Source: an uncultured Eggerthellaceae bacterium (GTDB taxonomy: Bacteria > Actinomycetota > Coriobacteriia > Coriobacteriales > Eggerthellaceae). From it: 64,000 nucleotides of DNA. Location of the stretch: NCBI GenBank assembly GCA_910580205.1, contig CAJTVP010000004.1, positions 1,519 through 65,518 on the forward strand, read 5' to 3'. Positions 1-64,000 of the stretch are shown here, piece by piece; the stretch's first letter is position 1; each line of letters begins with the position of its first letter. The notes beneath the pieces were generated by a model. That model had not been told where the DNA came from. It saw only the letters and a list, made by a program, of their open reading frames with translations, and ran no database searches. Made by a program: the position numbers and the translations under genes.

Positions 1-145
1 ACTCTTCCTTCGCCGGGCCATCCACGTGGGATGCTTCAGGGTTCGTGCTCTGCTCGTCTTCCATGGATCGCGCTCTCCCTTTCAGTTCAATGACCGAAGG
101 ATTATATCATTGCGCCTTGCCCCCGCCTCTGCTACGGTGGCCGCT

Positions 146-1024
146 ATGGATTTGACCATCTTCACAACGCCGGAAACCTGGATCAGCCTCTTGACGCTCA
201 CGTTCTTGGAGATCGTCCTGGGCGTGGACAACATCGTCTTCATCTCCATCACCACCAATCGCCTTCCCGAAGAGCAGCGCCATATCGGCCGCAAGTTGGG
301 CCTGGCTGGCGCGTTGGTGATGCGCTGCTTGTTCCTCTGCTTCGCCAGCTGGCTCGTGCATATGACGTTCGTTCTGTTCGAGATCCACCTGGGTCCCTAC
401 CAGCATGGCATCAGCATCCGGGATGTGGTCATGCTCGCTGGCGGCGGCTATCTCGTGTACAAGGGCATCGCGGAGCTGAGGGAGATGCTCGCGCTCACCG
501 AAGTGAAAGCGGAAGCATCCCAAGAGCACAAAGAGCGCCACAGGATCGGGCTGCCCCAGGCCATCGGCACCATCATGGTCATGGACGTGGTCTTCTCCAT
601 CGACTCCGTCATCACGGCCGTGGGCTTGGCGGAGCACTTGATCGTCATGATCGCGGCGGTCATCATCGCGATCATCATCATGATGGTCTTCATCGACCCC
701 ATCTCGGATTTCATCAATCGCCACGCCGAGATGAAGATCTTGGCGCTCGTGTTCATCGCAGCCATCGGCGTGCTCCTCGTGCTGGATTCTCTGGGCATCA
801 CCACGGGGATCGAGCTTTTGGACATGCATCTTGAGAAGCTCATGGTCTATTTCGCCATGGTCTTCGCCGTGATCCTGGAGCTGGTCCAGATGCGCTACAA
901 CTCCAATCTGGAGCGTTACCGGACGAGCCCCTCAGCGGAAGATGCGTCCACCGCCACGGACGCGAGCGCTGGCGAAAGCGCCGTCAAGGAAGGTCCCGAA
1001 ATCCCCGAGAAGCTTCAGGAGTAG
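146..1024 (+). CDS. TerC family integral membrane protein
   Basis: ORF 26..1024. Multi-TM protein with TerC-type motif LEIVLGVDNIVFISI. Start moved to ATG 146 (MDLTIF...) because the 40 upstream codons are not membrane-like. Confidence 0.8.
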   Translation: MDLTIFTTPETWISLLTLTFLEIVLGVDNIVFISITTNRLPEEQRHIGRKLGLAGALVMRCLFLCFASWLVHMTFVLFEIHLGPYQHGISIRDVVMLAGGGYLVYKGIAELREMLALTEVKAEASQEHKERHRIGLPQAIGTIMVMDVVFSIDSVITAVGLAEHLIVMIAAVIIAIIIMMVFIDPISDFINRHAEMKILALVFIAAIGVLLVLDSLGITTGIELLDMHLEKLMVYFAMVFAVILELVQMRYNSNLERYRTSPSAEDASTATDASAGESAVKEGPEIPEKLQE

Positions 1025-1923
1025 GCTTTCACGCACTCCTCGGTCACCACGAAGCGCGCCGCGCGGGGCAGCACGCGGGCGGCGAACGGCGTCTTGTGGC
1101 CAGTGGCCTCTCCATCGAATTGCATGAAGAGGTCCGGCTGCGCGCTGACGCGGATGCTCTTCGCCTGGAACGTGCTGAAGGCGTCAGTGCGCGTGGGGAA
1201 GTCCCCGCCCCGGTCAAGGATGACCGAGAAAAGCGCCGGGATCAGCCCGAACGCGTCTTTCGTGCGCAGCACCACCACGTCCAAAAGGCCGTCGCGCGGC
1301 CGGTTCTCATGGAGCACCGGCAGGTCGAATTGGATCTTCGCGAAGTTCACCATGAGCACGCCCACGCCGTCGCAGATGACCTGCTCTCCATCAAGGTCCA
1401 GCTCGAAGGTGGCCACCTGGGGCAGGGCGTTCGAGACCGCCGAGGTGAAATAGGCCATCTGGCCCAACAGCTTCTTCCCGCTTTCGGCGTCTTTCATGAT
1501 GGAAGCGTCATAGCCAGCGCCCGCGATCATCATGAAACCGCACCGCTCGCCATTGGACAGCGTGACCTCACCGATGTCGAAATCCATCATCCGCCCCTCG
1601 TGGAGCATCTGAGCCAGAGCATGAGGCTCGGTGGGCGTGTAGAGGTTGCTGGCGATCAAGTTCGCGGTTCCCGCAGGGATGGGGACGATGGGGATGCCGG
1701 TGTCGGCAAGCTGATAGGCCGCCGTTGAGAGCGTTCCGTCGCCGCCGGAGATGGCCACCGCGTCGAAGCGGTCGGCATCAGCCAGGAAGATCCGAAGGTC
1801 GGTCGTGCCGTCGGTGGTGCGGATGGTCACCTCATCGCCGTCATCGGCGAACGCCCGGATGAAATCGTAGGCGAAGCCTTCGCCCAAGCCGGATGCCAGG
1901 TTGTCTATGACCAGAAGCTTCAT
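1015..1923 (-). CDS. Diacylglycerol/lipid kinase family protein (YegS/BmrU-like)
   Basis: C-terminal 302 aa of the chimeric 681-aa ORF 1015..3060. Starts MKLLVIDN (ATG rc at 1921-1923) and carries the GGDGT motif (AISGGDGTL). The upstream part of that ORF is antisense to rnd. Confidence 0.8.
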   Translation of the reverse strand: MKLLVIDNLASGLGEGFAYDFIRAFADDGDEVTIRTTDGTTDLRIFLADADRFDAVAISGGDGTLSTAAYQLADTGIPIVPIPAGTANLIASNLYTPTEPHALAQMLHEGRMMDFDIGEVTLSNGERCGFMMIAGAGYDASIMKDAESGKKLLGQMAYFTSAVSNALPQVATFELDLDGEQVICDGVGVLMVNFAKIQFDLPVLHENRPRDGLLDVVVLRTKDAFGLIPALFSVILDRGGDFPTRTDAFSTFQAKSIRVSAQPDLFMQFDGEATGHKTPFAARVLPRAARFVVTEECVKAYS

Positions 1924-1944
1924 CCACCCTCTCCCAACGAACGG

Positions 1945-3186
1945 ATGGCGCTCATTATACGAGATGCCCTTCTGCGGCGGTCGGTGATGACTGGTAATAT
2001 GAGCAATGAAACGCACCCGATACGAAAGACCCGAACGTTCTTGAAGTACATCGACGACGAAACATCTTTCGCGAAGTTCGCAGAGAAAGCCAGCCGCTCG
2101 CAGGTGCTGGCCATCGACACGGAGTTCTTGCGCGAGAAGACCTATTATCCCAAAGCATGCCTCATCCAGCTGGCCACCGATGATGACATAGCCATCATCG
2201 ACCCGCTCGCCGTGACCGACCTGGCGCCTTTGGCGGCCCTGTTGGAGGACGCCACCATCATGAAGGTCTTCCATGCCGCCACCCAAGACATAGAGATCCT
2301 GCTGCGCCTTTCCGGCGCCGTGCCGTCTCCCGTGTTCGACACGCAGATCGCCGCAGCGCTTCTGGGCTACAGCTACCAGGTGGGCTTGGGTCAGCTCGTG
2401 AGCTCCATCTGCGGCGTCACGCTCAAGAAATCCGATTCGTTCACCGATTGGTCGCGCCGCCCTCTCTCGAAAAGCCAGTTGGAATACGCGGCGGGAGACG
2501 TCACGTTCCTGCCGGAGCTCTATCTCTGCATGCGTAGGATGCTCCTTGAGAAGGGGCGCCTTGACTGGCTTGAGCCGGATTTCAAGGAGCTTGAGAACCC
2601 GGATCACTACACCACCGATCCCTACGAGCGGTTCCGTCATCTCAAGCGCGGCAATCAGCTCAATCGCCGTCAGCTCGCTTGCGCGCGGGAAGTGGCGGCG
2701 TGGCGCGAGAAGCGGGCGCAAGCGCTGGACATCCCCCGGAAATGGGTGCTCTCCGACGAGCAGGTGGTGGAGGCGTGCCGCAAGGAGGCCAGCAAGATCG
2801 ACGATCTCTACCTCATCCGCGGGATGCGGGAGAAGCTGCCCACGCGGGAAGCGCGGGAGGTGGCCGGGCTCATAGAGCGCGTGCTCAAGATGCCCGAAGA
2901 CGACCTGCCGGAGCTTGAGCGCAACGGAGGGAGCGAGCCCAACGTGGACAGCGCGCTCGATCTCATGCTGGCGCTCACGCGCGTGGTGGCGCGGGAGAAC
3001 GACATCGCCATGCAGACGCTCGCATCCACCGCCGATCTCACGAATCTGGCGCGCGGGCATCTGGAGGAATCGCGCTTGCTCAAAGGCTGGCGTCGGGCGC
3101 TCATAGGCGAGAAGCTCCTGCTTCTGCTCGAAGGCGGCCTCTCATTCAGGATCGTCGAGGGGGAGCTTGAAGTCAACAAGATGTGA
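1945..3186 (+). CDS. rnd: Ribonuclease D (DEDD 3'-5' exonuclease + HRDC)
   Basis: LAIDTEFLRE exo motif I, YAAGDV motif, HRDC-like C-terminal region. The true start may be ATG 1987 or 1999 instead of 1945. Confidence 0.8.
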   Translation: MALIIRDALLRRSVMTGNMSNETHPIRKTRTFLKYIDDETSFAKFAEKASRSQVLAIDTEFLREKTYYPKACLIQLATDDDIAIIDPLAVTDLAPLAALLEDATIMKVFHAATQDIEILLRLSGAVPSPVFDTQIAAALLGYSYQVGLGQLVSSICGVTLKKSDSFTDWSRRPLSKSQLEYAAGDVTFLPELYLCMRRMLLEKGRLDWLEPDFKELENPDHYTTDPYERFRHLKRGNQLNRRQLACAREVAAWREKRAQALDIPRKWVLSDEQVVEACRKEASKIDDLYLIRGMREKLPTREAREVAGLIERVLKMPEDDLPELERNGGSEPNVDSALDLMLALTRVVARENDIAMQTLASTADLTNLARGHLEESRLLKGWRRALIGEKLLLLLEGGLSFRIVEGELEVNKM

Positions 3187-3252
3187 ACAGGATGAAGTTC
3201 TCTTGGGAACGAACGGATGTATGCTATATTACCCTGAACGAAAGGAGCGGCC

Positions 3253-3915
3253 ATGTACGACGGTTATCTGTTGTTCGTCATCACCACGCTGGTCATCGGA
3301 TTGGCGGCCCAAGCCTACGTGACCGGGAAGCTCAAGAAGTATTCCAACGTCCGCGCTTCCAATGGCTTGACGGGCGCGCAGGTCGCAAGCCAGATGCTCG
3401 CCTATTACGGCATCTCGAACGTTGAGATCCGCCGGGGCGGCAATGGACAGGATTTCTTCGACCCCCGATCGAACTCGGTCACGCTGTCTCCGGAAGCCTA
3501 TGACGCCACGTCGGTCACGGCGCTGGCCACCGCCTGTCATGAGGTGGGGCACGCATGCCAGTACGCCACCGGATACACGCCCATGAAGATCCGAGGCGCC
3601 ATCGTGCCCGTGGCGAACGTCGCATCGAACGCTTGGATATTCCTGCTGCTCATAGGGTTCGTGATGAATCTCGCAGGCTTGGTCACGGCGGCCATCATCA
3701 TGTACGCCGCCGTCGTGCTGTTCCAGATCGTCACGCTGCCCGTCGAGTTCAACGCTTCCCGCCGCGCCATGGCCTATATGGGGAGCATCGGCCTGCCCGA
3801 CCAAGAGCGCAAAGGCGCGTTCGATGTGCTCCGCGCGTGCGCCTTCACGTACGTGGCCGCCGCCCTCGTCTCCATCCTCCAGCTTTTGTGGCTGTTGGGC
3901 CAGAACAGGAACTGA
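3253..3915 (+). CDS. Membrane zinc metallopeptidase (YugP-like, Zn_peptidase_2 family)
   Basis: N-terminal TM segment, HEVGHA zinc motif, C-terminal TM segments. Confidence 0.8.
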   Translation: MYDGYLLFVITTLVIGLAAQAYVTGKLKKYSNVRASNGLTGAQVASQMLAYYGISNVEIRRGGNGQDFFDPRSNSVTLSPEAYDATSVTALATACHEVGHACQYATGYTPMKIRGAIVPVANVASNAWIFLLLIGFVMNLAGLVTAAIIMYAAVVLFQIVTLPVEFNASRRAMAYMGSIGLPDQERKGAFDVLRACAFTYVAAALVSILQLLWLLGQNRN

Positions 3916-3918
3916 TCC

Positions 3919-5265
3919 GTGGCGGAAGAGGGTGCCAAGGCCATCAGCGTCGCTGATGCGCTCGCCATAGCGAAAGGGCAGTTGGAAGGCATCACCGTCC
4001 GCATCATCGGCGAGGTGTCTGAGCTGTCCAACAAACCGGGCTATGCCGCCGTCTATTTCACGCTCAAAGACCAGAAGGAGAAAGCATCCCTTCCGTGCCT
4101 GGTGTGGATGAACCGCTTCAAGGCGGCGGGCGTGGATTTCAAGGTGGGCTCCCTCCTTGACGTCACCGGGCGGTTCAGCCTCTACGCTCCCAAGGGGCGC
4201 ATGAACTTCGATGTGTTCGCCCTCTCTTTGGCCGGTGAAGGGGATATCCGTCTGCGCATAGCCGCGCTGGCGAAGAAGCTGGAAGCCGAAGGGCTCATGC
4301 GGCCTGAAGCGAAGCGCCCGCTCCCCGCCCTTCCCTCGCGCATCGGCGTGGTCACCTCGCCGCGCGGCGCTGCGGTCTACGATGTGCTGCGCACGCTGCG
4401 CCGACGCTATCCTTTGGCTGAGATCTTGGTGGCTGGGGTCCCGGTGGAGGGTGTGGATGCCCCACAGCACCTCATGGCCGGGCTTGAGGCGGTGAGCGCT
4501 GCCGGGGCTGAGGTCATCCTGCTCGTCCGCGGTGGCGGCTCCTTCGAAGACCTCATGCCGTTCAATGACGAAGGCTTCGCGCGCCATATCGCCTCCATGG
4601 CGGTGCCCGTCGTCACCGGCATCGGCCATGAGCCGGACACCTCCATCGCTGACATGGTCGCGGATCTGCGGGCGTCAACGCCCACGGCGGCGGCTGAGGC
4701 GGTGGCGCCCGCTTTGCAGGATCTGGAAGCATCGTTGCAGAGCGCAGGGCGCAGGTTGGGGTTCGCGGAGTCGCGGATATTGTCCGGGTGCCAGCGCCAG
4801 CTGCTCTCGTACCGGACATACCCTTTGTTCACCGACCCTCTGTCTCTGTTCCGCGACGATGCTCAGGAGCTGGATGATCTTTCCACCCGCTTGGAGTCAG
4901 CCGTGCCGCGTTCTTTCGATCAGGCGGAGGAGCGCATCGGCGCTGCGCGCATGCGCCTTCTGAAGAAAGGTCCTCAGCTGGTCCAACCAGGCCTTGCGCG
5001 CGCTTCGCAGCTGCGCGCTCGCTTGGAGGTGCTCGGCAAGGGAGCGGTGGACCCGTTCCGGGAGCAAGCCGCCGTCGCTGCGGCGAAGCTGGAGAGCCTC
5101 TCTCCGCTTTCGGTGCTCTCTCGCGGTTACGCTGCGGCGTTCGATGGAGCAGGGCGGGTCATCTCCTCTGTGGATCAGCTGGAGGCGGGAGATGAGCTGG
5201 AAGTCCGTTTCAAAGATGGCATCGCGGACTGCTCGGTCAAGCAGATCAAGGAACAAGAACTTTGA
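3919..5265 (+). CDS. xseA: Exodeoxyribonuclease VII large subunit
   Basis: GTG start, OB-fold N-terminus, VRGGGSFEDLMPFNDE motif, followed by xseB. Confidence 0.9.
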   Translation: MAEEGAKAISVADALAIAKGQLEGITVRIIGEVSELSNKPGYAAVYFTLKDQKEKASLPCLVWMNRFKAAGVDFKVGSLLDVTGRFSLYAPKGRMNFDVFALSLAGEGDIRLRIAALAKKLEAEGLMRPEAKRPLPALPSRIGVVTSPRGAAVYDVLRTLRRRYPLAEILVAGVPVEGVDAPQHLMAGLEAVSAAGAEVILLVRGGGSFEDLMPFNDEGFARHIASMAVPVVTGIGHEPDTSIADMVADLRASTPTAAAEAVAPALQDLEASLQSAGRRLGFAESRILSGCQRQLLSYRTYPLFTDPLSLFRDDAQELDDLSTRLESAVPRSFDQAEERIGAARMRLLKKGPQLVQPGLARASQLRARLEVLGKGAVDPFREQAAVAAAKLESLSPLSVLSRGYAAAFDGAGRVISSVDQLEAGDELEVRFKDGIADCSVKQIKEQEL

Positions 5266-5276
5266 CGCGGAAAGGA

Positions 5277-5540
5277 ATGAAGATGGCGCACGAGGAGATG
5301 AATGTGGAGGAGTTGACGTTCAAGCAGGCCATGGCGGAGCTTGAAGCCATCGTGGCCTCCCTTGAATCAGGGGATCTGGAATTGGAGCAGAGCTTGGAGC
5401 AGTACGGCAAAGGCGTGGCGCTCTTGGGCGCGCTCCAAGGCAAGCTGGATGCTGCCGAGCAGAAAGTCCAGGTGCTCATGGGCCAGTTGGCGGACGCGCC
5501 TGAGGATGGCGTTCAAGACAGCACGCTCTCAAAAGCGTAG
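5277..5540 (+). CDS. xseB: Exodeoxyribonuclease VII small subunit
   Basis: LTFKQAMAELEAIVASLESGDLELEQSL is the typical XseB helix. ATG 5277 is preceded by GGAAAGGA; the ORF track starts at TTG 5262. Confidence 0.85.
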   Translation: MKMAHEEMNVEELTFKQAMAELEAIVASLESGDLELEQSLEQYGKGVALLGALQGKLDAAEQKVQVLMGQLADAPEDGVQDSTLSKA

Positions 5541-5550
5541 GGAGGACATC

Positions 5551-5904
5551 ATGGCTGATCAAGATTGCATCTTCTGCAAGATCGTTTCCGGGGACATCCC
5601 CGCTGACAAAGTCTATGAGGATGATCGCGTGCTGGCGTTCCGGGACCTGGATCCCATGATGCCGGTGCATGTGCTCATCATCCCGAAGCGCCACTACAGC
5701 AACATCGCGGACGGCGTCTCCGCTGAAGATGCGGCAGCGCTCGTGGACGCCATCGGCACGGTGGCGGGGCTTGAGGGCGTCAAGGAGAGCGGGTTCAGGA
5801 TCGTGGCGAACACGGGAGACGATGCATGCCAGTCGGTCCATCATCTCCACATCCATCTGCTCGGCGGCGGCCAGATGAATGATGGGGATCCTTCGCAAAG
5901 CTGA
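5551..5904 (+). CDS. HIT family protein (histidine triad nucleotide hydrolase)
   Basis: MADQDCIFCKI start and HHLHIHLLGG histidine triad. ATG 5551 follows GGGAGGA. Confidence 0.9.
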   Translation: MADQDCIFCKIVSGDIPADKVYEDDRVLAFRDLDPMMPVHVLIIPKRHYSNIADGVSAEDAAALVDAIGTVAGLEGVKESGFRIVANTGDDACQSVHHLHIHLLGGGQMNDGDPSQS

Positions 5905-6011
5905 CCTCCTTTCGCCGAATTCGCACCCGCGCCGTTGCTTGGAAGCGGCTTCATGACCATGGGCTCGCGTAAAATAGGCGAAAAGCATCAGTTCATAAGG
6001 AGCCTGAGAAC

Positions 6012-7226
6012 GTGAACGTCCTTGTCATCAACGCCGGCTCGTCTTCGCTGAAATACCAGCTCATCCACATCGAGAGCCGTCAGGTCCTCGCTAAAGGCAT
6101 TTGCGAACGCGTGGGGGGAGAGGATTCTTTCCACAAGCATGGGATAGATGACAATGAGCTCGTCATCGACACGCCCATGAAGGACCACAACGACGCCATG
6201 GCCCTCGTGTTGGAAGCGCTCACCTCTGGACCGAACAAGGTGATCGACTCTTTGGACCAGATCGATGCCATAGGGCATAGGGTGGTCCAAGGCGGCCGGT
6301 ATTTCGACCGGTCCGTGTTCATCGACGATGACGTGATCGCCAAGATCGATGAGCTGGCTGAGCTGGCGCCGTTGCACAACAAAGCGGCGCTCATGGGCAT
6401 CCGCGCATGCCAACAGACCATGCCCGGCAAGCCCATGGTGGCGGTGTTCGACACCTCCTATTTCCAGACGCTGCCCCAAAAGGCGTTCATGTATCCCGTG
6501 CCTTACGAGTATTACGAGAAATACGCGCTGCGCAAATACGGCGCTCATGGCACGTCCCATCGCTATGTGGCCGCCCGGGCCGCGCAGTTCTTGGATGAGA
6601 GTTTGGATGATCTCAAGATGATCACGTGCCACCTTGGCAACGGCTGTTCCATGACCGCCATCGACCACGGGATCGCCATAGACACCTCCATGGGGCTCAC
6701 GCCCCTTGATGGCCTCATGATGGGCACGCGCTGCGGCGCCATCGATCCAGCCATCGTGCCGTTCGTGATGGAGCATGAAGGCCTCAGCGCTGATGAGATC
6801 AACGACGTCATGAACAAGCGCTCTGGCTTGCTCGGCATCTCAGGCATCTCCAACGACCTGCGCACAGTGCGCACGGCCTCCGAAGAGGGGAACGAACGGG
6901 CGCAGCTGGCCTATGAGATGTATTCGCATTCGGTCAAGAAGTACCTCGGCCAGTACATCGCTGAGATGGGCGGCGTGGATGTGATCGTCCTCACGGCCGG
7001 CGTGGGGGAGAACTGCGACAAGATGCGCCGCATGATCTTCTCAGGCCTTCAGACCATGGGCATCATCCTGGACTTGGAGAAGAACCGCGAAGGCTCCGGC
7101 GAGCGTGAGATCTCCACGGACGATTCTCTGGTGCAGATCCTCATCATCCCCACCAACGAGGAGCTCATGATCGCGCTGGACACTCTGGACGTGGTGGAGC
7201 AGCTGCGCCTTGAAGGCGCGCTGTAA
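6012..7226 (+). CDS. ackA: Acetate kinase
   Basis: VLVINAGSSSLKYQL N-terminus and full-length similarity pattern to AckA. GTG start. Confidence 0.95.
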   Translation: MNVLVINAGSSSLKYQLIHIESRQVLAKGICERVGGEDSFHKHGIDDNELVIDTPMKDHNDAMALVLEALTSGPNKVIDSLDQIDAIGHRVVQGGRYFDRSVFIDDDVIAKIDELAELAPLHNKAALMGIRACQQTMPGKPMVAVFDTSYFQTLPQKAFMYPVPYEYYEKYALRKYGAHGTSHRYVAARAAQFLDESLDDLKMITCHLGNGCSMTAIDHGIAIDTSMGLTPLDGLMMGTRCGAIDPAIVPFVMEHEGLSADEINDVMNKRSGLLGISGISNDLRTVRTASEEGNERAQLAYEMYSHSVKKYLGQYIAEMGGVDVIVLTAGVGENCDKMRRMIFSGLQTMGIILDLEKNREGSGEREISTDDSLVQILIIPTNEELMIALDTLDVVEQLRLEGAL

Positions 7227-7258
7227 GATCCTTTCAGCTTTTCAACAGCAAGGATGAC

Positions 7259-7284
7259 GAAGGGCCTCCCATGGGAGGCCCTTC
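7259..7284. terminator. Perfect palindromic hairpin between convergent ackA and pta (candidate bidirectional terminator)
   Basis: GAAGGGCCTCC-CATG-GGAGGCCCTTC read directly. No clear U-tract on either side. Confidence 0.5.
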
Positions 7285-7305
7285 GCGATGTTCCGCTCCT
7301 CTGTT

Positions 7306-8298
7306 TCAGGAGATGGTCTGCGCCTGGACGCAGGTGATGGCGGTCACGCCCACGATGTCATCGGCGCAGCATCCGCGGGAAAGGTCGTTCACCGGGCGGG
7401 CCAAGCCCTGCGTGATGGGCCCGTAGGCTTCCGCTTTCGCCAGGCGCTGCACCAGTTTGTAGCCGGAGTTGCCCGCATCAAGATCGGGGAAGATGAGCAC
7501 GTTCGCGCGTCCTGCGACGGGGGAATCCGGGCACTTGAGCGCCGCCACCTCAGGGCAGAGCGCCGCGTCCACCTGGAGCTCTCCGTCTATGGCCAGGCCT
7601 CTTCCCAGCTCCTTGGCCAAAGCGGTGGCCTCCACCACCTTGCCCGCATCATCGTTCTTCGCGCTGCCGTGGGTGGAATGGGAGATCAGCGCCACGCGCG
7701 GCTCCGACCCGATGAGCGCTTCCCAGGAGCGCGCGCTGGACACGGCGATGTTCGCCAGCCCGTTGGCGTCCGGGTTCACGTTCAGCCCGCAATCGGCGAA
7801 GATGAAGGTGCCATCCTGGCCGTAGGGGCAATCCGGCACGATCATCACGAAGAACGAGCTCACCAGGGCTGCGCCCGGAGCCGTCTTCAGGATCTGCAAG
7901 CTGGGGCGCAGCACATCTCCGGTGGAGTGGCAAGCGCCCGCCACCATGCCATCGGCGCGCCCTGTCTTCACCAGCATGCCGCCGAAGTACAAGACGTCTT
8001 CGATGAGCTTTTCCGCATCCTTTTCGGTCATGCCCTTGGCTTTGCGGATCTGGTAGAGCTCATCAGCCAAGACCTCTGAGAGGGGGTCGTTCTTCGGGTC
8101 TATGATCTGCACGCGGGAAAGCTCTGGGGAGCGGGCCAGGATCTTCTCCTCATCCCCCAGGAGGATCACCTCGGCGAAATCAGCTTTCACGATCTTGAGC
8201 GCGGCGACTTGCGTGCGCTCATCTTCTCCTTCCGCAAGGACGATGGTCTTCTTGTCCGCAGCGGCCTGTTCGATCATGGTGTCCAGAAACGAGCTCAC
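7306..8298 (-). CDS. pta: Phosphate acetyltransferase
   Basis: 330-aa ORF with MSSFLDTMIEQAAADKKTIVLAEGEDERT N-terminus and Pta-type C-terminus. Confidence 0.9.
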   Translation of the reverse strand: MSSFLDTMIEQAAADKKTIVLAEGEDERTQVAALKIVKADFAEVILLGDEEKILARSPELSRVQIIDPKNDPLSEVLADELYQIRKAKGMTEKDAEKLIEDVLYFGGMLVKTGRADGMVAGACHSTGDVLRPSLQILKTAPGAALVSSFFVMIVPDCPYGQDGTFIFADCGLNVNPDANGLANIAVSSARSWEALIGSEPRVALISHSTHGSAKNDDAGKVVEATALAKELGRGLAIDGELQVDAALCPEVAALKCPDSPVAGRANVLIFPDLDAGNSGYKLVQRLAKAEAYGPITQGLARPVNDLSRGCCADDIVGVTAITCVQAQTIS

Positions 8299-8394
8299 GG
8301 CATCCTCCTTCGGTTCGTTTCACAGCAGTCTAGCAAATGTTCAGAAAGTCCCAAATAAGGGGTTATCAGATGGACGGATATACCCTATAGTGTG

Positions 8395-9095
<701 letters not shown>

Positions 9096-9098
9096 CCC

Positions 9099-10043
9099 AT
9101 GGCGTTTCCGCACAAGCATCTCATCGACATCACGGAATACTCGCGTGATGACATCATGCTCCTTTTGGAGACGGCCGCGAAGTTCAAAGAGGTGAACGAG
9201 CGGCGCATCAAGCAGGTGCCCACGCTGAAGGGCGCCACCATCGTTAACATGTTCAACGAGCCCTCCACCCGCACGCGCTCCTCGTTCGAGATCGCGGAGA
9301 AGCGCCTCAGCGCCAACAGCTTGAACTTCGGCGGCAGCTCCACCTCCACGGTCAAGGGCGAGAGCCTGTCGGACACGGTGGAGACGCTCTGCGCCTACAA
9401 GATCGACATGATCATCGTCCGTGACAAGCACGCGGGCGTGCCGCGCAAGATCGCGGACCTCTCCGGAGTGCATGTGATTGACGCCGGTGATGGCAAGCAC
9501 CAGCATCCCACCCAAGCCCTTCTGGACCTGTTCTCCATCTGGGAGGAGAAGGGCTCCTTCGAGGGGCTGAACGTGGGCGTCGTGGGCGACATCGCCCATT
9601 CTCGCGTGTGCGGCTCCCTCCTTCCCGCCCTCAAGATCATGGGCGCGAACACGGTGGCCATCGCCCCTCCCACGCTCCTGCCCGCCCGTCCGGACATCCT
9701 GGGGGCGGACGAGGTCACCTCTGACATCGACGGGGTGCTCCCCGACCTCGACGTGGTCTACATGCTCCGCGTCCAGCGCGAGCGCCTGGAAGGCGCGCCG
9801 TTCCCCAGCCTGCGCGAATACAACCAGCTCTTCGGCCTCACGCAGAAGCGCGACGCCCTCATGAAGCCCGATGCCATCGTCTGCCATCCCGGCCCGATCA
9901 ACCGCGGCGTTGAGCTTGACTCCTTCATGGCTGACCATCCTGACCGGTCCGTGATCTTGGACCAGGTCTACGCTGGCATCCTCGTTCGCATGGCCGCTCT
10001 CTATCTTCTTCTAGGAGGTTCCAACGATGGCATTGATGCTTAA
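9099..10043 (+). CDS. pyrB: Aspartate carbamoyltransferase catalytic subunit
   Basis: STRTRSSFE and HPGPINRG motifs. Confidence 0.95.
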   Translation: MAFPHKHLIDITEYSRDDIMLLLETAAKFKEVNERRIKQVPTLKGATIVNMFNEPSTRTRSSFEIAEKRLSANSLNFGGSSTSTVKGESLSDTVETLCAYKIDMIIVRDKHAGVPRKIADLSGVHVIDAGDGKHQHPTQALLDLFSIWEEKGSFEGLNVGVVGDIAHSRVCGSLLPALKIMGANTVAIAPPTLLPARPDILGADEVTSDIDGVLPDLDVVYMLRVQRERLEGAPFPSLREYNQLFGLTQKRDALMKPDAIVCHPGPINRGVELDSFMADHPDRSVILDQVYAGILVRMAALYLLLGGSNDGIDA

Positions 10044-11319
10044 GAACGCGCGCTGCATTGACCCGCAGGTGGGTTTGGATGAGGTGTGCGACATCCTCAT
10101 CCGCGACGGCAAGATCATGGAGGTGGGCCATGGCCTCTCCATGGAGAAGGGCGTCGAGCGCGACCTTTCCGGCAAGGTGCTGACGCCGGGGCTCGTGGAC
10201 ATGCACGTCCATCTGCGTGAGCCGGGCTATGAGCAGAAAGAGGACATCGCCTCCGGCACGCGCGCTGCGGCCCATGGCGGCTTCACGGCGGTCTGCGCCA
10301 TGCCGAACACCGATCCGGTCATCGACAACGCGGTCGGCGTTGAATACGTGAAAGCCCGCGCGAAGGATGTGGGCAAGTGCCGCGTCATCGTGTCCGGCGC
10401 GTGCACGAAGGGCCTCAAAGGTGAGATCCTGGCCGAGATGGGCGACATGCACGCTCATGGGGTCCGCGCGTTCACTGATGATGGCCATGGCGTGCAGGAT
10501 GCGGGCATGATGCGTCGCGTCATGGACTACGCCTCTCAGTTCGACTGCGTGGTCATGCCGCACTGCCAGGATGATTCGCTGGTGGGCGAGGGTCAGGTGA
10601 ACGAAGGGGTGGCCTCCACCCGGCTGGGGATGCTCGGCTGGCCTGCGGAGGGCGAGGAGCTGGAGATCGCCCGCGACATCGCGCTCTGCCGCCTGACCGG
10701 CTGCCCGCTGCACATCCAGCACCTGACCACGGCTCGCGGGCTGGACATGGTGCGCGCTGCGAAAGCGGAAGGCCTGCCCGTCACCTGCGAGGTCACGCCG
10801 CATCACCTCTTCCTCACCGAAGATGACATCACCGACGAATACCCCACCTCCCTCAAGGTGAATCCGCCGTTGCGCACCGCTGATGACGCGGTGGCGCTCG
10901 TGGAGGGCCTGGTGGACGGCACCATCGACGCCATCGTCACCGATCATGCTCCTCACACCGACTGGGAGAAGGACCGCGAGTTCGAACTGGCGCCCTTCGG
11001 CATGATCGGCCTTGAGACGTCTTTGGGCCTCGTGCTCACGAAGCTGGTGGATAACGGCATCATCACTTACGAGCGCATGATCGAGCTCATGGCGGTGAAC
11101 CCGCGTGGGATCCTCCGCGAAGAGCCGGTGCGCCTGGAGGCGGGGAGCGTCGCCGACCTCACGGTGTTCGATCCGGAGCAGACTTGGACCGTGGAGCGTT
11201 CGGGCTTCTATTCCAAGGCGGGCAACTCCGGCTTCCTCGGCGCGGAGCTCAAGGGCAAGGCGACCGACGTGTTCGTCGGCGGCTATGCCACCATGGAAGA
11301 TGGTGCGATCGTTGAGTGA
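10027..11319 (+). CDS. pyrC: Dihydroorotase
   Basis: DMHVHLREPG metal-binding motif. Overlaps the pyrB end by 17 nt. Confidence 0.9.
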   Translation: MALMLKNARCIDPQVGLDEVCDILIRDGKIMEVGHGLSMEKGVERDLSGKVLTPGLVDMHVHLREPGYEQKEDIASGTRAAAHGGFTAVCAMPNTDPVIDNAVGVEYVKARAKDVGKCRVIVSGACTKGLKGEILAEMGDMHAHGVRAFTDDGHGVQDAGMMRRVMDYASQFDCVVMPHCQDDSLVGEGQVNEGVASTRLGMLGWPAEGEELEIARDIALCRLTGCPLHIQHLTTARGLDMVRAAKAEGLPVTCEVTPHHLFLTEDDITDEYPTSLKVNPPLRTADDAVALVEGLVDGTIDAIVTDHAPHTDWEKDREFELAPFGMIGLETSLGLVLTKLVDNGIITYERMIELMAVNPRGILREEPVRLEAGSVADLTVFDPEQTWTVERSGFYSKAGNSGFLGAELKGKATDVFVGGYATMEDGAIVE

Positions 11320-12644
11320 GCCATCCACCACGCTGCTCTCCGGCACGTCGAAAGGGGTGCAAGCCCCGGCGGTGCTGGTGCTTGAGGACGGGACGGCCTT
11401 CCGGGGTCGTTCAGTCGGCGCACCGGGCGAAGTGTGCGGAGAGGCGTGCTTCAACACATCCATCGAAGGGTACTTGGAAGTGCTCACCGATCCGTCTTAC
11501 GCCGGCCAGGTGATCACCATGACCTACCCGCAGATCGGCAATTACGGCGTGTCCCTTGACGACGTCCAGCGCGCGCAGGTGTTCGCCCGCGGGCTGGTGG
11601 CGCGTGATGTGTGCCCCACGCCTTCAAGCTGGCGCTCCGAGATGCCGTTGCCTCAGTTCTTGCGCGAGCATGGCATCGTCGCCATCGAGGGAGTGGATAC
11701 GCGCGCCCTGGTCCGCCATCTCCGGGAGAAGGGAGCCATGGGCTGCATCCTGTCCACGGAGGATCTGGATGTGGAGAGCTTGCGGGCGAAGGTCCAGGCC
11801 GCACCCGCCCTTCAAGGACAGAACCTGGTCGAAGGCGTGTCTGGCGCTCCCATGACGCCTCAGTTGGGCGCGCCCGCTTCCCACAGCTTCGCGAAGCCTC
11901 CCACCCCGAAGGCTTCGCATCATGTGGTGGCTTACGACTGCGGCATCAAGGAATCCATCCTGGGCTCTCTGGCCGCTGCCGGCTGCCGCGTCACCTGCGT
12001 CCCTTGGGATGCGTCCGCCGAAGACGTGCTGGCGTTGGATCCCGACGGCGTGTTCTTGAGCAACGGCCCCGGAGATCCGGAAGCGGTCGCCGCCACGAGC
12101 GCGGCGGCTGCGGAGCTTTTGGGGCGCGTTCCCGTGTTCGGCATCTGCCTGGGCCATCAGATGCTGGGTCTGGCTGCGGACGGCAGCGCCATGAAGCTCA
12201 GCTACGGGCACCGCGGCGGCAATCATCCGGTCATGAACTTGATCACAGGCCAAGTGGAGGTCACTTCCCAGAACCATGGATTCGCCATCCGGTTCGACAG
12301 CTTGGGACCGCTCATCCCAGAGCTTTCCGGCGGCATGGCCGAGCACGAGGATGATCTGCGCGTCTGGGCCGAGCGGGGCATAGCCCCTGTCGTGCAGAAC
12401 GAGCGCTTCGGGCGCATCCGCCTTTCGCACGTGAGCCTGAATGACGGCACGCTGGAGGGCCTGGAGTTCCTGGACGCCCCCGCCTTCTGCGTGCAGTACC
12501 ACCCGGAATCATCTCCCGGACCCTCGGATTCGCGCTATCTGTTCGCCGCGTTCTCCGATCTCATGGATGGCGGCGCGGACGTGCTCTCGGTGGACATCGC
12601 ATCCGACCGGCTTTCTGGTTGGAAGCTGGGAGGGGAGGCGGACC

Positions 12645-12658
<14 letters not shown>
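11312..12658 (+). CDS. carA: Carbamoyl-phosphate synthase small (glutaminase) subunit
   Basis: [14 protein letters not shown]-terminus and GICLGHQ catalytic Cys motif. Start is uncertain (TTG 11312, GTG 11303 or GTG 11357). The ORF-track start 11105 is inside pyrC. Confidence 0.85.
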
Positions 12659-15863
<3,205 letters not shown>

Positions 15864-15910
15864 GGCGCGCGGGGTACAATGAGGAGACGATCGCGAGGAG
15901 AAGGAGCCCT

Positions 15911-16708
15911 ATGGGACTAGAAGACCATCGAGCGCAGGTGATCTCGAACCGGCATCTGTTCGGGCCGCTCTACCTGATGGAGCTCACCTGCCCGTTCGTG
16001 GCCGCGAACATCATGGGCGGCCAATTCGTGCACATGGAGATACCGGATCGAGAAGCGCACATCCTGAGGCGGCCCTTCTCCATCTTCGCGCGGGACGAGG
16101 AAGCGGAGACGGTGGAGATCCTCTACCAAGTGCTCGGCGCTGGGACGGAGGCCATGGCCACCTGGGAGCCGGGATCCGAGACGCGCATGATCGGCTGCAT
16201 CGGGCGCGGCTGGGAGTTTCCGTATTCCACCGAGCGCGCGCTCATCGTGGGCGGTGGCGTGGGGGCGGCTCCGCTCTACCTGCTGGCCCAGGACCTGATG
16301 GATGCGGATGTGGAGACGGACGTCATCTTGGGCGCCAGCACCGAAGGGGCGCTCGTGTGCCGGGCGCGCTACGAGGAAGCCTGCGGCAAGATGCCGGCTT
16401 GCTCCACGGATGATGGCACGTTCGGACGCGCCGGGTTCGCCACGGTGCTCTTGGAAGAGGCCCTCTCGCGAGCCAGTGAAGAGGGAAGGCCCTATGACTA
16501 CGCCGCCGTCTGCGGACCGGAGCCGTTCATGCGCGCTTGCGCGAAGATGCTCGCAGACGCGGGCGTTCCCACGCAGGTGTCTTTGGAGCGCAGGATGGCT
16601 TGCGGCATCGGCGCGTGCCTGTCCTGCGTTGTCGAGACCGCGTCCGGCAAGCGGCGCGCCTGCGTAGACGGCCCCATCTTCGAAGCGGAGGACATCCTAT
16701 GGCAGTGA
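15911..16708 (+). CDS. pyrK: Dihydroorotate dehydrogenase electron-transfer subunit
   Basis: FAD/NAD-binding fold pattern (RRPFSI) and C-terminal 2Fe-2S Cys cluster CGIGACLSC. Precedes pyrD. Confidence 0.85.
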   Translation: MGLEDHRAQVISNRHLFGPLYLMELTCPFVAANIMGGQFVHMEIPDREAHILRRPFSIFARDEEAETVEILYQVLGAGTEAMATWEPGSETRMIGCIGRGWEFPYSTERALIVGGGVGAAPLYLLAQDLMDADVETDVILGASTEGALVCRARYEEACGKMPACSTDDGTFGRAGFATVLLEEALSRASEEGRPYDYAAVCGPEPFMRACAKMLADAGVPTQVSLERRMACGIGACLSCVVETASGKRRACVDGPIFEAEDILWQ

Positions 16709-17607
16709 TGAGCGTGGACTTGGGCGGCCTTCCCATGAAGAATCCCGTCACCGTGGCTTCCGGCACCTTCGCCGCAGGCCAGGAGTACGCGGATTTCGTC
16801 GATGTGGCGAAGCTGGGGGCGGTCACCACCAAAGGCGTGTCCTTGCATGGCTGGGAGGGCAACGACATCCCGCGCATCGCGGAGACTCCCTCTGGCATGC
16901 TGAACTCCATCGGGTTGCAGAACCCTGGCGTGGAGCATCTCTGCGCCCATGAGATCCCATGGCTGGAAGGCCAAGGCGCCACGATCATCGTGAACGTGTC
17001 CGGGCACAGCCTGGAAGAATACGTGGCGGTCATCGAGCGTCTGGAATCAGCGCCGGTGGATGCCTATGAGGTGAACATCTCCTGCCCGAACGTGGATGCG
17101 GGCGGCATGACCTTTGGCTGCGACTGCGGTCAGGCGGGACGCGTGGTGTCAGCCTGCCGAAAGGCCACCGATCGTCCGCTCATCGTGAAGCTCACGCCGA
17201 ACGTGACCGACGTCACTGAGATCGCGCGCGCGGCTGAAGAGGCTGGGGCGGACGCGATCTCCCTCATCAACACGCTTCTGGGCATGGCTGTGGACGCGAA
17301 GGCCCGCAAATCGGTGCTGGCGCGCGTGGTCGGGGGCTTGTCCGGCCCTGCTGTGAAGCCGGTGGCGCTCCGGATGGTCTGGCAGTGCGCCAAGGCCGTG
17401 AAGCTCCCCATCCTGGGGATGGGCGGCATAGCCTCCGGGGAGGATGCGGTGGAGTTCATGCTGGCAGGCGCCACAGCGGTGGCTGTGGGCACGGCGAACT
17501 TCATGAACCCGCGCGCATCCCTTGACGTGGTGGAGGGCATCCGCGCGTTCTGCGAAGCTGAGGGCGTGGAAGATGTCAAAGAGCTGATAGGAGGCTTGGC
17601 ATGCTGA
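16699..17607 (+). CDS. pyrD: Dihydroorotate dehydrogenase (class 1B catalytic subunit)
   Basis: MAVMSVDLGGLPMKNPVTVASGTF start and NISCPN motif. Overlaps pyrK by 10 nt. Confidence 0.9.
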   Translation: MAVMSVDLGGLPMKNPVTVASGTFAAGQEYADFVDVAKLGAVTTKGVSLHGWEGNDIPRIAETPSGMLNSIGLQNPGVEHLCAHEIPWLEGQGATIIVNVSGHSLEEYVAVIERLESAPVDAYEVNISCPNVDAGGMTFGCDCGQAGRVVSACRKATDRPLIVKLTPNVTDVTEIARAAEEAGADAISLINTLLGMAVDAKARKSVLARVVGGLSGPAVKPVALRMVWQCAKAVKLPILGMGGIASGEDAVEFMLAGATAVAVGTANFMNPRASLDVVEGIRAFCEAEGVEDVKELIGGLAC

Positions 17608-18329
17608 CCGCATTCGACGGCACGCGCAAAATCGACCGAACCATCATCGCGCTCGATTGCGAGGCGGATAAAGCCATCGCCATAGCGTACGCGCTGGCGG
17701 GACGGGCGAAGTGGGTGAAGATCGGGATGACGCTCTTCTACGCCTACGGCACGGACCTGGTGAAGATGCTGAAGGACCGCGGGTACCAGGTGTTCCTGGA
17801 CCTCAAGTTCCACGACATCCCCCATCAAGTGCTGGGGGCGGCGCGTTCGGCCGCTGAGACGGGCGCGGACATGATCACCATGCAGACGAGCGGCGGCGTT
17901 CCCATGATGGAATCCGCGCAACAAGGCGCGCGGGAAGGCGCTGCGCGCATAGGCGCTGACGTGCCGGTCACGCTCGGCATCACGGTCCTCACTTCCATGG
18001 ATCAAGCCACGTTGGAGCAGGTAGGCGTCATGCGCCCGATGCAGGAGCAGGTGCTCTCTCTGGCCCATTTGACCCAGGTCGCGGGCATCTCGGGCGTGGT
18101 CGCATCTCCTCAGGAGGCATCAGAGCTGCGCGCGGTCCTGGGAGAGGATGCCTACATCGTGACGCCGGGCGTGCGCCCCTCATGGGCCGCGAAGGGGGAT
18201 CAGAGCCGCATCGCCACGCCGGCTGACGCGTTTTCGAACGGGGCGTCCCACATCGTCATCGGCCGTCCCATCACGGATGCGGAAGATCCAGTGCGCGCGT
18301 TCGAGATGATCGCCGAGGAGCTGGCATGA
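17601..18329 (+). CDS. pyrF: Orotidine 5'-phosphate decarboxylase
   Basis: FLDLKFHDIP motif. Confidence 0.9.
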   Translation: MLTAFDGTRKIDRTIIALDCEADKAIAIAYALAGRAKWVKIGMTLFYAYGTDLVKMLKDRGYQVFLDLKFHDIPHQVLGAARSAAETGADMITMQTSGGVPMMESAQQGAREGAARIGADVPVTLGITVLTSMDQATLEQVGVMRPMQEQVLSLAHLTQVAGISGVVASPQEASELRAVLGEDAYIVTPGVRPSWAAKGDQSRIATPADAFSNGASHIVIGRPITDAEDPVRAFEMIAEELA

Positions 18330-18880
18330 CGGAGAAAGGGAAGCTCTTCGTCATCTCAGGTCCCTCAGGCGTGGGCAAGGGCACGCTCGTGTCCAAGTTG
18401 GCCGAGGAGCCTGGCATCTGGGTGTCGGTGAGCGCCACCACCCGCGGCCCCCGTGAGGGCGAGGTGGATGGTGAGGATTATTTCTTCATGGACAAGGATG
18501 CGTTCCTTGAGAAAGCGGCCCAGGGCGGCTTCATCGAATGGGCTGAATACAGCGGGAACTGCTACGGAACGCCCGCTGACGTGGTCCAAGCTCACCTGGA
18601 TACGGGGGAGAGCGTCATCCTGGAGATCGAGGTGCAGGGCGCGGCCCAGGTCAAGGAGAAGCTGCCGGAAGCTGTGCTCATCTTCATCGAACCGCCCAGC
18701 TTGGAAGAGCTGGAAGCGCGCCTGCGCGGGCGCGGCACTGAGTCCGATGAGGCCATCGCGCGCCGCTTGGCTGCGGCGAAGGTGGAGTTGGAAGAGAAAA
18801 TGAAGTATGATACCGTGCTTGTGAATGACGACCTTGACCGCGCGTTCGAAGAGCTCAAGATGCGCGTGCGCAACGCTTGA
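18326..18880 (+). CDS. gmk: Guanylate kinase
   Basis: ISGPSGVGKGT P-loop. ATGA overlap with pyrF. Confidence 0.9.
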   Translation: MTEKGKLFVISGPSGVGKGTLVSKLAEEPGIWVSVSATTRGPREGEVDGEDYFFMDKDAFLEKAAQGGFIEWAEYSGNCYGTPADVVQAHLDTGESVILEIEVQGAAQVKEKLPEAVLIFIEPPSLEELEARLRGRGTESDEAIARRLAAAKVELEEKMKYDTVLVNDDLDRAFEELKMRVRNA

Positions 18881-18898
18881 ACAGAAGAGGACTGCTGA

Positions 18899-19159
18899 AT
18901 GAGCATCATCAAACCTGACATCGACGTTTTGTTGGAAGACGCGGACAACGACCGCTTCCTTTTGTGCACCATGGCATCGAAGCGCGCCCATGACATCAAT
19001 GACATGATGTGCGGCCAGCGCGATCGCGCCATCCAGCTCCAATCCGCGATCGAGATCGCCCGCGCGGTGGATGCCAAGCCGCTCACCATGGCGTTCAATG
19101 AGATCGCGCGCAAAGACGTCTCATTCGATCCTGATTCTGTGCATCTCTGCGAAGAATGA
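18899..19159 (+). CDS. rpoZ: DNA-directed RNA polymerase subunit omega
   Basis: 86-aa protein following gmk (conserved gmk-rpoZ pairing), with NDRFLLCTMASKRAHDIN core. Confidence 0.8.
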   Translation: MSIIKPDIDVLLEDADNDRFLLCTMASKRAHDINDMMCGQRDRAIQLQSAIEIARAVDAKPLTMAFNEIARKDVSFDPDSVHLCEE

Positions 19160-20355
19160 GCGGCTCCGCACCGTTCCAGCGCGTCGTCTTAGTCCATTAT
19201 CATGAGATAGGCCTCAAGGGCCATAATCGACAGCGCTTCGAAACGCGCCTCCTCAAGAACATCGAATCGTTGGCCTCCGGCTTCGATGTGGTGACCGTGC
19301 ACCGCCTCTCAGGGCGGCTCATCGTGTTCCTCCGGGAGGGGGCGGTTCAAGCGCAAGCCGAAGCATGTGCCACGTTCATCGCGCGCATCCCCGGCGTGGC
19401 GCGCACCTCTTGCGGATTCAAATGCGGCCGCGACATCGACCAGATCAGCGCTGCAGCGGTGGATGCGTTGGGGCAAGCCGCTCCCTTCGCCAGCTTCAAA
19501 GTGGCGGCCCGGCGCTCGCACACGGATTTCGAGATGGACTCCATGACCATGAACAAGGTCGTGGGCGCGGCGCTCTGCGAAGCGTATCCTGACGCGCGCG
19601 TGCGGATGAAAGAGATGGATGTGGTCGTCCACGTGGAAGTGGTGCAGAACAGCGCGTTCGTGAGCGCGTTCTCCATCCCTGGCGTGGGCGGCCTTCCAGT
19701 GGGATCCTCAGGCAAGCTCATGGCCCTGCTCTCCAGCGGCATCGACTCCCCGGTGGCTCTCTGGCAGATGGCGAAGCGCGGGGCGGTTTGCCATGCTGTC
19801 CATTTCTCAGGAGCGCCGGAGACGAGCGACGTTTCGGAATACCTGGTGGATGACATCGCGCATGTGCTGGAGCAGACCGGCTGCATCCGCTCCGTTTTCA
19901 CGGTGGAGCTGGGCGGCTATCAACGGGAAATCTCCCTTTCCTGTCCGCCATCGCTGCGCGTCATCCTCTACCGGCGGCTCATGCTCAAAGTGGCTGAGCG
20001 CTTGGCATCGCAGGTGGGCGCGAAGGGTCTCATCACGGGGGAGAGCCTGGGACAGGTGGCTTCGCAGACGCTGGACAACATCTGCTGCACGGATGACGCC
20101 GTCGCCATGCCCGTGCTCCGTCCGCTCATCGGTACGGACAAACAGGACATCATCTCCACCGCGAAGATGATCGGAACGTACTCCATTTCCACCGAAGATG
20201 CGCCGGATTGCTGCACGCTGTTCATGCCGCGCTCCCCTGAGACCCATGGCAAAGTGGCCCAGGTGCGCGAAGCTGAAAGCCAGTTCCCGGAAGAGGAATG
20301 GGTCGAGCGGATCGTCTCTGAGGCGCGCTTGCGGGAATACCGGCAACCGAAGTAG
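19156..20355 (+). CDS. thiI: tRNA 4-thiouridine(8) synthase ThiI
   Basis: THUMP-like N-half and PP-loop SSGIDSPVA. ATGA overlap with rpoZ. Confidence 0.85.
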   Translation: MSGSAPFQRVVLVHYHEIGLKGHNRQRFETRLLKNIESLASGFDVVTVHRLSGRLIVFLREGAVQAQAEACATFIARIPGVARTSCGFKCGRDIDQISAAAVDALGQAAPFASFKVAARRSHTDFEMDSMTMNKVVGAALCEAYPDARVRMKEMDVVVHVEVVQNSAFVSAFSIPGVGGLPVGSSGKLMALLSSGIDSPVALWQMAKRGAVCHAVHFSGAPETSDVSEYLVDDIAHVLEQTGCIRSVFTVELGGYQREISLSCPPSLRVILYRRLMLKVAERLASQVGAKGLITGESLGQVASQTLDNICCTDDAVAMPVLRPLIGTDKQDIISTAKMIGTYSISTEDAPDCCTLFMPRSPETHGKVAQVREAESQFPEEEWVERIVSEARLREYRQPK

Positions 20356-20534
20356 GATCTTTCGCAGCTTTCGCATCATCCTTTGATTAATCTCTGATGG
20401 GTCGCCGCAGGATATGGCTCGGAACATGGTGAAGCTCTGACGCGTCGCCGATGGGCTTTCGGCGAACCTCTTCCATGGATATGGCGAATGGGATGGTTAG
20501 CCTTGGATTCTGAACAGATCCTCAAGGAGCCGCC

Positions 20535-21215
20535 ATGTCATTCCAGGAGTACGCAGAACAGCAGCCGCATGAAACCCCACGGATCCGATGGGGTCGGATG
20601 ACCGCCCCAATGCGCGTGGGGGCCATCGGGTGCGCGGTGGCGTGCTTGGCAGCCATCCTTTTCTTTTCAGGCGCGTTCGGCGGAGGTGGCGCATCATTCT
20701 CCGTGGAGAAGACGGAGGCAGCCGCAGAAGAAACGTCCACGGCAGATGCGCCAGCTTCTTCCCGAGATATCCATGTGCATATGACGGGATGCGTCGTGAA
20801 TCCGGGTATGCACACCCTTCCCGCTGGCGCTCGTTTGGCGGATGCGGTGAGCGCGGCGGGAGGTTTCACCGAAGACGCCCTTGAGCAGAGCGTGAATCTG
20901 GCACGCGAGCTCGCTGATGGCGAACAGGTCATCGTGGCGAGCAAAGAAGCGCAAGCGGCGGCTCAAGCAGAGGAGGGTGTCGGTGGTCCGTCTGGCGGCG
21001 ACGCTGTGACGGCAGCGGACGGACGCGTGAACATCAACACCGCCGATGCTGCGCAGTTGCAAACCATCTCAGGCATAGGCCCAGCCAAAGCGGGGAAGAT
21101 CGTCGCATACCGCGAGGCGAACGGGGCGTTCAAGGCCGTTGAGGACCTTTGCAAGGTGAGCGGGATAGGGGAGAAGACGCTCGCTTCCATCAGAGATCAG
21201 ATCTGCGTTGGTTGA
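20535..21215 (+). CDS. comEA: ComEA family DNA-binding protein (helix-hairpin-helix)
   Basis: N-terminal TM segment and C-terminal NINTADAAQLQTISGIGPAKAGKIVAYRE...VSGIGEKT tandem HhH. Confidence 0.8.
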   Translation: MSFQEYAEQQPHETPRIRWGRMTAPMRVGAIGCAVACLAAILFFSGAFGGGGASFSVEKTEAAAEETSTADAPASSRDIHVHMTGCVVNPGMHTLPAGARLADAVSAAGGFTEDALEQSVNLARELADGEQVIVASKEAQAAAQAEEGVGGPSGGDAVTAADGRVNINTADAAQLQTISGIGPAKAGKIVAYREANGAFKAVEDLCKVSGIGEKTLASIRDQICVG

Positions 21216-23595
21216 TCGCCTGTTCACCCGTGGCATCAGCGGCGCGGATGGGCTTGAGCATGAAGTCGACTCCTTGGAGCACCGTCCGCCGCGTCCGGGA
21301 TTGCCTCCGCTCCTCCTCGGCGGCTTGTCGCTCTGGGCGGCAGCGGCCGTCGTGTTCTTCGCTGCTGCGGAGGCCTCAAGGGAGACGTGCACGTCCATCG
21401 TGATCACCGGCGCGGTCTTCGCAGGCGCGCTGCTCCTCGCCTTCGCCGGTGCGAAACGACGGATGATGGTCTTGCTGGCTTTGGTCTTCGCGAGTTCAGG
21501 TGTGGCGCTGGGCGGTATCGCGTCGCTCCAAGTGCTTGACGGCTGCGCTCTGGCTGAGAGCGGCTCAGAGGTCGTCAACGCCCGTGTGCTGCAAGACAGC
21601 TCCCGGTCCGACTACGGCTTCACCACGGTTTGCCAGGCTCGCACAGCAAGCGGGGAGGAGTGCAAGGTCCGCCTCTTCACGGACGAGGAGAGCTATCTCA
21701 CGGGAGATGAGCTCTCATTGAACACCACCCTCTCTCCTTTGAAAGAACAGGCTGCGGCCTTCTATCGAACGCAGGGCATCTGCGGTCAGATGAGGGCGAA
21801 CAAGGTGGAAAAGCGAGAGGCAGCCGGTCCGTTGGGCTTCATCCAGCACGTGCGCGCAGAAGCGATCCGCTGCATCCAAGAGAATGCCGGCGGCCAAGCT
21901 CCTCTCATGGAGGCCATCATCTGCGGATATCGTCAACCCATAGCGCAAAGCCCGCTGTATGGGCAGTTCAAGACCTGCGGCATCGCGCACATCATCGCGG
22001 TGTCTGGTGCTCATGCATCCATCGTCCTGGCTCTGCTCATGGCGCTCCTCAAGCGGTTGCGAACGCCCCGGACGCCCAGCATCGTCCTGTCCGTGCTGTT
22101 CGTGGTCGCCTATCTCATCTTCGCAGGGATGCCCATCTCCGCCATCCGGAGCTCGGTCATGGCCGTGCTCGCGCTCCTTTCCTTCTTCGCGCGCCGTCGA
22201 AGCGCGTCGCTGAACTCCTTGGGGCTGTGTTTGGTGGCATTCATCATCACTGATCCGGTCAGCTGCCTTTCCATGTCGCTCTTCCTCTCAGCCGCTTCCA
22301 CGCTGGGGATCGTGCTGTTCTCTTCGCTCGTCATCTCATGGTTCCCGCGCGCATCCGTTCGCGTCCGAACGCTCATCCTTGATCCAGCGGCGCTCACCTT
22401 CTCCTCGAACCTCATGACCCTGCCGTTCTCAGCAGCCATCTTCTCGCTTCTATCGCTCATTGCGCCCGTGGCGAACATCGCCATATCGCCGCTGTTCGCC
22501 CTTGCTTGTGCATCAGGGCTCATAGGATGCGCGGCCTCCCTTCTTTGCCCCATAGCGGCTCCGTGGTTCATGACGCTCTCCTCATTTCCTTTCTGGGCGC
22601 TGAGCCAAGCAGTGCAGCTGCTCTCTTCCATGCCCTATGCGGCCATCCCATGCTCTCTGCCGACGGTTCCCATGCTCGGTCTGTCCATCGGGCTTTGCAT
22701 CGCGCTTTGGATGGGCTGGCCAGGCTCCAAGGCGCTGCTCGCCCTTGCCGGAGTCAGCATCACAGGGCTCGTCCTTCTCCTCGCGCTTTCCTTTTCGCCG
22801 AAGCCCGATGAAGTGTCAGCCCTTGATGTCGGGCAGGGGGATGCGATCCTCATCACCTCCGGCACGGCGAACGTGCTCATCGACACAGGGAACTCTGATG
22901 CCAAGCTCCGGGAAGAGCTGGGACGCAAGGGCGTGCACCATCTTGACGCCGTCGTCATCAGCCACCCCGATGATGATCACTGCGCATCCTTGGAGACGCT
23001 CGGGCGATACGTTCAAGTGGATCGCATCCTGTTCGCGGAAGATGTCGAACGGTGCGGATGCGAGCGATGCGCACGGCTGCTCTCCCTTGCGGATCGTTGC
23101 GCTCCCGCGAATGGCTGCGACGGCATGACGCCGGGAGAATGCATCCGAGCGGGGCGCTTCACGCTCACGGTCCTTTGGCCGTTCGGCTTCGCCGATGAGG
23201 GAGGCAACGGAGACAGCTTGTGCCTCTTGGGATGCCTGGATGTTGACGGGGATGGCGTGGTGGACTGGCAGACGCTGTTCACGGGAGATGCGGAATCGGA
23301 GCAGATCGAAGCCATGATCGAGCGTGGCTTGGTGGGGGATGTCGACGTGCTCAAAGTGGGCCACCACGGTTCTCGCGCCGGTCTCACGGAAGACCAAGCG
23401 CGCCAGATCAGCCCTGAGATCGCGCTCATCAGCGTGGGCGCTCAGAACCGCTACGGGCATCCAACAGCAGAAGCCCTCCAAAGCCTTGAGGGTGCCGGAA
23501 GCCAGGTGTTCCGCACGGATGAATCCGGCACCGTGACCGTCCGGTTCTCCAAAGAGCGCATGACCGTTTCGTGTCTGAAGCAGAAGAGTTCCTGA
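21208..23595 (+). CDS. comEC: ComEC/Rec2 DNA internalization protein with metallo-beta-lactamase domain
   Basis: Polytopic membrane core, then ALDVGQGDAILI and SHPDDDH MBL motifs. TTG start is uncertain. Confidence 0.85.
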   Translation: MVDRLFTRGISGADGLEHEVDSLEHRPPRPGLPPLLLGGLSLWAAAAVVFFAAAEASRETCTSIVITGAVFAGALLLAFAGAKRRMMVLLALVFASSGVALGGIASLQVLDGCALAESGSEVVNARVLQDSSRSDYGFTTVCQARTASGEECKVRLFTDEESYLTGDELSLNTTLSPLKEQAAAFYRTQGICGQMRANKVEKREAAGPLGFIQHVRAEAIRCIQENAGGQAPLMEAIICGYRQPIAQSPLYGQFKTCGIAHIIAVSGAHASIVLALLMALLKRLRTPRTPSIVLSVLFVVAYLIFAGMPISAIRSSVMAVLALLSFFARRRSASLNSLGLCLVAFIITDPVSCLSMSLFLSAASTLGIVLFSSLVISWFPRASVRVRTLILDPAALTFSSNLMTLPFSAAIFSLLSLIAPVANIAISPLFALACASGLIGCAASLLCPIAAPWFMTLSSFPFWALSQAVQLLSSMPYAAIPCSLPTVPMLGLSIGLCIALWMGWPGSKALLALAGVSITGLVLLLALSFSPKPDEVSALDVGQGDAILITSGTANVLIDTGNSDAKLREELGRKGVHHLDAVVISHPDDDHCASLETLGRYVQVDRILFAEDVERCGCERCARLLSLADRCAPANGCDGMTPGECIRAGRFTLTVLWPFGFADEGGNGDSLCLLGCLDVDGDGVVDWQTLFTGDAESEQIEAMIERGLVGDVDVLKVGHHGSRAGLTEDQARQISPEIALISVGAQNRYGHPTAEALQSLEGAGSQVFRTDESGTVTVRFSKERMTVSCLKQKSS

Positions 23596-23927
23596 TGGCT
23601 CTGAAAGGAGGAGGATTTTTGCAATACAATAATGCATCGCAGAACAGCGAAGCGCGGCCGGCAGATGGCATTGAGGTTTTGCCGCGAATCCACGAAAGGC
23701 ATCCGCATATCCATGAGGAGGATGTGCGGATCGCTTGGGATTCGGCGATCCTTTCCGCGCCCCGCCTCGGCAAAGACCGGGAGGAGCACATCGTTCTCGG
23801 TTTTGACGGCAAGGGGAGGTTGATCGAGATGGCGGCGGTTCGCTGGGCGGTAGGGCGCTGGACGATTTTCCATGCAACGACGCCGCCCTCTGAAAAGACA
23901 TTCGCCGAGCTTGGGATTGAGGGGTGA
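23595..23927 (+). CDS. Small hypothetical protein, candidate toxin (BrnT/RelE-fold-like, unverified)
   Basis: ORF 23571..23927. ATG 23595 overlaps the comEC stop (TGATG). The alternative TTG 23619 lies behind a strong AAAGGAGGAGGA. Directly followed by an RHH gene. Confidence 0.5.
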   Translation: MALKGGGFLQYNNASQNSEARPADGIEVLPRIHERHPHIHEEDVRIAWDSAILSAPRLGKDREEHIVLGFDGKGRLIEMAAVRWAVGRWTIFHATTPPSEKTFAELGIEG

Positions 23928-23933
23928 TCGACC

Positions 23934-24203
23934 ATGGATTCAGAGAACAGCGCAAAGGAGAAGATGGCGCCTGAAACATGGGACGAATGGGCGCGCGAAT
24001 ATGAGGATGGCACGTGGAACGGTGTAGGCAAAGTGTCTCATGGGCGCCCCAAGCTCTACGAAGAAGACATGGAAACGGTGTCATTCCGTTTGCCTCGTTC
24101 GCGTATCGCGGCCATTGAAGCGGTCACCGCTCGGCGCGGCGAATCCAAATCGGAGTTCTATAGAAAGGCAGTGGACCGCCAGCTGCTTGCTGAAGGGATG
24201 TGA
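23934..24203 (+). CDS. Ribbon-helix-helix (CopG-like) protein, candidate antitoxin
   Basis: C-terminal VSFRLPRSRIAAIEAVTARRGESKSEFYRKAVDRQL fits the RHH beta-alpha-alpha pattern. 6-nt gap to the upstream small ORF and 1-nt gap to holA. Confidence 0.6.
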   Translation: MDSENSAKEKMAPETWDEWAREYEDGTWNGVGKVSHGRPKLYEEDMETVSFRLPRSRIAAIEAVTARRGESKSEFYRKAVDRQLLAEGM

Positions 24204-24204
24204 G

Positions 24205-25200
24205 ATGGCGAAACAACCCGAAAAAGCCCTGCTGGCAGCCTACTTGGTGGTGGGCGATGACGCGCTCAAGAAAGAAGCGGTCATCAAGCGGATGCGCATC
24301 CGCTTGGAGAAGCTGGGAGACCTCTCCTTCAACTCAGATGCCTTCGACGGCGAATCCGCGTCCGGCGAAGAGATCGTTTCCGCTTGCACCACCATCCCGT
24401 TCGCCAGCGAGAAGCGCCTGGTCATGGTCTCCAATGCGGAGAAGCTGAAGAAGTCGGATGCGGATGAGGTCATCGCGTACCTCAAAGAGCCGCTGGATTC
24501 CACGGTGCTCCTCCTCATCGCCACCAAGCTGGCGCGCAACACGCGCCTGTACAAGGCGGTGGCATCTCTTGGCAGCACGGCGATCATCGACTGCGCGCGC
24601 CCGAAGCGCAACGAGATGTCGGGGCTGGTCAAGAGCATGGCTCAGAAACATCAGCTCACGCTCACCGAAGGGGCCGCACGGGCCCTTGTGGAGCTGCTGG
24701 GTGAGGACACGGTCCGTCTGGATGGAGAGCTGGCGAAGCTGGCGCTTTCCCAAGATGCGGGTGCGGTCATCGAGGAGTCCCAGATCCGGTCCGTGGTCTT
24801 CCGCGAAGCGGAGGCGAAGCCATGGGATCTGACCGATGCGCTGGGCGCGCGCGATGTGAAGAAAGCCATCTCTGTGCTCTCACGGATGCCGAGCGCCTCT
24901 CCCTATTCGCTCCTGGGAACGTGCGTCTCTCGGATCCGGGAGCTGATCTGCGTGAAAGCCGTCAGCTCACGGAGCGGCGGCGCGCAGGCGCTGGCCGGGG
25001 AGCTGGGCCAACCTGAGTGGCGCGTGCGCAATCTGTCAACTTGGGCGCGCAACTATTCAGAGCCGGAGCTTGAGCGCGCTCTTGAGGATGCTCTTTTCTG
25101 CGAGAAGAACATGAAAAGCGGCACCGATCCCGATGCCGCTTTTCGAACATGGTTGCTCTCGGTGCTCCGCCCTTCGAGCGGCGCAGGGAAGCGGGGTTGA
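24205..25200 (+). CDS. holA: DNA polymerase III delta subunit
   Basis: MAKQPEKALLAAYLVVGDDALKKE start at ATG 24205. Conserved comEC-holA-rpsT neighbourhood. Confidence 0.8.
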   Translation: MAKQPEKALLAAYLVVGDDALKKEAVIKRMRIRLEKLGDLSFNSDAFDGESASGEEIVSACTTIPFASEKRLVMVSNAEKLKKSDADEVIAYLKEPLDSTVLLLIATKLARNTRLYKAVASLGSTAIIDCARPKRNEMSGLVKSMAQKHQLTLTEGAARALVELLGEDTVRLDGELAKLALSQDAGAVIEESQIRSVVFREAEAKPWDLTDALGARDVKKAISVLSRMPSASPYSLLGTCVSRIRELICVKAVSSRSGGAQALAGELGQPEWRVRNLSTWARNYSEPELERALEDALFCEKNMKSGTDPDAAFRTWLLSVLRPSSGAGKRG

Positions 25201-25225
25201 ACGCCATCCGCTTCCGCCTGAGCGA

Positions 25226-25798
25226 TCATTCAGATTCAGGCTGAGCCGCTTCGTCGTCAGCTTGGGCCTCTTCTGCGGTCTCAGCGTCCAGCTCCTGAGC
25301 CTCCTCTTCGGCAGCAGCGGCTTCCGCCTCAGCCTTGGCAGCTTCTTCGGCTTCCTTGGCTTTGCGGGCGTTCGCCTTCTCTTCCAGCTTCTTCTGGGCT
25401 TCGCGGCGCTTGTCCTTCTCCGCCTCAGCGGCCTTCATGGCAGCCCCGCGCGCTTCCTTCGCGGCCTTCTTCTTGTTGTTGCCGGCAGCGGGAGCCTTGT
25501 GCTCAGGGGCCTTGTAGTCCTTGCGGTCCTGCTCGGTGACGACCGTGTTCGCCAGCTTCATGATGCCGCTCTTGCGGTTGGCAGCCTGGTTCTTCTTGAT
25601 GACGCCCTTGGTCACAGCCTTGTCCATCAGGCGGCATGCAGCGCAGGCAGCGGCGAACGCCTCTTTGCCATCGCCTGCTTCAACAGCGGCGCGCACGCGC
25701 TTGGTGGCCGTCTTGAGCTCGCTTTTGATGGCGCGGTTGCGCATGCGGCGCTTCTCGTTGGTGATGATGCGCTTCTTCTGTGATTTGATGTTAGCCAT
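25226..25798 (-). CDS. rpsT: 30S ribosomal protein S20 with long charged C-terminal extension
   Basis: MANIKSQKKRIITNEKRRMRNR... S20 core (about 87 aa) followed by about 100 aa of K/E/A-rich sequence. Start ATG rc at 25796-25798. Confidence 0.9.
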   Translation of the reverse strand: MANIKSQKKRIITNEKRRMRNRAIKSELKTATKRVRAAVEAGDGKEAFAAACAACRLMDKAVTKGVIKKNQAANRKSGIMKLANTVVTEQDRKDYKAPEHKAPAAGNNKKKAAKEARGAAMKAAEAEKDKRREAQKKLEEKANARKAKEAEEAAKAEAEAAAAEEEAQELDAETAEEAQADDEAAQPESE

Positions 25799-26144
25799 GC
25801 TCGTCAGTGCCTTTCTTCCTCTTTTGCATTCCTTCGCGCACAAGCGGCGCTGATGCGGAGATGCGCGGTCTGCGGACGGGGCTTTGAGGGGAGGAAGGCG
25901 ACGGGATATGAGGACAAGGAGACTTGATGGGCCAAAAGGGCCTCATCCCTGGCATCCTCTGGATTTTCAGATGCCCGCCTTCATCCTCAAAGGCCGTCGC
26001 GCAACAGCTTGATCCCTCATGCAGCCATGTCTGCGGACTGCGCATGCGCGCATGCTGTCGCTCGAACGCTGATGCGTTAGAATAGCGCATCGCACTTGCT
26101 TTGTCATCAAGAAAGTTCACCGGTCCATTCGATGTGAGGAGCCC

Positions 26145-27950
<1,806 letters not shown>

Positions 27951-28013
27951 GGGCGTGGCATCCATGGGGGATGCAGCTTCCATGTTGTGACATGACGTTC
28001 GAAACTTGCTATC

Positions 28014-28217
28014 ATGAGCTCCATGAAGAAGGACACCAAAGACTACGACTGGCTTGAAGATCCCTTCAATGAGGACAAGCAAGCAGAAGAGATGCTCCGC
28101 GCTCAACGGACGCGCAACATCGGCTGCATAGCCGTGGCTCTCGTGGTCATCATCCTCTTCTTCGCGTTCATCATCGGCGGTTTCGTGCTCTTCGGCGCCA
28201 TGAGCGCGAGCCTTTAG
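28014..28217 (+). CDS. Small hypothetical membrane protein
   Basis: 67-aa ORF with an acidic N-half and one clear TM helix (IGCIAVALVVIILFFAFIIGGFVLFGA). No family recognised. Confidence 0.4.
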   Translation: MSSMKKDTKDYDWLEDPFNEDKQAEEMLRAQRTRNIGCIAVALVVIILFFAFIIGGFVLFGAMSASL

Positions 28218-28235
28218 AGCGCATCTGGTCCGTCC

Positions 28236-29204
28236 GTGCCGTATCCGCAAGACGCGCGTCTCATCCTGGCTCCCATGGCTGGCGTCACCGACTTGGTGTT
28301 CCGGCATCTGTGCGAAGAGCAGGGCGCGGATCTCACCTTCACGGAGATGGTGTCGGCCCAAGGGCTCTCTTTCGCGAACGAGAAGACCCAGCATCTGACC
28401 GATGTGCTGCCAGGCACGGAGCGCGTCGGCGTGCAGCTGTTCGGCCACGACCCGGAGACCATGGCCTCCATGGCGGCCCAGACCGAACGGGAGATGGGGG
28501 ATGTGCTCGCGGTCATCGATCTCAACATGGGATGCCCCGCCCGCAAGATCGTGCGGAAAGGGGACGGCAGCGCGCTCATGAACGAACCGGATCTGGCCGC
28601 GCGCATCGTGGAGAGCGTGAAGCGCGTGGTGAGCGTTCCCGTCACGGTCAAGCTCCGGCGCGGGTGGAGCCAGGAGGCAGGGGAGACGGCGCCGACGTTC
28701 GCGCAGGCTTTGGAGCGCGCGGGCGCGGATGCGGTCACCGTTCACGGGCGGTTCGCCATGCAATACTACCAAGGGCGTTCTGACATCGGGTGCATCGCGC
28801 GCGTGAAAGAGGCGGTGAGCATCCCGGTCATCGGCAACGGGGACATCGTCACGGGTGAAGATGCGCTCTTCATGCTGGAAGAGACATCCTGTGACGCTCT
28901 CATGATCGGGCGCGCAGCCGAGGGCAACCCATGGGTGTTCGCCCAGATCAGCGCCGCTCTCAAAGGTGATGCTGCGCCTGTGAGCCCCATCCCGCTGGAT
29001 GCTCGCATCAAGATGGCCACCCGTCACATCGAAGAGCTGCTGGTCCTGCGGCCGAACGCCGCTCCGTATCTGCGCAAGCACGCCATGTGGTACATCAAGG
29101 GAGCGCCAGGCGCTGCGGCGGCCCGCGGCCGTTTGGCCCATTGCTCTACCGCTGAAGATTTCCGTGAGGTCTTCGCCGCGCTCCAAGATCACGCGGCCGC
29201 CTGA
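28236..29204 (+). CDS. dus: tRNA-dihydrouridine synthase
   Basis: LAPMAGVTD and DLNMGCP motifs. GTG start. Confidence 0.9.
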   Translation: MPYPQDARLILAPMAGVTDLVFRHLCEEQGADLTFTEMVSAQGLSFANEKTQHLTDVLPGTERVGVQLFGHDPETMASMAAQTEREMGDVLAVIDLNMGCPARKIVRKGDGSALMNEPDLAARIVESVKRVVSVPVTVKLRRGWSQEAGETAPTFAQALERAGADAVTVHGRFAMQYYQGRSDIGCIARVKEAVSIPVIGNGDIVTGEDALFMLEETSCDALMIGRAAEGNPWVFAQISAALKGDAAPVSPIPLDARIKMATRHIEELLVLRPNAAPYLRKHAMWYIKGAPGAAAARGRLAHCSTAEDFREVFAALQDHAAA

Positions 29205-29269
29205 TCGCGCCCACGGTATCCTGACAAGCAACGCGCTCGTTCCGTCACCGACAGAGGAAAGGGGCTTCC

Positions 29270-30376
29270 GTGCCGCACGATCCTTACCAAGCGCTCTATC
29301 TCCACATCCCGTTCTGCGCTTCGAAGTGCGCCTACTGCGATTTCGATTCAGCGGCCTATGCGAAAGACGCCCCTTACATGGCCGAATACACCGAGGGCCT
29401 CATCCGGGACATCCGCCGTCTCGCGAAAGAAGGGGAGCTTTCCCAGATCAAGACCATCTATCTGGGCGGCGGCACGCCCACCCATCTGGGTTCGAAGAAC
29501 CTCTCCGCTCTCCTCTATGCCTTGAGCGTGTCCATCTCCTTGGAAGGGGTGGAGGAGTTCACCGTCGAAGCCAACCCTGAGAGCCTCACGCTCCCGCTGG
29601 TCAAGGACATGTGGGCCCTGGGCGTGAACCGGCTTTCTTTGGGCGTGCAGACCTTCGATGACGGCCTTCTGAGAGCCATCGGCCGCATCCACAGCGCCGA
29701 CGACGCTCTGCGCGCCATCGCATGCGCCCAAGAGCGGTTCCAGAACGTGAGCGTGGATCTGATGTGCGGCCTTCCTGGCCAGACGCTCCAAGAGTCCGCC
29801 GAAGACGTTTCGGTGGCATTGAGCGCGGGCATCGCTCACGTGAGCATCTATCCGCTCACCCTTGAGAAGGGAACGCCCCTCTATCGTCGCCGCCGGAAGC
29901 TGGAGCTGCCGGATGAAGATGCGCAAGCTGACATGATGGAGCAGGCGGAGACGCTGCTCACGGACGGCGGTTTCGAGCGTTATGAGGTGGCGAGCTATGC
30001 CAAGCCGGGGTTCTCGAGCAAGCACAACCACATCTATTGGAGCGGAAAGCCCTATCTGGGTCTTGGCCGCTCCGCCGTCACCATGACCCAAGACGGCACG
30101 CGACGCGTTCGCGTTCGCGATGGGCGCGTGGAGGAAGAGCTGGACGCGCGCCAGATGGCCGCCGAAGATGCCATGCTGGCCATGCGCACGACCGAAGGCC
30201 TGTCGAAGGAGCGGGCCGCGCGCTTCGCCGATCTTCTGCCTGGCCTGCCGGATGTCCTTCGCCAGCTGGAAGAGGAAGGGCTCATCCGGGAAATTGCGGA
30301 TGCGTGGCAGCCAACGCATCAAGGCTGGATGTTGGGCAACGAGCTCTTCGGAGAACTTCTGTCCTTGGCACCTTGA
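29270..30376 (+). CDS. hemW: Radical SAM heme chaperone HemW (coproporphyrinogen III oxidase-like)
   Basis: LYLHIPFCASKCAYCDF CxxxCxxC motif. Conserved lepA-hemW-hrcA neighbourhood. Confidence 0.85.
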   Translation: MPHDPYQALYLHIPFCASKCAYCDFDSAAYAKDAPYMAEYTEGLIRDIRRLAKEGELSQIKTIYLGGGTPTHLGSKNLSALLYALSVSISLEGVEEFTVEANPESLTLPLVKDMWALGVNRLSLGVQTFDDGLLRAIGRIHSADDALRAIACAQERFQNVSVDLMCGLPGQTLQESAEDVSVALSAGIAHVSIYPLTLEKGTPLYRRRRKLELPDEDAQADMMEQAETLLTDGGFERYEVASYAKPGFSSKHNHIYWSGKPYLGLGRSAVTMTQDGTRRVRVRDGRVEEELDARQMAAEDAMLAMRTTEGLSKERAARFADLLPGLPDVLRQLEEEGLIREIADAWQPTHQGWMLGNELFGELLSLAP

Positions 30377-30379
30377 AAG

Positions 30380-30406
30380 TTAGCACTCCATCTCGTAGAC
30401 TGCTAA
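30380..30406 (+). promoter_or_regulatory. CIRCE operator (HrcA binding site)
   Basis: TTAGCACTC-N9-GACTGCTAA, one mismatch to TTAGCACTC-N9-GAGTGCTAA. Lies 31 nt upstream of the hrcA start. Confidence 0.75.
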
Positions 30407-30436
30407 CGAAACGGACGGGAACGAAGGACGGCTGAG

Positions 30437-31177
30437 GTGCTCTCAGACAGACGCCAGCAGATACTCTGCGCGCTCATAGAGGAATACGTGGCGCACGCGT
30501 GCCCGGTGGGATCGCGCACCATCGCCGAGAACCATCATCTTGGCGTGAGCTCGGCGACCATCCGCAATGAGCTTTCGGCCCTGGAGGAGGCCGGCTACAT
30601 CACGCAGCCGCACACCTCCGCTGGGCGCATCCCCACGGATGCCGGCTATCGGCAGTTCGTGGATGAGCTTCTGGATGAGCGCGAACTGGCTGGAAGCGCC
30701 ATCGAAGAATCCTTGGCGGCTCAATTGCGAGAGCGCGCGGACAAGCTGGATGAGCTCATGCACCGCACCTCTGAGGAGCTGGCGCGCCTGACGGAATGCC
30801 TCTCCATCGTGGGATATCTGGATGATGGGCAGGGGTCTGGGAAGCTCGCGCATCAGCAACGGCTGGGGCTTTCCTCGCTCATGAGGAAACCTGAATTCAA
30901 GAACACCTCCTCTCTGCTCCCGCTCATGGAGATCCTGGAGAACGACACCGTCTCCTTCAAGACCTTCGATGAGGCTGCCCGCTCTCAAGACGGTTTCGCC
31001 GTGTGCATCGGCCGCGAAAACGGGGAAGAGGCGCTCATGGGCATCTCCGTGGTGGCGGGTGTGTACGACCTGGGCGCCTCCCAGGGGATCGTGGCCATCA
31101 TCGGGCCCACGCGCATGGATTACACGCGCACCATCAGCGCTGTGCGCGCAGCGCAAGACATACTCAATGAAAGATAA
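30437..31177 (+). CDS. hrcA: Heat-inducible transcription repressor HrcA (short form, 246 aa)
   Basis: N-terminal wHTH (SRTIAENHHLGVSSATIRNELSALEEAGYITQPHTSAGRIPT) and C-terminal IIGPTRMDY motif. Confidence 0.85.
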   Translation: MLSDRRQQILCALIEEYVAHACPVGSRTIAENHHLGVSSATIRNELSALEEAGYITQPHTSAGRIPTDAGYRQFVDELLDERELAGSAIEESLAAQLRERADKLDELMHRTSEELARLTECLSIVGYLDDGQGSGKLAHQQRLGLSSLMRKPEFKNTSSLLPLMEILENDTVSFKTFDEAARSQDGFAVCIGRENGEEALMGISVVAGVYDLGASQGIVAIIGPTRMDYTRTISAVRAAQDILNER

Positions 31178-31194
31178 GGAGATCGTGAATCGCC

Positions 31195-32316
31195 ATGGCG
31201 TCAGTTGCTGAGAAGGATCTGTATGAGATCTTGGGCGTGAGCAGGGATGCGTCTGAGGCGGACATCAAGCGGGCGTTCCGCCATCGGGCGCGCGAGCTGC
31301 ATCCGGATGTCAACAAATCCCCCAACGCCGAGGAGGAGTTCAAAGAGCTCAACGAAGCCTACGACGTGCTCTCTGATGCCAACAAGCGTGCGCAGTACGA
31401 CCGCTTCGGCACCATCCCCGGTGCGGCGGGAAGCGGTCCGGGCTATGTGGATTTCGAAGACATCTTCAGCGGCTTCGGCGGCATGGGGGACATCTTCTCC
31501 TCATTCTTCGGCGGCAACGCGCGCCAAGCGCAAATGCGCCGGGACGGCCGGGATATGGGGATCGGGCTCACCATATCGCTTGAGGATGCGGCGGCGGGGG
31601 CCTCCAAGGAGATCGTGTACGATCGTCTGGCCCCGTGCCCTGATTGCGACGGTTCGGGCATCGGCGAAGGTGGCGCGGAGGAGACGTGCTCCCAGTGCAA
31701 CGGGACGGGGCATGTGACCAGCGTCCAGCGCACGTTCTTCGGCGACATGCAATCCACCTCGGTCTGCCCCCAGTGCGAAGGCACGGGCAAGCAGGTCACG
31801 GGCGCATGCGATGAATGTCAAGGGCAAGGGCGCGTGCCTGATCGCCAGAAGGTGTCCGTGGATGTGCCCGCGGGTATCCGCGACGGCCAGCAGATGCGCG
31901 TGCCGGATCTGGGTGAGGCGGGCTTGCGCGGCGCGGCCACCGGCGACCTGATCGTGACCGTCCGCATCAAGCCGGATGAGCACTTCGAGCGCGACGGCGA
32001 TGATCTGCATGTGATGATCTCGCTTTCCATGGTGAAAGCGGCGCTCGGCGCGCGCGTGCAGGTGCCGGGCATCATGGAGGGTGAGCAGGTGGAGGTGAAT
32101 ATCCCCGCAGGCACGCAAATGGGAGACGTCATCAAGGTGAAGGGCAAGGGCATGCCGCGTTTGCGCTCTTCGGCCCGCGGCAACCTCATGGTCCACGTTG
32201 ACATCAAGATGCCGAAGAAGCTCAACAAGAAGGAGCGGCAGATCTTGGAGAAGTTCGCCCTTGAGACGGGGGATGAGCTCAAGGGCTCAGAAGCCCCGCT
32301 TGAGAAGCTCCACTGA
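31195..32316 (+). CDS. dnaJ: Molecular chaperone DnaJ
   Basis: J-domain HPD, G/F region, four CxxCxGxG zinc repeats. Confidence 0.95.
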   Translation: MASVAEKDLYEILGVSRDASEADIKRAFRHRARELHPDVNKSPNAEEEFKELNEAYDVLSDANKRAQYDRFGTIPGAAGSGPGYVDFEDIFSGFGGMGDIFSSFFGGNARQAQMRRDGRDMGIGLTISLEDAAAGASKEIVYDRLAPCPDCDGSGIGEGGAEETCSQCNGTGHVTSVQRTFFGDMQSTSVCPQCEGTGKQVTGACDECQGQGRVPDRQKVSVDVPAGIRDGQQMRVPDLGEAGLRGAATGDLIVTVRIKPDEHFERDGDDLHVMISLSMVKAALGARVQVPGIMEGEQVEVNIPAGTQMGDVIKVKGKGMPRLRSSARGNLMVHVDIKMPKKLNKKERQILEKFALETGDELKGSEAPLEKLH

Positions 32317-32333
32317 GCCCGGAAGGCCGATAG

Positions 32334-33110
32334 GTGTCCCTCCATCATCTTTTCTTGGATGGCCAGATCCTCGCCGAAGAGGATGAACCGGTCTTTCCGC
32401 TTTCGTTCTCTGAGGCCGATCTCAACCACGTGCGCGCGTTGCGCTTGACGCCGGGCGAGCACATCGCGGTCGTCGATGGAGCGACGGATTATTTCGAATG
32501 CGAAGTGGTGTCCGTGGATAAAGATAGCATCTCCGTGCGGATCGCCAGCAAGCTTGAGAAGCTGATCCCGCCTGCTCGCTTCACGCTCATCCAGGGCCTT
32601 GCGAAAGGGGATAAGGTGGATGCCGTCGTGCGCGCGGCCACAGAGATGGGCGCATCCGCGATCCAGGTGGCGGCGTTTCAGCGGTCCGTGGTGCGGCTGG
32701 ATGCGAAGAAAGCCCTTGCGCGCCAGAAGCGGTGGCAGGCGGTCGCGCGGTCAGCGGCGCTCCAGTCCGGCTGCCTTGAGGTGCCTGCTGTGGGTTTCGC
32801 ACGGGACATCCCCTCTCTTCTGGAGATGGTATCGGAGATGGACTGCGTCGTGGTCTTTTGGGAAGAGGCGTCTCCGGATCAGACGCTCCATGAGGCGCTC
32901 GCCCCTGCACGGGAAGTCATGGAGGAAGGGCGCATGCCCATGGTCGGTCTCATCGTGGGACCAGAGGGCGGCATCGCTCCTGCTGAGGTGGAGGCGCTGC
33001 GCGCCCTGCCTCAGGTCCGCTGCGCCAGCTTGGGACGCCATATCCTCCGGACGGAGACGGCGGGCATCGTGGCGTGCGGCCTCGCCTCCTATGAGCTGGG
33101 CTGCCTGTGA
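32334..33110 (+). CDS. rsmE: 16S rRNA (uracil1498-N3)-methyltransferase
   Basis: PUA-like N-terminus and SPOUT C-terminus with IVGPEGGIAPAE. GTG start. Confidence 0.85.
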   Translation: MSLHHLFLDGQILAEEDEPVFPLSFSEADLNHVRALRLTPGEHIAVVDGATDYFECEVVSVDKDSISVRIASKLEKLIPPARFTLIQGLAKGDKVDAVVRAATEMGASAIQVAAFQRSVVRLDAKKALARQKRWQAVARSAALQSGCLEVPAVGFARDIPSLLEMVSEMDCVVVFWEEASPDQTLHEALAPAREVMEEGRMPMVGLIVGPEGGIAPAEVEALRALPQVRCASLGRHILRTETAGIVACGLASYELGCL

Positions 33111-34336
33111 ATGCGCGCGGCGCGTACCGGATCGTGAATCTGGGGTGCAAGGTCAACCGCGTTGAATCCGACGCTGTGGAAGCTGCGTTCGTCCGGGCGG
33201 GATTCGCCGTTGCTGAAGAGGGCCATGCTGACATCGTCGTCGTGAACACATGCACGGTCACCGGCGAGGCGGAGAAGAAGACGCGCAAAGCGGTTCATCG
33301 CGTCGTGCGGGATGAGCCCACAGCGCAGATCATCGTGACGGGCTGCTCTGTCGCCATCCACCCTGAGGAGTACCGCATCGGCGAAGACCGCATCCGCATC
33401 GTTCCCAAAGCTGAGCTGTTCTCTGCGGTGCGCGAGCTGTGCGAAGGTGCACGGGAGGAGCACGTCTCAGGCGAATCTGCGACAGCTGTTCCAAGAGCGG
33501 CGATGCGCCGTGGCGTCAAAGTGCAGGATGGGTGCGATCGGACATGCACGTACTGCATCGTGCACGTGGCCCGTGGCCCCGCGTCAAGCGTTCCCGCTGA
33601 CAAGGTGATCGAAGAATGCCGCGCTCTCATGGATGTGGGCATCCCGGAGGTGGTGCTCACAGGCATCAATCTGGGAGCGTACCAGGATGGTGGAACGGAT
33701 TTGGCGCTGCTGCTCCGCCGTCTTCTCAAGGAGCTTGAATTGGAGAAGAGAAGGAGCCGGTTGCGGCTTTCCAGCATCGAGCCGCAGGACGTGGCCGATG
33801 AGCTCATCTCCGTGATCGCCTCTGCGGAAGGGTCCATCTGCCGCCATCTCCACCTGCCGCTCCAATCAGGTTCTTCCAAAGTGCTCCGTGAGATGGATCG
33901 CGGCTATGATGCCGAAGGCTTCGCGGATGTGGTGCAGCGCCTTCGCACGGCTATCCCTATGGTGAGCCTGTCCACGGATATCATCGCAGGATTTCCAGGT
34001 GAGACCGATGAGGATTTCGAGGAGACCTATGAGCTGTGCCGTCAATCGCGTTTCATGAAGCTCCACGTGTTCCCGTATTCGATGCGTGTTGGCACGCCTG
34101 CAGCTGCGCGGGAGGACCAGGTTCCTGCTGCTGTGAAAGCAGAACGCGCAGCCCGCTTGCGCGCGCTTTCAGATGAGCTTTGCTTGGAGGACCTGGCGTT
34201 CCGCGCGGGGACGGAGGAGGTCGCCGTGGTGGAGTCCGCCCGCGTCGCCCGAACGGAGAGCTACCACGTTCTCACACCTCCTGCTGGTGCCTCCATAGGC
34301 GCTCTCATCCCCGTGCGCTTTTCGACAACCCGATGA
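33107..34336 (+). CDS. mtaB: tRNA methylthiotransferase (MtaB-like radical SAM, UPF0004 + TRAM)
   Basis: VVNTCTVT N-domain Cys and CDRTCTYC radical SAM motif. Position after rsmE matches the Bacillus yqeU-yqeV arrangement. Confidence 0.8.
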   Translation: MNARGAYRIVNLGCKVNRVESDAVEAAFVRAGFAVAEEGHADIVVVNTCTVTGEAEKKTRKAVHRVVRDEPTAQIIVTGCSVAIHPEEYRIGEDRIRIVPKAELFSAVRELCEGAREEHVSGESATAVPRAAMRRGVKVQDGCDRTCTYCIVHVARGPASSVPADKVIEECRALMDVGIPEVVLTGINLGAYQDGGTDLALLLRRLLKELELEKRRSRLRLSSIEPQDVADELISVIASAEGSICRHLHLPLQSGSSKVLREMDRGYDAEGFADVVQRLRTAIPMVSLSTDIIAGFPGETDEDFEETYELCRQSRFMKLHVFPYSMRVGTPAAAREDQVPAAVKAERAARLRALSDELCLEDLAFRAGTEEVAVVESARVARTESYHVLTPPAGASIGALIPVRFSTTR

Positions 34337-34648
34337 TCTCGCCGCGATTATGCGCGCCGGTTAATCTGTCCGTTCTGCGTTCGTGTGCCGGCGCCTAACT
34401 ACACGCGGTGCTTCTCCAACATCCGCAACGTTGCCAAACGGCTGATGCGCAGGATGCTCCTTCTGTTCGCACGGTTGACCATCGGCGCCCATTGGGCGCG
34501 CTACGAGGTTTCCCCTGGATCAAAAACAAACCGGGCGTCGTAGCGCGGGCATTGCCCGCCAACGGGGGTGATGCGCACACGGATGCTGGGTATGCGCATC
34601 CGCCGCTTGGGAATGTTTCTTTTTTTGGAGGTGCCGTCGTTGCGGCAC

Positions 34649-35299
34649 TCAGTTCTCGCTTTGTGCCACAGGGATGCGGATCACCGTCTTCAACCGGTCT
34701 GGCGCCACGCGCCTTGGGTCTGACAGGTAGATCTCATGGTGGAGCCGTTTCGGCCCCATATCGAAGCGATACCCTTCTCCTTCGGCATAAGACCGCATGG
34801 TTTCGATGGTCGCGGGCTCGTCATCATAGGATCCGATGTGCATGGTCTGGACGCATAAGCCTTCGTCAACGGTGAGCATCTCGGCAGGGGAGGGGTCCAG
34901 CCCCTTTTTGCGAGCGACTTCTTCTTTGGCCCAGGCGAACACCTCTGGGGTCACGAACTCAGGAAGACGGATGCAGCTGATCCAAGACAGGTCGCTTTTG
35001 CGCCCGTTTCTGATGGCGCTGCTGAACACGTCTTCATCCGGGATATCCCAGAATCCCTCTAAGGGAGGCACGACATAGGCGAAATATCCGGCTAGGTCTT
35101 TACCGGCTTTCGGGGACATCTTGATGGTGTAGGAAAGCCCATAGAGCAAGGTCAGTGCGTGCTGATAGGCCCCGTCTTCCTCGTTGGGATCCCCTTTGCC
35201 GCGCACAGCCACATAGGTGATGGGAGGGACCGTGATGAGCTCAGGCGTCTTCGGCGGTTGATAGAGCTCCTTGCATTCCTTCTTGTAATCGAACGCCAT
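34649..35299 (-). CDS. GyrI-like small-molecule-binding domain protein
   Basis: 216-aa ORF with a duplicated beta-alpha-beta-beta pattern and a typical YVAVRGKGDP...EGFW motif. G+C is slightly below the core genes. Confidence 0.7.
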   Translation of the reverse strand: MAFDYKKECKELYQPPKTPELITVPPITYVAVRGKGDPNEEDGAYQHALTLLYGLSYTIKMSPKAGKDLAGYFAYVVPPLEGFWDIPDEDVFSSAIRNGRKSDLSWISCIRLPEFVTPEVFAWAKEEVARKKGLDPSPAEMLTVDEGLCVQTMHIGSYDDEPATIETMRSYAEGEGYRFDMGPKRLHHEIYLSDPRRVAPDRLKTVIRIPVAQSEN

Positions 35300-35579
35300 G
35301 GAGCATCCTTCCTGAAAAGCTGATTTTAAGATTCTGTACTACCAAGCTTACATCATCAGCTCTCGTTCGGCTTGTATATCGCCATCCATGACGAGAAGAA
35401 AAAAGGAAAGACAATCATCGAACCGGGACTTAGAATGAAAAGTCTGCCAAATGAGGCGATCATAAGAGAGGTTAAGAAGCGGACGTTCTCCGTATCCTCT
35501 GCTGAAAAGCTGCTTTTCATCAACAAATACGGTGAGGTCATTGACATCAAATATGTGTCTCTTTAGTGTCTTTCTTGAT

Positions 35580-35630
35580 AAAGCGCCAGAAAGGTACGTT
35601 AGCTACCTGCTCGGGCGCTTTCTCATTTCT
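35580..35630. terminator. Long imperfect hairpin with T-rich tail (candidate terminator)
   Basis: AAAGCGCCAG..AGGTA-CGTTAGC-TACCT..CGGGCGCTTT followed by CTCATTTCT. The reverse strand also gives TTTAT after the stem. Confidence 0.35.
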
Positions 35631-35868
35631 GTAAAACGTCCAAACGGTGCATATTGAACCTACTTCGGGCGCTTTGCATTGTCTGCCCTAAACGGAGCAG
35701 GATGAGCACGGACGTCTTCGGCGGTTGTGGTGTCAAGGAATATCCGCTCGACAGTTGGAAAGGCTCACGAGAATCGGCAGATGATCGGTTCGCAAAGTAT
35801 GTGAGAATCACCGCGCTGTGTGATCGCGCCCATTTACCTCGTCTCTTCGGGTGCAATGTCAAAAGTCA

Positions 35869-37872
35869 TTAGTGGTGACGCCAGTTTGGACATCCTGTTC
35901 CTTTTTGTAGATGAGCTGGGTGTGCTTTCCAAATATTTCCACACACTTTGCAACGAACCTTTATTTTCGTTCTCGATGTTTGATATTCTTCTAGAAGCTC
36001 AATATCGGGATTATTCAATTCGACTCTTTCTTTGAACTCTGTAGGTGAAACTCTGCGCTTTAGGCCTCTATTGCGCTTCGAGCATGTGGGGCAACCTTTT
36101 GATTGCAAGACCCTATTTGGACGGGCGCGCCATATATTTCCGCAGTTAGCGCACCGAAACCTAATCTCAGTATTGCCATGAGTATAGTTTTCAAGCGCTT
36201 CAATATCGGGATGTGTTTGTCGGAGTTCCTTCATGAAATAGTCATGAGTCTTTGTTTGCTTTTTCGCTCTAGTTTTATTTGCGCATTTCGGGCAATCGTG
36301 TCCCTGAAGAAGGTTCTGTGGTGTTGCAGTCCATTCATGCGCACACACCCGGCACCTTGCTTCTATCTTCGTTAGGCGATCGACATATCGTCCTACAATC
36401 TCTATCGTTGAGCTAACATCGGCCATTGCTTCTACAAATTCGTCATGAGACATGCGCTTTGAGTACCTTAATGCATTTGCAATGATTTCCTTCCATTGCG
36501 CTTCCTTAATATCGGGCTTTAGATCTGGATTGCAGAGGAGAAGAATCTTGCTGACTATCTCTTTCAATGTTTTATATCCCGATTCTTCGGCAAGTGAGCC
36601 ACTATATAGAAAGAAGTCCTTTTCCTGTGCAGCTTCAATGGTGGAAATAGGTACAGTGTCGTAAATGACGATGAGGCGGATTCCTTTAGAGTGACAGATC
36701 TCCTTTTTCTTTTTATCTTCGGCAAGCTTGTCCTTATGCCAAAACCAAGCGCCTGGTTCTATGGCAATCTGGTATTCAGGGATATAGATATCGAGCTCTC
36801 GTCCAATGGTCTTTTTATCGCGGGATACAACTTTTCCCTTACCTAATACATATTCAAGCGCAAAGAAAAGGAATTGCTCCATAAATGATGTTCCGGATAT
36901 CGCGCATCTCGGACAACCGCTTCGAGTTAATAATGACTGAGGAGCAGCTATCCATTTATTGTCACAAATCTTGCAATGGAACTCCAATTTCGTATGGCTG
37001 TTTACATACTTACCCAACGGTTCAATATTTGGATTAACTTGATTTAGCTCCTTAATAAAATCATCATGCGATTTACTCAGCATTTGTGCAATCTTTTCTT
37101 TGCGGCATCCGGGACAACCAGAGGATCTTAGTAAATCAACAGGAGCCTTTTTCCAATTACTGTTGCAAACACGGCAATAACAATCCATCGGCGTAGCTGA
37201 ATCAATATATTCTCCGTGAATCTCAAGAGTGGGAAACTTTTCTGCAGCCATATGAAAAAAACGTTCGGCTCTTTTCTTTTTCATATCCCTTTTGCGGCAT
37301 AAGGAGCAATGGCAGTTCTTCTCAAGTGCAGATGCAATAGAAGTCCACTCATGTCCGCATACCCCGCAACGACACGATATTCCATCATGCGCAGTAATAT
37401 ATTCACTCAACAATTCGATATTAGGGTTTATGACATGGATTCTATTTGAAAACTCTTCATGCCTGATAGGTGTTCTTCCTCGCATTTTTTTTCTTGCGCA
37501 GAGAGGGCAACCATGCCCTTTTCTGAGCGTGCTCGGATTTGCATCCCATTCGTTGTTACAGATTTCACATCTACAAAGAATTTTATGCTTCGTATCTTGA
37601 TACATCCCCAATAAAGTCACATCTGGAAGAACTCCTTTTATCTCCGCTTCAAACTCCTCATGCGACTTCTTGCTATTACGATATCCTGAACAATCAATAC
37701 AACCAGCACCGTGAAGCAAATTGCCTGCATTAGCGCTCCAGATACGATTGCATTTACTGCATTGCACTTTAACGTGTTTTTGAACGCCTTTGTATAATCC
37801 TAAGATCTTGATACTGGGGTTGACCTCTTTCATCTCTGCAACAAACTGATCTTGCGTTCTCTTAAGCGCCAT
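35869..37872 (-). CDS. Eight-fold zinc-ribbon repeat protein (DUF4379-like modules) with central Vsr/DUF559-like PD-(D/E)xK nuclease domain
   Basis: 667-aa ORF behind a strong AGGAG RBS. CxxC...(G)CPxC pairs at aa 38/61, 102/125, 169/192, 233/256, 300/323, 507/530, 574/597 and 641/664, with a period of 64-67 aa. Core at aa 325-405: SFMEQFL...ELDIYIPEYQIAIEPGAWFWH...KGIRLIVIYD. Confidence 0.75.
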   Translation of the reverse strand: MALKRTQDQFVAEMKEVNPSIKILGLYKGVQKHVKVQCSKCNRIWSANAGNLLHGAGCIDCSGYRNSKKSHEEFEAEIKGVLPDVTLLGMYQDTKHKILCRCEICNNEWDANPSTLRKGHGCPLCARKKMRGRTPIRHEEFSNRIHVINPNIELLSEYITAHDGISCRCGVCGHEWTSIASALEKNCHCSLCRKRDMKKKRAERFFHMAAEKFPTLEIHGEYIDSATPMDCYCRVCNSNWKKAPVDLLRSSGCPGCRKEKIAQMLSKSHDDFIKELNQVNPNIEPLGKYVNSHTKLEFHCKICDNKWIAAPQSLLTRSGCPRCAISGTSFMEQFLFFALEYVLGKGKVVSRDKKTIGRELDIYIPEYQIAIEPGAWFWHKDKLAEDKKKKEICHSKGIRLIVIYDTVPISTIEAAQEKDFFLYSGSLAEESGYKTLKEIVSKILLLCNPDLKPDIKEAQWKEIIANALRYSKRMSHDEFVEAMADVSSTIEIVGRYVDRLTKIEARCRVCAHEWTATPQNLLQGHDCPKCANKTRAKKQTKTHDYFMKELRQTHPDIEALENYTHGNTEIRFRCANCGNIWRARPNRVLQSKGCPTCSKRNRGLKRRVSPTEFKERVELNNPDIELLEEYQTSRTKIKVRCKVCGNIWKAHPAHLQKGTGCPNWRHH

Positions 37873-38000
37873 ACATCGACTCCTACATTTATTGATTCAA
37901 GGCGTAATCATAAGACAATTTTGAGTAAATTGAGTATTCTCTACAAGACCGTCTCTGTTGGGTCTTATCAGAGTTCTAACAAATTGAAAGAGGATTTATG

Positions 38001-38145
38001 CCGATCATACTAGACCCAAAAACAGACCCAAAACGTGATTCTGTCCCCCAGGAATCAAAAAGGACAGGAGCGAAAATAACTCCTGGCCTCGGCATTCAAA
38101 TGGCGGGATGTACGAGACTTGAACTCGCGACCTCCGACGTGACAG
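38001..38145. repeat. Direct repeat copy A (tRNA-Asp 3' part + terminator-like flank), partner of 41492..41638
   Basis: 38101-38145 is identical (45/45) to 41594-41638. 38001-38100 has about 8 mismatches and 1 indel versus 41492-41593. Weaker similarity extends about 40 nt further left. Confidence 0.85.
38101..38145 (-). pseudogene. 3' 45-nt fragment of tRNA-Asp (anticodon loop to CCA), att scar
   Basis: Identity to the intact tRNA breaks exactly at the 5' edge of the anticodon loop (CTGTCAC). The upstream sequence cannot form the anticodon stem. Confidence 0.85.
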
Positions 38146-38343
38146 AAGGGAGTTCGTTCGATATCGCACTCTAGATTCTTCGTTAGGATCGTCTTATAAG
38201 AGTTGATTCTTTGTACGTTCGACAACCACAAATAGTACCTCTGAACAGGTATTTTATTATCGTTCTTCAGGATTGCGAAAGTTATCTTGATGGATATGCC
38301 TCTCATGTTTAAGGCGCTCACCGCTTGATGCTCAAACCAAGTT

Positions 38344-38371
38344 AGCCGTTTAAGCCGTTTAGGACGGTTTA
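38344..38371 (+). repeat. Tandem 9-10-mers AGCCGTTTA AGCCGTTTA GGACGGTTTA
   Basis: Read directly. Lies 8 nt upstream of the third CCCAAAAACAGACCCAA motif copy. Confidence 0.6.
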
Positions 38372-38549
38372 AGTTGAACCCAAAAACAGACCCAATTTTG
38401 TTTTTAGCGAGATTGGAACCAAATATGCTATCTGATAATGAGTTGCATGTCCTTTTTCAAATCTTTTGAAAAGTAATGGAGTCATTTCAGTATTGCTATG
38501 CTGAACTATAATTTCTTGCAAACCACATCTAGCGTGTTAGGGAAAGCCA

Positions 38550-39614
38550 ATGTCTGAAGAGCAAAATAATGTATTGAATGACCGTGAGCTTGATGAACTG
38601 GATAAGCTGAAAGCTAAATATGAAAAAATGACTGAACCAGGCATGCTTCAGAAAGCTGGAGATGTTATCGGTTCTATTATTCCGGCACCAATCAAGGACA
38701 CTGTCAACAATATTGGGGAAACTATTACTGAGCAACAATTCTACGAGGAAGCTATGCAGATAGTTGCACAAGGCTTTAATGCGCTTGAAGAGCAGGCTGC
38801 AAAGGTTACTATCAGCAAAGAAACCGTAGTTAAAAGAGCAAATGAATATATAGACGGTAGAACAATCTCATCCATTCAAGAGCTTTGCTTTGCAAGGAGT
38901 TACGAAGTAGCAAAGATTGCGGATTCGGAAAAGATACCTAGCCTGTTATCAGCAACCGTTGAAGGTGGAGCTACGGGATTCCTTGGTTTTGTTGGCATTA
39001 TTCCTAACATCGTTACGAGTACATTCTGCTACTACAGGGCTGTTCAGTCTATTGCTGTATCTTATGGATATGATGTGAGAGACGATCCAAACGAACTCAT
39101 GATAGCTAGTGAGGTATTCACGAGCGCCATGTCGCCACGTTCTAGCAAAGCAGGAGAGATGGCTGGCATAATCGGAAAGCTAATGCTGATTAGCGAAGCC
39201 GAAGCTGTAAAGCAAACGATAAAAAAGGGATGGACAGAGATGGCTGCCTGTGGAGGCATACGTCTTCTGTTAACTCAGATGCGCGCATTAGCTCATAAAG
39301 CTGCAAAAAAGGCGCTAGAGAAAGCAGGAAAAGAAGGACTCGAAAACTCTGTTTTTAGAAGTATTCTAGAGCAAATTGGTAAGCGTCTTGGGCAAAAAGC
39401 AGTTCAACGTGCAGTTCCGTTTGTATCCGCAGTCATTGGTGCTTTTTTTGATACTGGCGAGATGAACAAAGTCATTACATTCGCAGATACGTTTTATAGG
39501 AAAAGATTTATTCTGGAGAAGGGAATGCGTCAGGCAGAATTTAATGCGCCAGAAGCTATGACTATTTTGCCTGAATGCACTAATGAAGAAAAAATGACTT
39601 CTTCAGACGAATAG
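38550..39614 (+). CDS. EcsC family protein (orphan)
   Basis: GGATGFLGFVGIIPNIVTSTFCYYRAVQSIAVSYGYDVRDDPNE and AVPFVSAVIGAFFDTGEMNKVITFADTFYRKRF closely parallel the two conserved blocks of B. subtilis EcsC. Confidence 0.85.
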   Translation: MSEEQNNVLNDRELDELDKLKAKYEKMTEPGMLQKAGDVIGSIIPAPIKDTVNNIGETITEQQFYEEAMQIVAQGFNALEEQAAKVTISKETVVKRANEYIDGRTISSIQELCFARSYEVAKIADSEKIPSLLSATVEGGATGFLGFVGIIPNIVTSTFCYYRAVQSIAVSYGYDVRDDPNELMIASEVFTSAMSPRSSKAGEMAGIIGKLMLISEAEAVKQTIKKGWTEMAACGGIRLLLTQMRALAHKAAKKALEKAGKEGLENSVFRSILEQIGKRLGQKAVQRAVPFVSAVIGAFFDTGEMNKVITFADTFYRKRFILEKGMRQAEFNAPEAMTILPECTNEEKMTSSDE

Positions 39615-39703
39615 TTTTGGCTTTCTCATTGGCACAAGCTGTCCTATTTTAAAACCACAATCTACTACACAAGATGAGTATTCACTCAAAATACTTCCTG
39701 CAA

Positions 39704-40543
39704 TTAGCCGAACAGAATCCTCGGTTCGCAAGGTAAATCATTTACCTCTATACATCTGAGAATCAACTTATGAAGTAAAGAGGCAGTGGACTCAACTGCA
39801 TTCTCGTTTTTTACAGTTCCCGTATGAACTGCCTTAGACCTGTCGTCATAGAGCTTTTTGATTGCGTCATACTCATCCATTTCACCATTAAGAAACTTTG
39901 ATGCAAGAAGACTAATCCTAAATCGCAATTCAGCCTGCACCCCAAACAATGTCTCAATTCCAGCCCACAATATTGCAAGTTGCACAGATGGACGAACACT
40001 TTGCTTGTAGCTCCATAAGGCATTGACCGCATTAGCGAAAGCTGGTTTTTCCATTAGATCTGAAGCTGAAATAAAAACAGATTCAATGAAAGTACATTCC
40101 TCTGGTGTTACTGTTTCAATAGAGCGAGGCAAAAACAAACGAGACGACATGACGACATTCATGAACGATGACTGATTAAATTGGTCTGCACTAACATTGC
40201 ATTGCAGATTCCAGTAAATCTCTTTATGTAAGAGAGCGGACAGCAAACAAATATCGGTTTGGGCGTTCCAGAGATTGGTTACGAGAGAGCGACCATCAGG
40301 AGATTTTACTTTTATATGGAGTTGAGCTCTTGTTGATCTTAGTGTTGCTATTACAATGCCAAGATCTATTTCACTCTTACTTCCATGCTTCATTATCGAA
40401 TCTATCATCGCATCAGGGTCAGGTTGGCATTCTATTGGCTCTAAAACGGTATTTTGATTAAGTCTGATTTCTGAGCCAGGTTCAATACCAATAAGATAGA
40501 GATACCCTTCCGTTTCGCCCGTTTTTGCACGAATTGATGTCAT
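39704..40543 (-). CDS. Hypothetical protein with C-terminal HEPN-like domain (Rx4H motif)
   Basis: 279 aa. KKLYDDRSKAVHTG (R235-x4-H240) sits in an all-helical C-terminal 130 aa, as in abortive-infection HEPN families. The N-terminal 150 aa are unrecognised. Confidence 0.65.
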   Translation of the reverse strand: MTSIRAKTGETEGYLYLIGIEPGSEIRLNQNTVLEPIECQPDPDAMIDSIMKHGSKSEIDLGIVIATLRSTRAQLHIKVKSPDGRSLVTNLWNAQTDICLLSALLHKEIYWNLQCNVSADQFNQSSFMNVVMSSRLFLPRSIETVTPEECTFIESVFISASDLMEKPAFANAVNALWSYKQSVRPSVQLAILWAGIETLFGVQAELRFRISLLASKFLNGEMDEYDAIKKLYDDRSKAVHTGTVKNENAVESTASLLHKLILRCIEVNDLPCEPRILFG

Positions 40544-40618
40544 GAAGTCCCCAAACTGCCCCGAACGGATAAACTATCCTGGTTATCTTTTTACAATTAA
40601 GCGCACCTTATGGGCTAT

Positions 40619-41275
40619 TTAACTCTTGGTTTCCATCCTGTCACGCATATCGCTCAGGATCTCGCCTTTATACGAGAAATATGCAGGTCCTTGCCTTGAT
40701 ATGTCATCAGCAAACAAGGATTCAGCTAATGCGGACAATGTCATGGTTTGACCGTTGTGTTCGACATGCCTGTCGTCGACAACTGTTGCAATGACTCTTT
40801 TATCCTTTACAAAGACCACTTCCTCGCCAGCATCAACACCTACCATGCTGAACTTGAATGGTGGCCTGCGCTTACTGACAGCCTCAGCAACCATTTCGTC
40901 TTCGACCTCTTCTTTGGTCGGCTTCCAACGCTTTAGGTTCGCTTCTGTGCCAGAGATTCTCGCAATAGCTTCGAGAAGATCAAATGCAGCTTCAGGAGTC
41001 ATAGCAAAAAACTCCCGAACTCGGGTTTTGCCTTTGTATTCTTCAATAGTATGCAGATCGGGATTAAGGTCATCTATTAACTTGTGCAGAGATTTATCGG
41101 TAAGTTTAGAAGTAACGGAATAAGTAGCATAAACGCGAAATGCGAATGGTACGGCAGATGACGCATTTAGCTGGCTCAGTCTCTTCTCGACATCAATCGC
41201 AAAACCGATTTTTACATAATCAGGAAAGCTTGGATTGGTAAAGATATAGATGTAGCCTGATTTCTCTTTCGTCAT
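40619..41275 (-). CDS. T5orf172 / GIY-YIG superfamily nuclease-domain protein with small C-terminal domain
   Basis: GYIYIFTNPSFPDYVKIGFA...KRLSQLN...VPFAF...REFF matches the T5orf172 (MUG113) pattern. C-terminal PPFKFSMVGVDAGEEVVFVKD...HNGQTMTLSALAESL module. Confidence 0.8.
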   Translation of the reverse strand: MTKEKSGYIYIFTNPSFPDYVKIGFAIDVEKRLSQLNASSAVPFAFRVYATYSVTSKLTDKSLHKLIDDLNPDLHTIEEYKGKTRVREFFAMTPEAAFDLLEAIARISGTEANLKRWKPTKEEVEDEMVAEAVSKRRPPFKFSMVGVDAGEEVVFVKDKRVIATVVDDRHVEHNGQTMTLSALAESLFADDISRQGPAYFSYKGEILSDMRDRMETKS

Positions 41276-41491
41276 TATTGTCTGCCTATCTATTTATCTA
41301 AAAATGCCACCGTGAACTATGTAATCTCGATGTAAGACTAACCCTTATTTTATTACACGTAGAAATCACAGCCACTCAATGTAGGTCATTCTTCCTCGAG
41401 CATTCCCGCACCATCAAGTATCTCATTGTTTGGTGAGATCTCCGATGGGTCTCATCAGAACCCTAACGAACCGGGAGTTGTCTGACTTATT

Positions 41492-41669
<178 letters not shown>

Positions 41670-41725
41670 GTGAAAGCTGCCGAGTTATTATAAACAGAAC
41701 AGACGAAAGGGACAAGAAGAATTTT

Positions 41726-42796
41726 TCAACGGATGATCCCGCCGCCCAAAACGGCGTCTCCTTCGTAGAGCGCGCAGGTCTGACCGGGGGCTGCGGCGAA
41801 CGCAGGCTCATCGAACTCCACGGTCGCGCGGTTGCCGTTCACGGTGAGGGTGCACGGGACGGCTTCCATGTTGTACCGGAACTGCGCGCTGCAACGGATG
41901 GGTCCCCCAGGAGCCTCAGCGAGCAGGTTCACATCCACGAGCTCCACGCGCTCCGTCAGCGCATCCTCATGGCTCCCGAGCATCACGACGTTGGCATCGG
42001 CATCCTTGGCGCGCACATAGGCTGGCTTCCCTAAAGCCACGCCGAGCCCCTTCCGTTGGCCGATGGTGTAGAGATGCGCGCCCTCATGCTGGCCGATGAT
42101 GCGCCCATCCGCATCCAGGATATTCCCCGGCCGCGTGCCCAGATGCTGTTTGAGATCTTCGGTGACCGAGCCGCAGATGAAGCAGATATCCTGGGACTCT
42201 TCGCGCACCGCCACCGGCAAGCCCGCTTCTGCGGCCTGCCGTCGCACCTCATCTTTCGAAAGCGCGCCCAAGGGGAAGGTAACGTGTCTCAGCGCATCCG
42301 CAGGGATGCGGCTCAAGAAATAGCTCTGGTCCTTGCGTCCATCCTCCGCGCGCAGCAGCCTCACCCGATCACCCTCAGCGGCAAGCTGCGCGTAGTGGCC
42401 CGTCGCCACGTGCCCGCATCCCAGCTCAGAAGCCATCTCAAGCATCACGCCGAACTTGATCGCCCGATTGCAGGCGACGCAGGGGTTGGGCGTGAGCCCG
42501 CAACGGTAAGCCTCATAGAACGGGCCTTTCACCAACGCTTCGAACGCCTCTCTGGCATCCAAGACCTCATGGGGGATGCCCAACGTCCGGCAAACCTCTC
42601 GCGCATCGGCCACGTTGCGCTCATCATCCGGCGTGCCCAAGATCATGGTGGCGCCGATGCAGCCGCGCCCTTCCCGGACGAGCCGCAAAGCGGCCACGCT
42701 CGAATCCACGCCGCCGCTCATGGCGACGCATGTCTGCACAGCGCTCACTCTGGCCGACCGTCCTCTCCTGGCGCTTCGATTGGGGTATCTTGTCAT
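41726..42796 (-). CDS. mnmA: tRNA 2-thiouridine(34) synthase MnmA
   Basis: VAMSGGVDSSVAA PP-loop. Start set at ATG rc 42794-42796 (MTRYPN...). The ORF-track start at 42865 adds a Ser-rich leader. Confidence 0.85.
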   Translation of the reverse strand: MTRYPNRSARRGRSARVSAVQTCVAMSGGVDSSVAALRLVREGRGCIGATMILGTPDDERNVADAREVCRTLGIPHEVLDAREAFEALVKGPFYEAYRCGLTPNPCVACNRAIKFGVMLEMASELGCGHVATGHYAQLAAEGDRVRLLRAEDGRKDQSYFLSRIPADALRHVTFPLGALSKDEVRRQAAEAGLPVAVREESQDICFICGSVTEDLKQHLGTRPGNILDADGRIIGQHEGAHLYTIGQRKGLGVALGKPAYVRAKDADANVVMLGSHEDALTERVELVDVNLLAEAPGGPIRCSAQFRYNMEAVPCTLTVNGNRATVEFDEPAFAAAPGQTCALYEGDAVLGGGIIR

Positions 42797-42863
42797 ACTA
42801 AAAGATGAAGCGGGTGAAAACGATGATGATGGAAGCGAACAGGACGCGGAAGAAGGCAGGCGC

Positions 42864-45062
42864 ATGAAGGTCTTCCGCTATCTCGGAGAGCATAAGGCGG
42901 CTGTCGCGCTCACGGTCCTGCTCCTCATCGGATGCGTCGTCTGCGACTTGGCCATCCCCACGTACACCTCAGACATCGTGGATGTGGGCATCCAGCAGTC
43001 GGGCGTGGAGCACATCGCCACTGAAACCTTGTCCGACGCCACCCATGAGGCGGCCAGCTTGGTGATCCCCGCCGAAGATGAAGCGCTCTTCAAGGAGAGC
43101 TATGAGCAGGCGTCGGATGGCGCTTGGCATCTCACCGAAGCGGGCCGGCGTTCTTGGGCCGAGCTGGACGAGATGCTCACGGTCCCCTTGGTGATGATGT
43201 ACCCGAACGATCAGATGGCCGCGGAGAGCCCGGTCAGCCTTCCGCAGATGATGGAGGCCCTCAGGGAGGGATCCGTCAGCGAACAGGACGTGGAGCGCTA
43301 TGCCAAGGATGTCCGCCAGGGGCTTGAAAGCGCCAGCCCGGAGATGCTGAGCCAAATGGCCGTGGCGGCTGCGCTCAAAGAATACGCGGGCACGGGAGAT
43401 GACCTGTCCGCCCGCCAAATGGGCTATCTTCTGAAGACGGGCCTGTTCATGCTGGGTTTGGCGGCCGCCTCCATGGTGCTGAACATCCTGGTGGGTTTCG
43501 TGGCATCGCGCACTGGCACGCGCATCGGTCGCGATCTTCGGCGGCGTTTGTTCTCCAAAGTGGTCAGCTTCACCGAAGCGGAGGTGTCGCGCTTCTCCGC
43601 GGCCTCTCTCATCACGCGCGCCACCAATGACATCCAGCTGATCCAGAATGTCTCCATCATGCTGATGCGCATGGTCCTCTACGCGCCCATCGTCGCCGCG
43701 GGCGGCATCATCATGGTGCTCTATACCAACGCCTCTCTCGGCTACATCATCGTCTTCGCCATCCTCCTGGTGGCGGTCACGATCTTCATCCTGTTCAAAG
43801 TCACCGGCCCCAAGTTCAAGATCATGCAGTCCTTGATCGACCGTGTGAACCTCATCGCCCGCGAGATGCTCACAGGCATCCCCGTCATCCGCGCTTTCGG
43901 ACGGCAATCCTTCGAGCAAGAGCGCTTCGATGGGGCCTCGGCGAATCTGATGCGCACGCAGCTGTTCACGAACCGCGCCATGAGCTTCATGATGCCCGCC
44001 ATGATGCTGGTGATGAACCTCACCAGCGTGGCGATCGTGTGGTTCGGCGGCCACGCCATAGAGCAAGGGACTATCCAAACGGGCGACATGATCGCGTTCA
44101 TCACCTATTCCATGGTCATCATCATGGGCTTCCTCATGATCGGCATGGTGGCCATCATGCTCCCGCGGGCGGATGTGGCCGCGGGCCGCGTGAGCGAGGT
44201 CCTGTCCACTTGTCCGCTCGTGCAGGATCCGCCGAAAGCCCCAAGCGCTTCTGAGGCCAGCGAAGCGCCTTGCGGCGCAGCGTCCGACACCTGCGCGCCT
44301 TCTGGCCGCATCCAGTTCCAAGACGTGAGCTTCCGGTATCCAGGCAGCGACGCTTGCGCCCTTGAGCGCGTGAGCTTCACCGTGGAGCCGGGACAGACCG
44401 TGGCGCTCATCGGTCCGACGGGCTCTGGCAAATCGACCATCCTCAAGCTGATCGAGCGCTTCTACGACGCGACGGAGGGCGTCGTCCGCGTGGATGGATG
44501 CGACGTGCGCTCCGTGCCCCAAGAAGAGCTGCGAACGAAGTTGAGCTACGTCCCGCAAAAGGCGTTCCTCTTCTCCGGCACCGTTGACACGAACGTGGCC
44601 TATGCGGATGAATCCATGCCGCCCTCTGAGGTCAGCCACGCGCTCCGGATCGCCCAGGCAGAGCGCTTCGTCAGCGAGAAGCCCGAAGGCGTGAACGCTC
44701 CCATCGCCCAAGGCGGCGCCAACGTCTCCGGCGGCCAGCGCCAGCGCCTCTGCATCGCCCGCGCCCTTGCGAAGAGCGCGGCCATCTATCTTTTCGACGA
44801 TGCGTTCAGCGCTTTGGATTACAAGACGGATGCGAGCTTGCGCCAGGCTCTTGATTCAGAGCTTTCCAGCGCAACGAAGCTGATCGTGGCCCAGCGCATC
44901 TCCACCATACGCCACGCGGACAAGATCATCGTGCTCAAAGACGGCGCCATCGAGGGCGCGGGCACCCACGCTGAGCTCATGGAGGGCTGCGAAGAGTACC
45001 GGATGATCGCTTTGTCGCAGCTTTCCGAAGAGGAGCTGGCGGAGGGCGGTGAGGCCGCATGA
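42864..45062 (+). CDS. ABC exporter fused permease/ATPase, subunit 1 (degenerate catalytic site)
   Basis: MKVFRYLGEHK start at ATG 42864, six-TM domain, GPTGSGKST Walker A, VSGGQRQR signature. Walker B is IYLFDDAFSALD (Asp in place of the catalytic Glu). Confidence 0.85.
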   Translation: MKVFRYLGEHKAAVALTVLLLIGCVVCDLAIPTYTSDIVDVGIQQSGVEHIATETLSDATHEAASLVIPAEDEALFKESYEQASDGAWHLTEAGRRSWAELDEMLTVPLVMMYPNDQMAAESPVSLPQMMEALREGSVSEQDVERYAKDVRQGLESASPEMLSQMAVAAALKEYAGTGDDLSARQMGYLLKTGLFMLGLAAASMVLNILVGFVASRTGTRIGRDLRRRLFSKVVSFTEAEVSRFSAASLITRATNDIQLIQNVSIMLMRMVLYAPIVAAGGIIMVLYTNASLGYIIVFAILLVAVTIFILFKVTGPKFKIMQSLIDRVNLIAREMLTGIPVIRAFGRQSFEQERFDGASANLMRTQLFTNRAMSFMMPAMMLVMNLTSVAIVWFGGHAIEQGTIQTGDMIAFITYSMVIIMGFLMIGMVAIMLPRADVAAGRVSEVLSTCPLVQDPPKAPSASEASEAPCGAASDTCAPSGRIQFQDVSFRYPGSDACALERVSFTVEPGQTVALIGPTGSGKSTILKLIERFYDATEGVVRVDGCDVRSVPQEELRTKLSYVPQKAFLFSGTVDTNVAYADESMPPSEVSHALRIAQAERFVSEKPEGVNAPIAQGGANVSGGQRQRLCIARALAKSAAIYLFDDAFSALDYKTDASLRQALDSELSSATKLIVAQRISTIRHADKIIVLKDGAIEGAGTHAELMEGCEEYRMIALSQLSEEELAEGGEAA

Positions 45063-47050
45063 GGAAGCATGAGCCTCGCTCTCTCAAGATGGTCGCCTCT
45101 GAAGCCCCTGAGATCCAAGCGGCTGAGCTGGACCGCATGAGCGCTGAGGAGCGAGCTTCAGCGCGCGAGCGCATCCGCGTGAACGCCATGACCGCGCATG
45201 GCGCGAAGGCGAAAGGCCCTCGTCGCGGGCACCATGGGGGAGGCGGCCCTCGGATGCACGGCGGCGAGCAGGCACGGGATTTCAAGGGCACCATGGGCAA
45301 GATGCTCGCGTTCATGGGGCAGTTCAAGCTCCACCTGCTGCTCGTGGCGGCGTTCGCCATCGGGTCGTGCCTGTTCAGCATCGTCGGCCCCAAAGTGCTC
45401 TCCGAGGCCACGACGGCCCTTTTCGAAGGCATCATCGCTCAGATCGGCGGCACCGGCGGCATAGATTTCACGCTCATCGGCACCATCCTCCTGACCACCC
45501 TCGCGCTCTACCTCGCCTCTGCTGGCTGCGCGTGGGTGCAAAGCTGGACCATGTCCTACGTCTCCCAGCAGACCTGCTATCGCCTGCGCCGCGCCATCAT
45601 GGAGAAGGTGGACCGGATGCCCTTCGGCTATTTCGAGAAGACCGCCACCGGCGACACTCTCTCGCGCCTCACCAACGACGTGGACACGCTCGGCCAGAGC
45701 TTGAACCAAGGCGTCACGCAGCTCATCACCTCCAGCGTGACGGTGCTGGGCGTCATCTTCATGATGTTCTCGATCAACTGGCTGCTCGCCCTGATCACGC
45801 TCATCATGGTCCCGCTCTCCATCCTTCTGGTGGCGCTGGTCGTGCGCGCTTCCCAGCGCCATTTCTACGCGCAGCAAGCCCTTCTGGGCCAGGTGAACGC
45901 GCAGGTGGAAGAGACGTTCTCCGGCCATGGCGTCGTCCGGGCGTTCTCCCGCGAAGATGAGACGGTGCGCCTGTTCAACGAAGCCAATGACAGGCTCTAT
46001 GAAGCCGGATGGAAGTCGCAATTCCTCTCCGGGCTCATGAAGCCGGTGATGGATCTGGTGGGGAATCTGGGATACGTGGCCGTGGCGGTGACGGGATCGT
46101 TCTTGGCCGTGCAGGGCACCATCACCGTGGGCGATATCCAAGCGTTCATCCAGTACGTCAAGAACTTCACCCAGCCCATCACGCAGCTCGCCCAAGTGAG
46201 CAACGTGCTCCAACAGCTCGCTGCGGCGGCGGAGCGCATCTTCGCGTTCATCGACCAGCCGGAAAGCCCCGAAGAAGAGCCGACCCATCTGGCCGATGAC
46301 CTCCGTTGCGACGTCGCCTTCGACCACGTGACCTTCGGCTACGCGCCCGATGAGCCCATCATCAAAGACTTCACCGAACGGGTGGGCGCGGGCCAGACCG
46401 TCGCCATCGTGGGCCCGACGGGGGCGGGCAAGACCACGCTCGTGAAGCTGCTCATGCGCTTCTACTCGGTGGATGCGGGAACCATCAGGATCGGCGGCGT
46501 GGACCTGGAGGACATCAGCGTGGATGATTCGCGCAGGCTCTTCGCCATGGTGCTCCAGGATACATGGCTGTTCAGCGGCACGATCCGGGAGAACATCCGG
46601 TACGGCCGCATCGACGCGACGGATGAAGAGGTGGAGGAGGCGGCGCGTCTGGCGTGCGCCGATCATTTCATCCGAGCGCTTCCGGATGGCTACGGCTTCC
46701 GCATCAACGAAGACGCCACCAACGTGAGCGCTGGGCAAAAGCAGCTGATCACCATCGCCCGCGCCCTCATCGCGAACAGGCGGATGCTCATCTTGGATGA
46801 GGCCACCAGCTCGGTGGACACGCGCACTGAAGCGCGCATCCAGGAGGGGATGGACAACCTCATGGCCGGGCGCACGTCATTCGTGATCGCGCACCGGCTC
46901 TCCACCATCCAGAACGCCGACCTCATCATCGTGATGGATGGCGGCCGCATCGTGGAAACGGGAACCCATCAAGAGCTGCTTCGCGCTGATGGGCGCTACG
47001 CCGAACTGTATAATTCCCAATTCGAAGAAATGGACGGCTTGGAAGCCTGA
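45059..47050 (+). CDS. ABC exporter fused permease/ATPase, subunit 2 (consensus catalytic site)
   Basis: ATGA overlap with subunit 1. GPTGAGKTT Walker A and LILDEATSSVD Walker B. Signature weakened to VSAGQKQ. Confidence 0.85.
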   Translation: MRKHEPRSLKMVASEAPEIQAAELDRMSAEERASARERIRVNAMTAHGAKAKGPRRGHHGGGGPRMHGGEQARDFKGTMGKMLAFMGQFKLHLLLVAAFAIGSCLFSIVGPKVLSEATTALFEGIIAQIGGTGGIDFTLIGTILLTTLALYLASAGCAWVQSWTMSYVSQQTCYRLRRAIMEKVDRMPFGYFEKTATGDTLSRLTNDVDTLGQSLNQGVTQLITSSVTVLGVIFMMFSINWLLALITLIMVPLSILLVALVVRASQRHFYAQQALLGQVNAQVEETFSGHGVVRAFSREDETVRLFNEANDRLYEAGWKSQFLSGLMKPVMDLVGNLGYVAVAVTGSFLAVQGTITVGDIQAFIQYVKNFTQPITQLAQVSNVLQQLAAAAERIFAFIDQPESPEEEPTHLADDLRCDVAFDHVTFGYAPDEPIIKDFTERVGAGQTVAIVGPTGAGKTTLVKLLMRFYSVDAGTIRIGGVDLEDISVDDSRRLFAMVLQDTWLFSGTIRENIRYGRIDATDEEVEEAARLACADHFIRALPDGYGFRINEDATNVSAGQKQLITIARALIANRRMLILDEATSSVDTRTEARIQEGMDNLMAGRTSFVIAHRLSTIQNADLIIVMDGGRIVETGTHQELLRADGRYAELYNSQFEEMDGLEA

Positions 47051-47087
47051 GGGCATCCGACCAACCACCCACGAAAGCAGAGGTCGC

Positions 47088-47930
47088 ATGATGCACGAAG
47101 ATCAGGAACAGGCGCAGCTGGACACGGCATCCGACCGTCGCCCGGATGCGTTCGACTTCTGCCCGGCCGAAACTCCGTTGCCCACCGGGATCATCCGCAT
47201 CGCCCCGGAAGCCATCGCCTCTGAGCGCTTCATGGGCGATGCTTGCGCGCCCACGCCAGAGCGCCCCGTGCGCATCGCCGCTTTCGACTTCGACGGCACG
47301 TGCATCTCAGGCTCTTCACCGAAGAAGCTCGTGAACGAGCTCATGCGCCAAGGGAAGCTCTCCCTTTACAAGATATTGAGGATCGGCGTGTGGGGCCTGG
47401 CCTACAAGTTCAACCGTCCCCGCGATGACGAAGGCGTGCGCACGCGCGTGTTCTCTGCTTTCGCTGGGATGCCGGCGGAGCAGGTGAACGAGAAGCTCTG
47501 CGATTTCTACCAGCGCCGCATCGACCCTCTGTTCCGGCTGGACGCGGAGGCGTGCATGTTCGCGCACATGGAAGCAGGGCACGAGGTCATCGTGATCTCC
47601 GCCAGCTTCGAGCCCATCGTGGCCTCGGCCATGGTCGAACACCCCATCAAGATAGCCTTGGCCTCGCGCATGAAGATAGACGATCAGGGCCGCTACACCG
47701 ACCAGGTGGATGGCCTTCCCACTGAAGGTCCTGCGAAGCTGAAGGTGCTGCGGCAGTTCGCCGATCGCTATTACGGCGAAGGCGCGTGGGAGATCGGATG
47801 GGCCTACGGGGATCACTTCTCCGATCTGGAGCTTTTGAGCGCGGCGGAGAACCCGTGCGCGGTCACGCCCGATGGCAAGCTGGAAGAGGTGGCTGGGCAT
47901 CTGGGCTGGAAGGTCCTCGACTGGGAATGA
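47088..47930 (+). CDS. HAD-IB family hydrolase (SerB-like)
   Basis: AAFDFDGTCI DxDxT motif and cap-domain pattern. ATG 47088 follows GAAAGCAGAGG. Confidence 0.75.
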   Translation: MMHEDQEQAQLDTASDRRPDAFDFCPAETPLPTGIIRIAPEAIASERFMGDACAPTPERPVRIAAFDFDGTCISGSSPKKLVNELMRQGKLSLYKILRIGVWGLAYKFNRPRDDEGVRTRVFSAFAGMPAEQVNEKLCDFYQRRIDPLFRLDAEACMFAHMEAGHEVIVISASFEPIVASAMVEHPIKIALASRMKIDDQGRYTDQVDGLPTEGPAKLKVLRQFADRYYGEGAWEIGWAYGDHFSDLELLSAAENPCAVTPDGKLEEVAGHLGWKVLDWE

Positions 47931-48097
47931 CGGCGCGTTGGCAGGGGAACGCCGTCCCGCTTGAGCGGCTCTTGATGCCTCAAGATGCAGTTTTCGCAGA
48001 TTCTTGATGCGACAAACGCATGTTCGTATACAACGAACGCCCTCTACGGTAGAATACGCGAAAAAGCTACGCGCATCGCACGCATGAGAGGTTCGGA

Positions 48098-49654
48098 ATG
48101 GCTGAAGACAAGAGAAACGAAGACGCGCGCACGGGCGAAGAGCGCGCTGGCAAGGGAGCGGGGAGCGTCGCGGATTTCTTGGAACGCGCCCACACCGCCA
48201 GCGAATCAGGGGACAGCTTGCTTGGCATGTACCTCTATCTCGCCGCGTTCGAACGGTCGCTCAAGGATGGCGAAGTCCCCTCAGAAGATGCGCTCATCGG
48301 CATCAAGCAGGCCTGGTCGCAGGCTTGCGCCGTGAAAGAGCGTTCGCTCGCCGAATACATCTTCGAGAAGATGGAGCCGTATCTGTCCCACGATGAGCTC
48401 CAGATGTGCTCCCAAGCGCTTCAGGACATGGCGCTCGACAAGCTGGAAGAGTGCGGGCTGTCTCGCGAAGAGCTGGAGGAGATGGCCAAGATGATCTCCG
48501 AGGATCTGCTCTCCGGGGAGGATATCGGGATCAAGATAGAGAAGATCACCTCCCAGAAGATACCGGGCGGCACGGTGGGCATCGCGCAGATCGAAGGCAC
48601 CATCGAAGGAGCATCGTCTCTCTCCAACCTCATAGGCGCGCTGCCATCCCTCGCTCCTTCTGATGAAAAGGGGGATGGAGCCTCCGAAGAGCAAGATGGT
48701 CGGATAGCCCTCGCGCAGGAAGAAGAGCCGCTGACCTATCAGAACCTCGCCGGTTACGACGGAGCGAAGCAGGCCATGCGCACGCTGGGGATCGGCATGG
48801 CCGGAGATGAGGATTTCACCAGCTTGGTGGACCTGCTGAACGCGCGCCACGGCCTCTCCCAGATGCCGGCATTGGATTCCATCCTGTTCCGCTCTCCCGT
48901 CCGAGAAGACGCGAATCGCTTCGTCGTGGCGACGGTGGGGGAGCTCAACCTGCCTGCGGTGCACATGCGCATGGAGGAGAACATCCAGGGGCTGCCGGTG
49001 CTTTGCGTGAGCGCGCGGGCGGACATGATCCCGAAGCAGAACTCCATGCAGGACGTTTTCAAGAACGGCGGCATCCTCATCTTGGAGGATCTGGACCTGT
49101 GGACCTCTCCCGCCATGGATCTGGCCGAAGAGGGTCCGGCCTTCTTCATGATGCAGCTCACCCGCGGCGCGCGGGAGGCGGTGGAGCTCATCCGCTCTTC
49201 GGTGGAGAATCCAGATGTGTACGTGTTCGCCACCTCATCCACCGACGGCGCCATCGATCCGTTCTATCTGGACTCGCTCGAGCCCATCACGGTCATAGAC
49301 ATAGACTATCCCACTCCTGAAGAGCGCATCGAGCTTTGGATGGACATCTCGCGCAAGCACCCGTCTTTGCGCGGCATCAACAAAGCCGATCTGGTCCGCT
49401 TGTCAGCCAACATGCCCCGGTTCGACATCTACATGGCCGCGCGGGATGCGGTGGAGGAAGCCTACAAAGCCGGCCTGGCCACGAAAGCCTACGTTCCCGT
49501 CACCCGTGACAACCTCTTCGACAAGCTGGCGGCTTATCAGCCCCTTGAATCCGCTGAATACACGGAGCTGGAAGACGCCGTCCTGATGGATTTCCGGCGC
49601 GGATTGGACCGGCTGGATGATCTGCTCGGCGAAGAGCCAGGGAACGACCGCTAG
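48098..49654 (+). CDS. AAA+-like protein lacking Walker A (probable pseudo-ATPase) with helical N-terminal domain
   Basis: YQNLAGYDGAKQAM, then ILFRSPVREDANRFVVATVGEL where GPPGTGKT is expected. Walker B-like GILILEDLD. VFATSSTDGAIDPFYL replaces sensor-1 and the Arg-finger region. Confidence 0.6.
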   Translation: MAEDKRNEDARTGEERAGKGAGSVADFLERAHTASESGDSLLGMYLYLAAFERSLKDGEVPSEDALIGIKQAWSQACAVKERSLAEYIFEKMEPYLSHDELQMCSQALQDMALDKLEECGLSREELEEMAKMISEDLLSGEDIGIKIEKITSQKIPGGTVGIAQIEGTIEGASSLSNLIGALPSLAPSDEKGDGASEEQDGRIALAQEEEPLTYQNLAGYDGAKQAMRTLGIGMAGDEDFTSLVDLLNARHGLSQMPALDSILFRSPVREDANRFVVATVGELNLPAVHMRMEENIQGLPVLCVSARADMIPKQNSMQDVFKNGGILILEDLDLWTSPAMDLAEEGPAFFMMQLTRGAREAVELIRSSVENPDVYVFATSSTDGAIDPFYLDSLEPITVIDIDYPTPEERIELWMDISRKHPSLRGINKADLVRLSANMPRFDIYMAARDAVEEAYKAGLATKAYVPVTRDNLFDKLAAYQPLESAEYTELEDAVLMDFRRGLDRLDDLLGEEPGNDR

Positions 49655-49678
49655 GCAGCCGACGGACGCGCATCTCCC

Positions 49679-50248
49679 ATGGTCATCCTCGATATGCTCC
49701 TCGTGGGCGTGGGCCTTTCCATGGACGCCTTCGCCGCATCGCTTTGCCAGGGGCTCGCGACCAAGCGGATCCATTGGCGGAACGCCATCATCACCGCGTT
49801 CTCCTTCGGCCTGTTCCAAGCCGTCATGCCGCTCATCGGGTTCGCGCTGGGCGCGTCCTTCGCCCATCTCATAGAGCCGATCGATCACTGGGTGGCGTTC
49901 ATCCTGCTCGCATGCGTGGGCGGCAAGATGATCTGGGACGCGTTCCATTCGAGCTGTGATGTGACCTCTGCTTCGGAGGATGCGCCCTTGGATGTGAAGA
50001 AGCTCCTCGCGCTTTCAGTGGCCACCTCCATCGACGCGCTCGTCGTCGGCATCACGTTCGCCATGTCGGGCATGGACATCTGGTCGGCAGCGGCCGTCAT
50101 TGGGCTCACCACGTTCTGCTTGTCTTTGGCCGGCTACGCCATCGGGAACCATTTCGGAGCGCGCCATGAGCGCGCAGCCAGCATCGCAGGCGGCGTGGCG
50201 CTCATCCTTCTAGGCTGCAAGATCCTGTTCGAACATCTGCTCTCCTAG
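49679..50248 (+). CDS. mntP: Manganese efflux pump MntP
   Basis: Duplicated LSMDAFAASL / SIDALVVG motifs, six TM helices. Confidence 0.85.
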   Translation: MVILDMLLVGVGLSMDAFAASLCQGLATKRIHWRNAIITAFSFGLFQAVMPLIGFALGASFAHLIEPIDHWVAFILLACVGGKMIWDAFHSSCDVTSASEDAPLDVKKLLALSVATSIDALVVGITFAMSGMDIWSAAAVIGLTTFCLSLAGYAIGNHFGARHERAASIAGGVALILLGCKILFEHLLS

Positions 50249-50289
50249 CGCTGTGCGCGCGGATGGGAGAGCGCAGGCGCGAGCTGCGC

Positions 50290-51141
50290 TCAGAGGACGG
50301 GGTAGGACCCCAGCACCTTCACCTCGCGCAGTTTGAGGCGCAGGCAGGCGAGGGCCGTTTGAGCCGCCAGGTCAGTGTCCTTGCCTTGGAACTCGATGAA
50401 GAAGAAGTAATCGCCCATCTGCTGCTTCAAGGGCCGTGATTGCACCATGGTCAGGTTGATGCCGGCGTAGGCGAACTCGGAGAGGATCATGTTGAGGGTG
50501 CCGGCCCGATCGGTCTGCAGGAAGAGCGCGATGGTGGTCTTGTACAAGTCGCTCTCCAGCGCCGGAGCCGCGCCTTGGCGTCCGATGAGCGCGAAGGCGG
50601 TCTGGTTCCCCAGATTGTCCTCGATGGAGCTGGCGATCACTTCGCAGCCGTAGAGCTCGGCGGCCAGCGGGTTCGCGATGCCAGCGATGGTCGGGTCGGC
50701 AGCGGCCAGGCGAGCGCTCTCCGCGGTGGAAGCGGTGATCTGGGTGGTGCGCCCGGGCAGGCGCTCATTCAGATAGCGGCGGCACTGGGCTATCCCTTGA
50801 GGATGGGAGGCCACGGCGGTGATGTCAGCCATCTGGATGCCCGGCGCGCCCATGAGGCTGTGATGGATGTCGAAGACCTCCTCGGCCAGGATCACGGCGT
50901 TGGAGCGGAACGCGAAGTTGTCCAGCGTGGAGGTGACGGGGCCTTCCAAGGAGTTCTCCTTGGCCACCACGCCGTAGGTGACGCGCCCCCGGTCCACCGC
51001 GTCGAACACGTCATCGAAGGTGGCGCAGGGGAGCAGCTCCGCGTCTTCGCAGCCGAGCTTCTTCGCGAAGGAGAGCGCCGCCTCATGGGAATAGGTTCCC
51101 AGCGGACCCAGAAATGCGATGGATGGCGTGCTCGCGGACAT
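50290..51141 (-). CDS. pheA: Prephenate dehydratase (PDT + ACT domains)
   Basis: IAFLGPLGTYSHEAA N-terminus and ESRP-type ACT motif (VQSRPLK). Start ATG rc at 51139-51141. Confidence 0.85.
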   Translation of the reverse strand: MSASTPSIAFLGPLGTYSHEAALSFAKKLGCEDAELLPCATFDDVFDAVDRGRVTYGVVAKENSLEGPVTSTLDNFAFRSNAVILAEEVFDIHHSLMGAPGIQMADITAVASHPQGIAQCRRYLNERLPGRTTQITASTAESARLAAADPTIAGIANPLAAELYGCEVIASSIEDNLGNQTAFALIGRQGAAPALESDLYKTTIALFLQTDRAGTLNMILSEFAYAGINLTMVQSRPLKQQMGDYFFFIEFQGKDTDLAAQTALACLRLKLREVKVLGSYPVL

Positions 51142-51350
51142 GACGCTCCCTTTCTCTTCCCCTTCTCGGTCGGTACATGATACTCCATGGCGCACGCGAT
51201 ATTGTTACGCGCGCCATGCCACGTAACATTATGTCACCGCTTGCCATGACGGAACGGCTTTCTCCCTTTTCCCTCTTCCGATATTTTTCTGGAGATTGCA
51301 AAATGTCATCAGTTTGTAAAATTGCGAGAGCACCTGGAGGGGGTGTGCAC

Positions 51351-52655
51351 ATGGAAGATCTGGCCAAGACGACAGACGCGTTCTCCGTTCTTGAGTCACG
51401 CGGCGTCACCCGCCGCAGCTTCATGAAGCTCTGTGCAGGCATCGCAGCCACCGCTGGCTTGTCCCAGCTTGCGATCCCGCGCGTTGCTGAAGCGATCGAG
51501 AAGTCTGTCATCGGAGCCACATCAGGCGATCTTTATCCTGTCATCTGGATGGAGGGAGCGTCGTGCACGGGATGCACGGAATCGTTCGCTCAGATCGAGA
51601 CGCCCGATGTGGCCACCGTTGTTCTGGATGTGATCTCTCTGAATTACTCGGAGACGCTGTCTGCAGCGGCTGGTTGGTCAGTGGAAGAGGCGAAGGCCCA
51701 GACCATCGAAGCCGGCAACTACATCCTGATCTACGAGGGCGCGGTCCAGAAGGCGTGGGGCGGCAACGCTTTGCGCGTCGCGGGCGAAGTGGGAACGGAA
51801 GCTCTCATCCATGCGGCTGAGAGCGCGAACGCGGTCGTGGCTGTGGGCTCCTGCGCGGTCAACGGCGGTTGGTGCGCTGCTCATCCGAACCCGTCGAACG
51901 CGCTCGGCGTGCAGCAGTTCCTCAAAGAAGAGGGCGTCACGACGCCGGTCGTGAACATCCCCGGCTGCCCGGTGAACCCGGAATGGGTCATGTCGGTGCT
52001 GGTGGACGTGGTCATGCTGAACGATCCCAGCTTGGTGAAGCTGAACAGCTTCTCTGAGCCGGCGGCTCTGTTCAACCAGACCATCCATGACAACTGCGAG
52101 CGCCGCGGTCATTTCGAGAACGGCGAATTCGTCTATGAGTTCGGGAGCGAAGAGGAAGCCAAGGGCTACTGCCTCTATCCGCTCGGTTGCCGCGGGCCCC
52201 AGACCCACGCTCTTTGCGGCGTGACGCTCTGGAACAACCGCCGCTCCTGGTGCGTCCAGGCCGGCAGCCCCTGCATTGGCTGCTGCGAGGCCAACCCGAA
52301 CAATCCGGGGGACAACTGGGTGCAGGTGAACACGCCTTTCTACAACCGCTTCCGCGACCTGCGCATCGGCGACTGGAAGTTCCAGCCTGAGCCGGTCGCT
52401 TGGGCGCTCACGGGCATCGTCGCAGCCGCCCTGGTCATCCATGGCTTCGGCATGAAGAAGACCGGCCGCATGGATGGCGGCGCTGACTTCGAGCCCATCC
52501 GCAAGTGGGACAAGGAGCATCCCGATCAGTCCATCGGCGTCTACGCCGATCCTGTGAAGGGCGGACCTGTCCTGGATCCGGAGGTGTGCGAAGAGAACAC
52601 CGAGCACGCTCCGGCTCCGGCTGATGTCGTCGTTGACGAATACGAGAAAGAATAG
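51351..52655 (+). CDS. [NiFe] hydrogenase small subunit (Tat signal, C-terminal membrane anchor)
   Basis: TRRSFMK twin-arginine motif, CTGCTES proximal cluster motif, C-terminal TM helix. ATG 51351 follows GGAGGGGG. Confidence 0.9.
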   Translation: MEDLAKTTDAFSVLESRGVTRRSFMKLCAGIAATAGLSQLAIPRVAEAIEKSVIGATSGDLYPVIWMEGASCTGCTESFAQIETPDVATVVLDVISLNYSETLSAAAGWSVEEAKAQTIEAGNYILIYEGAVQKAWGGNALRVAGEVGTEALIHAAESANAVVAVGSCAVNGGWCAAHPNPSNALGVQQFLKEEGVTTPVVNIPGCPVNPEWVMSVLVDVVMLNDPSLVKLNSFSEPAALFNQTIHDNCERRGHFENGEFVYEFGSEEEAKGYCLYPLGCRGPQTHALCGVTLWNNRRSWCVQAGSPCIGCCEANPNNPGDNWVQVNTPFYNRFRDLRIGDWKFQPEPVAWALTGIVAAALVIHGFGMKKTGRMDGGADFEPIRKWDKEHPDQSIGVYADPVKGGPVLDPEVCEENTEHAPAPADVVVDEYEKE

Positions 52656-52669
52656 GAGGTGAGGCGTAG

Positions 52670-54343
52670 ATGACACGTTCTATCATTGATCCTATCACCA
52701 GGATCGAAGGCCATCTGAGAGTTGAGATGGAGGTGGAGCAGGGCGTCGTGACCGATGCATGGGTCTCCGGCGGCTGCTTCCGCGGCATGGAGCTGGTGGT
52801 CCAGAACCGCACGCCCCAAGACGCCGCCCAGATCGTCCAACGCATCTGCGGCGTGTGCCCGGTCAGCCACAGCCATGCCTCTTCGATCGCCGCTGAGAAG
52901 GCCTACGGGATCACCATCTCGAACAACGCGCGCCTGGTGCGCAACTTGATCGAAGGCGCTCAGTTCCTGCATTCCCACATCCTGTGGTTCTACAACCTGT
53001 GCGCTCTGGACTACGTGAATCCGCTGGATGCGCTCAACGCCAACGTGCCGGACACCTATGATCTGGCCCAGGCGGCGGGCACGTCCCTGAACACGGATTT
53101 CTACGGGCTCAAAGAGAAGCTGGAGGCGTTCGCGGCCAACGGCCAGCTGTCCATCTTCTCCGGCAACTGGTTCGACTGCGACAACGGCGAGGGCTACAAG
53201 CTCACGCCAGAGCTCAACCTCATCTGCACCGCTCACTATCTTGAGGCTCTCAAGATGCAGGCGCGCGCCAGCGAAGTGGCGGCGCTCTTGGGCGGCAAGA
53301 TGCCCCACGTCATGACCATCGTTCCGGGCGGCACCGCCTTCGTGCCCACCGAGAGCAAGCTGGATGACCTGTGGGCCATGGTGAATGAGATCTATGATTG
53401 GGTCTCCACCACCATGATCCAAGACACCTTGGCGCTGGCCCCGGCCTACACCGACGTCCTCAAGTTCGGCAAAGGCTGTGGCCGCTACATCGCCTGGGGC
53501 GTCTTTGAAGGTCCCGGCTGGCCCTATGGCGGCGACTACACGGAGCAGATGATCCATCGCTATCTGCCCATGGGCGTGCTCAATGAAGAGCTTGAGGTGA
53601 GCAACGTCGAAGAGCCGCTCATCACCGAGTATATGGGGCATTCCTGGTACAAGGGCGACGGCCTGTATGAGTCCCCGTATTTCGTGACGGAGCCCGACTT
53701 CACCGAATACGACGTGAACGACCGCTACACCTGGGTCAAGTGCCCGGCCTACGACGGACAGCCCATGGAAGCCGGTGGATTCTCCCGCATCCTGGCGGCC
53801 TACCAGCGCAAGGTGCCGTTCATCGTGGAGCAGGTGGATTCCATGCTCGTGGCTCTGGGCGCTCAGCCCGGCCAGCTCTCCGCGCTGCAGAACACGCTCG
53901 GCCGCACGGCTTCCCGCCAGATCGAGACGCTCTACATCGCCGGGCTCATGAAAGAGTGGACCCTTGAGCTCATGGAGGCCATCCAGGGCGGCGATTCCGA
54001 GTTCTTCAAGGAGCCGATGACCACCACCGGCGAGGGCACGGGCTTCTGGGAGGCTCCGCGCGGCGCGCTGTACCATTCCGAGAAGATCACCAACAACAAC
54101 GTCGATGGCTATCAGATCATCATCCCGTCCACGTGGAACCTGGCGCCCATGAACGCTGAGGGCGTGCACGGGCCGCTTGAGCAGGCGCTCATCGGCTGCC
54201 CGGTTCAGGATGTGGAGATGCCCATCAACGCTCTGCGCACGGTGCACTCCTTCGATCCCTGCACGGCTTGCGCGGTCCACATCACCGAGCCGGCGACGGG
54301 CAAGACCTTCAAGACCGTGACGAGCCCGTGGGGGGTGAAGTAG
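52670..54343 (+). CDS. [NiFe] hydrogenase large subunit
   Basis: RICGVCPVSH N-terminal and DPCTACAVH C-terminal Ni-binding motifs. Confidence 0.95.
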   Translation: MTRSIIDPITRIEGHLRVEMEVEQGVVTDAWVSGGCFRGMELVVQNRTPQDAAQIVQRICGVCPVSHSHASSIAAEKAYGITISNNARLVRNLIEGAQFLHSHILWFYNLCALDYVNPLDALNANVPDTYDLAQAAGTSLNTDFYGLKEKLEAFAANGQLSIFSGNWFDCDNGEGYKLTPELNLICTAHYLEALKMQARASEVAALLGGKMPHVMTIVPGGTAFVPTESKLDDLWAMVNEIYDWVSTTMIQDTLALAPAYTDVLKFGKGCGRYIAWGVFEGPGWPYGGDYTEQMIHRYLPMGVLNEELEVSNVEEPLITEYMGHSWYKGDGLYESPYFVTEPDFTEYDVNDRYTWVKCPAYDGQPMEAGGFSRILAAYQRKVPFIVEQVDSMLVALGAQPGQLSALQNTLGRTASRQIETLYIAGLMKEWTLELMEAIQGGDSEFFKEPMTTTGEGTGFWEAPRGALYHSEKITNNNVDGYQIIIPSTWNLAPMNAEGVHGPLEQALIGCPVQDVEMPINALRTVHSFDPCTACAVHITEPATGKTFKTVTSPWGVK

Positions 54344-54344
54344 C

Positions 54345-55037
54345 ATGGCGCATCTGGCACATTACCGTGAAGCGCACCCGATGGTCTTCGTGGTGACGCA
54401 CTGGATCAACCTGATCTGCATGGTGTGGCTGATCTTCTCCGGCTTCATCATCCACTATCCGTTCATCCCGGTCATCATGGGCATCTGCCGCGGCTCCCAC
54501 GTGCTCTTCGGCTGCATCCTGCTCATCAACATGATCTTCCGCGTGATCGCGGCCTTCTTCGTGAAGACGGCGCCCACGGGCGGCACCCGCAAGCAGCGCC
54601 CGGACTATCTGTCCTGGCTGCCGCAGAAGGACAACCGCCATCAGGCGTTGGAATGGATCAAGTACTACCTGTTCCTGAAGAAGGACCATCCGCTCGGAGC
54701 CAAGCTGGGCGTTCCGCAGAAGCTGTCCTACCTGGCCATCCCCGTGCTCATCCTCATCATGTGGTGGACGGGCATGTGCATCTGGGCGCCGGTCATGGAC
54801 CTTGGTCCCTTCGCCGCCACGGTGAACTTCGTGGGCGGCGCCATGAGCATGCGCATCATCCATTACTACTTGATGTTCGTGTTCATCATCTTCATGTTCA
54901 TCCACATCTACCTGGCGAACGTGGAGAGCATCGCTCCGACCAAGCTCATGTTCATCCGCAAGGAGCATGGTGGACTCGTGTACGATCCTGAGCTGCACAA
55001 CATCGTCGGCGAGGACATGGATCCCCACAAGGACTAG
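54345..55037 (+). CDS. Ni/Fe-hydrogenase b-type cytochrome subunit
   Basis: Four-TM protein with conserved His residues, immediately after the large subunit. Confidence 0.85.
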   Translation: MAHLAHYREAHPMVFVVTHWINLICMVWLIFSGFIIHYPFIPVIMGICRGSHVLFGCILLINMIFRVIAAFFVKTAPTGGTRKQRPDYLSWLPQKDNRHQALEWIKYYLFLKKDHPLGAKLGVPQKLSYLAIPVLILIMWWTGMCIWAPVMDLGPFAATVNFVGGAMSMRIIHYYLMFVFIIFMFIHIYLANVESIAPTKLMFIRKEHGGLVYDPELHNIVGEDMDPHKD

Positions 55038-55062
55038 CCTTCGCTGGGTTGAAGCTCGCATG

Positions 55063-55097
55063 CGCCCCGGTCCTCTCAGACCGGGGCGTTTTTTTTC
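55063..55097 (+). terminator. Rho-independent terminator after the cytochrome b gene
   Basis: CGCCCCGGTC-CTCTCA-GACCGGGGCG followed by TTTTTTTT. Confidence 0.8.
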
Positions 55098-55196
55098 ATG
55101 CACCTGCGCCGATGAGCGTTCCCGGTCAGCGTTGGCTCTCGCGGCATCGGCGCGCATCTCCGATATCATGGATGCCAACGGTGAGAAGGAGGTGGC

Positions 55197-55625
55197 ATGG
55201 CAGGGCTCTCAGACGAAGAAGTGAAGCGCGAAGAGGCCTTCATGAAGGGGCTGCCTCGCGTCAACGTGGGCGCGCTCCTCATGCCGCCCATCTGGGGACC
55301 GGCCCATGGCTTCTGGGTGACCGTCCTGTACTACCCAGCGTGGCTCTTGGCGGACAACGTCTTCTATGGCGCGTATTCTGCGCCCACGCCGCTTTCCATC
55401 ATCCTGGCGCTGCTCACCTTCGCAGCGCTTTTGGGCGTCACCGTGGCGTTCTCCATCGTGGCGCAGCCCATCGCGGCCCATCGCGCAGAGGACAAGGGGC
55501 AGACGCGTGCGGAATACCTCAAGCGGCAGCGGATCTGGGCGGTGGCGTCTGCCGTGATCGGCATCATCTTCATCGTGCTGGCGACCTATTACAATCTGGT
55601 CCTGAGGCCCTATGTCGTCGGCTGA
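55197..55625 (+). CDS. Hypothetical membrane protein
   Basis: 142 aa with 3 predicted TM helices. Overlaps the following protease gene by 14 nt. Confidence 0.55.
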   Translation: MAGLSDEEVKREEAFMKGLPRVNVGALLMPPIWGPAHGFWVTVLYYPAWLLADNVFYGAYSAPTPLSIILALLTFAALLGVTVAFSIVAQPIAAHRAEDKGQTRAEYLKRQRIWAVASAVIGIIFIVLATYYNLVLRPYVVG

Positions 55626-56166
55626 GCGCGTCATCGTCATCTGCGTGGGCAATCGCCTCATGATGGACGACGGAGTGGGGCCAGCCGTCTATGATGAGCT
55701 GGCGAAAGCCTATCTCATGCCGCCGGAAGTGGAACTTCTGGACGTGGGCTGCATGAGCTTGGACATGCTCTCCAGGGTGGACGAAGCGGATCTGGTCATC
55801 TCCGTGGATGCTTTGGATGGCACGGGCGAAGAAGCGGGCACGATCTTCTCCTTCACCCCTGACGACATGGCGCGCCGCAGTTTCGGCGCGCAGTCGCTCC
55901 ATGATCTCCGTCTGGCGGATCTCTTCGATGCCGCGGCGCTTCTGGATTATGAAGCGGAGGGGCGTTGCTTCGGGATGCAGGTGGAGAACCGCTCTCCCGA
56001 AAGCGTCACCATCGGGCTCTCGAAGCCGGTCTATGACGCGTTGCCCCTCCTCGTGGACACGGTGCTGGCGTTCCTGACCGAGCGCGGCCACGTCATCCGG
56101 GACGCGAAGGCTGGGGATGCGGTGACGTTCGGATGGCATCACGTCATGACGCCCGATGAGGGCTGA
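55612..56166 (+). CDS. Hydrogenase maturation endopeptidase (HyaD/HybD family)
   Basis: VIVICVGNRLMMDDGVGPAVYDEL motif. Confidence 0.85.
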   Translation: MSSAERVIVICVGNRLMMDDGVGPAVYDELAKAYLMPPEVELLDVGCMSLDMLSRVDEADLVISVDALDGTGEEAGTIFSFTPDDMARRSFGAQSLHDLRLADLFDAAALLDYEAEGRCFGMQVENRSPESVTIGLSKPVYDALPLLVDTVLAFLTERGHVIRDAKAGDAVTFGWHHVMTPDEG

Positions 56167-56222
56167 CCGCTCCTTTAGAATGGCTTTCACTGACCGGAAC
56201 ACGACAGGATGCGGATGCTCCC

Positions 56223-59200
56223 ATGCTCATTGATGCCATAGAGAAAAGGATCGCTTCTTCTGGATGCGTGGACGGGTTCTGGGGGAGGCTGGATGCTGGT
56301 GAAGACGCCACGCTCGGAGTGGCCGCATCGGCGCGCCCTTTGCTGGTGGCCGCCCGCTTCGCCCGCGCGCTACAGCCAACCCTGGTCGTCATCTCCGGCG
56401 AAGAGGCGGCTGATGCCTTCGCGCGCAACCTGGTGGCGTATCTGGGGCGCAGGACGGTCCTCCGCTTCCCTGAGAGAGCCGACGTGCCCGGCGCGGGCAA
56501 GCCCGTTCCGGCTGAAACGGTATCCGACCGCCTCCGAGCGCTCCACGCGCTCTCAAGCGGAGAGCACGTGGTCGTGGTGGCCAGCGCCGCGTCCCTTCTG
56601 CGCACGTTGCCGCCTCCATCCGCTCACGTGGCGGAACCGCTCATCCTGCGGCAAGGGGACGATCTGTCCCGCCAGCTGATCCCCGGCGTGGAGGATCTGG
56701 ATTCGCTCAAAGCGGCTCTGGCGGCGCGCGGATATGCGAACACCGGTGAGCTGGATGGTCCCGGCACCTTCGCCATCCATGGAGGCGTGCTGGACGTCTT
56801 TCCAGGGAACATGGCCCATCCCGTGCGGATCGACCTGTTCGGGGATGAGGTGGAAGAGCTGCGCCGCATCATCGCGTCCACAGGGCAGGCCATCTCCTCC
56901 ATCCTAGAGGTCGCCATCTATCCGGTCACGGAAGCTCCCTTCGGGCGCAATGAGAGGAGAGCTGCGCGCGATGCCTTGGAGAAAGCGGCGCTCACGGATA
57001 AGAGGGCCCGCGCGCTTTTGGCGAAGATGGATGAGGGAGGCGCGTTCGAAGGAGATGAGGCCCTCATCCCGTTCTCCTGCAAGAAGACGGCCACCATCGG
57101 AGATTACGTGGGCGCAGACGCTCTCTGCGCGCTGATAGAGCCCCGTTCGCTCATCGACAACATGGTCAATGAATCCGTGACGCTCGCAGCCGCCTTCGCG
57201 GATTCGCCTTATCCCACCACGGGCATGCTCGCAGAGCCCACGAACATCTCGTTCGGCGACTGCCTCCATGCCACCTACGGGTCCATCATGCAGCTGGCAT
57301 CCCGCTCCGATGATGATCTTCCCGTCAAGCGCACGGACGTGGCCGGAGCCCCTGAGCGGCTCTATGCCAAGCTCAGAACATGGATCGAAGCGCGCTACCT
57401 GTGCGCGTTCAGCATCCCTGATGCTCGGGCGAGACGCGCCATCGCCCTGGAGCTCGTCGATCAAAGCCTCCCCATCACGGATGCCGCCGATCGGCCAGAG
57501 GACGGGGCAGGGGAGCGCGGTTCCCTTGAGCGCGGGGTGGTGAACCTCATATCCGAGGACATCCCGCTCGGCCTGGTCATCCCTTCTGCGAAGATCGCGC
57601 TCGTGTCCCTGGGGGATACCAAGCGCATGAACGCGGAGGCGGGCAGCAAGCGGCGGCTTGACATCACCGACATCACCTTCGCTTACAAGCCGGGGGACTA
57701 CGTGGTCCATTCCACCTATGGCATCGCGCTGTTCAAAGACATCGTGCGCCGGGACATGGACGGCGTCGAGCGGGATTACATCGAGCTGGACTACGCTGAA
57801 GGCGACAAGCTCTTCTTGCCCATCGACCAGTTCGACAAGGTGACGCGCTACGTGGGGCCGGAGGGCGTGAAGCCGAAGATCACGCGCTTGGACAGCTCGG
57901 ATTGGTCCCGCGCCATCACCCGCGCCCGCAGATCCGCGCGCAAGCTGGCGTTCGATCTGGTGGATGTGTACGCGCGCCGGGCGGCGGCCCAAGGGCACCG
58001 GTTCTCAGTGGACACGCCCTGGATGCGCCAGATGGAGGATTCCTTCCCCTATCAGGAGACGCCAGACCAGCTCAAAGCCATCGAGGATGTGTTCGCTGAC
58101 ATGCGCTCGGACAAGCCCATGGATCGGCTCATCTGCGGGGATGTGGGCTTCGGCAAGACCGAGGTGGCCATCCGCGCCGCTTTCGCCGCAGCCCAGGAGC
58201 GCAAGCAGGTCATGGTGCTCTGCCCCACGACCATCCTGGCGCAGCAGCATTTCACCAGCTTCAAAGAGCGCATGGCGCCGTTCGGGATGCGCGTGGAGGT
58301 GCTCTCCCGCTTCCGCACGCCCGCGCAGCAGAAAGCCACCCTGGAGGCGTTCGCGAAGGGGGAGGTGGATGTGCTCGTGGGCACCCACCGCTTGCTCTCC
58401 CGGGATGTGAATCCGCACGCGCTGGGGCTCGTCATCATCGATGAGGAGCAGCGCTTCGGCGTGGCCCACAAAGAGCAATTCAAGAACTTGCGCGAATCCG
58501 TGGACGTGCTCACGCTCTCCGCCACGCCCATCCCGCGGACCATGCAGATGGCCACCTCCGGCGTGCGCGACATGAGCCTCATCATGACGCCCCCTGATGA
58601 GCGGCTGCCGGTCAAGGTGCACGTGGGGGAGTGGGATCCCGACGTGGTCTCTGAGGCCATCCGCTTCGAGCTGGCTCGAGGCGGCCAGGTGTACTACGTG
58701 AGCAATCGCGTGCGCACCATCGATGACGCCCTTGAGCGCGTGCACGCCTCCGCGCCAGAAGCGCGCGTGGGCGTGGCCCATGGCAAGATGTCCAAAGAGC
58801 AGCTGGAGCACGTCATGGAGGATTTCGCCGCGGGCGAGCTGGATGTGCTCGTGGCCACCACCATCATCGAGAGCGGCATCGACAACCCGCACACCAACAC
58901 GCTCATCATCGAGGATTCGCAGCGGCTGGGCTTGTCCCAGATGTACCAGCTCAAAGGCCGCGTCGGCCGGTCCAGCTTGCAAGCCTTCGCGTACTTCATG
59001 TTCCCGGAAGACGCGTACCTCTCCGAAGACGCCCACGCGCGCCTGGAAGCGCTCTCCGACAATCAAGATCTGGGCAGCGGGATGCAGATCGCCCTCAAGG
59101 ATCTTGAGATCAGAGGAGCGGGGGACATCCTGGGCGCTGAGCAGTCAGGCAACATGAGCGCGGTCGGCTTCGACCTGTTCTCCCAGCTGCTCAACCAGGC

Positions 59201-59723
59201 GGTCGGGCAGATCCGCGAAACGCCGGCCGGAAGCCCGCTGGATGCGCGCGACCTGTCGGACATCACCGTGAGCATCCCCGGCCATGCCTTCTTCTCGGAC
59301 GACTTCCTGCCGGACATCGGGGAGCGGGTGCTGTGGTATCGCAAGGTGGCGAGCGCCTACACCGTGGAAGATGTGGATGCGATCCAGGCCGAGCTCATCC
59401 AAAGCCACGGCGAGCTGCCTCGTGAAGTCCAAAGCCTCTTCCAGAAGGCGCGCTTGCGCGCTTTCGCCGCCAAGCATGGCGTCTCGCACATCTCCGTCAG
59501 CGCGGGCAAGCTGAACGCCATCGGGCTCACCCTTGATCGCGAAGGGCGCATCGGGCTCAAAAGGAGCGGCGGCCGGTATCTGGAGGACAAGAAGAAGCTC
59601 ATCATCGGCTTGGACAAGGTATCATCAGACGCAGAAGATGACGACGGCGCGGATGACCTCTCAGCGGTCATCCTCCGTTTCCTGGAACGGATCATGGAAG
59701 GAGAGTCAGATGGCAGCGAATAG
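56223..59723 (+). CDS. mfd: Transcription-repair coupling factor
   Basis: 1166 aa with UvrB-homology N-part, CarD/RID domain, SF2 helicase motifs (GDVGFGKTEVA, DEEQRFGV) and TRG motif. Confidence 0.95.
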   Translation: MLIDAIEKRIASSGCVDGFWGRLDAGEDATLGVAASARPLLVAARFARALQPTLVVISGEEAADAFARNLVAYLGRRTVLRFPERADVPGAGKPVPAETVSDRLRALHALSSGEHVVVVASAASLLRTLPPPSAHVAEPLILRQGDDLSRQLIPGVEDLDSLKAALAARGYANTGELDGPGTFAIHGGVLDVFPGNMAHPVRIDLFGDEVEELRRIIASTGQAISSILEVAIYPVTEAPFGRNERRAARDALEKAALTDKRARALLAKMDEGGAFEGDEALIPFSCKKTATIGDYVGADALCALIEPRSLIDNMVNESVTLAAAFADSPYPTTGMLAEPTNISFGDCLHATYGSIMQLASRSDDDLPVKRTDVAGAPERLYAKLRTWIEARYLCAFSIPDARARRAIALELVDQSLPITDAADRPEDGAGERGSLERGVVNLISEDIPLGLVIPSAKIALVSLGDTKRMNAEAGSKRRLDITDITFAYKPGDYVVHSTYGIALFKDIVRRDMDGVERDYIELDYAEGDKLFLPIDQFDKVTRYVGPEGVKPKITRLDSSDWSRAITRARRSARKLAFDLVDVYARRAAAQGHRFSVDTPWMRQMEDSFPYQETPDQLKAIEDVFADMRSDKPMDRLICGDVGFGKTEVAIRAAFAAAQERKQVMVLCPTTILAQQHFTSFKERMAPFGMRVEVLSRFRTPAQQKATLEAFAKGEVDVLVGTHRLLSRDVNPHALGLVIIDEEQRFGVAHKEQFKNLRESVDVLTLSATPIPRTMQMATSGVRDMSLIMTPPDERLPVKVHVGEWDPDVVSEAIRFELARGGQVYYVSNRVRTIDDALERVHASAPEARVGVAHGKMSKEQLEHVMEDFAAGELDVLVATTIIESGIDNPHTNTLIIEDSQRLGLSQMYQLKGRVGRSSLQAFAYFMFPEDAYLSEDAHARLEALSDNQDLGSGMQIALKDLEIRGAGDILGAEQSGNMSAVGFDLFSQLLNQAVGQIRETPAGSPLDARDLSDITVSIPGHAFFSDDFLPDIGERVLWYRKVASAYTVEDVDAIQAELIQSHGELPREVQSLFQKARLRAFAAKHGVSHISVSAGKLNAIGLTLDREGRIGLKRSGGRYLEDKKKLIIGLDKVSSDAEDDDGADDLSAVILRFLERIMEGESDGSE

Positions 59724-61323
59724 GGAGGATGAGGTGCGCGTGCGTTTCGCGCCCTCGCCCACGGGCATGTTGCATCTCGGGGGCGCTCGCACGGCCATTT
59801 ACAACTGGGCGTTCGCCCGGGCATGCGGAGGAGACTTCATCTTGCGCATCGAGGACACCGATCCTGAGCGCTCCACGGAGGAGAACACGCAGATCATCCT
59901 GCGCGCCCTTCGCTGGCTGGGGCTTGATTGGGACGAGGGTCCGGAAATCGGAGGTGCGGTCGGGCCGTATTTCCAGACGGAGCGCATGGGCACCTACGAG
60001 GCGGCCCTGGAGGAATTGAAGGCGAAAGGCGCGGCTTACCCTTGCTTCTGCACCAAGGAGCGCTTGGACGCATGCCGCCAGGAGGCGGAGCGCGAGCATG
60101 GCGGCTATGCCGGCTATGACGGCCATTGCCGCTCCATCCCCGCGGAGGAGGCGGCCTCGCGCATCGCAGCGGGCGAGCCCCATGTGTGGCGCTTGCGCGT
60201 GCCGGAAGGCCATGGCCCCATCCAGTTCGACGATGCGGTCTACGGTCCCATGGCGTTCCCCGCCGATGTCATGGACGATCTGATCCTCGTGCGATCGGAC
60301 GGCAGCCCCACCTACAACTTCGCCGTGGTCTGCGACGATGCGAACATGGGCATCACCCACGTGATCCGCGGGGATGACCACCTGTCCAACACGCCGCGCC
60401 AGATCTTGATCTACGAAGCGCTCGGCTTTGACGTGCCCACCTTCGCGCACCTGCCCATGATCTTAGGCCCGGACGGGAAGAAGCTCTCGAAGCGCCATGG
60501 AGCTACGAACGTGGAGGATTACCGCGACCGCGGCTTCCTGCCTGATGCCATGGTGAACTACCTGGCGCTTCTGGGGTGGAGCCTGGATGGAGAGACCACG
60601 GTCATCTCGAAAGAGACGCTCTGCCATGATTTCTCCCTGGAGCGCATCTCCAAGAAGGACGCCGTGTTCGATGAGGAGAAGCTCACCTGGTTGGATGGCG
60701 TGCACATCCGCGAGATGGACGAGGGCGCATGGCTGGATGCGGCAGCGCCATGGCTCGCCTATGCGCGCTGCCTGGGAGAGCGGGTGGCGCCCGGTGTGAG
60801 CGTCCACCCCAGCCCCACCAAGGAGGAGCAGAAAGAGCGCATCCGTCAGCTGTTGGCTCCCTGGCGCGAGGTCCCAGAAGAAGCATGGCAACGGGCGCTC
60901 GCATCCGTGGCGGATGAGCGTTCTTGGCACGCGCAGGTCTATCCGCTCATCATCGAGCGGCAGACCACCTTCAATGAGCTGCCTGACAAGCTCTCCTACC
61001 TTTTCTGGGGCAAGAACGTCGCCCTGGATGAGAAGAGCGTGGCGAAGGTCCTGAAGAAGGAGGATGGGCGCGCAGAAGAGGCGCTTCGGATCTGCCGAGG
61101 CGTCTTGGCGGACGAGAGCATCCCGTGGGATGCTGACGGGTTGCAGGAGGAGTGCCGCGCGCGGGGAGAGGCGGCCGAGCTGAAGCCGAAGCTCTTGTTC
61201 CAGCCGTTGCGCGTGGCCGTCTGCGGAAACCAAGTGTCCCCGCCTCTGTTCGAGTCCATCGTGCTGTTGCCGCGAGAGGATGTCTTGGCGCGCATCGACG
61301 GCGTGCTGGAAACCATCTTCTAG
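59710..61323 (+). CDS. gltX: Glutamate--tRNA ligase
   Basis: RFAPSPTGMLHLGGART (HIGH) and KLSKR (KMSKS). ATG 59710 overlaps the mfd end by 14 nt. Confidence 0.9.
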   Translation: MAANREDEVRVRFAPSPTGMLHLGGARTAIYNWAFARACGGDFILRIEDTDPERSTEENTQIILRALRWLGLDWDEGPEIGGAVGPYFQTERMGTYEAALEELKAKGAAYPCFCTKERLDACRQEAEREHGGYAGYDGHCRSIPAEEAASRIAAGEPHVWRLRVPEGHGPIQFDDAVYGPMAFPADVMDDLILVRSDGSPTYNFAVVCDDANMGITHVIRGDDHLSNTPRQILIYEALGFDVPTFAHLPMILGPDGKKLSKRHGATNVEDYRDRGFLPDAMVNYLALLGWSLDGETTVISKETLCHDFSLERISKKDAVFDEEKLTWLDGVHIREMDEGAWLDAAAPWLAYARCLGERVAPGVSVHPSPTKEEQKERIRQLLAPWREVPEEAWQRALASVADERSWHAQVYPLIIERQTTFNELPDKLSYLFWGKNVALDEKSVAKVLKKEDGRAEEALRICRGVLADESIPWDADGLQEECRARGEAAELKPKLLFQPLRVAVCGNQVSPPLFESIVLLPREDVLARIDGVLETIF

Positions 61324-61359
61324 TTCGGGCCGCTTCCGTCCCTGCTGGCGCGCGGCCCG

Positions 61360-62232
61360 TCAGGCTTGCTCACCTGCGGGGACGAACGGCTCTTCGGCTT
61401 TCGGCGTTCGCTTGCGGAGGATGACGGCGCCGATGATGATGCTCACCACGGCCACGAGCGCGCTGCTCGCCAACCACACCGCTCCCATGCCCACCCAGAA
61501 CCCTTCGGGATACATCTGGATGAGCAAGCTGTCAGCGGGGAAGAGCCATGTTCCTTCTGCGAAGAAGAGGCCATGTAGGCAGGCGAAGAGGCTCTCGAAG
61601 CTGATGATCGCCCAAAGCCCAGCCAGAGCGAACGCGCCCAGGGCGGCGCAGCCGCTCGCGAAGAGCGCTCGTCCCGCCGCTTTCGCGCCGAACAGATAGA
61701 CGAGGCACATCAAGCAGAACGCGGCGATGAGCGTGACGCCGATGAGCGGCGTGCGCGCGTTCGCCACGACGGCGTTCACATCCTCCAGGTGGCTCACGGC
61801 TTCTCGGTCCAGCCCATAAGCCGGGTCCAGCTCGGATAGCGCGTACATGGCCTCTGAGGCGCTCACATCCTGTGACCCCGCTTGGGAGAGGAACTCTCGA
61901 GCTTCATCGGTCCAGACTGCTCCCTTCTCAGAGGAGGCGGCAGAAGCGGTGGCCGCATCCAAGACCTCATGCGCCAGCTTCTCCACAGCCGTCTCAGCTT
62001 CTTCGTCGGTCTGGAAGCCGTCGTCCACGGTGAAGCCCCTCGTCGCGATGGCCAGCTCCACCAGCTCATCGTGGGCGTGCGGAGAAGCGTCGAAAGCGCT
62101 GTTCGCGTTCGAAAGGGAGCGCGTGACCATGGGAAAGCCCGCGCAGAGCGCGAACCCGATCCCCAGATACGTGACCGCCAGCGCGATGGTGGCGATCACC
62201 GTGAGGACGGTCCGTTGGGCCTGCTTGCTCAT
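61360..62232 (-). CDS. TIGR01906/DUF1461 family integral membrane protein (Lit-like)
   Basis: N-terminal TM segment, large extracytoplasmic segment, C-terminal TMs with FAEGTWLFPADSLLIQMYPEGFW block. Start at MSKQ (ATG rc 62230-62232). Confidence 0.6.
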   Translation of the reverse strand: MSKQAQRTVLTVIATIALAVTYLGIGFALCAGFPMVTRSLSNANSAFDASPHAHDELVELAIATRGFTVDDGFQTDEEAETAVEKLAHEVLDAATASAASSEKGAVWTDEAREFLSQAGSQDVSASEAMYALSELDPAYGLDREAVSHLEDVNAVVANARTPLIGVTLIAAFCLMCLVYLFGAKAAGRALFASGCAALGAFALAGLWAIISFESLFACLHGLFFAEGTWLFPADSLLIQMYPEGFWVGMGAVWLASSALVAVVSIIIGAVILRKRTPKAEEPFVPAGEQA

Positions 62233-63623
62233 GAGAGCTCCAGTCCGCACTGGACATCCGCATCCACCCAGATGGTAGCCGCTGTCATGCCATCGTTCTG
62301 CTTGCAGATGGTGGGATGCGGCCCCAGGCGCGAGAACACGCCCTGGAACCTTCCGTTGTAGAGATAGAGCCCGTTCAGGTTGTTGTAGGGCACCGGCGTG
62401 CTGGACACGGCTCCGTCAGGCGTCTCCAAGATGCCGGCGTCCGGGGGCAGCGTGAGGGTCTTGAACGGGGTGATGAAGCGCTGCACGATGAAAGGCGTTC
62501 CCTGAGCGCTGTTCGCGAACTTGCCGACCAGCTCCTCCCAGCGCGCTTGATCCACCTCGCGCCCGGCATAGACGTCATCCGCGCCGTAATGATCGGATGG
62601 CTTGATGATCCATTCGTCTTTGTTCTGGATGATCTGCTCCAGATCGACCTCGGATCCATCCAGAAAAGCGGTCTGGGGGATGGCCTGCTCCAAGAAGGAG
62701 ATCTCCTCTGCGGTCAGCATGGCGATGACCTCCGGCTTCATGAGCACTTCGAAGATCTGCTTGTCATGGACGATATGCCCGGCGAAGCTGCCGATGAGAG
62801 CCACCTTCTCTGCGCGGACGGCGTTGATGAGCGCCTGGGATTCGCTCCAGTGATCCATGACGTCGTTCGTGACGCAGCGCCGCCAGATGGCGTTGATATC
62901 AAGCCCATCTGGGGAGGTGAGGCGCTCGCCGTCGAAGGCGAGCTCGCGCACGTCGCATACGAGGCATTCGATGCCGCGTTGGCGGAAGAGATCGGCGAAC
63001 ACGTGGAACTCATCCACCACGCCGTTCTCAAGGTAGTCGCAGATGGCGAAGCGCGGGCAGTCCACGCGATGCTCATAGGTGGCGTAGATGTCGCAGAACG
63101 CGTCCACCCAGGGCTCGAACAGGCTGCACCCGCATATGCGGTGGCTCTGGGCGAAAGCCTTGAACGTCTCGGAATCCTTGATGGAGTTCGTGATCTCACG
63201 GTTCTCGTTCATGCCTGCGGAGCCGTCACCATTGAACTCGCAGAACTTGATCGTGAGCGCGTCTTCGTTTATGAACGTGTCCACGCGCGCGAAGGGGAGG
63301 AGCGAATCATAGCCGCGAGGGAGCAGGATCAGCTCGCGCAGGCGGTCATCGAAGTCGAACAGCTCTCGGAACGAGGGGTCATCCAGATAGCGCTGCATCA
63401 CTTTGCAGAGGATCGAATGGGCCATCTCGGCGGAGCGCTTCATGAGATCATGGACCTCTTGGGAGAACAGCCGCGGCACGAAAGAGGATGCGACCACCTG
63501 GTGATGGACGATGGCGGTGGAGCCCATCATGTAGGCGAACGCGGCGCGCCGACTTTCGATGTCCCCATCCAATCCGTCGATGATCTGGAAGTACTCTTCG
63601 GTGTAGCTCGCGTCAGATGCCAT
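62229..63623 (-). CDS. Glutathionylspermidine synthase-like (pre-ATP-grasp) family protein
   Basis: 464 aa from MASDASYTEEYF. FARVDTFINEDALTIKFCEFNGDGSAGMNE and KPSDHYGADDVYAG blocks resemble GspS-like ATP-grasp ligases. TGA/ATG overlap with the downstream gene. Confidence 0.55.
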   Translation of the reverse strand: MASDASYTEEYFQIIDGLDGDIESRRAAFAYMMGSTAIVHHQVVASSFVPRLFSQEVHDLMKRSAEMAHSILCKVMQRYLDDPSFRELFDFDDRLRELILLPRGYDSLLPFARVDTFINEDALTIKFCEFNGDGSAGMNENREITNSIKDSETFKAFAQSHRICGCSLFEPWVDAFCDIYATYEHRVDCPRFAICDYLENGVVDEFHVFADLFRQRGIECLVCDVRELAFDGERLTSPDGLDINAIWRRCVTNDVMDHWSESQALINAVRAEKVALIGSFAGHIVHDKQIFEVLMKPEVIAMLTAEEISFLEQAIPQTAFLDGSEVDLEQIIQNKDEWIIKPSDHYGADDVYAGREVDQARWEELVGKFANSAQGTPFIVQRFITPFKTLTLPPDAGILETPDGAVSSTPVPYNNLNGLYLYNGRFQGVFSRLGPHPTICKQNDGMTAATIWVDADVQCGLELS

Positions 63624-63833
63624 GGGCGCGCTCCTTCTCCTCTGACTCAACTGGTCAGCAGATTCTAGCATGGGCCCTGGGCCCGGCGAGAAACCCCCAC
63701 CCTTGGTTTCAACTCTGTAACAGAAGCACCACCGCTGGGCGAATTGTGACCTACACATTAAGCTTTCGGAGGAATAGAATCGCTTATTTGAAAAGCAGAC
63801 GAGTCATATATGACGTGAAAGGTTCGGTAGCTC

Positions 63834-64000
63834 ATGAGACCCATGGAATTCGCGAAACGGACCGCGACGAACAAAGCCATCGACTATCTTCTGGAAGACC
63901 CTGAATCCCATATGGAATCCATGATGGCCACCATCAACAAGCTGGTGCCCGACGCTCTCTTCCCGTCTCAGCGCAGCGCCTTCAGCAAGGCCATCGAAGA
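63834..64000 (+). CDS. Partial ORF (N-terminus only), unknown function
   Basis: ATG 63834 follows GAAAGG. Open to the window end (MRPMEFAKRTATNKAIDYLLEDPESHMESMMATINKLVPDALFPSQRSAFSKAIE). It vaguely resembles the N-termini of some radical SAM proteins, but that cannot be confirmed. Confidence 0.4.
   Translation, partial: MRPMEFAKRTATNKAIDYLLEDPESHMESMMATINKLVPDALFPSQRSAFSKAIE

Follow-up and report, generated by a model that had tools for sequence, protein, structure and literature searches.

A predicted Vsr-like nuclease with zinc-ribbon arrays on both sides of its core, encoded next to a tRNA-Asp gene of an uncultured Eggerthellaceae bacterium and possibly of the homing endonuclease type

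The stretch of 64,000 nucleotides analyzed here (the window), derived from an uncultured Eggerthellaceae bacterium, contains at positions 35869-37872 a complete open reading frame encoding a protein of 667 aa. The product consists of five zinc-ribbon modules, a Vsr/EDxHD-like core and three further modules, an assignment based on the ORF, Pfam, PHROG 559 and dN/dS. The gene lies on the minus strand, a point missing from the original prediction, and is free-standing in an insert of low GC content (about 42% compared to 62% in the surroundings) at a tRNA-Asp gene. Rfam reports no intron between positions 34000 and 42500, and neither the island nor the 10 kb on each side of the nuclease gene on the source contig contains a recombinase gene. 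Apart from a weak match to the generic model 'HEase' (E=0.01, aa 357-406), PADLOC-DB 2.0 gave no match of the 667-aa protein to a defence system. A 34-nt repeat suggested that a fragment of a GyrI-like gene is duplicated at 35600-35860, but there is no similarity at protein level and this was rejected.

The intact tRNA-Asp gene (GTC; 41593-41669, minus strand; detected by ARAGORN and as Rfam RF00005 with 67.5 bits) stands at the head of a tandem island and is the apparent insertion target. A displaced copy of its nt 33-77, comprising the 45 nt from the anticodon loop to CCA, is found as a direct repeat on the same strand at 38101-38145, 229 nt upstream of the start codon of the nuclease gene. 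It is identical to 41593-41637 over the tRNA part and marks the tRNA-proximal end of the nuclease-bearing unit. The left-end sequence of this unit (37993-38100, minus strand) comprises a terminator-like hairpin (38085-38065) and a TTTTGGGTCTGTTTTTGGGTCT-type motif and exhibits 91-96% sequence identity to 41484-41592, the stretch that follows the intact tRNA. A neighbouring module (38146-41592; delimited by ORFs, Pfam, PADLOC and repeats) occupies the interval from this tRNA to the fragment and contains a T5orf172/PDC-S57 gene (40619-41275, minus strand), an unknown gene (39704-40543, minus strand) and an EcsC-like, PDC-S29-like gene (38550-39614, plus strand). A distal tRNA fragment belonging to the nuclease-bearing unit was not found by the repeat search. 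This unit would be the second one of a tandem array at tRNA-Asp, its distal repeat presumably having been lost.

The N-terminal array (modules 1-5, aa 1-324) is encoded at 36901-37872 and the C-terminal array (modules 6-8, aa 471-667) at 35872-36462, both on the minus strand; the former was delimited by module alignment and the AF2 model, the latter by module alignment. The first CxxC motifs of the eight modules are anchored at aa 38, 102, 169, 233 and 300 in front of the core and at aa 507, 574 and 641 behind it. With a spacing of 64-67 aa the modules can be aligned without gaps, with a mean pairwise identity of 31% (range 20-40%), and the alignment reproduces the predicted consensus (F..E...NP.IE.L..Y....K I..C..C...W.A.P..LL.G.GCP.C). 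Each module combines a helix and a beta strand with a CxxC...CxxC zinc-ribbon hairpin and another, short helix. The Pfam domain DUF4379, for which only a resemblance had been noted before, matches the whole protein with 109 bits (cut-off 24.5) in six stretches and CapR matches with 97 bits (cut-off 24.2) in five; DUF723 is among the precomputed matches to the 667-aa protein. All eight modules match the family module HMM at E values of 1e-19 to 1e-28. Given these bit scores and E values, the eightfold repetition is far above chance, and the predicted 5+3 arrangement around the core is confirmed. Neither NUMOD nor HTH domains were matched by Pfam in this protein, the flanks of the core being zinc-ribbon modules.

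The putative metal ligands follow the pattern CxxC-x16-CxxC in modules 1-7 and CxxC-x16-C-x4/5-H in module 8, and all module cysteines are invariant in an alignment of 13 full-length sequences. Judged by this pattern the modules are predicted to be of the zinc-ribbon/treble-clef type with four ligands in two knuckles each. The eighth ribbon lacks the fourth cysteine that had been predicted for it, the protein ending with GCPNWRHH before the stop codon. We rejected a truncation of the 3' end of the gene, because three homologues with 70-72% identity (P0002, P0003 and P0006) end in the same way. Since this ending is native in homologues and other family members have internal modules that likewise end with GCPN[YW][RQ]xH, module 8 is a Cys3-His-type variant. 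The full-length AF2 model shows confident modules connected by linkers of low confidence (pTM 0.34) and therefore does not support a rigid or superhelical array of ribbons; whether the ribbons form a superhelical DNA-binding array had originally been raised as a point to check. In total, eight predicted zinc-ribbon modules (seven Cys4, one Cys3-His), joined by flexible linkers, flank the core on its two sides.

The nuclease core comprises aa 325-470 (about 145 aa; 36463-36900, minus strand) and was delimited by conserved columns, the profile match to 3r3p, the AF2 model and the Foldseek match to 1vsr. The segment described originally for aa 325-405 is present (SFMEQF...ELDIYIP...AIEPGAWFWHKD...GIRLIVIYD), but the core does not end there: one more strand and a pair of helices follow, up to about aa 470. 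E359, D361, E372, H379 and K389 are invariant in the family, and E332 and D386 are nearly so. On the basis of these conserved columns the candidate catalytic residues, all encoded on the minus strand, are E332 (36877-36879), D361 (36790-36792), E372 (36757-36759), H379 (36736-36738), D386 (36715-36717) and K389 (36706-36708); D361 and E372 had already been suggested.

When the whole protein was compared with the PDB as a single sequence, nothing but noise came up apart from 3r3p at E=0.97, and a profile was required. With a profile built from 31 homologous cores the best sequence match was the catalytic domain of I-Bth0305I, the prototype of the EDxHD homing endonucleases (3r3p, E=0.0044, partial coverage of the domain). 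In this HMMER alignment H379 is aligned to H213 and D386 to D222. The catalytic set of I-Bth0305I consists of E170, D196, N208, H213 and D222 (PMC3239194), and the EDxHD equivalents of the window protein are E332, D361, G374 (x position), H379 and D386. E332 and D361 were placed as the putative E and first D by spacing (29 and 11 residues compared to 26 and 10 in I-Bth0305I), and from the alignment and the spacing the set E332/D361/H379/D386 appears to correspond to the EDxHD catalytic residues. For the core alone AF2 produced a confident model (pLDDT 93.7), whose top Foldseek match was E. coli Vsr (1vsr) with a probability of 0.90 and a TM score of 0.45-0.50, the E value being only 0.096; the other leading matches were mostly proteins of the restriction-endonuclease fold with unrelated folds mixed in. 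The models point to a Vsr-like variant of the restriction-endonuclease fold. The predicted nuclease type is supported to this extent, but the Pfam families Vsr (PF03852) and DUF559 (PF04480) do not match the whole protein at E<=0.1.

The window protein is no orphan, but belongs to a large, recently noticed family. PHROG 559 matches it at 1e-108, PHROG 681 and 3339 match too, 532 phage records are matched by tblastn, BFVD contains 243 structures of such proteins and the core profile covers 17,666 representative clusters. Proteins combining CapR/DUF4379-like repeats with an EDxHD/Vsr-like nuclease have been described as a large unrecognized group of homing endonucleases (PMC12350094, NAR 2025). 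Literature searches for CapR itself gave no relevant papers. The earlier statement that no characterized protein of this architecture was known holds in so far as none has been characterized biochemically; the architecture as such is published, and hundreds of examples can be found in PHROGs and BFVD. One of the published members lies beside a group I intron of phage PBS1 (PMC12350094). In our data this homologue (locus L087, 3492-4976) is followed by an RF00028 group I intron (84 bits), and a second family member sits in a group II intron within an RNA polymerase gene, in agreement with that publication. The intron-associated PBS1 protein is similar to the window protein (tblastn 6e-19) and matches both the module and the core HMM. 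The position of this homologue beside an intron supports the homing-endonuclease-like reading put forward in the original prediction.

PHROG 559 and many RefSeq phage records are labelled "HNH endonuclease". As no HNH family matches the window protein (Pfam scan, E<=0.1) and the catalytic core is Vsr-like, this label is likely a misannotation. A part of the viral homologues is labelled 'restriction enzyme'. The suggested census of repeat copy number showed that the number of modules is very variable (1 to more than 10, on either side of the nuclease). In the 120 closest homologues split N- and C-terminal arrays prevail, whereas on viral contigs purely N-terminal arrays are the prevailing type; that the split array is the norm for copies on bacterial chromosomes is new here.

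Chromosomal family genes sit in small foreign units at the 3' part of tRNA genes. In the 1 kb upstream of the nuclease genes the density of tRNA genes is 0.20/kb compared to 0.026/kb in the distal parts of the same loci, which served as background (about 8-fold), and 23 of the 24 upstream tRNAs have the same orientation as the nuclease gene. On viral contigs no tRNA association of family genes was observed. Several units have a size of only 1.8-3.1 kb, consist essentially of the nuclease gene and have a second copy of the 3' part of the tRNA as boundary; those of 1.8-2.8 kb with the nuclease as sole gene occur at different tRNAs and in different phyla, the nuclease gene always being the first one behind the tRNA and in the same orientation. 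At locus L004 a tRNA-Asp gene is followed by a nuclease gene and an exact 45-nt copy of tRNA nt 33-77, forming a unit of 2.8 kb, and the same 45-nt repeat bounds the homologous units at L004 and in the window. Fragments of tRNA-Asp flank the nuclease gene at L006 and L088, too. The target of the window subfamily is tRNA-Asp from nt 33 onwards. Further units were found at tRNA-Val (L031), tRNA-Leu (L043) and tRNA-Arg (L032; 6 modules, 44-nt repeat), and at L062 the unit is bounded by a duplicate of the 3' end of an ABC-ATPase gene, the site being a conserved ATPase motif.

The direct repeats all reach the 3' end of the tRNA and start either in the anticodon loop (Asp nt 33-77, Arg nt 32-75) or in the T loop (Val nt 60-77, Leu nt 63-85, Met nt 59-77). 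The units bring along a replacement for the tRNA 3' part together with their own terminator, and the displaced 3' part stays behind as direct repeat. Among 20 neighbouring ORFs scanned with Pfam at other loci, none encodes a recombinase, and in the 22 tRNA-associated loci tabulated the nuclease ORFs are lower in GC than their own loci. The enrichment of tRNA genes, the small tRNA-bounded units and the absence of recombinases are new here. A combination of 8 modules with a 45-nt repeat and of 4 modules with repeats of 18-23 nt had given rise to the idea that repeat length scales with module number; this was rejected, as L016 has 7 modules and an 18-nt repeat and L032 has 6 modules and a 44-nt repeat.

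Intact copies of the gene are under strong purifying selection (dN=0.18 with saturated dS between the window gene and an intact homologue of 72% identity), but several close copies are frameshifted: an allele with 99.95% identity carries a 1-nt frameshift, and the copies at L004 and L006 are disrupted, too. The window copy appears to be intact and potentially active. We found no empty site, since every contig found with the exact GyrI-like flanking protein also contains the nuclease gene; a metagenome scan for close relatives gave three distant matches only, and there was no donor/recipient pair among the contigs found. The mobility of the units is therefore deduced from their structure.

Taken together, the gene is on balance probably a free-standing gene of the homing endonuclease type, belonging to the family with zinc-ribbon arrays and an EDxHD/Vsr-like core; the homing step itself we infer. 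The ribbon arrays would recognize a long asymmetric DNA site to the left and right of the cleavage position, and the core, which like I-Bth0305I probably acts as a dimer, would cut the unoccupied allele at a pseudo-palindromic stem-loop of the tRNA gene, i.e. the anticodon or T arm. Recombinational repair from the occupied allele would then copy the unit into the new site, and the replacement 3' end would keep the tRNA functional. The order of gene, endonuclease gene and displaced 3' fragment has a precedent (PMC6279837). Against homing, the repeats from tRNA loop to 3' end look, by analogy, exactly like att sites of tyrosine integrases (PMC2853133), modules bounded by the same repeats occur without a nuclease (38146-41592 and the Mrr module in L006), and a monomer with a single active site might merely nick DNA.

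A more far-reaching version can be put forward only tentatively. The chromosomal genes could be autonomous single-gene mobile elements of an undescribed kind, in which the array reads a specific tRNA gene, the nuclease cuts the anticodon or T stem-loop and the element spreads by repair copying, supplying the tRNA 3' half and a terminator. If so, tRNA genes would be targeted without a recombinase in a manner mimicking integrase att sites, and different array compositions would correspond to different tRNA targets. The ribbon module of about 65 aa would be a new, naturally reshuffled DNA-recognition unit with potential for engineering.

Mobilization by an integrase acting in trans is a live rival to homing, even if a rather unlikely one. 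The gene would then be cargo of att-flanked mini-islands lacking an integrase, similar to cis-mobilizable elements; a tyrosine integrase encoded elsewhere would recombine the att sites in the anticodon or T loop of the tRNA and stack the modules in tandem, and the nuclease would ride along as a selfish, addiction or inter-element competition gene. Repeats that start in the anticodon loop or the T loop and extend up to the 3' end of the tRNA are the way att sites are classically laid out (PMC2853133), the window and L006 contain tandem modules that share the repeat but carry other cargo, short motifs recur near the ends of units as arm sites of an integrase would, and at L020 a gene for a MobA-type relaxase adjoins the nuclease gene. 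However, an integrase is absent from the 20 neighbouring ORFs and from the 10 kb around the window gene, and small units containing the nuclease alone recur at different tRNAs and in different phyla with the gene in first position and co-oriented. This recurrence in the same order and orientation also disfavours random decay of larger islands. Furthermore, the target of the unit at L062 is a protein-coding gene, hit at its 3' end, and there are homologues which are genuine homing endonuclease genes associated with introns.

That the gene encodes a domesticated defence nuclease, whose array recognizes phage or other foreign DNA which is restricted by the core, with the tRNA gene as hot spot of a defence island, is improbable. 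The neighbours in the window are of the defence-island type (PDC-S57/T5orf172, PDC-S29-like EcsC), Mrr_cat is present in L006, MmeI fragments and DUF4238 occur near other loci, and both the purifying selection on intact copies and the label 'restriction enzyme' of some viral homologues would fit such a role. Beyond the weak 'HEase' match, however, PADLOC gave no hint, a partner methylase or immunity gene is absent, close copies are frameshifted repeatedly even inside one population, and the family is commonest in phages themselves, including their introns. A catalytically inactive DNA- or RNA-binding protein (a regulator or maturase-like factor) retaining only the nuclease fold would be in line with the lack of a family member of shown activity and with the known co-option of homing endonucleases as binding proteins, but is very improbable, as homologues of 33-47% identity show no or almost no variation at the candidate catalytic residues, all of which are present in the window protein.

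Behind the labels "HNH endonuclease", "HypA-like zinc finger protein" and "hypothetical" there are hundreds of phage and bacterial proteins of the Vsr/EDxHD type with zinc-ribbon arrays. Should homing of the chromosomal copies into tRNA genes need no recombinase, this could be a route by which small islets arise and accumulate in tandem at such genes, and some "integrase-less" tRNA islands would need reinterpretation. A module shuffled in 1 to more than 10 copies beside a compact nuclease is a candidate for a programmable DNA-binding scaffold, and tRNA-specific members would offer natural pairs of protein and target for deriving a recognition code.

Compared to known systems, the window protein shares its building blocks, zinc-ribbon modules of about 60 aa and a Vsr-like core, with the group described in PMC12350094. 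In the published proteins of that group 3-5 modules all precede the nuclease, which is C-terminal (3+0 for PBS1 as measured here). In the window protein, by contrast, the core is central, bears an additional helical extension and is surrounded by 5+3 modules, and the gene is located free-standing on a bacterial chromosome beside a tRNA gene and not in an intron. I-Bth0305I has the E, D, H and D positions and the block AIE.G..WH...D.K...G.R...I in common with the window core, but the similarity is remote (E=0.004, part of the domain), and its N-terminal DNA-binding regions are of the NUMOD/HTH type without zinc (PMC3239194) instead of eight zinc-ribbon modules on both sides. The very-short-patch repair endonuclease Vsr and DUF559 proteins share the fold and a His-containing variant of the PD-(D/E)xK active site. 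The Pfam models of Vsr and DUF559 are unmatched, though, the window protein has no mismatch-repair context and its predicted zinc sites are in separate modules and not within the nuclease domain.

The tRNA islands of tyrosine integrases and cis-mobilizable elements are alike in the repeat from tRNA loop to 3' end, in tandem accretion and in low GC. Units of the type found in the window differ by the lack of an integrase and by sizes down to 1.8 kb with the nuclease as sole gene, so small that there is no room for an integrase. The same layout of target gene, nuclease gene and displaced 3' fragment, without another mobility gene, is known from free-standing homing endonuclease genes of fungal mitochondria, behind which part of the C-terminal region of the host gene is duplicated (for instance cob and atp6 of Endoconidiophora resinifera, PMC6279837), and from restriction-modification genes inserted with long target duplications (PMC2853133). 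These belong to other nuclease families (LAGLIDADG, GIY-YIG, restriction-modification) and other hosts, and the targets observed here are mostly tRNA genes. The combination of small tandem modules of variable number with a nuclease also recalls C2H2 zinc-finger arrays, TALE repeats and NUMOD linkers of the I-TevI type. This is a functional analogy only, as the ribbon modules are not homologous to any of them and come without a known DNA-recognition code.

The nuclease gene of the window, a 667-codon ORF on the minus strand (35869..37872), lies inside an island which spans 6.3 kb and has a GC content of 38-48%, against 62% in the chromosome. The island abuts a tRNA-Asp gene detected by tRNA search (41593-41669). 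Since a 153-nt direct repeat (37993-38145 and 41484-41637) duplicates nucleotides 33-77 of this tRNA together with about 108 nt downstream, the island consists of two tandem modules, the tRNA-Asp with three genes and the tRNA fragment with the nuclease gene. The first module (38146-41592) carries, behind the intact tRNA, a T5orf172/MUG113-domain gene (40619-41275, minus strand, PADLOC candidate PDC-S57 at 1e-90), an unknown gene (phrog_28161) and an EcsC-family/PDC-S29-like gene. Relative to the tRNA, the T5orf172 gene is placed and oriented just as the nuclease gene is relative to the tRNA fragment. The nuclease gene starts 229 nt past this fragment, behind a terminator-like hairpin.

A distal repeat of the nuclease module was not found. 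The 570 nt from the nuclease stop codon to a GyrI-like gene (35300-35868) contain no tRNA fragment, unlike the homologous loci L004, L006 and L088; their GC content is mixed (42-48%), and a 63-64-aa ORF is called at 35356-35566, where both strands are open. It seems that the unit has either lost its distal end or had it replaced. The island has three copies of the 18-nt motif ACCCAAAAACAGACCCAA, which on the tRNA strand forms a tandem TTTTGGGTCT-like pair: two lie about 70 nt beyond the tRNA 3' ends (38014-38031 and 41505-41522), the third close to the far end of the first module (38378-38395). A related 24-mer is present near both ends of the L004 unit (9712-9735 and 12065-12088). These motifs could be binding sites of a protein, either the ribbons or a recombinase, or merely conserved end sequence.

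The same arrangement was detected elsewhere. L004, from a genome of about 49% GC with different neighbouring genes, holds a frameshifted nuclease copy (72% nucleotide identity) 350 nt past an intact tRNA-Asp, followed by an exact 45-nt copy of nucleotides 33-77 of its own tRNA-Asp. The nuclease is the sole substantial gene of this 2.8-kb unit; an element-borne terminator follows the restored tRNA and the native terminator follows the displaced fragment. L088 encodes an intact 72% homologue with tRNA-Asp segments at both contig ends, and in L006 the order is fragment, nuclease, fragment, an Mrr-like and an unknown gene, fragment. These are repeat-bounded insertion units which restore the 3' end of their target gene. 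Minimal units were found at tRNA-Val (1.8 kb, repeat nt 60-77), tRNA-Leu (1.8 kb, repeat nt 63-85 plus 12 nt) and tRNA-Arg (2.7 kb, repeat nt 32-75).

In a census of 80 bacterial genomes, identified by searching with the core alignment, 18 loci had a co-oriented tRNA at most 1.5 kb upstream, and many tRNA species were represented. The tRNA density was 0.20/kb in the first upstream kilobase compared to 0.026/kb past 3 kb, and 23 of 24 tRNAs in the upstream 3 kb lay on the strand of the gene, compared to 3 of 18 distally. The GC content of the nuclease ORF was below that of its own locus in the 22 tRNA-associated loci tabulated. Viral loci showed no tRNA association. The target can be a protein-coding gene, too: in a Ruminococcus sp. 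MAG (L062, 7446-11370) a family member directly follows an ABC-transporter ATPase gene, whose last ~160 nt, from the conserved LIVAHRL motif to the stop codon, are duplicated behind the nuclease gene (near-identical over 115 nt, about 70% identical further upstream).

At L012 two family members stand back to back (7827-9260, minus, and 9434-11398, plus) downstream of a tRNA-Arg/tRNA-Pro pair, which suggests one site repeatedly invaded or competing elements. At L059 (79-114, Ser nt 1-36) and L067 (3156-3177, Ala nt 1-22) the 5' part of the tRNA is duplicated just upstream of the intact tRNA, a polarity opposite to the other loci. A MobA/VirD2-type relaxase gene (L020, 11640-12878) adjoins a member with five modules before and three after the core, 111 nt past a tRNA-Ser; some copies may ride on mobilisable elements.

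As originally described, the protein comprises eight tandem zinc-ribbon modules, five of them N-terminal and three C-terminal to the core; the interval between the two arrays measures 207 aa. Cut at the CxxC anchors, the units (spacing 64-67 aa) align without gaps at a mean pairwise identity of 31%, and Pfam matches were obtained to DUF4379 ('probable treble-clef zinc finger', 109 bits, six stretches), so that the proposed resemblance is a true match, and to the CapR homology domain (97 bits, five stretches). The predicted ribbon pattern applies to seven modules (CxxC-x16-CxxC), accounting with the eighth for 15 CxxC motifs, and not to the eighth, which reads CxxC-x16-C-P-N-W-R-H-H-stop; the minus-strand position of the gene also has to be added to that description. 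The same GCPNWRHH terminus is present in three homologues 70-72% identical to the protein, and internal modules ending GCPN[YW][RQ]xH occur in other family members. By this comparison the terminus is native, and a Cys3-His variant is the best reading of module 8. In 851 family modules, conservation applies to the Cys, Trp, Pro, Gly and hydrophobic positions, and variation is greatest in the first helix, in the loop ahead of the first knuckle and around the Trp; these variable parts are candidate specificity positions.

A full-length AF2 model, computed from an alignment of 13 homologous sequences cut back to a 5+3 module layout, predicted every module confidently (blocks of pLDDT 85-92) as an 11-residue helix, a strand, a zinc-knuckle hairpin and a short helix. 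Prediction was poor for the linkers, and the pTM of the whole model was 0.34, so that a rigid superhelical array of ribbons, as had been envisaged, is unsupported; in the model the protein looks like beads on a string. No solved structure with such an architecture was retrieved with the full-length model. The sole PDB match at E<0.001 in Foldseek was chain E2 of 6yxx, a Trypanosoma brucei mitoribosomal large-subunit assembly intermediate (E=2.4e-4, 417 aligned columns), followed by two trypanosome small-subunit chains; either a eukaryotic protein with comparable zinc-ribbon repeats or an artefact caused by the repeats could explain this match. Predicted viral structures in BFVD, from phages and giant viruses, matched in 243 cases at E<=0.001.

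In an alignment of the inter-array segments of 31 homologues (32-47% identical to the query), S329, E359, D361, P365, E372, H379 and K389 are invariant and E332 and D386 nearly so. The best match of this profile among PDB sequences was the catalytic domain of I-Bth0305I (3r3p, E=0.0044), the core AIEpGsWfWHk..D..K...GirLitI aligning with AIEVNGVYW(H213A)SK..D222..K...GYRVLTI. In the paper which introduced the EDxHD family (PMC3239194), H213, D222, D196 and E170 of I-Bth0305I are equivalent to Vsr H69, D97, D51 and E25, and alignment and spacing suggest that H379, D386, D361 and E332 correspond to them. The AF2 model of the core (pLDDT 93.7, pTM 0.88) had E. coli Vsr as its top Foldseek match in the PDB (1vsr, prob 0.90, TM 0.45-0.50, E=0.096); PvuRts1I, Mus81, BsoBI, Hef/XPF and Can2, of the restriction-endonuclease fold, ranked high, too, mixed with unrelated folds. 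The Pfam models Vsr, DUF559 and HNH did not match the protein. Hence the predicted Vsr/DUF559-like core stands in its profile and fold resemblance and not as a Pfam assignment: sequence profile and model place it in the EDxHD type as a remote, Vsr-like member. The label 'HNH' on the matching phage family PHROG 559 and many RefSeq records therefore does not apply to this enzyme.

The whole-protein search yielded 363 homologues at E<1e-5 among the candidates, and the core profile 17,666 representative clusters at E<=1e-3 (270 at 1e-30). Relatives of the core are encoded at no fewer than 529 viral-contig loci, and tblastn with the whole protein matched 532 records of phage genomes. In the 120 closest homologues the array is as a rule split between the two sides of the core, with one module before and three after (1+3) up to 4+10, most commonly 3+4, 4+3 and 3+3; N-terminal-only arrays (3+0, 4+0) predominate on viral contigs. 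The homologue of Bacillus phage PBS1 (L087, 3492-4976; 494 aa) has three modules and then the core. Its gene is directly followed by a group I intron (RF00028, 84 bits), in agreement with the homing-endonuclease-like reading originally proposed, and adjoins a group II intron holding a second family member; the gene split by these two introns is one for RNA polymerase. About 210 further C-terminal residues past the core are neither zinc ribbon nor matched by Pfam, and the group II intron ORF (2231-3139) has a classical DUF559-like FDF...IEYDG..H motif missed by the core HMM. The nuclease domains of the family are quite diverse. The family is homing-endonuclease-associated and already recognised bioinformatically, so the protein is a new variant rather than a new family; the split array, the free-standing position in a chromosome and the tRNA association are new. 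A biochemical study of any member was not found in the searchable literature.

Homing endonuclease genes pass through a cycle of invasion and decay, which predicts constraint mixed with frequent recent loss. Compared to the intact L088 copy, the gene shows a dN of 0.18 with saturated dS, and a dN/dS of about 0.08 in the N-terminal array. The L004 and L006 copies are disrupted, and an allele 99.95% identical to the gene (L091, SRR35899520; L092, SRR35899511) carries a single 1-nt indel, a frameshift which splits the product into 138 and 548 aa; the gene is undergoing loss within the same population. This mixture would fit such a cycle.

The original observation and interpretation are correct in substance. 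Architecture, conservation of the catalytic residues and homology to intron-borne homing endonuclease genes are shown, and we regard homing by this nuclease as somewhat probable. The two flexible ribbon arrays would bind extended stretches of DNA flanking the cut on either side and the Vsr-like core would cleave the unoccupied allele, probably as a dimer in the manner of I-Bth0305I on a pseudo-palindrome, for which anticodon or T stem-loops may serve naturally; the unit would then be copied in by repair from the occupied allele. The chief rival, that the units are att-like cargo moved by a tyrosine integrase acting in trans, draws on repeats beginning exactly at tRNA loops and on neighbouring modules which carry the same repeats and no nuclease. 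No recombinase gene is located within 10 kb of the gene, and none of 20 ORFs between tRNA and nuclease or just downstream of the nuclease encodes a tyrosine or serine recombinase (they include one IS3 transposase, one relaxase, a second family member, restriction-enzyme fragments, housekeeping genes and unknowns); we consider this rival unlikely. A pure defence role is less likely because a PADLOC match to the nuclease and a partner gene are absent and copies decay frequently.

The putative targeting of tRNA genes without a recombinase and the modular ribbon array merit experimental follow-up. The order of target gene, endonuclease gene and displaced 3' fragment seen in the units is the same as that of the homing genes in cob and atp6 of fungal mitochondria (PMC6279837), and restriction-modification genes inserted with long target duplications (PMC2853133) are a further precedent for their layout.

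Follow-up and report, generated by a model that had tools for sequence, protein, structure and literature searches.

A small AT-rich islet beside a tRNA-Asp gene, in the genome of an uncultured gut Coriobacteriia (Eggerthellaceae-like), contains two neighbouring genes of nuclease type, and the question raised by this locus is whether both act together as a defence system. The upstream gene (gene 1) is a member of the T5orf172/GIY-YIG family, and the downstream one (gene 2) codes for a protein with motif-level features of HEPN ribonucleases; the initial annotation had joined them into a candidate two-nuclease module. The window, i.e., the whole stretch of DNA analysed, comprises 64,000 nucleotides, and its relevant features are given in Table 1. 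On the evidence set out below, the islet is probably an integrase-less element at tRNA-Asp carrying three unrelated single-gene cargo cassettes, genes 1 and 2 not being a functional system. They would have become neighbours by cassette accretion in a hotspot, and may nonetheless be co-transcribed.

The genomic setting described by the initial annotation was borne out: both co-directional genes and their 75-bp spacer were recovered from the open reading frames at the positions proposed, and the AT-rich DNA is indeed bounded by tRNA-Asp repeats. The GC content is 0.40-0.49 over 35-42 kb (0.44 in gene 1 and 0.40 in gene 2) vs. ~0.62 in the flanks. The direct repeats (198 nt, 86% identity by blastn, with a 153-nt core at 91-96%) start at the anticodon arm of the tRNA, and span its 3' half, the terminator hairpin and ~110-150 nt past the tRNA 3' end. 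The two copies are spaced by 3,492 bp and enclose exactly three genes, the resulting 3.49-kb islet showing the organization of a tRNA-integrated island, with direct repeats of the tRNA 3' end around DNA of foreign composition. No integrase-like ORF or domain match was detected among the ORFs of 35-41.6 kb, and no third att-like repeat was found where the low-GC DNA begins on the left. An RNA antitoxin or other ncRNA in the islet was also considered and rejected, since the ncRNA search returned the tRNA alone; the islet has no meaningful tandem repeats. The product of the third gene, of the EcsC family, is weakly similar to the PADLOC candidates PDC-S29/S30 (9.7e-11), and this gene co-occurs with genes 1 and 2 solely in the identical islet contig. 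An identical 3,490-nt unit (window positions 38116-41605) is present as a separate contig in other samples, and the same arrangement was found in four other sequencing runs; since these copies are 100% identical, they do not represent independent conservation. Scanning of the spacer revealed no terminator-like site, so that co-transcription of genes 1 and 2, or a lineage-specific cooperation between them, may exist.

Table 1. Features of the tRNA-Asp islet, with positions counted from the first nucleotide of the window.
Feature	Position (nt)	Strand	Description or basis
tRNA-Asp (anticodon GTC)	41593..41669	(-)	Islet anchor; ARAGORN; Rfam tRNA 67.5 bits
Direct repeat, proximal copy	41440..41637		tRNA-Asp 3' half and downstream flank; repeat search, alignment, blastn
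Direct repeat, distal copy	37953..38145		Partial tRNA-Asp 3' half and flank; far end of islet
Gene 1	40619..41275	(-)	218 aa; T5orf172/GIY-YIG, PADLOC PDC-S57 family
Gene 1, N-terminal predicted nuclease domain (aa 7-103)	40967-41257	(-)	Pfam T5orf172
Gene 1, C-terminal conserved domain of ~75 aa (aa ~139-216)	40628-40861	(-)	Follows linker
Spacer between genes 1 and 2 (75 bp)	40544..40618	(-)	GGGGA upstream of gene 2 ATG
Gene 2	39704..40543	(-)	279 aa
Gene 2, N-terminal alpha/beta domain (aa 1-146)	40106..40543	(-)	AF2
Gene 2, C-terminal all-helical HEPN-like domain (aa 147-279)	39707..40105	(-)	AF2; phrog_28161 E=1.9e-22
Gene 2, Ex3R motif, E205-L-R-F-R209	39917..39931	(-)	Upstream acidic residue typical of HEPN
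Gene 2, Rx4H motif, R235-S-K-A-V-H240	39824..39841	(-)	Invariance in relatives; AF2 position; definition in PMC3710099
EcsC-family gene	38550..39614	(+)	354 aa; convergent with gene 2; Pfam EcsC 2e-21

The T5orf172/GIY-YIG pattern read from the letters of gene 1 is confirmed by PF10544 (E=1e-12; 48.9 bits, cut-off 20), whose positions 1-99 of 101 align to aa 7-103, and by MUG113 (3e-8; 34.4 bits, cut-off 22.3). Gene 1 is also matched end to end by PADLOC PDLC05043 (PDC-S57; E=1.3e-90, 5-216 of 221), and by PDLC05041 (E=6e-49). The GIY-YIG motif and the catalytic Arg and Glu were judged as had been done for Odn (PMC8263062), and I9-Y10-I11, Y20-x-K22-I-G24, R32, N37, and E88 proved invariant or near-invariant in 27 relatives; Y8, initially proposed as catalytic, is poorly kept (Val in 21 of the 27), the conserved residues being Y10, Y20, K22, G24, R32, N37, and E88. 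The C-terminal domain has no match among Pfam models; a search of the PDB with the gene 1 sequence found nothing, and the PDC-S57 profile gave noise only. Gene 1 has the layout of a free-standing GIY-YIG endonuclease: its N-terminal catalytic domain, with the Tyr/Tyr/Arg/Glu set intact, is connected through a linker to a small domain at the C-terminus. In ICP1 Odn, nuclease activity of the T5orf172 domain has been proven and requires the conserved Glu (PMC8263062). Gene 1 most likely cuts DNA, to which its small C-terminal domain would bind. Its relatives were recovered from no fewer than 529 species genomes of many phyla, including an archaeal MAG, with 50-60% identity across distant phyla, and Type I/IIG restriction-modification (R-M) genes adjoin the T5orf172 gene in at least 35 of the best 80 loci; genes of this type would normally travel alone, often inside such loci. 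PDC-S57 is a computational defence candidate, presumably single-gene as we take its "S" to mean, and our literature search found no paper mentioning the family.

The AF2 model of gene 2 (pLDDT 92, pTM 0.90) separates an alpha/beta N-terminal domain from an all-helical C-terminal one. HEPN domains are defined by an Rx4-6H motif whose Arg is followed by a polar residue, by the placement of this motif at the end of the helix before the last long one, and by an upstream acidic residue typically lying in Ex3[KR] (PMC3710099), and gene 2 has all four of these sequence and positional features. R235, S236, A238, V239, and H240, as well as E205-x3-R209, are invariant in an alignment of 17 family members; among 52 diverse relatives at 18-33% identity, R235 and H240 are still invariant, and S236 and E205-x3-R209 are conserved in at least 90%. 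The Rx4H motif closes the penultimate long helix (222-241), followed by a loop (242-248) and the last long helix (249-267). The R235/H240 pair stands where it had been read, and its invariance in relatives makes it more than a chance occurrence of the HEPN signature.

Structural comparison was less informative. Foldseek searches with full-length gene 2 (PDB and BFVD) or with its C-terminal domain (PDB) gave no significant match, and no relatives of known fold were found for the N-terminal domain. The best match of the isolated C-terminal domain was the HEPN protein 2hsb (E 0.47, prob 0.69, TM 0.41-0.42) in lists consisting mostly of generic helical bundles, and both Csm6 and 2hsb were weakly present with the full-length protein. 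Sequence searches of the PDB with the gene 2 family (one sequence, two profiles) and with an E. coli relative returned nothing. None of the named HEPN models in Pfam, NCBIfam, or PADLOC matched gene 2, and its assignment to a named family was rejected after running these three collections on the protein and the 52 relatives, two of which match PADLOC PDC-S31; the sole family match to gene 2 itself is phrog_28161, of unknown function, from a comparison of the window proteins with PHROGs. As neither sequence nor fold yielded a significant PDB match, the HEPN call rests on the motifs, the sub-threshold top match and a RefSeq product name. The C-terminal domain carries the defining HEPN features at motif level, and its fold similarity is only suggestive. 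Gene 2 may be read as an abortive-infection-type, metal-independent RNase, whose HEPN site would be silenced by the N-terminal domain; on a cue of infection, the protein would start to cleave RNA and arrest the cell. The initial statement that the pairing matches no named system is partly wrong: gene 1 on its own is the PADLOC candidate PDC-S57.

Co-localisation of homologues had been set beforehand as the test of the pair, and the two families were found apart. No gene-2 relative was present in any of 84 T5orf172-seeded loci, including that of an 89%-identical T5orf172 relative lying among FIVAR, DUF4012, and cell-wall genes. These include the best 80 of at least 529 T5orf172 loci, which have no gene-2 relative within ~6 kb (75 of the 80 with at least 1 kb of downstream sequence). 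Conversely, T5orf172 was absent from all 107 gene-2-seeded loci, many of them on short contigs; they fall into 60 distinct contexts (37 with at least 1 kb upstream) and add up to 808 kb of flanking DNA. Both genes were found together only in the identical copies of the islet, and no literature on a T5orf172 and HEPN pairing was found. At two loci (L004 and L005), transposase fragments replace the gene upstream of an intact, 78%-identical gene-2 homologue. The possibility that upstream neighbours of gene-2 homologues are disguised T5orf172 genes was rejected for the 219-aa gene of locus L001 and the 152-aa gene of locus L007, which have neither T5orf172 similarity nor a Pfam domain.

The gene 2 family is large (1,873 representative clusters at 50% identity), many members sharing the C-terminal domain alone. 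In the wider family, the N-terminal domain is swapped for other N-termini, and C-domain-only matches occur in proteins of ~300 aa. No recurrent neighbour of any kind was found across the 107 loci and 60 distinct contexts; nearby genes include PycC, a CBASS cyclase, AriA/GajA/Old-like ATPases, mad3/mad8, BrxA and DndB, besides PLD, a TIR protein, PDC-S15 and PDC-S56. Genes of the Pycsar, CBASS, PARIS/Gabija-like, BREX, Dnd and TIR kinds thereby surround the family, and the data support that both gene families keep defence-type company. The commonest gut context of the gene 2 family has an orphan HsdS fragment upstream (in one locus, L119, this fragment is the only R-M element, beside capsule genes and a TIR protein), and in one relative a Type I specificity-subunit region is part of the protein itself. 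Habitual embedding in R-M loci, as in PrrC, was rejected, as HsdR or M-S genes were found in 0 of 107 loci. On the other hand, the E. coli relative WP_001403134.1, annotated in RefSeq as "HEPN domain-containing protein", was found in P2-like prophages between the tail-fibre-assembly and tail-sheath genes; of 5,426 complete E. coli genomes, 27 carry it. We take this gap to be the site where P2 carries fun. The fun locus has been described as a defence hotspot (PMC9519451). Identity of this relative with P2 Fun/Z or another known phage protein was rejected, no match being found in 50,697 phage records, and no paper dealing with WP_001403134.1 was found.

Several explanations compete with the reading of three independent cassettes, or with the roles given to their products. 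Genes 1 and 2 might be a true, recently assembled, lineage-specific two-component system served by one promoter, either as dual effectors (a T5orf172 DNase plus a HEPN RNase) or as a toxin with its immunity protein or regulator. Their shared orientation, the short terminator-less gap and the identical arrangement in four other runs are what such a system would look like, but those recurrences are copies of one islet, neither family used as seed recovered the other, each does well on its own across many phyla and beside different genes, and the islet holds neither MNT nor other antitoxin-like gene, ncRNA or tandem repeat; we consider this reading very improbable. A stronger competitor, although still unlikely in our view, concerns gene 1 by itself, which could be a selfish free-standing homing-type endonuclease of the I-TevI kind and not a defence gene, and would spread by cleaving conserved sites, R-M loci among them, and inserting itself there. 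Its architecture, in which an N-terminal catalytic part precedes a small conserved domain, is compatible with this, the identity kept between distant phyla and an archaeal MAG implies frequent horizontal transfer, relatives lie repeatedly next to hsdR and M-S genes, the next islet holds another homing-endonuclease-like gene, and the ICP1 T5orf172 proteins are regarded as homing endonucleases (PMC8096241, PMC8263062). Nonetheless, PADLOC ranks PDC-S57 as a defence candidate because of its association with defence islands, and an accessory defence role would explain the R-M adjacency equally well.

As for gene 2, its C-terminal domain could be a helical bundle in which the conserved Arg and His serve another role, instead of an active HEPN RNase; for example, the domain might bind a ligand or another protein, act in anti-defence, or belong to a phage moron that excludes other phages by some means other than a nuclease. 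The missing significance of HEPN profile and structure matches, the generic bundles dominating the Foldseek lists and the occurrence of relatives in prophages, which encode defence and counter-defence genes alike, would fit such roles. Against them stand the four HEPN features, with Arg and His invariant down to 18% identity, a HEPN protein as best structural match of the isolated domain, a clear homologue (E=2e-25) named HEPN in RefSeq, and chromosomal copies lying among defence systems and not in phage early regions, so we regard a non-HEPN role as rather improbable. It may be, at somewhat less than even probability, that the gene 2 family is a large uncatalogued group of stand-alone HEPN-type abortive-infection RNases with swappable N-terminal sensor domains, and would constitute a new single-gene anti-phage system, lacking Pfam, NCBIfam, and PADLOC entries and distributed in defence islands of many phyla and in an accessory slot of E. 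coli P2-like prophages.

From a practical point of view, the two proposed nucleases do not make up a conserved defence system, and pursuing them as a pair is unwarranted. PDC-S57 is widespread, strongly conserved and mostly located beside Type I/IIG R-M genes, posing the question of whether it is an accessory or back-up nuclease of R-M systems or a selfish endonuclease. The useful lead is the gene 2 family, sizeable, HEPN-like, stand-alone and missing from defence and domain catalogues; its defence-rich company and the relative in E. coli P2-like prophages make an anti-phage test cheap and direct. If the proposal proved true, the list of single-gene HEPN Abi systems would grow by one, an incremental and not a conceptually new advance.

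Compared with known systems, gene 1 shares with PDC-S57 the ~218-aa two-domain architecture and an end-to-end HMM match, with no sequence-level difference; the gene in the window only departs from the family in its surroundings, which lack the Type I/IIG R-M genes present at no fewer than 35 of 80 other loci. ICP1 Odn (Gp88), the other ICP1 T5orf172 proteins and I-TevI are likewise T5orf172/GIY-YIG proteins with conserved Arg and Glu (PMC8263062, PMC8096241), and endonucleases of this type are, as gene 1 is, modular, with a nuclease and a separate specificity domain. In Odn, however, the T5orf172 domain is C-terminal and fused to a RepA_N DNA-binding domain, whereas the nuclease domain of gene 1 is N-terminal. 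The gene 2 family resembles PrrC/RloC, the HEPN anticodon nucleases found inside Type I R-M loci, in being HEPN-type with an R-M link, but gene 2 has no ABC-ATPase N-terminal domain, nor are there R-M genes in the window. With the HEPN Abi and toxin RNases (AbiV, RnlA, HepT; Anantharaman et al. 2013), gene 2 has in common the all-helical domain, the placement of Rx4H, the polar residue and Ex3R, and both groups are stand-alone genes in defence islands and prophages; gene 2 differs from them in having no named-family profile match, no significant structural match, and no MNT-, RnlB- or AbiV-partner-like neighbour. In comparison with HEPN-MNT (HepT/MntA), the islet offers T5orf172 and EcsC neighbours and no nucleotidyltransferase domain, and gene 2, with 279 aa, has an N-terminal domain additional to HepT. 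A further parallel is WP_001403134.1, whose N-terminal half (~160 aa) does not align with that of gene 2; the C-terminal domains are 40% identical over 117 aa (E=2e-25), with WAG-E, ELRFR, and KKLYxxRSKAVHG in common, and both are single accessory genes.

The adjacent nuclease-like genes that the initial annotation had joined into a two-nuclease defence module, a T5orf172/GIY-YIG gene (gene 1) and a HEPN-like gene (gene 2), form no module; their adjacency within a hotspot is a matter of chance. Both open reading frames lie where they had been placed, 75 bp apart, and their proposed setting of low-GC DNA and tRNA-Asp repeats was equally confirmed, the GC content being 0.40-0.49 from ~35.3 to 41.6 kb vs. 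~0.62 around. The direct repeat (198 nt at 86% identity, with a 153-nt core at 91-96%) extends from the anticodon arm of the tRNA through its 3' half and a terminator hairpin into the flank, reaching ~110-150 nt beyond the tRNA 3' end. Its copies are spaced 3,492 bp, and exactly gene 1, gene 2 and a convergent EcsC-family gene lie between them; this 3,490-nt unit (the islet) was also found as a contig of its own, 100% identical, in other sequencing runs.

Coordinates of the features discussed (positions in the window, except for the E. coli locus)
Feature	Position	Strand	Size or remark
Gene 1 (T5orf172/GIY-YIG)	40619..41275	-	218 aa
Gene 2 (HEPN-like)	39704..40543	-	279 aa
EcsC-family gene, convergent, third gene of the islet	38550..39614	+	Pfam EcsC, 2e-21
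tRNA-Asp(GTC)	41593-41669	-	
Direct repeat, tRNA copy	41440-41637		
Direct repeat, distal copy	37953-38145		
18-nt ACCCAAAAACAGACCCAA, three exact copies	38378-38395, 38014-38031, 41505-41522		
CapR-repeat protein	35869-37872	-	667 aa; in second low-GC segment, ~35300-37952
WP_001403134.1 (locus L196, E. coli LD27-1)	NZ_CP047594.1 2764232-2765164		310 aa

No integrase-like ORF was present among those of the low-GC region, nor was a third repeat found when looked for at its left edge. The islet would have arisen through site-specific insertion at tRNA-Asp or through an exchange of cassettes between its long repeats; it now has no integrase. The core genes around it point to Coriobacteriia, a MiaB/MtaB-type flanking protein sharing ~55-56% identity with its nearest named relatives (Adlercreutzia/Enterorhabdus, Gordonibacter, Slackia). 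Each copy of the long repeat contains the exact 18-nt sequence ACCCAAAAACAGACCCAA; a third occurrence lies 364 nt inside the islet and may be left over from an earlier junction. On the far side of the distal tRNA repeat, the CapR-repeat protein has seven CapR-homology/DUF4379 treble-clef zinc-finger repeats (Pfam E=1e-31, 7.5e-28), with ELDIYIPEYQIAIEPGAWFWH in its central region, and strongly matches the PHROG families “HNH endonuclease,” “endonuclease” and “homing endonuclease” (phrog_559 E=1e-108); its gene looks like a homing-endonuclease-like one in a second islet, whose left edge is marked by no repeat. The C-terminal part of the EcsC protein gave weak PADLOC matches to PDC-S29 (1e-10) and PDC-S30 (3e-5), and its gene is possibly a third single-gene candidate in the 3.49-kb islet.

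Neither gene family was found in the company of the other. On the side of gene 2, 107 loci were gathered (earlier contexts plus 80 metagenome and 9 viral loci, many of them short contigs), which represent 60 distinct contexts with 808 kb of flanking sequence, ORFs being called mechanically as in all fetched loci; at least 1 kb of upstream sequence was present in 37 of these contexts. The profile of PDC-S57, the PADLOC family matched by gene 1 (E<=1e-2), and tblastn gave no match in any of the 107, and an all-against-all comparison of 157 immediate neighbors revealed no recurrent partner. The eight contexts collected first, through exact look-up, have different neighbors and include no T5orf172 gene; these neighbors comprise an unrelated 219-aa gene with an 867-aa NUDIX-containing protein, a 152-aa unknown, Pycsar PycC and PycTM with HigBA-like pairs, DndB with a methylase, a CBASS SMODS/AGS_C cyclase with SLATT, and IS21. 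On the side of gene 1, full-length and wide-family HMMs (E<=1) detected no gene-2 relative in the best 80 of at least 529 species-genome loci, 75 of which included at least 1 kb downstream, and the closest non-identical relative (89%) sits among FIVAR, DUF4012 and glycosyltransferase genes. The EcsC and CapR-repeat proteins accompany neither family in the fetched loci. Among the loci searched, both genes occur together only in four short contigs that are identical islet copies, and their homologues co-localize nowhere else, an outcome that the initial annotation had itself named as refuting the pairing.

Taken singly, gene 1 was correctly recognized as a T5orf172 gene (Pfam E=1e-12, above threshold, together with MUG113). 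It matches PDC-S57 from end to end (E=1.3e-90) and can be assigned to this catalogued candidate family, which, from PADLOC naming, we take to be a single-gene phage-defence candidate; a literature search found no paper naming it. The GIY-YIG catalytic set (Y10, Y20, K22, G24, R32, N37, E88) is invariant or nearly so in 27 relatives, where Y8, proposed earlier as catalytic, is mostly Val. In phage ICP1, the T5orf172 domain of Odn is a nuclease by experiment, with activity that depends on the corresponding Glu; the phage's T5orf172 proteins are considered homing-endonuclease-like (PMC8263062, PMC8096241).

The gene-1 family combines a very wide distribution with unusual conservation: there are 1,357 word-indexed matches, and it is present in at least 529 species genomes at 50-60% identity across very distant phyla (Bacteroidota, Bacillota, Coriobacteriia, Kiritimatiellae, Spirochaetes, Saccharibacteria and one archaeal Methanocorpusculum MAG). 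Restriction-modification (R-M) genes are its recurrent neighbors: the two largest neighbor clusters are a ~1,250-aa N6_Mtase+Methylase_S(+Eco57I) protein and HsdR, and in the best 80 of at least 529 loci (L023-L102), tblastn with single examples detected Type I HsdR in 26, the methylase-specificity fusion in 16, and one or the other, next to the PDC-S57 gene, in at least 35. The window itself has no detectable R-M gene. Such identity across phyla together with R-M adjacency raises the question of whether these proteins are R-M accessories or selfish endonucleases targeting R-M loci. Gene 1 would be a DNA endonuclease whose C-terminal domain supplies DNA binding, and might assist R-M loci as an accessory or back-up nuclease; that it is instead a selfish homing-type endonuclease seems to us rather unlikely.

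The case of gene 2 is divided. No Pfam, NCBIfam or PADLOC model matched it, and phrog_28161, of unknown function, matched residues 159-276 (E=1.9e-22). Relatives numbered 18 by word-indexed search and 1,873 representatives by exhaustive profile search (E<=1e-3; 580 at E<=1e-10), many of them ~300-320-aa proteins having only the C-terminal ~140 residues in common. AlphaFold2 predicted an alpha/beta N-domain (1-146) and an all-helical C-domain (147-279) (pLDDT 92, pTM 0.90), the latter modeled equally well alone. HEPN domains are characterized by Rx4-6H, a polar residue after R, a motif position where helix 3 ends and the loop to helix 4 starts, and an upstream acidic residue, typically Ex3[KR] (Anantharaman et al., 2013; PMC3710099). 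Applied singly, all four features were found: R235 and H240 are invariant, even in 52 diverse relatives at 18-33% identity; S236 and E205-L-R-F-R209 are invariant or at least 90% conserved; and RSKAVH closes predicted helix 222-241, followed by loop 242-248 and helix 249-267. The HEPN proposal stood as regards its motifs, but fold and profile comparisons gave no statistically significant match: PDB sequence searches were empty, Foldseek with the whole model gave nothing below E 0.1, and the C-domain alone retrieved as best PDB match the HEPN protein AF_0298 (2hsb; E 0.47, prob 0.69, TM 0.41-0.42), the remainder being generic bundles. We consider it quite probable that the C-domain is HEPN. Gene 2 would then be a new member of the HEPN kind, from a family absent from Pfam, NCBIfam and PADLOC. 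As a putative Abi-type RNase, it would, once activated, cleave RNA independently of metal and arrest growth, its N-domain either sensing an infection cue or holding the HEPN site inactive.

The gene-2 family follows the pattern of genes that stand alone in defence islands, in which one conserved effector domain is combined with exchangeable N-terminal domains. Batch annotation of 147 immediate neighbors gave PADLOC matches to PycC, CBASS cyclase, AriA/GajA/Old-like ATPases, MADS mad3 and mad8, PDC-S15, PDC-S56 and an HsdS fragment, and Pfam matches to PLDc_2, FRG, BrxA, DndB, DarA_C, SMODS/AGS_C, integrases, IS21 and P2-type tail sheath, tube and fibre genes. In the context most frequent in the human gut (31 contigs), the homologue is accompanied by capsule genes, an orphan HsdS fragment and a CAP12/Pycsar-type TIR protein. 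Among the 52 relatives, one also has a Type I specificity-subunit (HsdS) region (PADLOC Specificity_I E=5e-29), and two match candidate PDC-S31 (1e-9). In two gut contigs (L004, L005), the 219-aa gene that lies upstream of a 78%-identical homologue in L001-L003 and L006 has given way to Transposase_mut fragments; the homologue stays unchanged, an argument against its dependence on this neighbor. Two different homologues (L013, L015) lie close downstream of guaA (GMP synthase), one adjoining Pycsar and the other CBASS, which suggests a guaA-linked defence hotspot in these genomes.

Neither gene 1 nor gene 2 would surprise a specialist, and the only lead worth following is the gene-2 family as a single-gene HEPN defence candidate testable in E. 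coli. There, WP_001403134.1 has the C-domain of gene 2 in common (40% over 117 aa, E=2e-25), and 27 of 5,426 complete genomes encode it. Its RefSeq name, “HEPN domain-containing protein,” is independent annotation-level support for HEPN in gene 2; members of its subfamily among the 52 scanned relatives matched no HEPN model, so that the basis of this name was not reproduced, and those 37-47% identical to it have no PADLOC model in common. The gene lies between tail-fibre-assembly and tail-sheath genes of P2-like prophages (L196, L188-L191), the slot where P2 carries fun. The fun locus is a second defence-enriched hotspot of P2 according to Vassallo et al. (PMC9519451).
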